Below are positions 1 through 64,000 of a DNA stretch of 64,000 bases, in pieces. The position numbers and the translations under genes were made by a program. The stretch is from Eledone cirrhosa (lineage: Eukaryota). The stretch covers positions 103,354,001 through 103,418,000 of the forward strand of contig OZ024740.1 in the NCBI GenBank assembly GCA_964016885.1, written 5' to 3'. The notes beneath the pieces are model-generated. The model saw only the letters and a program-made list of their open reading frames with translations, was not told the origin of the DNA and ran no database searches. Within the stretch, counting starts at the first letter, position 1, and every line of letters begins with the position of its first letter.

Positions 1-142
1 GAAATTAAAAAATTTTTCAAGTGATAATTCGGATTGAGGTGAGTAAAGATATAGATTGAAGTGAGTAAATAATATTGAGAGAGATGTTTAAGTAATAAGT
101 TCTGAGAGGGTTCTAGTGTCACAGTTACTCTATCCACATATT

Positions 143-162
143 CTATATATATATATATATAA

Positions 163-231
<69 letters not shown>

Positions 232-268
232 AATATATAAATATATATATAAATATAATATAATATAT

Positions 269-323
<55 letters not shown>

Positions 324-369
324 AATATATATAAATATATATATAAATATATATATATATATAATATAT

Positions 370-400
<31 letters not shown>

Positions 401-430
401 ATATATATATATATATAAATATATATATAA

Positions 431-463
<33 letters not shown>

Positions 464-464
464 A

Positions 465-530
<66 letters not shown>

Positions 531-552
531 TATAAATATATATATAAATATA
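143..552. repeat. (TA)n / TATAAA-variant microsatellite, first of many in 1-40.8 kb
   Basis: Directly visible; produces the spurious YIYI ORFs in the track. Confidence 0.98.
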
Positions 553-707
553 TGCAAAAGTTCAATTTAAAATTGTTGGGATACAACAAGTAAATATTTT
601 ATAACTGATATAAAGCACTCGACAAGTTTTTGGAGTAGATATACGATATTAAATAAATGGAAACTATATTTATAAAACTATATTTATAAAACCATATTTA
701 TTTCATT

Positions 708-1360
708 GGCGGTACTCAGTAATAGAGAAGACCCGCCTTACCTAAATACAAAGTAAAAACCTACTACAGTCAGTAGGCATCTCTATCAAAACACCCCCCC
801 GTCCCACCACCTCCACCCCATCCACACCGCCCCTTTCAATGTACAGTTATGTTGGTCCCACAACATCCAGGCCGAAACAAATGAGATCGTGTAGGTGTCA
901 CGACAAAAAACACACAGTCCACGCTGTAAATGTGGCCGTGTAGGCAACACGGTAAAAACCTCCCAGCCCCACACTGTAAATGTGGTTGGTGTTAGGAAGG
1001 GCATCCAGCTGTAGAAAACCCGCCAGACAGTCCACGCTGTAATGTGGCCGTGTAGGCAACACAGTAAAAACCTCCCAGCCCCACACTGTAAATGTGGTTG
1101 GTGTTAGGAAGGGCATCCAGCTGTAGAAAACCCGCCAGACAGTCCACGCTGTAATGTGGCCGTGTAGGCAACACGGTAAAAACCTCCCAGCCCCACACTG
1201 TAAATGTGGTTGGTGTTAGGAAGGGCATCCAACTGTAGAAAACCTGCCAGACAGTCCTATGCGAGCAAGACAACCACTCTTGCCTCAAGTGGGAAAACCC
1301 CCGTCCAAACCCATGCAAGCGTGGAACACGGACGCTAAACCTGATGATGATGATGATGAT
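708..1360 (+). mobile_element. RTE LINE 3' fragment (family A) with triplicated 112-bp 3'UTR segment and (GAT)n tail
   Basis: Matches the ORF end (RYSVIEKTRLT*) and 3'UTR of copies at 17990-18650 and 30676-31679. Confidence 0.92.
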
Positions 1361-2069
1361 ATTTCAGGGATACCAAATTAAAATATGGTATGCCTTCATC
1401 AGACAAAATACAATATATAAACAGTTTTATAAATAATTTTGACGTACCCTATTAGATGCAACCATTATTTTTGGAAGCTGTCTGGATAGTGAGATGTTTA
1501 TAATTATTTTATTAGTTATAGTGTTAAGCAGAGTTAGAAAAAGACGGAGAGAAAGAAAAAACGGTCATTATTGAACAATGTTATTTTCTCATATTATATA
1601 TCTATGTCCCATTCATGAATATTGATATTTATATTTTATTACTCATTTCATATGAATTGTTAACTCAACTTAATATGACATGACGTAAAGTTGTCACTAT
1701 ATCCCCCTCTCTCTATATAGTATTTCCTCTCTCTTGAGTTTTTCTATTTGTATGATGAATTATTATCTCTCTGTTGCTTTCTTTTGTTTTTCTTATTTCT
1801 TCCTTTTTTCTTTCTTTTTTATTTTCTCCTATCTATTTATATCTTTCTTTTCTACATACATTTCTCTCTCTCCGGTATTTCTCCAGGTTTTCTTTTTCTC
1901 TCTCCTTCTCTCTCTCCGTTTTTTCTTTCTCTCCGTCTTTTTCTAACTGTGCTTAACACTATAACTAATAAAATAATTATAAACATCTCACTATCCAGAC
2001 AGCTTCCAAAAATAATGGTTGCATCTAATAGGGTACGTCAAAATTATTTAAAAAACTGTTTATATATTG

Positions 2070-2134
2070 CATTTTGTCTGATGTAGGCATACCATATTTT
2101 AATTTGGTATCCCTGAAATATGTATAATGAAATA
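2070..2134 (+). ncRNA. Minimal type I hammerhead ribozyme, PLE family A (core mutated to CTGATGT)
   Basis: attttgt-CTGATGT-aggcatacca...tggtatccct-GAAA-tatgta-TA-atgaaat. Confidence 0.75.
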
Positions 2135-2181
2135 AATATGGTTTTATAAATATAGTTTCCATTTATTTAATATCGTGTGTA

Positions 2182-2257
<76 letters not shown>

Positions 2258-2592
2258 GGAGGCACATGGCTTAGTGGTTAGAGCATTGGCCTTGCAATCG
2301 AAAGGTTGTGAGTTCAATTCTCAGACCGGGTGATGTGTTGTTTCCTTGAGCAAGACACTTTATTTCACAGTTTACTCAGCTGTAGAAATGAGATGATAGG
2401 ACTGGGGTCCCTATCATTCCACTGCAAAGTGGTCGTGGAGGTGCCACAGCAAAAAAGCACCCAGCACTCACTGTAAATGAGGTTGGTGTTAGGAAGGGCA
2501 TCCAGCTGTAGAAATCAAGCCAGAATCAGTTCCCGTCCCACCCTTGCAAGCAGGGAAAAGTGGACGTAAAATGAAATGAAATGAAAATGAAA
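2258..2592 (+). mobile_element. tRNA-derived SINE with RTE-related 3' part and (GAAAT)n tail
   Basis: A box TGGCTTAGTGG, B box GAGTTCAATTC, central ccttgagcaagacactt, 3' gttaggaagggcatccagc shared with RTE UTRs. Confidence 0.9.
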
Positions 2593-2651
2593 TATATATA
2601 TAAATATATATATTTATATATAAATATATATATTTATATATAAATATATAT

Positions 2652-2700
<49 letters not shown>

Positions 2701-2730
2701 AATATATATATATTTATATATAAATATATT

Positions 2731-2780
<50 letters not shown>

Positions 2781-2783
<3 letters not shown>

Positions 2784-3487
2784 CACGATAAATTAACGGA
2801 GGCATAGGCCGTCGTTATTCCCTGTAAATAATGTGCTCAAAGGGGAAGAGATCCTGAGCCCTTTAAAATATAATATGTTGAGAGGTTACACACCAGAGAG
2901 AGATATATAGTGCGTTATCAATAATACAGGGAAAAAAACCACCAGTGTATGGAATCTATAACCTATGAAAGGCAGACTATAGACACGATAATTAAAAATA
3001 TAAATTAAAGCGTAAATAAATACCTTTATAACTATATAACACACGTACAAATCCAAAGATATGTTTCACCAGAAAATTTGTTGAAAGAAATGGTCTAGTC
3101 TCGGTTCATCAGCGTGTGTAAGGCCATACATTTCAGACAACACTAAGAGAATTTTACAATTGACTGTCCAGCTACACGTGGGAGAGAGAAGTCACAGCGT
3201 GTTTAAGGGCAGTGAACCAGTGGCCTCTGAGAGACGAACTGCTATAAAGGGCAGCCCAAAGCCACTCAGAGAAGTGTGCTCAACCAAGCAGAGATAGGAA
3301 AGACTGTTGTTAGGAGCGAAATATCACGATAAATTAACGGAGGCATAGGCCGTCGTTATTCCCTGTAAATAATGTGCTCAAAGGGGAAGAGATCCTGAGC
3401 CCTTTAAAATATAATATGTTGAGAGGTTACACACCAGAGAGAGATATATAGTGCGTTATCAATAATACAGGGGAAAAAACCACCAGT
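2781..3487 (-). mobile_element. Non-coding retrozyme/PLE-LTR-like unit, 541-bp period with ~166-bp terminal redundancy, within (TA)n
   Basis: 2781-2946 repeated at 3322-3487; internal HHR at 3039-3119. Confidence 0.75.
3039..3119 (-). ncRNA. Type I hammerhead ribozyme with canonical core and full stem III
   Basis: Minus strand: acacacg-CTGATGA-acc...ggt-GAAA-catatctttggatttg-TA-cgtgtgt; 7-bp perfect stem I, GUA cleavage triplet. Confidence 0.85.
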
Positions 3488-3574
3488 ATAAATATATATA
3501 TATATATTTATATATAAATATATATATATATAAATATATATATATAAATATATATATATAAATATATATATATA

Positions 3575-3610
<36 letters not shown>

Positions 3611-3637
3611 AATATATATATTTATATATAAATATAT

Positions 3638-3692
<55 letters not shown>

Positions 3693-3733
3693 CGATATTA
3701 AACAAATGGAAACTATATTTATAAAACCATATT

Positions 3734-3799
3734 TATTTCGTTATATATATTTCTGGGATATCATATTAAAAATATGTTATGCCTTCCTCAGACAAAATA
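3734..3799 (-). ncRNA. Minimal HHR, PLE family A (CTGAGGA core), in fragment 3692-3955
   Basis: Minus: tattttgt-CTGAGGA-stem II-GAAA-tatata-TA-acgaaata. Confidence 0.78.
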
Positions 3800-3950
3800 C
3801 AATACATAAATAATTAGTGACATACCTTTTGAGAATGCAACTTCCTTTTAAAAAGTTGATTTGTAAACCTACTCCAGAAACTGTCGAGTGCTTTTATATC
3901 AGTTATAAAATATTTACTCGTTGTAACCCAACAATCTTAAATAAAACTTT

Positions 3951-3990
<40 letters not shown>

Positions 3991-4061
3991 TATATATATA
4001 AATATATATATAAATATATATATATATATAAATATATATATAAATATATATATATATAAAT

Positions 4062-4098
<37 letters not shown>

Positions 4099-4206
4099 AA
4101 TATACAATTGAATATAAGAGAGGGATGAACACCGATACAAGTATGTGTTCGAATTGCAAAAGACTATTTTGAGTTTCTAACTCAATCTATGATATATATA
4201 AAAAAG

Positions 4207-4267
<61 letters not shown>

Positions 4268-4270
<3 letters not shown>

Positions 4271-4642
4271 TCATCACCGTTTTACGTCCGTTCTTCCACG
4301 CTAGCATGGGTTAGACGGGTTGTCCTGTTGTGGGCAGTGTCTGGTCGGCTGACCATGCCTTGCTCATACAGGAACTGATCTGGCTTGATTTCTACAGCTG
4401 GATGCCCTTCCTAACACCAACCTCATTTACAGTGAGTGCTGGGTGCTTTTTCGTGGCGCCTACACGTCCACTTTACAGTGTGGGCTGGGTGCTTTTTTGC
4501 CGTGGCACCTCCACGACCACCTTGCGGTGGGGGGGGGGGGGGCATATTGTTTATATGCTTCAGCATGTACCCATGGGAGGTCGGGTACCCTGTATTACTG
4601 CGTGACGCCAGAAGTCACGGTCGTGTGTCATTGACTTTGAGA
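4268..4642 (-). mobile_element. RTE LINE 3' fragment (family B)
   Basis: Nearly identical to 10205-10585; (CAT)n tail abuts (TA)n. Confidence 0.92.
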
Positions 4643-4656
4643 TATATATATATGTG

Positions 4657-5301
4657 TGTATCATTTCGTCCAGAATCCAATCTTTGCTTTTCCAATGCTA
4701 GTCGATAATTCTGTCTGATTGTTCAAAACAATCTTCTTGTATTTTTAAATTCCCATAATTCTTCTCTTATTACTGTTATATATGCTTGTTCAATTACACA
4801 CAAAATTCGAGGATTTTATTTAAACCTTCTCGCTAACTACCCCATTCTCGTTCGTTTAATTATGGCCGAAATTCTAGGATTTTATAAAATAACCTTCTCT
4901 GCTCCCTCTTATTCTTCACCCCCCCCCCACCCACGCTATATCCTGCTGGTTCTCTCTCAATCACTTCCTCTCTCTCCAAATATAAAATAAACCTGTTGCG
5001 AGTACGAAACTCAGAATTCGTCAACCCCTTATTCCTGGCTAGGCTGCTCGCTCGCTCAGCGAAATGTAACGTACAAATGCTATCTTCTTTACTCTTCTCT
5101 CCATTTTTTCCCCGGTCCATTCATCTATCTGTATCATTTCGTCCAGAATCCAATCTTTGCTTTTTCAAGGCTATTTGATAATTCTGTCTGATTGTTCAAA
5201 ACAATCTTCTTGTATTTTTAAATTCCCATAATTCTTCTCTTATTACTGTTATATATGCTTGTTCGAGGATTTTATTTAAACCGTCTCGCTAACTACCCCA
5301 T
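4657..5301. repeat. Partial tandem direct repeat, ~473-bp period, ~170-190-bp redundancy, unknown family
   Basis: 4657-4845 repeated at 5130-5301 with a few substitutions and one indel. Confidence 0.85.
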
Positions 5302-5768
5302 ATCCCTCCCACCCGACCCCACTCACCACCATTATTACGTGGACCAATCATAAGTCAGCGGCCTATGCTATCACTTCTTAAGTTTAGACCTGGTTGCCTT
5401 TTGGTATGATGGATGGACTACGGAATTCTGGAGAGTTTGAAAGGAAAGTAAAAAATCAGGACATTCAGTGACAATGCCAAAGATAAAGACAAATTCACAA
5501 ACAAATTCACCTCATGCTGCCGGTCGAGAATGCAAGGACTCCTCCTCTTTTTTTCAGCCACAGATGGCTAACATAACCCCATCTCCCCCACACCTGCCTA
5601 TGGGTAAATTACCCATAGGCAGGTCTCACACAATGGAGCCTCGACAGATGAATACTGGTTGATTATGGCTGACAACTGATACAACCAGGACAACATAGTG
5701 ATAAACCAATATATGGAACACTACATTATGTAACATTCTCTCCTTATTTTAATTTATATTCCTTTGAA

Positions 5769-5887
5769 GTTCTGATGAACCGCTCTGTTTTTAAATATGT
5801 TAATTATTTTCAACTGAACCAGATCAATAATGATATATAGTCATCTGATCCAGAAATATTATATGGAGTAGCGAAACAATTGTAAAC
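5769..5887 (+). ncRNA. Probable degenerate HHR with long stem II, downstream of a decayed PLE endonuclease end
   Basis: gtt-CTGATGA-~94 nt-GAAA-caattg-TA-aac; palindromic stem III ACAATTGT; stem I short. Confidence 0.55.
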
Positions 5888-6232
5888 GGGCATTATTATT
5901 ATTAATATTATTATTCTCTACATTCCTTACATCAAACTAAAATATGCTGACAATCTTTTAATAATGTCTTCCTTATGAAATTTGTGGCCTTGTTTTGCTT
6001 AACTAATGAATATTTCCAGCTCTGCGCGCCTAACTTATGCATGAACCCAGCCACCTAGCTGCTTTCTACTGCATATTGCACATTGAGCACATGCCTTTAC
6101 GCTTTGGCTTCTAACTAATTCACCAATCTCTCCTCTCCTATCTCCATCTCTCTCTTTAAGATTGGTTACTCTTGAACTGTGTATATATATAAATATATAT
6201 AAATATATATATATATTTATTTATATATATAT

Positions 6233-6268
<36 letters not shown>

Positions 6269-6315
6269 TTATTTATATATATATTTATTTATATATATAT
6301 ATATATTTATTTATA

Positions 6316-7411
6316 TCATCATCATCATCATCAACGTTTAACGTCCGTGTTCCACGCTTGCATGGGTTTGGACAGGGGTAGTCCCACTTGAGGCAAGAGT
6401 GATTGTCTTGCTCGCATAGGACTGTCTGGCAGGTTTTCTACAGTTGGATGCCCTTCCTAACACCAACCACATTTACAGTGTGGGTCTGGGAGGTTTTTAC
6501 CGTGTTGCCTACACGGCCACATTACAGCGTGGACTGTGTGTTTTTTTGTCGTGACACCTACACGATCTCATTTGTTTCGGCCTGGATGGCGCGGCACCAA
6601 CATAACTTTACATAGAATGGGGTGGTGTGGATGGGGTGGGGGGACGGGGTGTATTTTGTTAGAGATGCCTACTGGCTGGAGTAGGTTTTACTATGTATTT
6701 AGGTAAGGCGGGTCTTCTCTGTTACTGAGTACCGCCAAAGGTCTCGGTCCAGTGACATTGTCTTGGAGAGGTGTAAGTGTGTGAGGTCGGAGTTTATCAG
6801 CTCGTCCCAGGTTTTTCTAGGTCTGCCTATTCCGTGGCTACCGTCTATCTTTATTGCCCTGCACTTTGTTATACAGCTATCGACTTTCATGCGCATCACG
6901 TGTCCATACCAACGTAGCCTTCTCTCGAGTAAACAACATCTGATCCCTCTTATTTCTAATTTTTTCCTTAGTTCGTTTATGCTTTGCCGTTCACGTATAT
7001 TACTGTTACACATCCAGCGGAGCATGCAAGCTTCGTTCCTCTCTAGTCTGCGTATATCCTCTGCACACAATGCCCAGGTCTCACTGCCGTGCAACATTGC
7101 TGTTCGTATGCAGGCATCGTACAACCTGCCTTTCATTTTTAGGGAGAACCCTTTAGCAGCTAATAGTGGTATAAGCTCTCTGAACTTTTTCCAACCAGTT
7201 CTGACTCTAGCTACTGTACTTTCAGAGCACCCTCCCCCACTGCTGATTTTATCGCCCAGGTAACGGAAGCTGTCCACTATTTCTATAGAACCCTCTGTGC
7301 AATTGAAAGAGCTAGTATTTTGTGGGCACTTGCTGCTACTTATTGCACCAGAGCACCGGCCACATGTAAAATTTATGTTCTTAGTTAGCTTACCTGTGAT
7401 CCCACTACATC
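6316..7411 (-). mobile_element. 5'-truncated RTE LINE (family A)
   Basis: ORF 6699-7277 FRYLG...MLHGSETWAL...RLRWYGHVMR...GRPRKTW; (CAT)n tail. Confidence 0.95.
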
Positions 7412-7547
7412 ATTATATATATATATATATATTTATTTATATATATATATTTATTTATATATATATATATATATTTATTTATATATATATATATGTTTAT
7501 TTATATATATATATATTTATTTATATATATATATATATATGTTTATT

Positions 7548-7580
<33 letters not shown>

Positions 7581-7605
7581 ATTTATATATATATATATGT
7601 TTATT

Positions 7606-7642
<37 letters not shown>

Positions 7643-7689
7643 ATATGTTTATTTATATATATATATATATATATATTTTCTCAAAGGCT

Positions 7690-7731
<42 letters not shown>

Positions 7732-7788
7732 TATATATGTATATATACGATATTAAACAAATGGAAACTATATTTATAAAACCATATT

Positions 7789-7854
7789 TATTTCATTATA
7801 CATATTTCAGGGATACCATATTAAAAACATGGCATGCCTTCTTCAGATAAAATA
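7789..7854 (-). ncRNA. Minimal HHR, PLE family A
   Basis: Minus: tattttat-CTGAAGA-aggcatgcca...tggtatccct-GAAA-tatgta-TA-atgaaata. Confidence 0.85.
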
Positions 7855-9960
7855 CAATATATAAGCAGTTTTATAAATAAATTTGACGTACCATAGAATT
7901 TTGAACAACTTCCATTTAAAAAAGTTGGTTTGGTAGTGAGATGTTTGTAAATATTTAGTGTTAAGTACAGTTAGAAAAGAAAGACGGGGAGAAGGAGTAA
8001 ATGTATGTAAAGAAAAACAGAGAGAGATAGAGAGAGATATGGGAGAGAGAAAAATAGTGAGGAGGTGAAAAATGAGAGGCAGCTGAAGCAACAGATGAAT
8101 AATAATAATTCAACATGCAAAATGAGAGACTTGGGGGGGAGGGAGTACTGTAATTATTTATTTATTTATTTATTTAGTTATAGTGTTAAGGAGACGGAGA
8201 AAAATAAAAATAAAAAATAACTAAAGAGAAAACAGTGATACATAGATTACATCATGTATAGAGGGAGGAGAAGAAAGCTATATCTAGATAGAAAGATGAC
8301 AGATTTACAACTTTACGTTATGTTCTATCAATTTGAATTATCAATTTATATGAATTGGGTATTATACTGTAGATATCAATATTCATGAATGAGACATAGA
8401 TATATAATGTGTGAAAAATAATGACCATATGTTTAGTTTAAAAATTCTTAGGTCGATATATTAAAAACCTGAGATAAAACTTCAAAATACATAAGTATAT
8501 ATGTACTTTCTGGAAAAAGAAAGAAAGAGAAAAAGAGAAGGTCATCTCAAGTTCTAGTTGACACTATAGATATACACGTGAGCATACGTGATCAGCTCTG
8601 TAATTTCTCATTTCACATGAAAAAATTTTTTCCTTGCGTTATAAAAGATTTTACTATATATATATACATACATACACATACATAAAAATATAATATATAT
8701 TAATATTAATATTCCTGCCCTACCACACATGATTATCGTTCATGTATAGAATAGACAACAGATATCAATATATCAAAACGCTAAGAATACTTTCATCACT
8801 CCCTAGAGTGTCTAGGGCTTTAAAAAACACAGTATGCCCCCCATATCAACCACATAAATCAACCCTTCCAATTTATCTGACAATACATTGCCAAGTTCAT
8901 TAGAAGCAATCAGAATCAAAAGCAAACAAAAAACCAAAATTATTCAACAAGACTTATTTAGCAGAAATCATTTAAAAGATTTAGGAGACCCTGTTGTTCT
9001 ACAGATGCTCTTATATTTAGTATAGAAGTTTATCTAGCGTAAAATTTATTCAATAGATTGGGAGCATCAACATTTAAGGGTAGTTTAATTACATCATTAG
9101 TATATATTTATGAAGAAGGTTTAAAAAAGAAAAAGTTGAAGGAATCGAAAGATTTATCGTCATGTTTCATAATTAATTAAATAAATATCTTAACTAAATA
9201 TACTACATTTTAAATTTATATTTATATTTAAACGTTGAGTTCAATCTATGTCTGCAGCAACTGAATAAATTGCTTCTTAGATTAAGGGAATTTTTAGATT
9301 TTAATATAAAGAATATCTCCTCCACGCAGAGGTCACATGTCTCAGATGAGGAATTAAAAGGAATCCCTCTTGAGACTATATTCCAAAACAATGAATATCC
9401 AACGTTATCATGTTTAAGTTGCCAGAGTAAGCCTGATAGTGAAGTTGAAGATTTTTTGCCTGGATCTGTGAAAGAATTCTTATGATTATTATAGCGAAGT
9501 TTAAATTCTGTCGAGGTGGAACCAACATAGTTAAAAGAATTTAAGTCAGTTTTAACATTACAATTGTATATTATATTTTTAACTAAGCAATTGTTATTTA
9601 ACGGACATTTAGATTTATTTCTACAGTTACAGTTGTTTAGTTGAATATTGTTTAGGCTATTATCGGTATTTTGGCTAGGTTTTAGATTCCTATTATTTAT
9701 TCTGTTAATATTTTGTGCTAAGTTTTTGGTGGACGAGTAAGTTAATTTTATAGTATGTCTATTAAAAATTGAGTGATATTTATGTGTTCTAGGGAAGCGT
9801 TTGTCAAGAGCATTAAAAAATAGTTTACCGTCTTTCTTTTCTAACTGTACTTAACACTAAATATTTACAAACATCTCACTACCAAACCAACTTTTTTAAA
9901 TGGAAGTTGTTCAAAATTCTATGGTACGTCAAATTTATTTATAAAACTGCTTATATATTG

Positions 9961-10026
9961 TATTTTATCTGAAGAAGGCATGCCATATTTTTAATATGGT
10001 ATCCCTGAAATATGTATAATGAAATA
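9961..10026 (+). ncRNA. Minimal HHR, PLE family A (inverted copy)
   Basis: tattttat-CTGAAGA-aggcatgccatat...atatggtatccct-GAAA-tatgta-TA-atgaaata. Confidence 0.85.
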
Positions 10027-10194
10027 AATATGGTTTTATAAATATAGTTTCCATTTGTTTAATATCGTATATCTACTCCAAAACTTGTTGAGTGCTTTAT
10101 ATCAGTTATAAAATATTTACTCGTTGTAACCCAACAGTTTTAAATAAAACTTTTGCATATATGTATATATATATATATATATAAATATATATAT

Positions 10195-11850
10195 ATCATC
10201 ATCATCATCATCATCACCGTTTTACGTCCGTTCTTCCACGCTAGCATGGGTTAGACGGGTTGTCCTGTTGTGGGCAGTGTCTGGTCGGCTGACCATGCCT
10301 TGCTCATACAGGAACTGATCTGGCTTGATTTCTACAGCTGGATGCCCTTCCTAACACCAACCTCATTTACAGTGAGTGCTGGGTGCTTTTTCGTGGCGCC
10401 TACACGTCCACTTTACAGTGTGGGCTGGGTGCTTTTTTGCCGTGGCACCTCCACGACCACCTTGCGGTGGGGGGGGGGGGGGGGGCATATTGTTTATATG
10501 CTTCAGCATGTACCCATGGGAGGTCGGGTACCCTGTATTACTGCGTGACGCCAGAAGTCACGGTCGTGTGTCATTGACTTTGAGAGGTGTAGTTGGGTAA
10601 GGTCGGCTTTTATCACCTCATCCCAAGTCATCTTGGGTCTCCCCACTCCGCGGTTTCCATCAACTTCTAGTGCTCTGCACCTTTTTATGCAGCTGTCATC
10701 CTTCATACGCATCACATGTCCATACCAGCGTAACCGCCTCTCCTGCACGCAGCATTTGATTCCTCTTATGCTCAGTCTCTCTCTCAATTCATTTATGCTT
10801 TGTCGTTCACATATATTACTGTTACACATCCATCGGAGCATGCAGGCTTCGTTTCTCTCTAATCTACGTAAGTCTTCCACCTTCAGCGCCCAGGTCTCAC
10901 TACCATGCAACATCGCTGTTCGGATACACGCATCATACAGTCTGCCTTTCATTCTGAGGGAGAAGCCTTTTGCAGCTAGCAGTGGTAGTAGTTCCCTAAA
11001 CTTCTTCCATCCCGTTCTTACCCTAGTTATTGTACTTTCTGAGCACCCACCTCCGTTGCTAATTCGGTCACCTAGGTAGCAGAAGCTGTCTACTGTTTCT
11101 ACAGGGCCCTCCCAGAGATTGGTGGTACTTGTTTCCTGTGGCTGTTTGCTTGCTGTTTCAGCACAGCTGCTGCATGTGAATCCTACATTCTTAATTAAGC
11201 TTCCTGAGATCCCGCTACATCTCTTGTGTACCCATTGTTTGCATTTGGGGCAAAGAATGGAGTTCCTACCTACACCTTTCCTACATACTGAGCAAGGCCA
11301 TTTCCCTGAGGGGATCTGGGTTCTGTTTTCTCGTCTACTTATAAGGACCTTAGTCTTTGTCATGTTGACTTTGAGGCCCTTTCTCTCTAGTCCCTGCTTC
11401 CAGGTTTGGAATTTATTCTCTAGTTCTACCATAGATTCAGCTATGAGTGCGAGGTCATCAGCATACAGGAGTTCCCATGGGCATCCGGTCTTAAACTCCT
11501 CCGTTATTGCCTGCAGGACTATGATGAACAGGAGAGGGCTAAGAACAGAGCCCTGGTGGACCCCAACCTGTACGCTAAATTCCTCGCTATACTCATTGCC
11601 AATCCTAACTTTGCTGACTGCTCCCCTATACATGGCTTGTACCGCTTTCACAAGCCATTCATCTACTCCTAGTTTTCTAAGAGCCCACCAGATTACTGCA
11701 CGTGGAACTCTGTCAAAGGCTTTCTCAAGGTCGACAAATGCCAAGTAGAGTGGCTTACTTTTAGCTAGGTACTTTTCCTGTAATTGCCTCACAAGGAAGA
11801 GCGCATCAGTGGTGCCTTTCCCTGGTACAAACCCAAATTGCATCTCGTCT
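10195..11850 (-). mobile_element. 5'-truncated RTE LINE (family B) with open RT ORF 10503-11843
   Basis: QFGF, FVDLEKAFD, GVHQGSVLSPLLF, YADD, PHD-like CSVC..CPKC..HKRC..CSSC insert, RLRWYGHV. Confidence 0.96.
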
Positions 11851-11867
11851 ATAGGTTATTACATTAT

Positions 11868-11916
<49 letters not shown>

Positions 11917-11923
11917 AATATAT

Positions 11924-11957
<34 letters not shown>

Positions 11958-11963
11958 ATATAA

Positions 11964-12005
<42 letters not shown>

Positions 12006-12044
12006 GATATTAATAAATGGAAACTATATTTATAAAACCATATT

Positions 12045-12109
12045 TATTTCATTATATATATTTCAAGGATACCAAGTTACATTATGGTATGCCTTCATCA
12101 GACAAAATA
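12045..12109 (-). ncRNA. Minimal HHR, PLE family A, in fragment 12003-12190
   Basis: Minus: tattttgt-CTGATGA-aggcatacca...tggtatcctt-GAAA-tatata-TA-atgaaata. Confidence 0.87.
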
Positions 12110-12225
12110 CAATATATAACAGTTTTATAAATAGACATTGACGTACCCCTTTAAAAATTGACCATAATGCTGCTTTTTTCCCTGCTTGCAAGGGTATAAA
12201 GAAATATATATATATATATATAAAT

Positions 12226-12405
12226 ATAAATGTAATCTGAGTTTTACAAATATTAATAATAACATCCGATTCGTTTGCAATTTTGCAAACAAACCTCAAT
12301 TTTATAGCCATGTCAGTAGAATGAACACTTCATTCTTGTTATTTGCAAAATTGCAAACAAATCGAATGTGATTATTAATATTCAAAAAACTCAGATTACA
12401 TTTAT
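12226..12405. repeat. Fold-back inverted repeat, ~65-bp imperfect arms
   Basis: ataaatgtaatctgagtttt...ttttgcaaa versus tttgcaaaa...aaaactcagattacatttat. Confidence 0.85.
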
Positions 12406-12735
12406 TGTATTCAGCCAGGTAGAGTGAAATTTTCTCATTTATATAAATATATATATATATAAATGTAAGTATGTATACGAAGGCATACCATATATGTGTA
12501 CCTGTATGTATATATATATATATATGCATGCTACTGTACGTCTGTATACATATATGTATGTACGTATACATACATACTTACATTTAAGTAAGTGCCGTAC
12601 TAAGAGTGAGAAATGAAATTTCGTTTCATTCTATTACAACTTATATATATATAAATATATATATATATATAAATATATATAAATATATATATATAAATAT
12701 ATATAAATATATATATATATATATAAATATATATA

Positions 12736-12792
<57 letters not shown>

Positions 12793-12793
<1 letters not shown>

Positions 12794-13440
12794 ATACATT
12801 ATGAAGAGAGAAGAAACATTTAGATATAATTAGTAATAAAATGTATCATACCTAAACTGTTCCTAAATTCCTCTCCCTCTGGTCGACCAATCTTTGAAGT
12901 GTGGGGACAACTGGAAAGCTTCCATTACTCATACTTCTCGCCTTCTTCACTACCTCTTCTACGGCCTCGATATGAATACCCCCTCCGCCTCCGTGGTATT
13001 TTCTTTGTGGTTATAAGAGGCTTAGCTCTGTTTCTCGACCGTTATATCGCGTGACTATCTCCCCCTCCGCCTTTTGGGATTCTTTCTCACGTCGTGTAGA
13101 CGCGTTCTTGAGACTAATAAAATGAGGTATCCTCTTGATAAGTCGGCAGACCTCGCAAGGACTCTATATCTTTGATATATTGTTTTTGTTTATGCCACGA
13201 AACTACGTAGTCGAGGAATTTAGGAACAGTTTAGGTATGATACATTTTATTACTAATTATATCTAAATGTTTCTTCTCTCTTCATAATGTATTTTTAACT
13301 CTGATACTGGTTCAGTCTGGTTCAAACTGAATTGGTCTGTCCCAGTCATTCATTGAGCAACATCGGTGAAGTCGGCACCCTTAACTCACAGTTGGGTGCG
13401 GATGCATTCATGTATATATGTGTGTGTCCGCATGTATCTG
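12793..13440 (+). mobile_element. Non-coding PLE/retrozyme-like insert with ~80-bp inverted 5' duplication
   Basis: 12793-12873 is the reverse complement of 13213-13293; internal HHR; flanked by (TA)n. Confidence 0.8.
13130..13217 (+). ncRNA. Type I HHR with U3:A8 covariant core
   Basis: tcctc-TTGATAA-gtcggca...tgccac-GAAA-ctacgtag-TC-gagga; palindromic stem III ACTACGTAGT, GUC triplet. Confidence 0.82.
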
Positions 13441-13451
13441 TGTGTTTCTTA

Positions 13452-19121
<5,670 letters not shown>

Positions 19122-19280
19122 ATATATATATATATATATATAAGCAAAAGGATTATTCAATTTGTTGGTAATTCAACAAATATAAATGTTTATAACTGAT
19201 TCAGAGCAGTCAACAAGTTTTCTGGAGTATAATATACAATGATATTAAATAAATTGAAACTATATTTATAAATCCATATT

Positions 19281-19341
19281 TATTCTATTATATATATTTC
19301 AAGGGTACCAAAACTTTGGAACGCTTTCATCAGATAAAATA
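19281..19341 (-). ncRNA. Minimal HHR (inverted copy of 23096-23156)
   Basis: Minus: tattttat-CTGATGA-aagcgttccaaa..tttggtaccctt-GAAA-tatata-TA-atagaata. Confidence 0.83.
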
Positions 19342-20031
19342 CAAAGTTTGTTTTATATATTTTGACATAACCAAGAAAAGATACGTTAACGGTTCAAGTT
19401 TTTCTTGGATAGTGAAGGGAAAAGAGAAGAAAAGTCAGATATTTCAAATTATTAAGATGAGTATGCAAATGAGGTTGAGGTATAGGGCTGAAAAAACGTT
19501 ATTTTAGACGCTATGCAGAATTTAAATAATTAGGATATATGTATGTATGAGTAGGAAGAAGAAAAAAGAAAGAAGAGCTTGTATTTACGTTAATTTAAAA
19601 GGAATTAACAATTTGCGGGAATGGTGGAATATGATTCCAGAATTTAAATTTATTTAGCTATATTATGAGTTATAATATTGTAATTTATAATCAATTAGAT
19701 TATATGAAGAATTATGGTTGTAGGTAGATTTTATCTTATTACATTACAATAGGTTGTAAGTATATAAATATCTATATAGATTAATAATTGTGCATGTATA
19801 AGTATTATAGAAATAGAAATAATTTACAATTATTAGTTGTTTACATTTCTAATATAAGTTACGAAGGATGTTGATTTTGGATTTTACATTAAAAAAACAG
19901 GTAGTTCAAGTTGTAAGAGGAGAACAATTTGTAGATTCGAATATTTTGTTCCAACATTGAAAATGTTTTCAGAATATTGTTAATTTAGCGAAGTTATATA
20001 GTTTGTCATACATATTATATTATAATATAAA

Positions 20032-21919
20032 ATAGAATAAAGTAGACAATCTAGAAAAAACAAAGAGGATCCTGGTAAAATTTGACAAAACAAATAATTT
20101 ATAAGGTATGGAATAGGACGAATATAATAACCTTATATTGAAAGAACTCAGAAAAAACTACAAAATAACATCAAATGAAGATCTTTCAACATTAAATAGG
20201 GGAGCTTCTGAAATTATTTATAAATTAGGCATCCAAAATAGGACTGAACCCTTTATACCTAGAAAACCGAAGATTAACCTGAAGGATGACAAAAGAAATT
20301 TTGAAATTGAACTACCAGTCAGACTCATCGCACCATCTAAATCGGACTTAAGCATAATTAGCAAGCATATATTAGATAGAATTATACCACTACTTAAAGA
20401 AAAATCACACCTTAAACTATGGAACGGTAATAATGAAGTTATAGATTGGTTTAATAACATAAAATTAAAACATAACAAAAAATTCATTCAAATGGATATT
20501 GCAAATTACTACTCCTCTATTACTCATAGCTTACTTAATAAGAAATGAATAATTCTAACAGCACGTAAAACCCTAATAGAATTTAATAATCATCTCTGGA
20601 CAAGAGCCGACAGAAAAAACAATTTTGATATCACTATGGGATCATCTGACTCGGCGCAAGTAACGGACCTCGTTGAATTATTTATTAATAATGTACTACA
20701 TAGGAAAATGCCAGAGATGACTGGAGGTTTATATCGCGATGATATGTTACTTTTAATTGAAAACCATAGCAATAGTGAAATTAATAGGAAAAGGAAATCC
20801 ATAATACAATTTTTCAACAACTACAACCTTAATTTAGAAATCGAGAATAATTACAAAATCGTTAACTTCTTAGATGTAACCTTAAACCTTAGCACAGGTC
20901 TTTACTATCCATTCCATAAAATTTACGAAAATCTAAATTACGTAAGTTTCAATTCTAATCATCCTAGAAATATTTAAAATACTATTGTCAATAGTGTCCA
21001 ACAACGGATTTCACGCATCTCTGCTAAAATATTTTTGATGATAACGCAGAATATTACAATGAAGCTTTACATAGAGCAGGATACTCGAATAAAATTAAAT
21101 ACATAGATAACAATAACATGACAAATCATCCTAGAATTAATTATAATAATAATAAACAATTTAACTTAAACACTAAACCAAACAAAAAAACTAGAACTAG
21201 AAATATTATTTGGTACTCTCCCCCATTCTCATTAAGCGTTAAAACACCTTTAGCAAAGCTATTTTTTAAAGCACTAGATAAATGTTTTCCTAAAGCCCAC
21301 AGATACCACTCTATTTTTAACAGACACACTATAAAACTATCCTTCTCTACTACTATGAACATAGCACAAAATATAAATAGAATTAATAATAGAAACTTAA
21401 ATTTAAACCCTAACCAAACTAACCAAGATAGCAATAATAATATTCCTAACAACAATATTCAGAATAATAGTACTGTTCCGAACAACAACAACTCCAGAAA
21501 ATGTAACTGTAGAATTAAATCAAACTGCCCTTTACAAAATAATTGCTTAGACAAAAACGTAATTTATAAATGCACAGTTAAAACTAGAGTCAAAGTATTT
21601 AATTATATTGGTGCCACTTCTACAAAGTTCAAAGAACCATAAACACACATTTAATAGATCCGGTAAAAAATCTTCTACTTCACTTTCACATTTAATTTGG
21701 AACTTAAAAGACAACAACATAGACTATTCAATATCTTGGGGAACGATTTCGAAAGCACCTGCATACCAAAATATGGCTTTCTCAAGATTCTGTAACTTGT
21801 GTATCGAGGAAATTTTTTATATAATTAACTGTCAAAACTCTATTAATCTTAAAACAGAATTATTTTCTACTTGCAAACATCGCCAAAATTCCACTTTCAG
21901 AAGTATTTTTAATTTATGA
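20032..21919 (+). pseudogene. Fragmented PLE reverse transcriptase plus GIY-YIG endonuclease
   Basis: VRLIAPSKS, MDIANYYSSI, MGSSDSAQ, GLYRDD, NFLDVTL, SNHP, RNIIWYSPPF, CNCR..CPL..NCL, VIY..YIG, CNLCIEE..CKHR; stops, frameshifts and a deletion. Confidence 0.93.
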
Positions 21920-23095
21920 TATTCATTACACTTGACTATATCTTATACACCTTCAAAATGATCCTATTTTCTTTAAAAATTTAAATTTAAATTTTTTAAA
22001 TGATCTTCCTTCTTAATTTTTTAATATTTCTACTATTTTTACCATTTGACATTAATTTTTTAATTTTTTAATATATTTCTTTACTATTTTTACCTTTTGA
22101 CATTATTTTTCTAATGATACCCCTCTAAATATATTTTTTTAGATGTAGATTGATAATCTTTAATTGACATTCTGAAAGTTTATCTCTTTACGATAGTTCT
22201 TCGCAATGCACATTACTTTTTTCCTCTCCTTTTGATCTTCAAACTTTCACACATCTTTTGACTAAAATAATATATAATTGAAATTAATCTCACACAAAAT
22301 AATATATAATTTTCTCTATATATTTTCTGAGTAAATCATTCATCAAATTTAAAGCTTAACAAACAAGATTGGAGTTATCTTTCCCTTTTAAATCGTGCAA
22401 ACATAAACATTATATTATAATATAATATGTATGATAAACTATATAACTTCGCTAAATTAACAATATTCTGAAAACATTTTCAATGTTGGAACAAAATATT
22501 CAAATCTACAAATTGCTCTCCTCTTACAACTTGAACTACCTGTTTTTTATGTAAAATCCAAAATCAACTTCCTTCGTAACTCATGTTAGAAATGTAAACA
22601 ACTAATAATTGTAAATTATTTCTATTTCTATAATACTTATACACGCACAATTATTAATCTATATAGATATTTATATACTTACAAACTATTGTAATGTAAT
22701 AAGATAAAATCTACTTACAACCATAATTCTTCATATAATCTAATTGATTATATATACAATATTATAACTCAAAATATAACTAAATAAATTTAAATTCTGG
22801 AATCATATTCCACCATTCCTGCAAATTGTTACTTCCTTTTAAATTAACGTAAATACAAGCTCTTCTTTCTTTTTTCTTCTTCCTACTCATACATACATAT
22901 ATCCTAATTATTTAAATTCTGCATAGCGTCTAAAATAACGTTTTTTCAGCCCTATACCTCAACCTCATTTGCATACTCATCTTAATAATTTGAAATATCT
23001 GACTTTTCTTCTCTTTTTCCTTCACTATCCAAGAAAAACTTGAACCGTTAAGGTATCTTTTCTTGGTTATGTCAAAATTTATAAAACAAACTTTG

Positions 23096-23156
23096 TATTT
23101 TATCTGATGAAAGCGTTCCAAAGTTTTGGTACCCTTGAAATATATATAATAGAATA
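23096..23156 (+). ncRNA. Minimal HHR in PLE 3' terminal repeat
   Basis: tattttat-CTGATGA-stem II-GAAA-tatata-TA-atagaata; 8-bp stem I with one G-U. Confidence 0.85.
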
Positions 23157-23345
23157 AATATGGATTTATAAATATAGTTTCAATTTATTTAATATCATTG
23201 TATATTATACTCCAGAAAACTTGTCGACTGCTCTGAATCAGTTATAAACATTTATATTTGTTGAATTACCAACAAATTGAATATCCCTTTTGCTTATATA
23301 TATATATATATATATATATATTTTTCTTCTTCCTACTCATACATA

Positions 23346-25786
23346 CATCATCATCTTCGTTTAACGTTCATTTTCCACGCTAGCATGGGTTAGATGGGAG
23401 TTGTCCCACTTGAGGCAAGGCTGGTCGGGTTACCGTGTCTCACTCATATAGGACTATCTGGCAGGTTTTCTACGGCTGAATGCCCTTCCTAACACCAACC
23501 ACATTTACAGTGTGGAACTGGGAACCTTTTACCGTGTTACCTACACGACCACATTACAGCGTGGACTGTGTGTTTTTTTTTGTCGTGACACCTACACGAA
23601 CTCGATCTCATTTTCTCGTGCTTTTGGTGGGAGTGGGAGTATAGGGTAGGGGTAGTAGATTGGGGTGTATATTTGGTTAAGAGGTGCCTACTGACTGTAG
23701 GTTTCGCTTTGTACATAAGCAAGGCGGGTCTTCTGTATTACTGTGTAGCACCAAAGATCTCGGTCCAGAGACATTGTCTTAGAGAGATGTAAGTGTGTGA
23801 GGTCGGAATTTATCAGATCATCCCAGGTTTTTCTGGGTCTACCTACTCCGTAACTACCATCAATTTTGATCGCTCTGCACTTTTTTATGCAGCTGTCGTC
23901 TCATGCGCATTACGTGACCATACCAACGTAGTCTTCTCTCAAGTAAACAGCATCTGATCCCTCTTATTCCTAATTTCTCACTTAGTTCATTTATGCTTTG
24001 CCGTTCACGTATATTACTATTACACATCCAACGGAGCATGCAAGCTTTGTTCCTCTCCAGTCTGCGTATATCCTCTGCACGTAATGCCCATGTCTCACTG
24101 CCATATAGCATTGCTGTTCGTATGCAGGCATCATACAATCTGCCTTTCATTTTTAGAGAGAAACCTTTTGTGGCCAACAGCAGTATAAGCTCTCTAAACC
24201 TTTTCCATCCCGTTCTGACTCTGGCTACTGTACTTTCAGAACACCCTCCACCACTGCTGATTTCGTCACCCAGGTAACGGAAAGTGTCTACTATTTCTAT
24301 AGAACCATCTGGGCAATCGAAGGAGCTAGTATCCTTTGGACACTTGCTACTTATTGCACCTGAGCATTGGCCACAGATAAAGTCTACGTTCTTAGATAGT
24401 TTACCTGTGATCCCACTACATCTTTTATGTACCCATAGTTTGCATTTGGGACATAAAATGGAATTTCTGCCTACTCCTTTCCTACGCACTGAGCATGGCC
24501 ATTTCCCTGAGGGCACCTGTGCCCTATTTTCCTTTCTACATACTAGAACTTTAGTCTTAGACAAGTTAACTTTAAGGCTTTTGATTCTAGGCCATGCTTC
24601 CATGTTTGGAATTTCTTCTCTAGTTCAGCCATTGATTCAGCTATGAGCGTGAGATCATCTGCGTATAGGAGTTCCCATGGGCAGCCGGTCTTGAACTCCT
24701 CTGTTATAGCCTAAAGGGCAATAATAATAAGAGGGGGCTAAGGACAGAGCCTTGATGAACACCAGCTTTTACACTAAATTCTTCACAATATTCATTGTTA
24801 ATTCTAACCTTACTGACTGTTTCATTATACATAGCTTGTATAGCTCTCACAAGCCATTCATCTACACCTAGTTTTCTAAGAGCCCACCAGATAATGGAGC
24901 GGGGGACTCTGTCAAAAGCTTTCTCCAGGTCTACAAAAGCTAAGTAGAGGGGTTTACTTTTAGCTAGGTACTTCTCTTGTAGTTGTCGTACAAGGAAAAG
25001 AGCGTCTGGTACTTTTACCTGACACAAACCCAAACTGCATTTCATCTAGATCAATTCGCTCTCTGATTAGTTGCGCTATAACTCTTTCTGTGGCCTTCAT
25101 GACCTGGTCAACTAACTTAATGCCTCTATAGTTTCCCCTATCTAGAGCATCCCCTTTACCCTTGTAGCAGTTAATGATGATGTTGCTACGCCAGTCTTTC
25201 GGTATGACCCCATTCTATATGACTTGTTTTACTATCCGGGTGACCATGGTGTGTCCCACCATACCAGATGCCTTCAACATCTCAGCAACTATCTCCGAAG
25301 GCCCAGCTGCCTTGCCTGTCTTCATATCTTTGATTGCCTTACTTATTATACTACCTTTAACTTGGACTGCTGGTCCTTCTATTGGATCGATTTGGGGCAG
25401 ACTATCTTTTTCCCATTTATTCTCCTCATTTAATAGTCTCTCGTAGTGACACTTCCAGGCTATCTTCTTATCAGTATCAGTAAGAGCAAGTACACCATTA
25501 TCATTACGGACACACTTCTCCCCGACAATATCACGGTTTTCCTTGACACATTGTCTAGCAATCCTGAACACCTCACGTTTTTGGTCCTCACGTTGGAGAA
25601 CATGCGTGAACTTTCTATCCTCTGCTACCCTTTTTGCAAGGTACACTTGTCTCCTAGCTTCTCTCCTGGCCACTTGATAGTGCTCTCTACTTCCCCCATC
25701 CTGCCATACTTTCCAAGCCTGATTTTTTGCCTTGATTGTCTCTTCCACCTTACTGTTCCACCACCAAGTTACTCTCCTCCTGCCAA
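23346..25786 (-). mobile_element. 5'-truncated frameshifted RTE LINE
   Basis: ORF pieces 25215-25748, 24704-25045 and 23860-24603 with RT motifs; (CAT)n tail. Confidence 0.95.
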
Positions 25787-25982
25787 TATCCTAATTATTT
25801 AAATTCTGCATAGCGTCTAAAATAACGTTTTTTCAGCCCTATACCTCAACCTCATTTGCATACACATCTTAATAATTTGAAATATCTGACTTTTCTTCTC
25901 TTTTCCCTTCACTATCCAAGAAAAACTTGAACCGTTAACGTATCTTTTCTTGGTTATGTCAAAATTTATAAAACAAACTTTG

Positions 25983-26043
25983 TATTTTATCTGATGAAAA
26001 CGTACCAAAGTTTGGGTACCCTTGAAATATATATAATAGAATA
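25983..26043 (+). ncRNA. Minimal HHR, PLE family A variant
   Basis: tattttat-CTGATGA-aaacgtacc...ggtaccctt-GAAA-tatata-TA-atagaata. Confidence 0.8.
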
Positions 26044-26082
26044 AATATGGATTTATAAATATAGTTTCCATTTATTTAATAT

Positions 26083-26123
<41 letters not shown>

Positions 26124-26160
26124 TATATATATAAATTTATATATATATATATATATATAA

Positions 26161-26191
<31 letters not shown>

Positions 26192-26222
26192 AATTTATAT
26201 ATATATATATATATATATATAA

Positions 26223-26308
<86 letters not shown>

Positions 26309-26494
26309 ATACTTGGGGAGGGTCATATTTGTGTAATATTGCCAGAATTAATAACAGAACACACTCACTGTTTGGTTGGTATATATATATATATATTAAA
26401 TTCAAAGGGTATATATATATACTCTTAGTCACAGATACATATATGAGTTTGGCTCAATGAAGAATTAATTAAGCAAATAATTATTAATCAGAGC

Positions 26495-26828
26495 TATATA
26501 TAAAAATGTAAGTCCAAAGAACCATTAGATAAAATATATACAGTATTTCCTCTCCTAATCAGTATAAATCAAACACATAAAAAATCATTTAAACAAGGCT
26601 ATAAGTTTAAAATGTACTTATGAAGGAATAATAGACAAATGATACAGATTATTTTCCCCAATGTACAGCCATATGGCACTTATCTAATTATTTCTTTTAG
26701 CCTGTAGTACATTTTAAACTTATAGCCTTGTTTAAATAATTTTTTATGTGCTTGATTTATACTGATTAGGAGAGGAAATACTGTATATATTTTATCTAAT
26801 GGTTCTTTGGACTCACATTTTTATATAT
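26495..26828. repeat. Fold-back inverted repeat, ~120-bp arms, ~90-bp spacer
   Basis: tatatataaaaatg...aaaatgtact versus agtacatttt...catttttatatata. Confidence 0.88.
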
Positions 26829-26840
26829 AAATATATATCT

Positions 26841-27387
26841 ATACGAGCAAGAGAACCAATCCTGCCTCAAGTGGAAAAACTCCCGTCCAAACCAATGCAA
26901 GCGTGGAAGATGGACGTTAAACGATGATGATGATGATATATATATATATAAATATATAATGTTACTGGACCGGGATCTTTGGTGCTGAGCAGTAATACAG
27001 AAAACCCACCTTGCCTAAGTACAAAGCGAAACCTACAGTCAGTAGGCACTCCCATCCCATTACCCCAACTCCTCCACCCCCATCAACACCACCCCTTTCT
27101 CTGTAAAGTTATGTTGATACCACAACATCCAGTCCTAAATAAATGAGGTTGTGTGGGTGTCACAACAAAAAAACACAGTCCACGCTGTAATGTAGCCGTG
27201 TAGATAACACAGTAAAAACCTCCCAGTCCTCAAAGTAAACGTGGTTGGTGTTAGGAAGGGCATCCAGCCATAGAAAACCTGCGAGACAGTCCTATACAAG
27301 CGAGACGACCAATCTTGCCTCTAGTGGGACAAATCCCATCTAAACCCATGCTAGCGTGGAAGATAGACGTTAAACGATGATGATGAT
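26841..27387 (+). mobile_element. Two tandem RTE 3'-end fragments (26841-26937 and 26960-27387)
   Basis: Each ends gcgtggaaga..gacgttaaacgatgatg. Confidence 0.9.
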
Positions 27388-27391
27388 ATAT

Positions 27392-30010
27392 ATCATCATC
27401 ATCATCATCATTTTACGTCCGCTCTTCCCTGCTTGCAAGGGTGGGACGGGTCTTATTCAGCACAGCATCTCTCCACTCGTCACGGTCCTTCGTCATCTCC
27501 ACCGTGAGCTTCAGTGATCTGAGGTCTGTTCTCACCACCTCCGCCCATGTTTTTCGTGGTCTACCTCTACCACGTCTTCCTTCAACTGGCATTTCCTGGC
27601 ACTTCTTTACCCATCGGTCATCCTCCATGCGCATCACATGTCCATATCACCTCAGTCTCCTCTCCAGTACACTACATTCTATCCCTCTCAGACACAGTTT
27701 CTCTCTCAACACATTAATTCTGGCTCGTTCACGCACATTGACACTGCACATCCAGTTGCTGCCCATGTCTCACTACCATGCAACATTGCGCTCCTCACAC
27801 AGGCATCATATAACCGGCCTTTCGTACGCAGGGAAAAACCCTTCTTCATCAGCAGAGGAAGCATCTCCCTAAACTTCTTCCACCCCATCCTTATTCTAGA
27901 TACTATGGCCTCGGAACATCCCCCTCCCATGCTAATCTGATCTCCTAGGTACCGGAAGCTATCCACCACTTCTATAGCACCAGCCTGCATTTGAAAAATG
28001 TGTCTATCAATGCGACTTCTACTGTCTAATTTCCCTGTACATCTACTGCATACATATTTCTCCCTACCTTTTAGTTTTCCTGCTTTCCCGCTACATCTCT
28101 TGTGTACCCAGGATCTGCATTGTGTGCATTTTATAGAATTTATGCCAGTTCCTTTTCTGCATATCGAACATGGCCATTTCCCTGATGGAATTAGAGTTTT
28201 GTCCTCTTTTCTACTCATTAACACTTTTGTCTTAGCTAGGTTCACTCTCAGTCCTCTTGCTTCCAAATGCTGTTTTCATAGCCAGAATTTATTCTCTAGC
28301 TCCTCTACTGACTCTGCTATAAGAACCAGATTGTCAGCATAGAGAAGTTCCCATGGACAGCCAGTCTTAAACTCCTCTGTTATGGCTTGGAGGACTATAA
28401 TGAACAAGAGCGGGCTGAGGACCGAACCTTGATGTACTCCTACTTGTATCTGGAATTCCTCATTAAACTTCATTCCTACCCTGACTTTACTGACAGTACC
28501 TCTGTACAAAGTTTGCACTGTCCTCACAAGCCATTCCTCAACACCTAGTTTCCTTAGGTACCACCAGATGACAGATCGGGGTACCCTATCAAAGGCCTTC
28601 TCTAGGTCAACAAAGACTAAGTATAGTGGCTTATTTTTCTCTAAGAACCCCTCTTGCAATTGTCTCACCAAGAAGAGGGCATCTGTTGTACTCTTGCCAG
28701 GCACAAAACCAAACTGCATCTCATCTAGTTTGATCTTTTCTCTAATTAGTTGTGCTAATATCCTTTCTGCCACTTTCATAACCTCATCCATCAGTTTTAT
28801 ACCCCTATAATTGCTCCTCTTCAGAGTATCCCCTTTACCTTTGTAGCAATTTATGAGAATGCTGCTGCACCAGTCTTTGGGTATGACACCACCATATATA
28901 GCCTGATTGATGATGCATGCAACCAGCTTAGTGCCTATGTCCCCTGATGCCTTCAGCATCTCAGCAACTATTCCCGATGGTCCAGCAGCCTTACCATTTT
29001 TCATTTCCTTAATCGCCTCTTGGACCCTATATTCGTCAATCTCAATAGCTGGTCCCTCTGTCGGATCTACTGAGGGTAATTTCTCTCTCTCCCATTCGTT
29101 CTCCACATTCATCAGTCTCTCATAATGACATTTCCAGGCCTCCTTTTTCTGATCATTCGTGACACCACTAAGTACACCGGCATCGTTCCGGACACATTTA
29201 TCTCCAATAACATCCTGATTTGCATTGACACACTGCCTTGCAATGTGGAACACCGCACGCTTCTGATCTTCCCTTCGCAGAACACTGGCAAACCTCCTAC
29301 TCTCAGCCTCCCTGCGTTCTAAGTACACCTGACGTCTAGCTTCTCTCTTAGCGGCTGTATATTCTTCCCTACTCCCACCCTTTTTTCAAGCCTTCCATGC
29401 TAGTCTTTTGTCTCTAATGGCCTTATCTACTGTGCTGTTCCACCACCAGGCCACTCTCTGTCTGGTTGGAGCTCTGCTCCAGCCACAAGTTTCATCAGTA
29501 GCCTGCAGTAAGTTGTCACATAAGAAATTCCAGTTATTATCTATGTCATACGTCTCTAAATCGTCTTCTTTTTCGTCATACACATCTTGAAGGGTTTTCC
29601 TAAATTTGTATTTTAGTGAAAGGTCTTTTAGCTTCCAGACCTTTCTTCTCCACGCCTTCCTGTATGTCTCATTCCATCTCTTGCTTACTGAGATATCACT
29701 AACCTATGCTGTGGGGTACATTCTTCCCCAGGGTATGCCTTGGTATTAGACACTATCTGCCTGTCCCGCTGCCTAACTAGTAAGAAGTCACTCTGGCTTA
29801 TGTGCTCGCCAGATTTGTAGGTTATTAGGTGGTTGGCAAGTTTCTGGAAGTTTGTGTTGCAAATAGTCAGTTTACTTGCATCACAAAATTCAAGAAGTCT
29901 CACTCCTTCTTCATTTCTTGAGCCGTAACCATGCCCACCATGTACCCCAGTGTAACCATCCTGGAGCTGTCCAACATGACCATTGAAGTCCCCTGTTAGC
30001 ATAACGAGTA
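27392..30010 (-). mobile_element. Long RTE LINE (family C), APE endonuclease remnant through RT, essentially no 3'UTR
   Basis: GDFNGHVG and QHRLV (APE), NYRGIKL, QFGF, YADN; ORF stop lies immediately before the (GAT)n tail. Confidence 0.95.
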
Positions 30011-30015
30011 GAGTG

Positions 30016-30129
30016 TATATATTATCAAGAAAACGAAAAATCAGTGATGCATCTGGACTTTGTTTATTTCGAAATAAACTAACAAAGTCCAGATGCATCA
30101 CTGATTTTTCGTTTTCTTGATAATATATA
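30016..30129. repeat. Perfect hairpin, ~49-bp arms, 16-nt loop
   Basis: tatatattatcaag...ggactttgtt / aacaaagtcc...cttgataatatata. Confidence 0.92.
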
Positions 30130-30300
30130 TAAATATATATATATAGTAATAATAATAAATTTGAAGACTAAAATTCAAAGAGGGCTCGATAATGATAAAT
30201 ATATATCAAATATATAAGAACCGTAGAGCAAATATTTATTAAAATAACAGATTAAAGTTTTTTGAAATATTCACTTCAGCGTTCACAGATTGACTTTGTT

Positions 30301-30351
30301 AGTTTCAGAAGATCCCGTTAAGGGTGAAAGCAGCGATTCTTTGCTTAAACT
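30301..30351 (+). ncRNA. Type I HHR-like motif with CAGAAGA (A4) core
   Basis: agttt-CAGAAGA-tcccgttaagggt-GAAA-gca...tgc-TT-aaact; identical copy at 33634-33684. Confidence 0.72.
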
Positions 30352-30367
30352 TTAATCTGTTATTTTA

Positions 30368-30404
<37 letters not shown>

Positions 30405-30429
30405 TGTAATAAACAATATAAGATAATTA

Positions 30430-30490
30430 TTTCATTTACCAGTGGTTTCTTGAAAGCAAACAAAATTTGCTGTCAGTCATCAGAATGAAA
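30430..30490 (-). ncRNA. Minimal type I HHR in fold-back insert 30400-30662
   Basis: Minus: tttcatt-CTGATGA-ctgacagcaaa...tttgctttcaa-GAAA-ccactgg-TA-aatgaaa; 7-bp perfect stem I. Confidence 0.82.
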
Positions 30491-30675
30491 AAGTCCTGGT
30501 GTATTTATTAACAGTGGATTTTAAAATCCACTGTCAATAAATACACAAGAAACCACTGGTAAATGAAATAATTATCTTATGTTGTTTATAACATAACTAA
30601 TAAGCTCTGTAACCTACATAGAGCACTCTTTTTTCCTGGACATTTCTGACGGAATTATTTCACATATATATATAC

Positions 30676-31679
30676 ACCTAGCTAAAAGTAAACCCCTATA
30701 CTTAGCTTTTGTCGACTTGGAGAAAGCCTTCGACAGAGTCCCCCGTTCCATTATCTGGTGGGCTCTGAAAGTACAGTAGCTAGAGTCAGAACTGGATGGA
30801 AAAAGTTCAGAGAGCTTATACCATTATTAGCCGCTAAAGGGTTCTCCCTAAAAATGAAAGGCAGGCTGTATGATGCCTGCATACGAACAGCAATGTTGCA
30901 TGGCAGTGAGACCTGGGCATTGTGTGCAGAGGATATACGCAGACTGGAGAGGAACGAAGCTTGCATGCTCCGCTGGATGTGTAATAGTAATATACGTGAA
31001 CGGCAAATCATAAACGAACTAAGGGAAAAATTAGAAATAAGAGGGATCAGATGTTGTTTACTCGAGAGAAAGCTACGTTGGTATGGTCACGTGATGCGCA
31101 TGAAAGACGACAGCTGTATAAAAAAGTGCAGGGCAATAAAAATAGACGGTAGCCACGGAATAGGCAGACCCAGAAAAACCTGGGATGACTTGATAAATTC
31201 TGACCTCACACACTTACACCTCTCCAAGACAATGTCACTGGACCGAGATCTTTGGCGCTAAACAGTAATAGAGAAGACCCGCCTTACCTAAATACAAAGT
31301 AAAACCTACTACAGTCAGTAGGCACCTCTAACAAAATACACCCCCGTCCCACTACCCCCACCCCATCCACACCACCCCTTTCAATGTAAAGTTATGTTGG
31401 TACCAACATCCAGGCCAAAACAAATGAGGTCTTGTAGGTGTCACAACAAAAAAACACACAGTCCACACTGTAATGTGGCCGTGTAGGTAACACGGTAAAA
31501 ACCTCCCAGTTCCACACTGTAAATGTGGTTGGTGTTAGGAAGGGCATCCAACTGTAGAAAACCCGCCAGACAGTCCTATGCGAGCAAGACAACCACACTT
31601 GCCTCAAGTGGGAAAACTCCCGTCCAAACCCATGCAAGCGTGGAATATGGACGTTAAACGATGATGATGATGATGATGA
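30676..31679 (+). mobile_element. RTE LINE (family A) fragment with internal RT deletion
   Basis: [29 protein letters not shown] joined directly to SESTVARVRTGW at ~30762. Confidence 0.93.
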
Positions 31680-31689
31680 CGAGTGAAAG

Positions 31690-32017
31690 TATAAGGAAAA
31701 AAGATGAAATCGAAAATGCAACTGGAGTCTTTTTTTTTTTAAATATATTTATTTGGTTCCTTTACTGGTTTCGCAGTTCTTGTGCTTTTCAAAAGTAGAA
31801 TTGGGGTTGTGGTTTTGCTCACATCTGGTTGGTGTTTGAATGTTCCATATAATACAGAAGTAACAGTCAAACACCAACCAGATGTGAGAAAAACCACAAA
31901 CCCTCCATCTCAATTCTACTTTTGAAAAGCACAAGAACTGCGAAACCAGTAAAGGAACCAAATAATTTTTTTTTTTTTTAAAAAGATTCCAGTTGCATTT
32001 TCGATTTCATCTTTTTT

Positions 32018-32023
<6 letters not shown>
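31690..32023. repeat. Long fold-back inverted repeat, ~150-bp arms
   Basis: tataaggaaaaaagatg...ggtgtttga versus tcaaacacc...catcttttttccttata. Confidence 0.9.
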
Positions 32024-32055
<32 letters not shown>

Positions 32056-32057
<2 letters not shown>

Positions 32058-32363
32058 TCTCACTACCATGTAATATCGCATTTGAGGGATAGTTGCTGAA
32101 TTGATATTACTCTGAAAGAATCTCTTCAGCATTTTCTACTGAAAAAAATCTTTTTCCTTCCTACTATTTGTATCATCATCATTATCATCATTTTACGTCC
32201 GCTCTGCAAGCAGGGAAGAGCGGACGTATGATGATGATGATGATGATACAAATAGTAGGAAGGAAAAAGATTTTTTTCAGTAGAAAATGCTGAAGAGATT
32301 CTTTCAGAGTAATATCAATTCAGCAACTATCCCTCAACTGCGATATTACATGGTAGTGAGACC
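32056..32363. repeat. Inverted repeat, ~135-bp arms, centred on two opposed RTE family C tails
   Basis: ggtctcactaccatg...tatcatcatc versus gatgatgata...catggtagtgagacc. Confidence 0.9.
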
Positions 32364-33060
32364 TAGGCATTGTGTGTTGAAGACTTGCGTGGATTAGAAA
32401 GAAATGAAACTTGCATGCTCCGATGGATGTGTAATAGTAATATGCGCAAACGGCGAAGCATAAACGAATTGAGAGAGAGACTAAGCATAAGAGGTATCAA
32501 ATGTGTTCTGGAGAGGAGATTGCGTTAGTATGGACATGTGATGCGTATGAAGGACGACAGCTGTATAAAAAAAGTGCAGGGCAATGAAAATTGATGGAAG
32601 CTACGGAGTGGGTAGACCAAGAAAAACCTGGGACGAGGTGATAAAAACTAACCTTGCACCTCTCTAAGACAATGACACTGGATCGATATCTTTGGCGCCA
32701 TGCAGTTGTACAGATGACCCAACTGCCATTGCATACAAACCTAGTCAGTAGGCACCTCTTAACCCAATGTACACCCCACCTCACACACCCTACCCCATCC
32801 TCTCTTTCCTGTTCCGTCCACTGTGTCGATGATACAACATTCCACACTGTAAGGTGACCGTGTAGGAGACATGGTAAAAAGGCTCCCAGTCCACACTGTA
32901 AATGTGGTTGGTGTTAGGAAAGGCATCCAGCTGTAAAAAAAAACCTGCCAGAGACACTTCCGTATGAGCAAGACAGTCTCCTGACCATTCCCGCATCTAA
33001 TGGAACAAAATCATCTAACCCATGCTAGCGTGGAAGATGAACGTTAAACGACGATGATGA

Positions 33061-33062
<2 letters not shown>
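32340..33062 (+). mobile_element. Degenerate RTE LINE 3' fragment
   Basis: LHGSET..RLERNE..MLRWMC remnants and typical tail. Confidence 0.9.
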
Positions 33063-33132
<70 letters not shown>

Positions 33133-33247
33133 TAATAAGAGGGATTCCAACTTTGTCTGATTTACTCGTTTTATTTACAATCCTTTAAAATTTATAATGG
33201 TATTATAATGAAATAGTATGATAGAATATTAAATGTTAAGTGTTAAT

Positions 33248-33286
33248 TGAACAAGTACTTTCATGCTTTTGCAATCTTCAGGTTCA
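33248..33286 (-). ncRNA. 39-nt minimal type I HHR
   Basis: Minus: tgaac-CTGAAGA-ttgcaaaagcat-GAAA-gtac-TT-gttca; palindromic stem III AGTACT. Confidence 0.85.
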
Positions 33287-33537
33287 TAATGTGTGGTGAC
33301 AGCAGTCAAGTTTGCAATTTTCAACAGTTGAAAATTGCAAACTTGACTGTCAATTTTCAATGCCCTAGGGACCGCATTAGGAGATTTAGCGATTTCTCTC
33401 TATAATTCTTAGTCTTTCTTTTTAGATATATACATAGATATAACGTTGCGCCCTTATAATATGTCTGTATGTCTGGCTGTCTGCATTACTACATTATGAT
33501 GCTATATGTGTATGTGTGTGTATATGTATATATAGTA

Positions 33538-33576
<39 letters not shown>

Positions 33577-33633
33577 TGTGTGTATAACGTTTTTCGAAAT
33601 ATTTACTTCTGTGTTCACAGATTGATTTTATTT

Positions 33634-33684
33634 AGTTTCAGAAGATCCCGTTAAGGGTGAAAGCAGCGATTCTTTGCTTAAACT
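33634..33684 (+). ncRNA. Second copy of the CAGAAGA-core HHR-like motif
   Basis: Identical to 30301-30351 while the upstream flank differs at several positions. Confidence 0.72.
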
Positions 33685-34480
33685 TTAATCTGTTATTTTA
33701 ATATATATATATATATATATATAATTATATATTCGTGTACAGATATTTTTGCATACACAATAACAAAATATAAACAAACGGGGCTCGATAAGGATAAATA
33801 TATATCAAATATATAAGAACCCTAGAGCAAATCCCGAGCTATACATATATATATATATTCCACGGTTACGAGAATGAGTACTCAATACCATAGTAGAGAT
33901 TAATCTTTTTTAGTAAGGCCAAGCCAGAGTTCTGTTACGCTATAGTTTCGTGTCTGTTATTATAACAGGGTCATCGTCTTGTCTGATGGCCCTATCCAAC
34001 TCATACCAGCGTGGAAAGCGGACATAAAATGTTGATAATGATGATGCTGATATATCTCAAGTATTCACTCCATTACTTGACAAAATACCTCAGGCTATCT
34101 ACTTTGTTAAATATTCATATAACTTTATGATTTATAATTTTGCTTTATCTTCATGCATTATGAGTCATCGATTGATTGGTCGGACTACAATGTTATCTTT
34201 TTTTTTTTAAATGTGCACCATTACCTATTATATACATAGTTATATGTCACTAGATGAGGAAGATTCAGAAATAAAGAGAAATAATCAACACAATAATCTT
34301 GTCAAAATAGTATGGTATACGTTAAATTAACAGGTGTCGATATGTTTTTGTGTGATATATATTTGCTTATATAGGTGGCAGAAAATGTGTGTGCGGGCAT
34401 ATGTAGCGAAATCTGTCCACACCTTAACCCCCACCCTCTCGGCACAACTCGAGAACATATATATATATATATATATATAT

Positions 34481-34552
34481 TGCCTTGTCCGATGAACGAA
34501 TGAGGACGATTTTCGTATTCGTCTTATTCGGGAAACCTCTGGTAATGAGGTA
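34481..34552 (+). ncRNA. Type I HHR with CCGATGA (C4) core
   Basis: tgccttgt-CCGATGA-acgaatgaggacga...tcgtcttattcgg-GAAA-cctctgg-TA-atgaggta; downstream sequence resembles 30565-30630. Confidence 0.7.
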
Positions 34553-34654
34553 ATTATATTGTATTGTTTATTATACATTAAATTTAGCTCTGGTACTTAC
34601 ATAGAGCACTCTTCACTCCTATGACTTTTTCAATTTTCAACGGAAACTTCAATA

Positions 34655-34711
<57 letters not shown>

Positions 34712-35514
34712 AGTAACACCTCCATTTTACAGACATTTATAATATATCATATTTAGATCTAAGTTTCAATAGAAAAGTTGCTTGCTAATCTTCCACGGTC
34801 GGAATTTCGTGGGAAAAGGTGCGACTTATACATGAATATATACTGGCCATGGAAAAACAAATTATGCAGAGCGTTAACAGGAGTGATACAGCTGAGTGAT
34901 TAGGTGACAATGCGTACCATCTTGGATGGCTCGTAGTTTCGAGTTGATCAAAGTTTTCTCAATGAAGTTGGAGAAACAAACTGTTTGTCAAAATGGCATG
35001 CGGATTCTGCCAGAAAACTACGTTAAGGATGTATGTGTCTGTAGAATACCCAGCCAATTACACATTAATTTAACGAGCATGTAGGTAGTTCATTGATCGT
35101 ACAACAGAGCTACTTACTCATCGTCGAAAGCGACGGACAATCCATTGATTTACTGTGTATATATGTGTGTGTGTGTTTGCTGAACTAATTTCTGGATTCA
35201 AAGATATTGGACATATCTTTAAAGTTTGATTATCACAACATCCAATTCCTTCTCTCATATAAATATGAGTGATCCCGTTTAACTATTGAAATAATCGTAC
35301 ACTCCATTATAGTTATTGATGATCTAGGGCAGTATACACTGGACGTCAGAGAAAAGTTTTAACCTCTTACATTGACAGATCAAACTTTCTTCTGTAAACA
35401 ATAAAACAGATAGTAATATGTGTGTATAAGGGGTCTTAAGTAAGAAATAAAGTCAGAATAGAATAGAAATAAAAAGCAGTGTCCCAACAGAATATGTCAC
35501 TTCCTCAATCTTAC

Positions 35515-35527
35515 CTGTGGTCGCCAT
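35515..35527 (-). CDS. Candidate first coding exon of an unidentified host gene (M-A-T-T, phase-1 intron)
   Basis: Minus: GGAAG ATG GCG ACC ACA G|GTAAGA; YY1/Kozak-type AAGATGGCG plus a consensus donor in non-repetitive sequence. Confidence 0.55.
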
Positions 35528-35901
35528 CTTCCTTTCGTGTAAATAATTAGAACACAGGTAGGCAATACCGCTGGCACTCACTCACACACTTCCGTTGTCC
35601 TATTGTCCCTCGCACACACTCTCATACTCACACATTCGTTATATCACACATTACCTCAAAGCTATCTTTTAAACAAATAAAACTTTAACCAACAAACAAA
35701 ACACCAGAGGGGAGGGGGTTATTTGATGATGCAATTAAGTTCTCTCACTCTCATAAATACATAAATTCGTATAAATACATTTATTAATGCTGGGGTTATT
35801 AAGTGAAAAAATAACAACAAATGTTTATTTACTAATGAAAGAACTTAATATTGTTAGTAGAGTCAAATTTATTATATAGAGTTCAGTCCAACCTTTAGAT
35901 T

Positions 35902-36377
35902 CGCCTTTCAAATTATATTCAAATGAAGTGAAAAGGTGACATATAGAGCACAGAATTATATTTATCTCCTTTTGGTGTCTGAATACACCTAGAGAGGTGA
36001 AACATAGTCACACCCAAATCCTGCACACAAATGAAGAATAAAAAGACTTGACGGTGATTTCAACTTTCACCTACTACTCTCGGATCTTGAATAATCGTCT
36101 CCTCCTTCTGCTAATTAATTTTTCAGATTTTTTCCAACGCCTTTCAAATTATATTCAAATGAAGTGAAAAGGTGACATATAGAGCACAGAATTATATTTA
36201 TCTCCTTTTGGTGTCTGAATACACCTAGAGAGGTGAAACATAGTCACACCCAAATCCTGCACACAAATGAAGAATAAAAAGACTTGACGGTGATTTCAAC
36301 TTTCACCTACTACTCTCGGATCTTGAATAATCGTCTCCTCCTTCTGCTAATTAATTTTTCAGATTTTTTCCAACGCC
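35902..36377. repeat. Exact 236-bp tandem duplication, each unit with a degenerate HHR-like motif
   Basis: ggtgt-CTGAATAc-acctagagaggt-GAAA-cata-GTC-acacc at 35974-36014 and 36210-36250. Confidence 0.85.
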
Positions 36378-36668
36378 CCCCCCCCCCCCCCCCCCCGACC
36401 GCCGCCGCTTATTTTTTGCTAATCTATCTCTGGCGAAATTTTATTTTAAGTGGTAGCATTTCCTGCAACAATCAATTTTCTTTATACGTGACAAAAGTAC
36501 ATTAGAAATTTCATACGTTATAAAATAAATAGGGTGGGTTGGGGTCTCTATGTCAACTAAACGACTAATTCTGGGTTTTTTAAAAATCAACCTCGAAAAA
36601 TTACCGATTTTCCACGCACACACTCTGCTTATTCCACCACCACCCCTATTATTTGGGACCCGAGGGTA
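36311..36668. mobile_element. Probable TA-flanked MITE (Tc1/mariner-type)
   Basis: Imperfect TIRs tactctcggatcttgaataat / attatttgggacccgagggta. Confidence 0.5.
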
Positions 36669-36681
36669 TTTATATGTATGT

Positions 36682-36825
36682 AAGGCGGCGAATTGGCAGA
36701 GTCGTTAAGACGTCGGATAGAATGCTTTACGGTATTCGTCTCACCTCATTGCACGCTCTGAGTTAACTTTACCTTTCATCCTTTCGAGGTTGATAAAAAT
36801 GTGCCAGGCTAGTACCGGGTCGATT
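36682..36825 (+). mobile_element. Older tRNA-derived SINE (second family)
   Basis: ggcggcgaattggcagagtcgtta...tttacctttcatcctttcgaggttgataaa; many relatives in 48-61.6 kb. Confidence 0.75.
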
Positions 36826-36959
36826 CTTCCTCTATAGAAAAAATCGCCAGGTTTAAAAGTGCCCTAGACACGCCTTATGACGGTGTCTCTACGACTCCAC
36901 AAGGAGTTATAGGATCTTTATCCTTTATCCTGCATATGTATATTTGAGTAGATTTATTC

Positions 36960-37520
36960 ACTTTCAGTCCGGCGAATTTTCCCCACTCACGCCACCAGAG
37001 GTTTTACCAACATTGCCTTTTGAGACCCCAAAGGTTCCTACCTCAGCAGCGTTGTTCTCCCTTGGAGTGCCAATTACTGACCAACCCTTCAAGTCCATCT
37101 TTCCATCTAAGGTGGTTAACCTCGAGGCTATTGAGCCTCACCAAGGTTTGTATATACTTAGAAATTACTTGTCGATTCCTAAGTTGTGTTTCCTCAGAGT
37201 TAGCCCCTCTTACAGATTTTCGTCGTCTGTCCAGCGCTTTGACGACTTAATATTCACTGAACTCGAGGGTTTGGTCAATGTCAGACTCTCTCCAGTGTCA
37301 CGGGGCCGAGCTGCCTTGTTCAAACGGTTTGGAGGTTTAGGTCTGCGTAAATATTCGACTGTCTCTATCTTGCTTTATTTCCTCCATCCACGCTTGCTCC
37401 CTTACAGCAGGTGACATCCGCTCCTTTTCATCAGGGAGATGGGTGAAGCTTTACTACATTGGCGAGTGCTGGATTTGTCAGTTCCTGCTACTGACGAGGA
37501 AAAATGGAAGCAGAGGGTAT
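36960..37520 (+). pseudogene. Decayed CRE-like non-LTR retrotransposon RT C-terminal fragment
   Basis: LRNYLSIPKLCFLRVSP...RFD...AALFKRFGGLGLR motif pattern. Confidence 0.6.
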
Positions 37521-37805
37521 GTGTAGCAAAATCTCTTCGCATATAATGACCACCGAATGACATCTTGCATGATGATTTTCGACCACATTAGTTTTGATGT
37601 GGTCGAAAATCATCATGCAGGAGTTTTAGCGAAAAACAAATTTAACCTAATAACAAATGTTTTGAAGATCCAAAACGGAGAAAGCAGACTTTGCTAACAT
37701 CAAATTTTTTTATATATGTTATAAAAATCATTTTTGTATATATACCAGGTGCGCTTTTCAAACCCTTTTCTTTTTTATCATTTTCTTTTTATATATATAT
37801 ATAAG

Positions 37806-37891
37806 TGTGAAGAGCAGATCGATAGTGGGGTCGGATCCATTACTCCTATGGGTGACCTTGAGTCAATTCTCTGCGAAACGCGCGTAACAGG
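37806..37891 (+). ncRNA. 5'-damaged HHR remnant
   Basis: (t)GTGAAGA-gcaga...tctgc-GAAA-cgcgcg-TA-acagg; 5' side of stem I and C3 lost. Confidence 0.6.
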
Positions 37892-37935
37892 TCGATTCAC
37901 AATAAACAACATATACATCTAAATGAAACATCCTC

Positions 37936-38001
<66 letters not shown>

Positions 38002-38006
38002 AAATG

Positions 38007-38095
<89 letters not shown>

Positions 38096-38195
38096 AAATG
38101 AAAATATAGAAATTATTGTGAGCAAGAAGCCAACAGTATTTCATAATATATAAGTGACTATAACGTCAAAGTGGAAAATATATATATATATATAA

Positions 38196-38273
<78 letters not shown>

Positions 38274-38424
38274 AGGGGGTGTAACTTGGAGTTACTGCAG
38301 GTTCACTCGGGAGAGCACTCGATGTTTAGGTTCACTTCTGTGATGAGGTATAGAGCTATACAGAGTGTAATATATTGAAAGGATAACAAGGACGATTGAT
38401 TACTCCTTCATTGCATTTATTGGT

Positions 38425-38511
38425 AGGTGACGCGTGTTTCGCCACTGATCAGCTCAAGGTTCGATCTGTATCGATCCTACCCGACTCAATAATCGGCGGC
38501 TCGACGGACCC
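38425..38511 (-). ncRNA. Degenerate HHR with long branched stem II
   Basis: Minus: gggt-CCGTCGA-gccgccgat...atcagtggc-GAAA-cacgcg-TC-acct; two core deviations. Confidence 0.6.
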
Positions 38512-38627
38512 TTTAAAATGCTATAAGAAAATTAAATACATGCTATGTGGTAAAGCCAGAATTTCAAGAGTTTGACAATATGAGTTGTTTTGATTGGTGG
38601 GAAGGAACAAAGGGATGTACTGGCCTG

Positions 38628-38716
<89 letters not shown>

Positions 38717-38721
<5 letters not shown>

Positions 38722-40055
38722 CGAAGATACTGGGTTGTATGAATGTAACACGGAGACATGGTTTGTGTGTATAATATTTAATTAACAATCTAACAGTATA
38801 GTTGACATGTCAATGAATAAACGAAAGAATGAAGCAAAGTTAGTAGTTACCGTTTTGATTGCCAGGCAAACGCGAGACGCCTGGCGAAGGCCAGGCGCCG
38901 GAAGGGCAAATGAGAGGGAGAGAGCCGAGAGCTATTCGTTTTATAGGGCTCTGCCGGAAGTTACAGAAAGGGTTCTACTTCCCGTCTAGATGTTAATCTA
39001 TTGGGGTTGTGAGTCACAACAAGGGAGGCCACTGCTACATAACCTCCCGCCAGAATTTTAGAATATAAAAATCGAATGAAATATGTAGCAAGTTGGCGAG
39101 AATGTTGTAACAGGCATGAAAATTACGACAAAAGAATGTTTGCAAAAATCAATGATAGATATCAAGGTAGCCAACCGCTCTTGGCCAGAGAACGACTGGA
39201 CATCTATCTATCCATCACCCAAAGATACAGTGTAATAACGTAAGAGAAGAGCTCAAAGTTTAAATGTACAAAATATAGTTCACAGGTGTGCAATCACATG
39301 ACAGCAGGAAAGAAAGTGTGTTCCAGAGAATGAATGCCGGTGGTTTCTGTTCTGTGGTATATCATGAAATTTCCAACCTCCGAATGGATTTTCTCACAGG
39401 AAGAGTGCTGCAAAAATAAATTCTCTGGCTTGTTCTGCTGGTTTTGGTTGTTGGTGAAGCTGTGTTGATGTTGTTGTCTCGCTGAGTGAGCGTATTCGGT
39501 GTTTAAATTCACAGTAAAAAAAAAAATTTTTTTCAGAAAAATTGAGTTGCGCAAAGTGCTAGAAATAACAGCCGAAGTTGATGGTCGATGTTGAGAATGC
39601 GTTGACCTGGAAGGGTCAAGAGGCCAGCGACCAAAGAAATAAGCATTCTGAATAAATGCGCAGTTTTCAACGGCAAATTTACGTGGTAAATTTTTAAACC
39701 GGCAAATAGGAGAATATAGCTTAAGGCTGAAGAATCCTTGGCGAGAAACGTTATCTCTGGCATGCGGCTATCTCTGTGAGTCGAGATATCTCTGTGAGTC
39801 GAGAATTTGTGCTGCCCACACGTGCCAACACAAGGTTAAGCTAGGTTGAAAAAATAATATTTCTAACGCGCGAGAAAATGATAGTACAAGTGTGAAAGTG
39901 ACAATGATGAAAAAGAAAGGCTTCACTTAGCATAATTATTGGTGTGAACTTTGGAAAAAAAAAACTTGAACGATGAAGAAAACGATGAAAAAAAAGGCAA
40001 TGGTTCATCGAAAATAAATGTTCCTGTCGAAATGTTTTTTAAAGAATATCAAATT

Positions 40056-40090
<35 letters not shown>

Positions 40091-40729
40091 TGTTCGTTGT
40101 AAGAAACGAGAAACATATATATATATATATCGTGAAATGCGACAGGGTTGATGCGTGAGAGAAAAAGTCTGTCTGTATGGGAAAATTTCACATGTGCGTG
40201 GTGTGTTCGTTTCTTTCACTGAGTATTTTCATAGTTTGTTAATAAATTTGCTGTGTATTCGTAATGTTACTCACACAACACCAGATTCCGCTATTTTTTT
40301 CTTTTTTCGGGGTGACCACTTATAACAATGAACGGCTGCGTGTTCGTATCACGTCAGGGTTACCAATATAGCGATGATAAGCTGCGTGCCCGTATCACGT
40401 CAGGGCCACCAATATAGCGAAGATACTGGGTTGTATGAATGTAACAAGGAGACATGGTTTGTGTGTATAATATTTAATTAACAATCTAACAGTATAGTTG
40501 ACATGTCAATGAAATAGATGAAAGAATGAAGCAAAGTTAGTAGTTACCGTTTTGATTGCCAGGCAAACGCGAGACGCCTGGCGAAGGCCAGGTGCCGGAA
40601 GGGCAAATGAGAGGGAGAGAACCGAGAGCTATTCGTTTTATAGGGCTCTGCCGGAAGTTACAGAAAGGGTTCTACTTCCCGTCTAGATGTTAATCTATTG
40701 GGGTTGTGAGTCACAAGGGAGGCCACTGC

Positions 40730-40733
<4 letters not shown>
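38717..40733 (-). mobile_element. Non-autonomous LTR retrotransposon: ~320-bp LTRs (38717-39039, 40413-40733), tRNA-Trp PBS, non-coding interior, inserted in (TA)n
   Basis: Near-identical direct repeats starting TGTAGC on minus; PBS TGGTGGCCCTGACGTGAT next to the 5' LTR; purine tract before the 3' LTR. Confidence 0.9.
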
Positions 40734-40801
<68 letters not shown>

Positions 40802-41520
40802 CACTTACATATGGTAAAAAGCACTCGTTGGGGTTCGTTAGGAATTTTTTTCTAGATTTTTTTTTTTTTTTTTTTTTTTTCATGTTTTCAACTAATCCGA
40901 CCTCTGAAAAGTTAGCAATTGACTTTTTTCCGAAAACGAATTTTCCCAGCCTCGGAGATTTCTTCGGTTGGAATTTTTTTCGTTTGTTTTCAACTGATCT
41001 GACATCCGATTCACTCGTCAAGCACTCCTTTTTCCGAAAATGGAGGTGGGGATGTAGGGGGACCCTACATCGGAATTACAGATAAGCACCTCTCAACCGT
41101 TTAAACTTATAGAAAAGCACCTGCTGGGGATCGCTAAGTTTTTTGGGTTTTCGCCCCACCCCTCTCATTCCGTTTTCAGGAAGGGGAGGGTCAATTGCGA
41201 GCATGTCGGAGGTTAGATTAGTTAAAAACACACGAAAAATGAACTACGAAAAAAATTATAGTGAAAGAAAGAACTAATGGCCTCAGATAGAAAACTGCTG
41301 TATACTTTTTTGTAGAAAGAAAAAGGAAGATGTGATGAGGAATGTTACTCGAAATATTGGACATCGCGAGATTGCCAGTGCACCCGTCGACCGGATCTGC
41401 TCCTCGTTGTTGGTAAAATCTCCAACGAGTTGCTGTTGTTGCCATACTCTCTTGGGGCATATTTTAATTGCCGATGGAAACGTTCTACCATACCATTAGC
41501 TGCAGGGTAGTAAGCCGTTG

Positions 41521-41879
41521 TGTAGCAAAATCTGTGGGAGACAGAAAGCGACAAGTATATAAAGCCTGTATCATCCCACGTCTAACACACAGAGAGATCG
41601 GAGCATTACGCTAGCAAATAGCTATGTGAAAGATTCACTGCTACCTACAGGTCTCTGAGGTCTACAGACAACCGCAGACCATTACTCTCTCTTTCTCCTG
41701 GTCTCAGACTACACCAGCCTCATGAACCAACAACAAAATAACATCGTCAACCTTCGCAACTCGTGATAACTTGTTTATTGTTCCTTTTCACTGAAGTGAA
41801 GTAAACCTTTTTATATATAAAGTAAATCAGCTATTCTTGTTATTTCATCTAACAACCACTACTAATACCCTTCGTTACA
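41521..41879 (+). mobile_element. Solo LTR with 4-bp TSD GTTG inserted in the Gypsy integrase
   Basis: gttg|TGTAGC...GTTACA|gttg; TATATAAA near 41556; integrase sequence resumes on both sides. Confidence 0.85.
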
Positions 41880-43020
41880 GTTGTACATATTTGGTTGCAA
41901 CCTAGAAGGCGTGTTAATTCATAAAAAAGGTTCGATTCGAACTGACCTCCCCTGTTCGTGGTAATGGTAGGTGTGCCATCACGTGAAATCCAATGCTATA
42001 CTAGCGCTTTGGAAATAGTTTCGACTGTATTATCAGGTTGGTGAATGACTCTAGGCCACCGGAAGAATTGTCCACACAGGTTAAAATGTGAGTGCAGCCT
42101 TGAGAAGGAAGTAGTGGTCCGACGATGTCGATGCGCACAAGTTGGCAACGTGCATCCGGTGTTGCGAAAGTGCCCAGACAACACACCGAGTTGTTATTAA
42201 CTTCAAGGTGGAGTTGGCATCAGGCTGCGATAAATTATGCAGAGCAAAAAAAAAGCGAACGTCTATGCTTTAGGGAGGTAAATAAGTGTGTTCGTGACCC
42301 ACAGACACATCACACCAAATACGACCAGAAGAAAAAGTTAGAGAAAAGAGTTTGAAAGTCAAAGAAGGAGAGGGAGAATTTCGAAGTTTGAGGAGTTCCT
42401 CGTCCGTTTCTTGGGCGGCGGCAATATCTCGGAGGTTGATTGAAGCAGAGGTGTGCAGTGCACTTAAGTGTGCTCGAGAAAGGGCGTCGACTGCAGAGTT
42501 ATCCGTACCTTTAATGTGACGAATATCCGTTGTATATTGAGATATATAATAAGGTTAGTGACAATCAGGCTTAAAACGTATGTGAGAGGTTTGTGATGTT
42601 TGTAAATGGAGAAAACAGAACCTTCCAACATGTGCCGGAAATATCTCATACTGAAGTACGCTGCCAAGAGACTCCAATTAAAAGTGCTGTACATCGTTTC
42701 AGCTGGCTTGAGACGTTTAGAGAAAAAAGATATCGGCTGCCATGCATCGTCTATACGTTGTTTCAGGACGCCACCGACCCTGACATCTGACATGTCAACG
42801 AACAGACATAGCAGTGCATCAGGTCTAGAATACATCTGCTAAGGCCCTTTTGATTCTAAGAAAAGCAGCTGCTTGTGTATCATCGAAAGTGATGAGCGAG
42901 TTCTTCCGTTTGCACTACCGTAGAATGTCTGTTAGCGACTGGAGAAGTACTGCATAGCGAGGAATGAGCCAGCGGTAAAGATTTGTCAAGCCAAGAAACT
43001 CACGTACTTTCCTCGAGGAC

Positions 43021-45734
43021 AATCTTCTCTTGGAGGTGTTAGTATTTCTTTAGGCTGTCGGTATTCTTCTTCTTGCTGGCGAAGGAAGTGAGACAGGAGT
43101 CATCGCTTGACGAGGTCTCAGGTGTTGTTGTTGTCACTTCGGAGTTCAGGATGCGAGAGAGTATACCTTCGGAGGAACGCGCCTCACCGAAGGCCAGCAG
43201 CCAAAAGGTGAAATGAGAGGGAGATAGCTCTCAGCTCTCGCCTTTATAGTTCCCCGGACGGAAGTCACAAAGAAGGTTCTGCAACCTCAATGGGAAGTAA
43301 CTCCAGCTACTTCCTGTCTAGAAAGCGCTACAGGAATCCCCTTCCAGACGAGAAGTCGAATGACCAAATGAAATCATTGTAGCGAGAACACGAGGAGCAA
43401 GGCAAAAGGTACAAGAACATGAATGAACAAAACATGAGCAAGCAAATAGCAAAATGTGCATGAAAAAATCAATGATAGATATCAAGGTAGTCAACCGCTC
43501 TTGGCCAGAGAACCACTGGACATCTATCTATCCATCACACAAAGATACAATGTAATCAACCTAAAAGAAGAGGTCAAAGGAGCAAAGAAACGTGCTCGAA
43601 CATAGTTATTAAAAAAAGTTCAAATGTTCAAAAATAAAGTTAACAGGTACGTAAGCACATGACAGCAGAAAAGAGAGTGTGTCCTCCAGAGAATGGATGC
43701 AGGTGGTTTCTGGACTGTGGTACAACGTGAAATTCCCAACCTCCGAAGGAGGTGGGATTGTCTCACAGGAAGAGTGTTGCAAAAATAAATTCTCTGTGTT
43801 TTGTTCTGCTGGTTTTGGTTGTTGATAAAGCAAAGATGAAGCTGTGTTGTTGTTTCGCGGAGTGAGATAACCTATTCGATGTTGTTTTAATTCACAGAAA
43901 AAATGAGTTGCGCAAAGTACTAGAAATAACAGCCAAAGTTGATGGCCGATGTTGAGAACGCGTTAACCTGGCAGGGTCAAGAGGCCAGCGACCATAGAAA
44001 TAAACATTCTGAATAAATGCGCAGTTTTCAACAGCAAATTTACGTGGTAAATTTTTAAACCGGCAAATAGGAGAATATCGCTTAAGGCTGAAGAATCCTT
44101 GGCAAGAAACATTATCTATGGCGTGTGTTATCTCAGTGAGTCGAGATGTGTGCTCCCACACACGTGCCGAAACAAGGTTAAAGTCAAGTTGAATAAAAAA
44201 AAAAATATTTCCTTTGCGCGAGAAAATGGCGCGAAAATGACAGTGGAACAGGTCGTTGGCAGCCATTTTGAAAAATTTGTGTGTGAACGTGACAATATGA
44301 TGAAAAAGAAGGAAAGGCTATATTCACTTTGTATAGCAAATATGGCGAGAGTTCAATTTTTTGGTGAAAGTGATGAAAAAGTAGCGAAAAAGGCTTAGTT
44401 GAATGAGTAAGCGAGCTGTGATGTTCATCAAAATTGACATGTTAAATATAAGAATACAGGAGTCCAAGTCTTTTTGAGTGTTCGTTGTGAGAAGAACGAA
44501 GGATATATCCAGTGAGTGAAACACATTTAAACGATGTAAACACGTGAGGTGAAGAGCAAAATTTGTTCTTGTTTGTTTGCTGCTGAGAAAAAGATTACCT
44601 GTATTTTTCGTTGTAGACAGTTTCGGAAAAAAAATCCATGTGGAATGTTGTTAGAGAAAAATAAAAAAAATAAAAATACTTGTAGCAAGAGTTGCCTCCC
44701 TTGTTATGACAATCACATCACCGCTCTCTAGACAGGAAGTAGCTGGAGTTACTTCCCGTTGGGGTGGCAGAACCCTTTTTGTCACTTCCGTCCTGAAACC
44801 CTATAAAAGGGACAGGTAAGGGCGATCTCACTCTCTCGCCTCCTGAATCCCAAAGTGTTAACAACACCTGCGACCTTGTCATGAGATGACTCCTCTCTCA
44901 TTTCCTTCGCCATCAAGAAGAAGAATTCCTCCCTCATTTCCTTCGCCACTCAAGAACAATGCCACCGGCAGCCTAAGAAGATGTTAACACCTCCAAGAGA
45001 AGATCTCTGTTCTTCTCCACACACTTCAGCCTAGGAGTTGTGACCAACGGGTAACCATTTATTTATATTAATCCATTTGACTTCTGTGAAGTAAAACCTT
45101 GTCACAACACACACCGGCATTTATTGTCATTTCTGATAATGCATATATGTACACCGATACTAATCTCCTAAATACTGCTAATTAATTTTTTTTTTTTCAT
45201 ATTCACACAACACCAAGTCCTATTATTTTTTTTCTCGGGGTCACCAATTATAACAGGACACTGGGTTGTATGTACAATATTTATTTACGAAGATTGAGCT
45301 GAGTAGAGCTGAATAGTTGACATGCCAAGAGAGATGAAACAATGAATTAAGGAATTCAGGAGGCACGGTCTACTGGCCGAGATGTTGCCAGGCCGTGGTT
45401 AAGTTGTTGTGTTACGTGTTGGCTAGTGATTTCACGATGAAAGAAAGTTAGGTGTTTTTTTGCAGTCAGGATGCGAGAGAGTATACCTTCGGCGGAACGC
45501 GCCTGGCCGAAGGCCAGCAGCCAAAAGATGAAATGAGAGGGACTGATGGCTAGCCAGCCCTCAGATATATAGTCCCCAGGGGGACGCAACTCCATTTAGT
45601 ACCTGAATCTGCCAATGGGGGTCGCGCCTGTCGCAAAGGGGCGTAACTCCTATACGTGCTGAGTTAAGACCGTCGTAAAGGGACACAAATCCCATACGTG
45701 CTGAGTCACAGCCGTAAGGGGTCGCTACGCTACA
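43021..45734 (-). mobile_element. Second non-autonomous LTR element nested in the Gypsy RT, with an opposed LTR at ~44720-45180
   Basis: Interior 43465-44500 homologous to 39145-40110; PBS TGGTGACCCCGA at 45235-45246; LTR 45249-45734; partial dissimilar LTR 43021-43332. Confidence 0.8.
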
Positions 45735-46869
45735 AGGATGTAGGATTGGGGAAATCTAAAATCAACTTAACTTTGTCGTGAAGAAGGTGGATTCCTTATT
45801 CGCCGATGCGGTGTCCCAGACAATCGAAAGAAGAAACGCCGAAAAAGCATTTTCTGGGGTTGATTGACACCAAACTGAGAAAAACGCTCGGAAAACAGTT
45901 GTTGGTGCTTTTCGTGTTCCTCATTAAATGTGCTGGCTACCAGCATATCATCAATATATGCGTAGACGAAGGGAATCCGCGTACTACATGTCAGTGAAAC
46001 GTTGGAAGGTTGATGCCGTATTGCGTAAACCAAGTTGCATCCTAAAGCACTCAAAAAGGCAGGATGGAGTCGTAATGGCAGTTTTTGGAATATCATCTGG
46101 TTAGAGAGGAATCTGGTTGTATGCCCGCACCAGATCGGTTTTCGAAAAAATCCTAGCTCTGTGTATGGTAGCAGAGAAATCCTGTATGTGGGGCACATGA
46201 TACATATCAGGTTTCGTACGTGTTTTAAGAAACCGATAATCCTCACAAAATCGCCAGTACCTGAAACATCTTGGTAACCATGTAAATGGGTGAAAACCAA
46301 CTGCTTCTGAATGGTGGAACAATGCCCAGTTCTAGCATATGATCGAACTCGGCTTTAGCAATCCTAGCGCAATCAGGAGTGAGTCGACGTGGATCAGTCA
46401 CGATATGATGCGTAACACTGTAGGTCAAAGACCGACTGTTAAACACAGGGCATGGTATCTGCATGGAATAGCGTCTGCCCGAGTGAAGTGGGTTTAAGAA
46501 AAGCGGACTCAGGGTGGACGTCCTAGTACTGATACCACACATATTGAGGCCAGTTATGGAATCAACCATTCTGTTGTGTTTAACATCTACCAGTAGGCCG
46601 AAATGATGTAGGAAATCCGCTCCTACAATCGGAGTAGGTAACTTGGCGACGACAAACATCAACTGGAAAACTCAGATGAGACATAGATCCAGGGCACGTG
46701 ACTTTTCTCCGAATGTAGAGATTGGAGAGTGGTTAACCGCCTGTTAAAAGCCTTAGAGAAGGTATTCTCTGGCTGACTCGTGTAGGCCAGGTGGCCTGGA
46801 TCTCTGAAAAGGTAATCGAGGGTGATAATCTCTATTTTCAAAAAGGGAGACAAGATAGATTGCTCCAAT

Positions 46870-48365
46870 TTTAGAAGAATCTCCTTGTAAAGCCTCCCCA
46901 GTAAAGTCTATGCTAAGTGTCTGGTAAAGAGATTGTTGAGTCCAAGCTAGCTGATGAAGTTTGGTTTTCACCCCGGATGTAACCAGCCGACCAAATATTC
47001 ACACTTTTGCATATCTTTGAGAAATCGTGGGAATACTAAGAAGAGGTGTATGCTTGCTTTGTTGACCTCGAAAAGATATACGACTGCATTCCTCGGGACC
47101 TGTCGCGGAAGGTTCTGTAGCGGCATTACTTCATAGCTCGCAACAACAATCTTTCATGCGCGAGTTGATCACTGGTTGATCAAGCGTGTAAGTCGTGAAG
47201 AATATACTTACTTCCACCCAACTAAGAATTTCGCGCTTCTTTTGTTGACTAAAACTAGTTGTTGCTTTCACTTCAAGAAGATAACATCCATTTTCCTTTC
47301 CGTATCAACAATAGCAAAATGTAACGGCAAATAAGAAACTTTCGCCCTATCGGTGAGGGACCATTTTCTTTTATCAAACACTTATTTTTGTTCATTCACT
47401 TTTGCGGCATGCCGGCAACAATTTCTTGTAATCTTGTACGGTTGTAAATAAACCATTGTATAAATGTTAAAAGCCTTCTGATATTTCTGCCACCAACGAA
47501 TCTGCACACACACTAAAAAGACAACGTCGGACGTGATATGGGAAAATCCGTTTTACCTAAGTTCTATCATTCCACAACAACGAGTACAATATTTGACTTC
47601 GCTAAGTCACTTGCCTACAACTATCTTACAGATTCGTCTCCTTTCGTAGCGACAACTTTCAACCAAGCTACAATCATTACTAACGTTACACCTACTGCTA
47701 CAAACATCATTTTCTTGCTACTACAACATAACATACATTTTTCTGCCAAAATTCTGCGCGAGTATAGGATCGATGGACAGCTTCTTGTTGCCCTGTTGTC
47801 TCTACATGAATGCCTTACTATTTGTGTTTGTATAAATGGTACTAAATCGAAACCATTCAATGTGGGTGTCGGACTCCGCCAAGGGTGAGTACTGTCACCT
47901 CTCCTGTTCATAATCTTTATGAACTGAATTCACATGCGCAGCTGGGTTGGAAGTGATATTATGACTGGTAGGCGTAACATCAGTTGGTAGGAATTTGCAG
48001 ACTACATGGTAATACTTAACTCGTCACAAGGTGATCTCTGACTTTAACTTAATAGGTTTGATGCCGAGTGCTGCATGGCTGGAATAAAAAAATCAGTGCT
48101 GTTGTTTCAGACACTGATTCTCTGAAGGAAGCCGGTGCAGTGCACTGTACATGTGAATGGAGTTCGAATGAAACAGGTGAAGTTCAAGAATCTCAGGGCC
48201 GTGTTTACGAGTGATGGAAGACAGTAGCCTGAATTAAGTTCAAGAATTGCAGGAGCAGGTGCAGTAATGGGCCGGCTTCAGTATTAGGTAACCAAAAGAA
48301 GGGAAGTAGATGTAAAAGCCAAATTCGCTATCTTCAATTCGGTATTCGTTCCAGCCCTTACCGTT
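46870..48365 (+). pseudogene. Old RTE-clade LINE RT remnant interrupted at ~47100-47750
   Basis: DQIFTL..FEKSWEY..CFVDLEK.YD, then GLRQG.VLSPLLF. Confidence 0.75.
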
Positions 48366-48384
48366 TTCTAATAATTTTTTTTTC

Positions 48385-48770
48385 TATTTTTGGCACAAGG
48401 CCAACAATTACTCAGTACATTACTGGTACTTTTATCGACCCCGAAAGAATGAACGGCAAAGTTAACCTCGGCGGGATTTGAACTCAGACCATAAAGGGTC
48501 GTAACTCTTTGCTGCAAAGCATGACGTCCGACCCTCTACCGATACTGCCAATCCACCGACCTTTCTAATAATAATGGTTTCTGCACAAGGCCAACAACTT
48601 TTGGGGAGAGGAAAGTCGATTAAAATCGACGCAGTACGTTGCTGGTATTTTATTTTATCGACTTTGTAAGGGTAAAATGCAAAGCTAACCTTAGCGGGAT
48701 TTGAACTCAGAACGTAACTATGCTGCGAAACATCATGTCCGATGCTCTACCGATACTGCCAATCCACAAA
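48385..48770 (-). mobile_element. Two tandem older SINEs; further relics near 49520, 50115, 50910, 51750, 52150, 52630, 59000 and 60615
   Basis: ggcacaaggcc...tactggtacttt..atcgaccccgaaag.atgaa.ggcaaagttaacctcggcgggatttgaactc. Confidence 0.8.
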
Positions 48771-49885
48771 GCAGTTTACCCAATACTATCGATTCTGCCA
48801 CTCCTGTTATTAACATTGTTCTATTCAGTTTAGTTGTTTTTTTTTATCGAGGAAAATAATTAAGAATTGTATTGTCTCCCTTTAACTGCTTCAACAATTT
48901 CCGATGACCCCCACCCCCACATGTGGTGTGTGACCAATTGACGTACTTAGTGTTGAATTGGTGTTTTTTTTTTTTTTGTTTTCGTTTTGATTGTATATTT
49001 TTGTGTAATATATCCATTGGGTTCCGAGCAATAATTAATTGATTATATGTATGTATTTCTATCCGATATAAATGTAATAAAAGTTCTCGGTTTACGAACT
49101 CAATTCGTTCTTCACCCGAAATGTTGAGGGACTGTGTGAAAGACAGTTAGATATCACCATAGTAACTAACTACACAGAAAGTGACGCTTTCCCGGCGATA
49201 CTCCAAGCTTGTTGCCGACTTGCGTGTTAGTCACTCGAGACACCGTTCGAAAAAATTGTTTGTGAACCGATTTGTTCATGAAATAAGGTTCCACTATATT
49301 TTTCTCTCGCGAAATGAATACAAAGGAAGCCGGCACCTAGGGTTTCTTATTATGTAAAGGCTAAATGCAAAACTAAAATTATTTCAGAATATATCGGTTA
49401 CAAACTGAAACTAAGATAATTTTTTAACTCACACACACACAAAAAAAGTTGTGTCCATGATAACCTCTTAGTGCCACAGTGAAATGCATCCAATATAGTC
49501 GTAGATTGATAATTGTTTCTACTTTTGGCACAAGGCCAGCAATTACCCAGTGCATTACTGGTACTTTATTTTATCGACCCCGTAAGGATGAAAAGCAAAG
49601 ATTGATAATGTAAGGTAAAAAGGGTTATACATACTTGGCACTGCTCCACTTCTCAGTGGTGAAAACCCATCCTGAAATACATTGGCTTTACTAACTTTTC
49701 TGCTCAAAAAGACAATAATAAACAAAACAAAAAAAAAAAAAAGTCAACCAAAGAACTGTACAAGAAATTTTCTAGAGAAATAGTATCCTCTCAGAATGTT
49801 CTGAAGCACTCCTGAGTACTAAAACCTTGACAGTCCTATATTTTAATTCATACAGTGTATCAAGAACTACATTATCCTTCCTATT

Positions 49886-50093
49886 TTAACCCTTTAGCAT
49901 TTCAACTGGACATATCCGGCCAGAATTCTCTCACCTCTTTCTGCTCAAACTGGCCCCGCATACCAACTTTAAGGTATTGTTCTCAAAATAAATAATATCA
50001 AAATCTCATAAATATGATATTATTTGAGATAAAGCTTTTTACCATGAAAATATAATAGTAAATATAGAGTAATGTAAATGCTAAATGGTTTAA
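49886..50093. mobile_element. Possible piggyBac-type MITE
   Basis: ttaa-ccctttagcattt ... aaatgctaaatggt-ttaa. Confidence 0.5.
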
Positions 50094-51208
50094 GAGGACG
50101 TAATGCAAGGAAGAAGGCAGCAAATTGGCAGAGTCAGATAGAATGCTTGATGGTATATGTTCCGGCTTTCTGCACAGTTCAAATCTCGCCAATGTCAACT
50201 TTGCCTTTCATTCTCTTAAGGTCAATAAAAGAGTTCTAGTTTAGTACTGGGGTTGATTCTTCTTCTATATCTCTTTCTCACTCTCTCTGGAAGAAATCTG
50301 CTGTACTCAAACCTAGAGATAGGCTCTGCCAGGTTAAAAAAAAAACATGCCCCAAGAAATGCTGTATGTCAATATGGTGACCCTATGGGTTATGGATCTA
50401 TCCCACAATGTAAGGGAGGTTGACTGACTATAGTAATACAATCTTTTGGGATAATTTATGAAGTAGATATATTCTTTTTTATTGTTTGCCATCAAACTGG
50501 GGGTACTGCTTGCTAGTGTTTTAGTTGATTATAACATATGTTTTGATTGCCTTAATTCTTTTGAAACCAACCCTATTCTGTTTCTATGAAACTAAACCAC
50601 CATTTTGAAGGGTTCCTACCTAAATTAAAACCCTTCCAACAATCTTATATGATATTTTGTTATGCTACAAATACCACCATAATAAAAATTTTAATTTAGC
50701 AAATCCTTCATTAATTAATTAAAATACAAAGTAAATCATTAGAAATATTGTAATGAAAGGGTTAAACCAATGACAGTAAATACTCCTGGGATAGAACATC
50801 ACTCTAATGTTACTAAACAACGTTGAGACACTGGTGATTGACCAAATCAAACAAAAAAAATATATATAAAGGAAAAACAACACTGATTAAAAGTAATGAT
50901 TTCTAATTTAAGCACAAGGCCAGCAATTTGAAGGGGAGGGGGAAAGATGTTATTGACCCTGTAAGGATAAAAGGCAAAGCTAACCTCAGATCATAAAGGG
51001 GCGTAACTCTATGCTGCTGCCAATCCACCAGATCTGATTTAGGTGCAAGGCCAGTAATTTTTGTGGGATGGGGAAAAGTCAAATCAACAAGGATTACAGG
51101 AAAAGTTGACCATGGAAGGATTTGAACTCAGAATGTAGAGAGATAGAATAAATACAGCTAAGCATTTGTCTAAAGCTCTAACAACTCTGCCAAATCACTT
51201 CCCTGATT

Positions 51209-51239
<31 letters not shown>

Positions 51240-52852
51240 TAGAAGACAAACAACTAATATTGTACAAAATATATTTTATTAGAATATAGTTTTGGTAGGA
51301 GTCTAGGCACAAAACCCCATAATATCACTCAAGTCTGGGTCTTTTGATTTTCTTGTACCATTTCAATTTGTCGAGTTAAGACCTGTTACATAAGATACAT
51401 ATTATTATGCCTTGTAAAATGAGGGACCATTCCTGTTCTTTTAGTGACAGGCTTAATTCATCGCTAGAGTTTAACACCACTGCCACCAGGACCTCTCTCA
51501 ATTAATCCATTAAAAAACAAAAGGATTTCTATGAAAATACAAGGACAAATTTTTTGGGAAGCATTAAGTCAATTTAATTGACCCTAGTACTTGACAAATA
51601 TTTATTTCAGTGATACTGGGAAATGAAATGCAAAACTGGCCTCTGCAGGATTTGAACACCAAGTATAAGAGATATAATGTAGATAGAGACATGAAATGTG
51701 GAGGAAAGAAACAGTCAGTTATAACAACTGGAAGAAGAGAAAGGTATATCCCACAGTATTTGACTGGTACTTTATTTCTTGACCCCCAGAAGGATTGAAA
51801 GCAAAGTTGTCCTCAGTAACATTTGAACTTCTACAATGCTCTTACAATCATGCAAATTCATCATTTAACGCCTGGAGGGGAGGGGGGGGGGGTTAAACAA
51901 TGATGAATTGGTAGGAGGAGTTTAAATCTCTAATTTCTATATTTGTGGGGGTCAATAAACTAAGTACCAGTCAAATACTGTGGTCAATACCTTTCTCTCA
52001 CTGGGAGAAACCAGTCATAGCATCTTTTTTTCCAGAAATGGCAAAGGGTTGAACAAGGTGCTAGCAACTTCGTCTCATCGAAAAACTGACATGCTGCTAG
52101 AATCAACCAAAGATGACCTGATGTTAAGTACAGAATAAAATGGAAATAAAGAATGACTTGACTTGTTTTATTGACCCCAGAATGGGTGAAAGACAAAGTA
52201 AACATTAGCAGGATTTGACTCAAAACATAAAAGGCAGTGTAGTTAACTACTACAAGGTCAGGGCTGAATTAACTTTTAAGCAAAATAAGTACACGTTTAG
52301 GGCATCAAGAAAAGAGAAGCAACATTCTATTTAAATATATTTTTGCAGGGGAATACCATAATTTTTTAAGTGCTTAGGACTCGAAAAGAACTTAAATCTG
52401 ACCCCGAGCAAGACAAAAGACAAGTTAGACGCTTTAAATATTTTTCACTTCTAATAAGAATCTATTACATAAGAACATGGGAGGAAATATTTATGGCAGG
52501 AGCTGTTTCTTATACCGATCCCAGTTCTTGACATAATTTCACCAACCTCTGAAGGATGAAGGGCAAGTCAAGATTTGAACTCAGAACGGAAGGAGCCATG
52601 ACATTTTCTAATCAATCGTCCTTTTAATAATTTTTTCTAATAGGCACAAAGCCAGATATCTGGGCGAGGGGCTAGTTGATCAAATTGACCGATATTTGAC
52701 TGATGGTTTATTTTATCGGCCTTGAAAGAATGAAAGGACAAAGATGACCACGGTGATAATTGCTCTCGGAACACAGTCGAAATAGGCGTTCCTTACTTTT
52801 AGCGGTCTCAATAATGAAAGTAAATTTATTTTCATTTTCGAACGTCGTGTTT

Positions 52853-53433
52853 ACATTTTGTGTGTGTGTTTAAACGCAACATGCTGGCGACCAAGCTTCT
52901 TTGCACGGCTCCATGTGTTCTCTATGAGCTGTGTGTGCACATCAGGGTCCGCAGGATCTACAAAGTTCCGTTCGTGCACCACAACATCATGAACGTAAAT
53001 CCCACCTTCAATTTCCGAATAGGAAACCCAACCATCGGAGATGATGCGAATGCCTGGCAAAGTCCACTGCTGAATGATGGGGACGAGAGTGTCACGGCTT
53101 CGATTTGGGACTTCTACAAGGCAGCAGCGTCCAGAATGGCCTTCAACAGCGCCGAAGACCCAGTGGCCTTGTCTCCACAGGCCACGATGATACTTTCTAT
53201 GGAAGTATTTGGATTCCTCTATCTCGACAATGATGGACTCACCATTCTGCAAGCCTCATTACGGAAATTGAGGAAATTGAAGGTGGGATTTACGTTCATG
53301 ATGTGGTGCACGAACGGAACTTTGTAGATCCTGCGGACCCTGATGTGCACACACAGCTCAGAGAACACATGGAGCCGTGCAAAGAAGAAGCTTCGTTGCC
53401 AGCATGTTTCGTTTAAACATACACACAAAATGT
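52853..53433 (-). pseudogene. Merlin/ISXO2-family DDE transposase fragment with ~160-bp inverted duplication
   Basis: VEIEES..RKYHRG..WVFG..TLVPII..IISDGW..Y..VVH..FVDP..VHTQLIENTW; 52853-53016 is the reverse complement of 53272-53433. Confidence 0.88.
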
Positions 53434-53773
53434 GACGCTTTGACGATTCTATCAATCAAAAGTCCTAAAGTATTTCATTCGTAGGTGGTTTTTTTTTTTG
53501 GAGGGGGGGGGGATTAAAGTTAACATTAATGATGGTGGAATTTAAACCTAGAAGATAAAAGGACATAAATTGATTCAGCCAATAATAATTATTTCTTTAT
53601 TAGCCACAAGGGATTCGCCAATAATAATGAAAATAGTAATAACACAAATGGTAATAGGGCTATATAAAATATATAGAAATTTATTTAAAATATATACTGA
53701 ATATAGTAAGAACCAAAAAAATGCTATTGGTCAGTAGAAATGTTTTGTCACTCGTATATGCAAACGTTCAGAT

Positions 53774-53819
<46 letters not shown>

Positions 53820-55080
53820 TTTGTGTAACCTTTCAAAACCTATGGACAATAGAGTATGATGAATGAAATTAATGCGTGATTTCATTTGAAATTACAAGGA
53901 CAAAGAGTAAGAGCTCGAGGGATGCAATACTGGAGAAGGATCGGTTCGTGTGTTGTTTAAAATGGAGAAAAGAAGGAAGACAGAAAATTAAGAGGGGCTG
54001 AGAGCAATGAATTAGTATTATAGAAGAGAAAAAAGAAAGGATAGCTTGATGATGAACCAATTTGTTGAATACAGATGAACGAAGGTTTTACTATCAAATG
54101 GTTCACTTTAACGTTTTTCTTTAGGCTAGATTGAATATGTAAAATGTGTGTGTAGGCAGTGTTTCTGGTGTATGGGAAGGTACCTAGGCTCTGTAGAAAT
54201 TGGACTTTGTAATCCAATCTTACATATGTATCTACACACAGACGTGTGTATATGCTCGTGTTATCACTTCTTTCCGGGAAAAACGGACGTAAAATGATTA
54301 TATATACTCACACGTGTGTATGTGCACATTTTGAATAAGTGCGTACTTTTCTGAGTAGCGTATGTGAAAATAATGTGTAGATGTTTTTGTATGTCGTGCA
54401 CATACCCCTCTATTCACTAGCCATTCTGAGACTAAAGAAAATAAATAGAATAAAATACTGCGCCTGTATGAATGTATTCTTTTAATATGCATACATTCAG
54501 TCAGGCGCAGTGTTTTATATTTTGGTTTTAGTCTCAGAAAGAAGGGCCAGTGCCCATAGCCTTTCTACTAACTACACTCCGACTGAAGATATTTTAATTT
54601 ATTCAATTCGATGAGGTTAAAATTCACTTTTAACAATTAAAAGTTAGTGAATAAAGGGCACGTGTGTGTGTGTGTGCTATTATTTTAAAGCTAAATAGTG
54701 AGTCTTAATAAAATGAATATTTAAACTACTCTGGTAATGAGTACTCGTCCCCCCCCCCCCCAGCTGTCAATCATATACAGATATGTGTGCGTGTCTGTCC
54801 CTGTGTAAATAAGTGGTTACGCAATATTCATGTATACATGCCAATGCGCGTGTGTGTAAAATAAAAAATTGAATACATGATACATCAACCTAGAGAGAAA
54901 TCAAATACTTCATACTGGGAAAATAGACTAGGAAAATACATGCTTAAAACAAAGATTAAAAAAAATTAAATGATTAATTATAAATTATAAGCAAAAAAAT
55001 TCCTTTGCTTAAAAAAAAATGACGGGATATAAAACCTGCCCAGAATATATCTTGTTTACATTGGGAAACTAACCTGCAGA

Positions 55081-56310
55081 TTAGCTGGGAGATGGTGATT
55101 CCAATTTAACATTAGTTCTAGGAACATTTGTCGGAGTTTCTGTAAATGTTGAGTTATCTAAAGACGAAGAAATCTCAGAGTTTGAGTGTAGTAATTCTCG
55201 CTCGGTTTTCACAGATATTCCGTTATTGCCCGTCTCACTGGAATCTATATCCACCGGTCTTTCATTGTTTGTGAAAATGGGCAAAACAGCGGGAGTATTT
55301 GAGACTCTGCAAATTCGATCATTGTCTGAGAGAACCTGTTTCTGGAGACTGAGCACTAAAGCAACCAATTCTTCTTTCTCTAGTTGTAGAAGGCTTTCCG
55401 TGGTCAGTAGTTTGCCGAAATCTGTGGGCTTGGAATGTTGCAATTCCTGACTTTCGATTAAGCTACAAGACTCCATTCCTGACCACATTGATATATTATC
55501 GGGAAGCGTGAAACTTGTCGCCCCATGTTCAACATTTCTCAAATCCGAAGGACAACCTGCTGCATACAATGGTACCACTGCATCTGTAGATTGACCTATA
55601 GTATCCATACTACAAGAACGGTGACTTAGTTTTGATGAAAAGGGGGTCTCGAAATTGTTCGTTAACCAAGCACTTACCAACGCTGTACTTGACGTAGGGT
55701 TGGATAAGTTATGTTTTTCCCGAGGTATGGGTGTGCTGGATACATTTTGAGTTTTCTTAGATTTTAAATCTATTCTTTTCCATTTTGTTTTCCTAGCAGA
55801 CCTTTTTCTGGGAGGGTTATGTTTGAAATTATTTTGGTGTTCGGAAGATTGGCCGTTTGTCTTGCGTCTTTTCGCTGCTTTCAGGCGCATCTTTGATTTT
55901 TTCAAAAGTTTCGCTTTATTTTTAGCTGAAATATTAACACCGGGTTTGGTTTTTTGGTAGTTGTTGAAGGGTTTACGCAGCGGTACTCTGAAATAACCTG
56001 CGCCGTTACGCGTCGTATGGTGCATCGGAACAGGAGGCAATATATCGGTTATTTTTTGGCGACCCGAATTTTGAAACCCATAATGTATGGAACGTGAAAA
56101 TGAAGCGTATCTAAATCCGGTATTTTCACTACTCCATGGATGTGTATATGGATTAATAATAATTCTGTTGTTGGTAGAATGTGGACGCCAGTAATTGGTA
56201 TTGTTGTTCATGGGATATCTTCGTATATGGTTTGTGTTAGCATTATTTTTGGTGTTCTCGGCGTTGTCAGGACGGGTAAAGTTAAAACGATCTCCTGAAC
56301 GATGATACAT
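55081..56310 (-). CDS. Host protein-coding ORF, 409 aa, basic and low-complexity with a short C-terminal coiled coil (possibly HEXIM-like)
   Basis: 1230-bp uninterrupted ORF in AT-rich non-repetitive DNA; KR-rich segments; donor-like CAG|GTTAGT just after the stop. Confidence 0.75.
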   Translation of the reverse strand: MYHRSGDRFNFTRPDNAENTKNNANTNHIRRYPMNNNTNYWRPHSTNNRIIINPYTHPWSSENTGFRYASFSRSIHYGFQNSGRQKITDILPPVPMHHTTRNGAGYFRVPLRKPFNNYQKTKPGVNISAKNKAKLLKKSKMRLKAAKRRKTNGQSSEHQNNFKHNPPRKRSARKTKWKRIDLKSKKTQNVSSTPIPREKHNLSNPTSSTALVSAWLTNNFETPFSSKLSHRSCSMDTIGQSTDAVVPLYAAGCPSDLRNVEHGATSFTLPDNISMWSGMESCSLIESQELQHSKPTDFGKLLTTESLLQLEKEELVALVLSLQKQVLSDNDRICRVSNTPAVLPIFTNNERPVDIDSSETGNNGISVKTERELLHSNSEISSSLDNSTFTETPTNVPRTNVKLESPSPS

Positions 56311-56449
56311 TTCTTTAACAGCACTAATGTAAACTATAACCTATTTCGTCAGGGTTTTTAATAAAACCAATAGGTTGAATTGCTCTCACTTAACTGAAGA
56401 TCTAAACAACTTTCACTTTAACTCAACTTTTTTCTAACTTTCACGTGTA

Positions 56450-56605
56450 AATTACGGAAACAACCGAAAAGTTTCCGTTAACTTTTTTGTTTTTTATTTC
56501 TACTTGTTATTTGTAGTAAAAAATAATCGATACATTTTTATTTCATTTTAATAATCGATACATTTTTATTTCATTTTAATAATCGATACACTTTTATTTC
56601 GCGGT
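56450..56605. promoter_or_regulatory. Candidate promoter: three tandem AATCGATA (DRE-like) sites plus inverted CGGAA/TTCCG sites
   Basis: 28-bp tandem aataatcgatacatttttatttcatttt (about 2.7 copies), ~200-300 bp upstream of the 56310 ATG. Confidence 0.4.
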
Positions 56606-59600
56606 TAATCATTCATTCATACTTTCTATGGGAAAATATATTGATAGGTAAATGTATCTACCTACATATTGTGAGCGAGCTAAGTTACCCATGATGCAAC
56701 GCGCCTGACCTTGTCAGTACTGTATTGCCACAGCTAATACATTGTACGAACCATGTGTATGTTCCTCACCAACAAAATCAACAAATTTTATTACTTATAT
56801 GAATCTGATTTCCATATACGCACGTCTGACCAATTAGTAAGATCTTTTAGCTATAGAAGGACACAAAATATAGGAGAATAATGCCCAAAGGAAAGAGAAA
56901 AAGTAAGTTTTCTTTCGCAATTTTTGCAGGCGTGAGCATTTTGTGGCTATAAAATGGGTAACCTGTTTGAATAGTTTCAGAGGTGTAAAACTGTTCCCCG
57001 TCTTTTTGTCCGCTTACGTTGCTTATTGACACCAGTTGCTGTGGCATGGCCGGCTTAATTACTACAAATGTGGCGGGATTTCACATGATTCATACACTTG
57101 ACTTCCCTCACCAATTTTTCTCACAGATATTTCATTCCTTTACTTCCTACCAATACATTTTATCATCTATGGGGGCACATTATTTTTTTTTACTTGGTTA
57201 CTGTTCATTAAAAAATACCATTGATATATATTATATTAATACACATGTCATCTAAACACGAGGTACATCGTATTATCTCGGCAACAATTCTTAGTTTAAT
57301 TAAATGAATAAAGTCGTTTTTGCTTGTTCTGTAGCGAGGTATGTGGTTGTCTTAGCAATTTACCATGTGGTAATATATTTAGCGTGCGTTAATATATTTG
57401 GTATATGTTAATCTATTTACGGTGTGCTAATACAGTAAACGATAGAACATCCACGCGTTCGTTTGACTTGCTAGAAATAGCAAATCACACAGTATCGTTT
57501 TAAATATGGAGGGGATACATTGGACGTGATGGTCACGGCTGAAATGCTTTGATCATACATCTAATCGGCCATGGATGATCTGGGACTAAACAACTGTTCG
57601 GGATTACGGGTTTGGTGTAATAGTAGTTGTACACCCACACACATCTTGATGTGATGTAAGATAGTCAAATGCCATAGAAGGTGATCCATCTAACAAAAAC
57701 CAATGTGATAAGCTCTAAATAGACTTAAGGCACATTAGATAAAGGATTATTATTATGAATAAATGATAATAAAGAAATAAGTATTTTATTCATGTCCATA
57801 TCAAATCATTCCACTTTTTTACGTAATTTAACACAGACTAAACAAAACAATGTTCAGTTTTTTTATTCTAGTTATTCCGTTTTGTGTGGATACGGAGCAT
57901 GTTTCCTTGTGACTTAAATCGTTTGGCTTTTATTTTGAGACGGTTGGGGGCTCAATGATTGCCTAGAAATCCGTTGACCACGTGTGGTCGATATATATTA
58001 AGTACATGTGTGTCGTCTGCTGAACTCTAGCTGGTTTCACTATAAGTGATCTTATAGCATGTGGTGATGGATTCCTCTAATTACTGTTGCAGCTAACTTA
58101 CCTTGTACGTACATATCTCTCATTCCCTATTTCTGCCTTTATAATAAACGTTTTTCAAGAAACTCTCTGAAGGCAAACTGATTCCGTTTTCATCTGATTA
58201 CAACCAACCTTATAACTTCCACGATTAACACCGAGGAACCCTCTACGCGGTGCGTGATTTGCTAGATATAAAGCCTAAATTCCCTCACTTTACCACATCA
58301 CACCTTTAAAAAGGACAGGATATAAAAATGAAGGTTGATTCTTGGACAAAAGCTAAGAGTTTTTTTTTTTTACTGAATAAATGATGTCCAAATCCATTGA
58401 TAACGGTTGATTCATATCCATCCCAACCAGGACAGTCCAATGCTATAAAGAAGGCCATAATTTAGAAAAGCAATTGCTTCTTTAATTGCTGTTAATCGCT
58501 CTCCTATTAATATTTGATACAGCTAGGTGGTTTTGGTTAATAACCATGCTTTCTCCACATGAATTATGAAAGTAATTATCGCAAAATATTTGGTGGCTCC
58601 GATGAAATAACAGAAACACCACATAGGATGCTTTAAAGTATCTCACCGGCTATTTTCATTCGTCAAACCACAAAATCTACATATTTGTACGTAAACACAC
58701 ATACCTACCACTCTAGAAACTTGGACTATGCGTCTCAAGTTCTCTTGTACCTCTTATGTCAGCATAGTTGGTTAACTTATAATTCCCCTGTTCCTAAATA
58801 ATAGTACATCTCCCCCTTGTCAGTGCTCCTCTTTAGCTAAAAATATTTTCATTGTTTTACCCCTTTATCTCTGTTAAACACCCATCCGCTTACAAAGATA
58901 TAATTTTTCGGTTTTATAAAGTTTAGCAGCAGTTAAAAGATGTAACAGATGTTTCACTTAGACTACATTGCTAATGATAATTTCTAACTTGAGACAAAAG
59001 ACCTTAGATTTGACAGGGAGGGTTTATAGTTTTGATCGACCCCAGTATTGGATTGATTGGTATTTTATTGACTGAAAGGATAAAAGGCGAAGTCAACCTT
59101 GGCGACATCTGAACTCGCAATGTAAAGGCATGTAATTAAATATCGTAAGGCATTTTGTCAACATTTTACAATAATAATAATAATAATAATAATTATGGTG
59201 CTGCAGTTGGTGAAAGTAAACTTATTACATGATTGGTACATTTCTGTTAGGAATCTTAACTTGGTTACCGAGTAATTTTTCTGGGAAAGACTACTATATC
59301 GCCCTTTTTTTACATCTGATGGAGATGAAAATCGAAGTCGATCTACGAAGAGTTTGAACTTAGAATCTAATAATAGTTGTTTATTTTTACCTTTTCACAA
59401 AGTACGTGATGTTGTTTAGCCCCAGTTTCATCTTCGTCAAGCAGGTTTATGATCAAAATCGTTCTGGTTGCGACTATCTTGTCTTTTTTTCTTTTCGTTG
59501 TATTTAGGGCTACACTATCTAGTGTCCTTCATTTTAAAGATAGTATGGCTTGATTTACTGGAATTAAACTATTTTTAGTAGGTCGAACGGCCACGTAGTG

Positions 59601-62600
59601 GTTCGCTCGTTGATTAGCCCTAGGTTCGTCGGATTCTAGCGGACCTATTATAATCGAAGGTGTTTTGTTCATGACCATTCCGTCTACATTCAACCCAGGA
59701 CCACATCATCAAACGGGTCTTTCTTTTCATGGCTGTGGGGTATGATTTAAAGGAGATACAACTGCTATTTCTAACCGGTCGAGCGATCAGAGCTAACGAG
59801 GGATCGTTAGCTCTGATCAATTTGATATTAACACTGCGTTCTTGGTCTTGGCTTACGTTTTGCACTAGGACACTCACCTAATGTTTTTTTTTTTTTATAT
59901 TAATAAAAGATCACATATTTTGAGGTGAAGGAGTTTTGTTTAGTAAAATCTATCTCAATTGAAGGCGCTGTAATTTCAACAGGGTTTGAACTCGAAATAC
60001 TTTACTGTATACAACGCTTTACGGTTTCGTCAAATTCGCTATGCTTAGATTATTTTTGCCCGTTCTATTGGTGTTACTAATCAAGAATTCAACTGAGTAA
60101 AATTACATGTAATTTAATGTTTTCCTCGGCTGTATTTGTGTGTGAAACTTACATACACGAGAAGATAGTTTCTGTCTAGTTTTTTTTCCCTGGTACCATA
60201 TATATATATATATATATATACACACCCACACATGTAACGACACGTCGTCTTGTTTTGCCTCCTGTCCGTATGGCATAATCTAAACTTGAATGTCTTCTTA
60301 ACCTGGCCTATTTATAACTTTTCTAGTCTGTGGCTTCCCCTTTTCTCCTAACACTTGGGATATCCATCCTTGACGGACGGTAACTTACGTAATTATAAAA
60401 TTCTGACCCGTTTTTCAACACCATTAAAATTTTGTATGTATTGCAAGTTGGCCCACGTGTACAACTCTTTATCACCACCACCACCCCATCATCCAAAATG
60501 TCAGCTGGTCTCTTGCCTCATCTGCTATCATCCATTCATATTTTACATTCAGCTTACATAATAATCACCTTGCGTTTATAGTCACGTCTGTTTTTCTCAA
60601 AATAATTGTTTCTACTATTGGCACAAGGCCAGCAAATAACCGGTACATTACTGGTACTTTATTTTATCGACACCGTAAGGATGAAAGGCAAAGTTAACCT
60701 CGGCGGGATTTGAACTCAGAATGGCAAGGGCCGTGACTGTTTTTCTCAAAATAATGTATTTGGCTTTGCCTCTACCTGCCATTTATTTGTGTCTTAGACC
60801 ACGCCGTTTTTCATTTTTAATCTCATTTGTTTTGTTTTTCTTCTAAATAATTTACTTTTGTTTCAATTTGCTTCTGTTGGCTAGTTTTCTCTTCTGTGTT
60901 CTATTTGCTTTTCAGCTATAATCTCACCTCACTTATAGTTACATATTTAGCGAAGATAACTGAGAGAGATAACAAGCATGTTGCTAGTTTATTCGTTTAT
61001 AAATCACACTCATATTTGCAGTATCCGATTTAGGCATAAGCCAAGCAAGCTACAGCTTTCAGGCCCTCACAATTCACAAGAACCTCAAAATAGTTAAAAC
61101 ACCTATAAAGTGTTCAATATTTGTGCGATATGGTGTAATTAAAAAAAATAATAAGGTACTCCAAGCTTTATATAGCTTGGGACCTCGCCAAGACTAAATT
61201 CAACAATGCGTCTTTGTTGTACGCAACAGACAGCTGTGTTAAGAATTTCGCTACGCAATCCGTTGGTTCCAAGTTCGATCCCATTAAACATTTGCTTATG
61301 ATTCTTTCAAGATCGATAAAATAATTACATCAGCTGACTACTGAAGTTGATTAAATCGACTGCACCTCTTCCCCCAAACATTGTGCTAAAATAAAAAAAT
61401 TCTTTATAGTAGTGGCAGTGGAAAAAAGGGTTAGGTTTCTGTGGAGATAAGTCCTATTTGATTCCTTATTGAAAGCAATTTCACTTCACTCTTTGGAAAA
61501 GATACGTAAAGAGATAATTGTTATGATAATTATTCGGTGCTGATAAAATATAGTACCAGTCAAATGCTGAGGCTTATCTAATCGACTATACTCCTACCCT
61601 CAAATCTGTGACTTTGTGTCTATATAATAAAGTGTGATTATACTGGTTTGATGGTTGTAGTACACTGATGTGCTTCAAGTTTCTACATCCATTTCACATA
61701 ACTTACGGGACAGGTTTCATTTAGAAAGAATGAGTACCAGTTATCTATTAGACCTATTTCCTAAATTTGTAGCGGGGTACCACCTATGTATGAAATCTTT
61801 ATTTTGCTTTAACTCTTAACATCCTGTGATCATTTAGCACATATTGTCTAAAATCCGGTTCGTTCATTTCAAATGACGAACCTGTTTTTAGATATTTTTA
61901 AATGTTTATAGTATCTTTACTAGTTGACAGATCATTGTGACGATTTGTGATATTAGACTATAAAGACTTTTTAATATGATGCAGTCAGTCGTGTTAAAAA
62001 TAATTAATAATTGTGCATATGCATGGTTGTTAACTCTTAACATTTAGCTGAAAATATTTAAAATACGGGTTTGTTAATGCAAATGTTTATAGTATATTCA
62101 TTGTGAAAATTTGTAATATTAGAGTAAAGAAATTAATTTTTCATGTCATGCAGCCGTAGTGCTATTTTTTTGCTTTTTAAGACTCTCTTGCCCATGTGAT
62201 TTCATTGGCTACAGGATATTGAGTTCATTTAAATTGTCTTTATATTGTGAAAACCATTTTATCATTTTCATTGAACGACACTGCTTGTGGTTTTCAAATA
62301 ATTTTGAAAATAATCAAGAATTTGGAGGGGTTTAACTAATTTTCTCATTAAGCAGATGTTTGGTACAATGGTTACTGCAATAAAACTATACTTGAAAGAT
62401 TTTTTCAGATAATATAAACAGTTTTGTATTATGAACCAGGGTTGATTACAGGTGATCTGGTACCAAAAGGATTAAATATATCCTCTAGTTGAGTTCTACC
62501 TGAACTTGTTACTTCTACCTTTATGTTTTGTCAACTGTTTGTTTTCCTGATATATTTTCAGAATGATGTATTCTGTTATTAAATATGTGTTTATTGTTTT

Positions 62601-62739
62601 AAAAAGTGATATAAATGCTTTGAGGAAAGTAACCACAGTTGATATTCAGAAAAGAGTGACAATTTTATATGATGTACCCATTATAAACTAGTGATGGGTA
62701 CATAAAGATTTAATGAGATCACAGGTAGGCTGTCAGGCA

Positions 62740-63312
62740 AGGTGGATTGCAAATGTACAGGAGTAGCTAAATTAGTAAGAATACATAAGATAAATTCCTT
62801 CAAATGTTCAGAGGTAGTTGATATTTTTTGTTAACTAGATGATCTAATTAGCTGTGGATGTAGTGAAATCATAGTTAGAACAAGAACAGGATAGAAAAAG
62901 TCCAAGGAGCCAGTCTTGACTAGCAACAAAGGGTTTCTCTCAGATTCAAAGTAAGATTGTATGATGCCTATGTACAAAATGCTAAGCTGCATTGTAGTGA
63001 GACATGGGTCTTCAATATGGAGGATTTGCAAAAGTTGGAAAGAAATTAGGCAAACTTGCTCCACTGTATCGTTAATGATGGAGCACAAATGAACTCAGAA
63101 GAATCAGATAGATTATGCTGATGCAGGTGTGTGATCCTTATGGAGGATACTAGTTCTATAAAGAAGTACTGGGCACTGAAAGTGGATGGAATCTGTAGAT
63201 GACCTGGTACAAAATGGTGAAAACTAATCTCAAGATACCAAGCCTGACAAAAGAGTGGAAAGCACCTGCCCAACCCATGCATACATGGAAAAATGGACAT
63301 AAAATGAATATA
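62740..63312 (+). mobile_element. Old degenerate RTE 3' fragment
   Basis: Remnants of LD.LISCGCSE..RTRTG, SETW and a catgcatacatggaaaaatggacataaaatg tail. Confidence 0.75.
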
Positions 63313-63945
63313 AGTGATTGAGATATATATTTTCTCCATTGGATCTGTTCAGTCCTTCCCCTTATAACATCACATTTCTTTATTGCTCGTCATAACTCTG
63401 TTTCACTCTTTACCCCCTCTCCTATCACTCATTGACATTTATTCCTCACACTCTCTTACTATATTTATGCTGTCCATCTCTCTCTGGTCTTTCATCAACC
63501 TCTTATATCAGTCAGGGATGAGTCAACTCTGATACTGTTGAGCAATGAATGGAGACAATCTACAGGAGAGAGAACTGAGGACATAAAAACTTATCTAATG
63601 ATGTTGCAATAAAATTCATTCAGTACATTGTAAAATAATTGGTGATAAAAAGGGCATCTAATGTAATGTATAAGCAAATTACAGTTCCCAACCCCTTCTA
63701 GGAATACAATAACTTTGTATAAAAACTTAATCAATAACGACCTATGCCAGCATAGAAAATAAACAAACAGTGATGATGATGATTTATAAGTATTTACTTA
63801 CACTTGCACACCTGTGCTGGTGATATATATAATAGTAAATAAAATAACTTTTTCATGTCTACTATAATAGAATTTGTGGCTGTGTAAGACGTGTGTGTAT
63901 CATCATCATCATTTAACGTCCATCTTCCACTCTAGCATGGGTGTT

Positions 63946-63993
<48 letters not shown>

Positions 63994-64000
63994 CACACAC

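Follow-up and report, generated by a model that had tools for sequence, protein, structure and literature searches.

Head-to-head retrozyme insertions in Eledone cirrhosa pair two fixed 3' termini, with breakpoints scattered around a small excess at the predicted hammerhead cleavage site

The 64,000-nt stretch of Eledone cirrhosa DNA analysed here (hereafter the window) harbors a retrozyme copy with two arms in inverted orientation, one of which breaks off at the predicted cleavage site of its own hammerhead ribozyme. We consider this locus to be a head-to-head, twin-primed retrozyme insertion in a TA microsatellite that was made by a borrowed Penelope-type reverse transcriptase (RT)/endonuclease. 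The stop at +1, the first base after the predicted site, would then be background or a weakly favoured position rather than the cause of the inversion. We give this reading a probability of roughly 0.7. The two arms were probably primed separately, since both end outward at fixed 3' termini.

All 81 positions of the left arm match the reverse complement of 13213-13293 (blastn E 2e-37), and the pairing breaks off on either side, as the original prediction had described it. The arm also begins, as claimed, at the first base after GTC 13210-13212, and 13213 is thus +1 of the predicted site. The exactness of this match has to be relaxed, because C12873 can also be read as the beginning of the right arm (the unit reads ...AAC/TCCCTC here, an overlap of 1 nt), so that the breakpoint is either +1 or +2. 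Likewise, the span given for the duplication, 12793-13293, is right for the left arm and too short for the insertion, whose right arm extends to 13457 (Table 1). Another dispersed repeat (12431-12645) adjoins the TA target tract at this locus; it is found beside many further retrozyme copies, too.

Table 1. Features of the two-armed retrozyme insertion in window coordinates (E1 and E2, the two 3' termini of the unit)
Feature	Position	Strand	Description
(TA)n-type target tract, left flank	12641..12792		Target-site duplication unreadable in the tract
Left arm	12793..12873	-	Unit +81 back to +1 (+1, base after GUC); outer end is E1
1-nt microhomology, head-to-head junction	12873..12873		Breakpoint +1 or +2
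Right arm	12873..13457	+	585 nt long (unit 251 to 244; full unit ~591 nt); passes the intact ribozyme; outer end is E2
Type I hammerhead motif (predicted)	13130..13217	+	Stem I 13130-13134 with 13213-13217; U3-A8 core 13135-13141
Remainder of hammerhead motif	13142..13212	+	Stem II with long loop 13142-13198; GAAA 13199-13202; palindromic stem III; GTC 13210-13212
Predicted long hairpin, +1..+71	13213..13283	+	+1..+5 pair here, not in stem I, in monomer folds (p 0.94-0.99)
One-sided tail, ~164 nt	13293..13457	+	Between E1 (about 13292) and E2 (about 13457)
(TA)n-type target tract, right flank	13458..13858		Continues into an assembly gap

The element is built from a tandem unit of about 591 nt (period 588-592 nt), with up to five units per arm, and ORFs of at least 150 aa are absent from 12793-13293. 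A genome-wide search with a 23-base motif that begins at +1 gave 5,063 exact matches, compared to none for the reversed control. The units are short, noncoding and tandem, each carries a type I hammerhead motif, and they are dispersed in many copies, as in non-LTR retrozymes; the inverted truncated copy, the one-sided tail and the TA target make up the insertion signature of a non-autonomous Penelope-like element (PLE). Judged by these sequence features, the element is a retrozyme and a non-autonomous PLE. The unselected insertions referred to below come from the first 100 matches listed for the +1 motif; these belong to 45 loci, of which 40 were used, with one local duplicate and the last four loci left out. 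This sample is biased only in that at least one intact +1 motif was required, and lone arms stopping downstream of +1 are therefore missing. The flanks of these loci are mostly TA repeat (72 of 80), within which target-site duplications are hidden.

The putative ribozyme has the conserved core, the three stems, the open stem I and the NUH site of a type I hammerhead: TCCTC/GAGGA as stem I, TTGATAA...GAAA as core, a bulged stem II with a long loop and a palindromic stem III. In the fetched loci, the core TTGATAA is unchanged in 218 of 220 motif instances. Stem I covaries, since an older, ~80%-identical subfamily has TCCCC/GGGGA, a change on both sides. A search of Rfam at the gathering threshold gave no match anywhere in the window. 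U3-A8 is described in the hammerhead literature as a natural active covariant of C3-G8 (passages of PMC3088659), and a palindromic stem III and action as a dimer are given as typical for metazoan and PLE hammerheads (passages of PMC4209133). The motif anatomy, the kept core, the covariation in stem I and the active U3-A8 precedent together make the predicted register, 13210-13212/13213, credible; the core conservation and the two-sided change in stem I thus speak for the hammerhead as it was originally placed. A monomer, however, is predicted to mask the ribozyme by self-pairing: +1 to +5 are paired with +58 to +73 (p 0.94-0.99) in all nine intact monomers folded (a tenth row is a rearranged unit), and stem I is absent from the predicted monomer folds. 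One pair of this +1 to +71 hairpin is altered on both sides.

A stronger result concerns the 3' ends. Among 67 segments from the 40 unselected loci, 31 end at E1 (+74 to +83), 28 at E2 (+238 to +248) and 8 elsewhere, which defines two fixed sites 164 nt apart. Older subfamilies of ~80% identity use the same termini. In all fetched young loci we found 55 head-to-head junctions, five of them cut by the locus edge and 12 with a non-canonical end. The remaining 38 all pair an E1 arm with an E2 arm, and neither E1+E1 nor E2+E2 occurs; in the unselected sample, the rule holds in 17 of 17 cases. A minor third 3' terminus lies at +211 (L038, L108, L123 and L133; about 13424 in the window), at an ATGTAT-like motif in the tail. 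Folds of +1 to +267 and alignment folds contain a helix between E1 and E2 (13284-13293 with 13449-13458) as basal helix of the tail domain; it shows no two-sided pair change, and its p is at most 0.06 in whole-monomer folds.

Both arms of an insertion, and all of its tandem units, share one template haplotype. The arms of one insertion diverge by 0.38% per nt versus 1.70% between insertions (31 of the 38 were comparable, p 8e-7), and tandem units by 0.26% within an arm versus 1.64% between insertions. Rare letters were present in all copies at 22 sites (10 of these with 3-8 copies) and in one copy at 49, never in some. Arm identity could partly reflect later gene conversion, and unit identity could reflect very young source arrays. 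The units are homogeneous and carry private variants, which agrees with a monomer template. Should the insertions preserve any trace of in vivo cleavage, it would be this homogeneity and not the breakpoint. The units are so nearly identical that a test of unit register does not separate them. Of four contig runs, whose kind is unrecorded, X1 and X6 gave one closed contig each, of 621 and 620 nt; we do not count such closed unit-length contigs as evidence for circles, because tandem DNA yields them, too. The arms overlap by 1-5 nt at 15 of the 17 unselected junctions.

What follows on the enzyme, the circle and the sequence of events is inferred. The hammerhead would cut multimer transcripts, and the products would be closed into monomer circles. 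A Penelope-type reverse transcriptase/endonuclease would cut both target strands and prime them on one and the same RNA, with E1 as the site for one strand and E2 for the other. The enzyme would roll round the circle, and both cDNAs could run several laps before halting at variable positions, after which a microhomology of 1-5 nt would join their 3' ends. In the window insertion, the E1-primed cDNA would have reached a length of 81 nt, and the E2-primed cDNA one of 585 nt, before stopping. Passages of a study on a PLE protein report that it cuts and extends both target strands, that it initiates at two sites bounding the tail and that it is a predicted dimer (PMC11167929). A more elaborate version is tentative, and we would bet against it as a whole: an enzyme dimer might grip the 164-nt tail of a single hammerhead-made circle, where E1 and E2 may pair, prime a strand at each and roll out both cDNAs, with up to about 5% of the junctions (a hump at +1 to +25, the window's included) stemming from self-cleaved linear templates as true in vivo fossils.

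It had originally been proposed that ribozyme cleavage is a mechanism for 5' inversions in PLEs, with a peak at +1 among the breakpoints of other copies as the check. When we ran this check, no such spike appeared. The 5' breakpoints of the 40 unselected insertions are scattered over the whole unit, and only 1 of 67 falls within -2 to +3 (L062, at -1). They are thus not concentrated at the cleavage site as in R2, and what remains there is an excess of about 2-fold. The other arm tells the same story, since the right arm of the window insertion reads through the ribozyme junction, as happens 92 times in the 67 unselected segments; a template spanning an intact or re-ligated ribozyme, also part of the original prediction, is supported. 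Because the breakpoints are spread and the ribozyme is passed intact by the partner arm, we do not regard cleavage as what produces the inversions.

The surroundings of the site were covered by a genome-wide census of junctions from -5 to +9, based on an exclusion-pattern listing with a hand tally of the matches. After 5 indels and 5 duplicates had been dropped from 147 matches, 137 junctions were left; the junction of the window insertion does not pass the filter and is absent from them. We counted 15, 6, 1, 5 and 3 junctions at -5, -4, -3, -2 and -1, then 18, 17, 4, 9 and 12 at +1 to +5, and 12, 4, 14 and 17 at +6 to +9. The 18 at +1 compare with 9.7 expected without a microhomology preference (about 2-fold, p 0.01); models favouring microhomology expect 5.9-6.6, which makes the excess larger. 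Inverted junctions alone show 11 of 67 at +1 versus about 5 expected (p 0.01). The claimed enrichment at +1 therefore survives as a small excess and not as a peak, as +2 and +9 both have 17.

Wider lists overlap in their loci and are hence not independent: in the first 100 of 387 matches listed, 5 of 96 junctions are at +1 and 8 each at +13 and +16, and in 100 of 310 matches listed, 7 of 76 are at +1 and 8 at +16. The density per nt is 0.96, 1.56 and 2.77 for -50 to -26, -25 to -1 and +1 to +13 (100 of 141 matches listed), and 1.06, 1.64 and 0.97 for -16 to -1, +1 to +25 and +26 to +54 (86 of the first 100 of 685 matches listed, after removal of 14 diverged full copies). There is thus no spike at +1, and the roughly two-fold excess sits inside a broad hump from +1 to +25. 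Allowing for filter loss, we estimate about 30 junctions at +1, which is near 0.6% of units. As the other breakpoints are spread, with only an approximately two-fold excess at the site, the match at the window locus is likely mostly chance; given this excess within the hump, the position is not wholly irrelevant. For the stop of the window's arm, we would give background chance an even share and divide the other half equally between a cleaved end and a stall.

A cleaved end would arise if a minority of templates were linear with a hammerhead-made 5' end, on which the cDNA runs off, trimming smearing the ends over +1 to +25; the inversion would still come from two primings. This is rather doubtful, even though +1 tops the census, the inverted junctions share its excess and the +1 to +25 interval is denser than either neighbour. 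Two further points agree with it: only 30 junctions were observed at -5 to -1, where 45-48 were expected, and R2 5' junctions are reported to track the ribozyme site (passages of PMC3774820). The best candidate for a cleaved template is L037, in which both arms stop near the site, at +1 and +2. However, the junction is read through intact, or the partner arm stops elsewhere, in the window insertion and in 8 of the 9 insertions that have an arm at +1, +2 or -1, and both arms carry one haplotype. Arms starting at +1 had already passed an intact junction in 5 of 16 cases, much as their neighbours at +2 to +26 (13 of 38). The counts at +2, +9, -5 and +8 are similar to that at +1, and a sizeable cleaved pool predicts hundreds of ends at +1, where 18 were seen against 5,063 units. 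For the Anolis Poseidon element PAc, passages of Frangieh et al. (2024, PMC11167929) also state that hammerhead (HHR) mutants insert normally and that no reads ended at the HHR site.

Stalling is a live rival, because +1 is the base of the predicted hairpin and lies just 3' of stem III. The RT might pause 3' of this palindromic stem, at the base of the +1 to +71 hairpin or where the circle had been imperfectly ligated, and no free 5' end would be needed. The consistent pairing of +1 to +5 and the two-sided change in the hairpin would agree with a pause, as would the stops at +1 of arms on a later pass and the equal frequency of +1 and +2. We nevertheless find it somewhat unlikely. The hairpin comes from folding predictions, and its 3' strand would already have been copied once the enzyme arrives at +1. 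A purine at -1 was found in 14 of the 5,063 motif matches; 12 of these are junctions and only 2 are point changes (C to A), so there is no clear ligation scar. Extra untemplated letters, counted by eye, occur at 4 of 8 junctions at +1 versus about 4 of 20 nearby, proportions that are indistinguishable.

A single cDNA or antisense template could also snap back and prime itself, with the endonuclease resolving the hairpin at the other terminus. Such self-priming has been proposed for palindromic Penelope junctions (passages of Arkhipova et al. 2013, PMC3846280). Like twin priming on one RNA, it predicts one haplotype in both arms, and the arm lengths of 81 and 585 nt in the window are compatible with it. 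Near-symmetric junctions, with breakpoints within 35 nt of each other on the unit, are in excess (6 of 17 unselected junctions, p 0.01); they were found in L046, L052, L053, L068, L071 and L077, and some are perfect palindromes. This subset suggests fold-back or a common template end. As a general explanation fold-back is unlikely, since 17 of the 38 insertions have arm lengths that are impossible for one folded-back cDNA (the other 21 are compatible by length), and the unit positions of the window's two breakpoints differ by 250 nt, with a 1-nt overlap. The arm lengths of one insertion are uncorrelated (n=17, rho 0.07).

The template switch of the original prediction, in which a cDNA reaches the cleaved 5' end and continues on an uncleaved or ligated template, is highly improbable: the window locus fits it by position and at least seven other inverted junctions begin at +1, but the spread of the unselected breakpoints largely refutes it as a general mechanism, a new sense RNA would keep polarity and give a direct instead of an inverted join, the exact end of the second arm at the other terminus (38 of 38) is left unexplained, and, in the window's two other two-armed hammerhead insertions, about 190 and 740 nt separate the inner ends from the predicted sites.

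In L1 twin priming, two target-strand primers on one RNA give rise to an inverted 5' part, and the second primer lands at variable internal sites. In the retrozyme, by contrast, both primers would sit at fixed sites, and what varies is where the two cDNAs stop. The 5' junctions of R2, with its HDV-like ribozyme, are a precedent for a junction that records a cleavage site (passages of Eickbush et al. 2013, PMC3774820). There, the ribozyme site sets the element's 5' end, whereas well under 1% of units end at it here.

Metazoan non-LTR retrozymes are described with units of 150-450 bp (main texts of Cervera and de la Pena 2020, PMC7229834, and Li et al., bioRxiv 10.64898/2026.07.22.740005). Our element has in common with them the short noncoding tandem units, each with a type I hammerhead, the dispersal as monomers to multimers, the proposed circular RNA template and the proposed mobilisation by PLEs. 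It differs in its 591-nt unit, the U3-A8 core variant and a monomer predicted to hide the ribozyme. Inverted insertions, breakpoints and tails did not turn up in a word search of these main texts. With endonuclease PLEs (as described in passages of Craig et al. 2021, PMC8557442; Arkhipova et al. 2013, PMC3846280; and Schostak et al. 2008, PMC2377424), the element shares partial tandem copies, a neighbouring inverted copy truncated at its 5' end, a tail that is often present on one side only, (TA)n targets and 5'-junction microhomology. Unlike these, it has no ORF, its tail measures about 164 nt versus 30-40, and its one-sidedness is absolute (38 of 38). As in PAc, two initiation sites would bound the tail, both target strands would be cut and extended, and HHR cleavage may be dispensable; PAc is, however, an autonomous element studied in vitro, and the passages in question (PMC11167929) do not mention a single insertion using a separate site for each strand on the same RNA.

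Previous work has thus already described inverted arms, one-sided tails, hammerheads and TA targets. Our literature search, which was weak on subscription journals, found no count of the E1+E2 rule, no demonstration of one template for both arms and no test of retrozyme breakpoints against the hammerhead site. Passages in this literature state the origin of inverted arms and one-sided tails in PLEs as open, and mobilisation of retrozymes by PLEs rests there on co-occurrence and phylogeny. The retrozyme offers thousands of young copies and a long tail by which the two termini can easily be told apart. The tail 'often at one end' becomes a counted rule, and the role of cleaved ends is given a ceiling, well under 1% at +1 and at most a few percent nearby. 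Taken by itself, the one coincidence flagged at the window locus matters little.

The genome carries long ORFs with RT and GIY-YIG domains. A screen of 50 GIY-YIG loci, drawn from 10,595 candidates, revealed no autonomous partner whose terminal repeat matches; these loci matched the retrozyme only in low-complexity sequence and in one independent retrozyme insertion. One PLE family (L195, L196, L200, L204 and L206) has GIY-YIG matches, frames of up to 844-938 aa and a minimal hammerhead with the same U3-A8 core. It has no nucleotide match to the retrozyme, and we regard it as a first candidate partner.

The window also contains other hammerhead motifs. Two inverted insertions of another family have two arms each: 7739-7987 with 9828-10076, which carries minimal hammerheads with a predicted +1 at 7796/10019, and 19122-20030 with 22410-23315, with a predicted +1 at 19288/23149. 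Further hammerhead motifs lie at 3045, 12052 and 26036. Fragments of a repeated retroelement, in which RVT_1 is followed by a PHD finger, were found on the minus strand at 10503-11855, 23860-24624 and 27706-29385.
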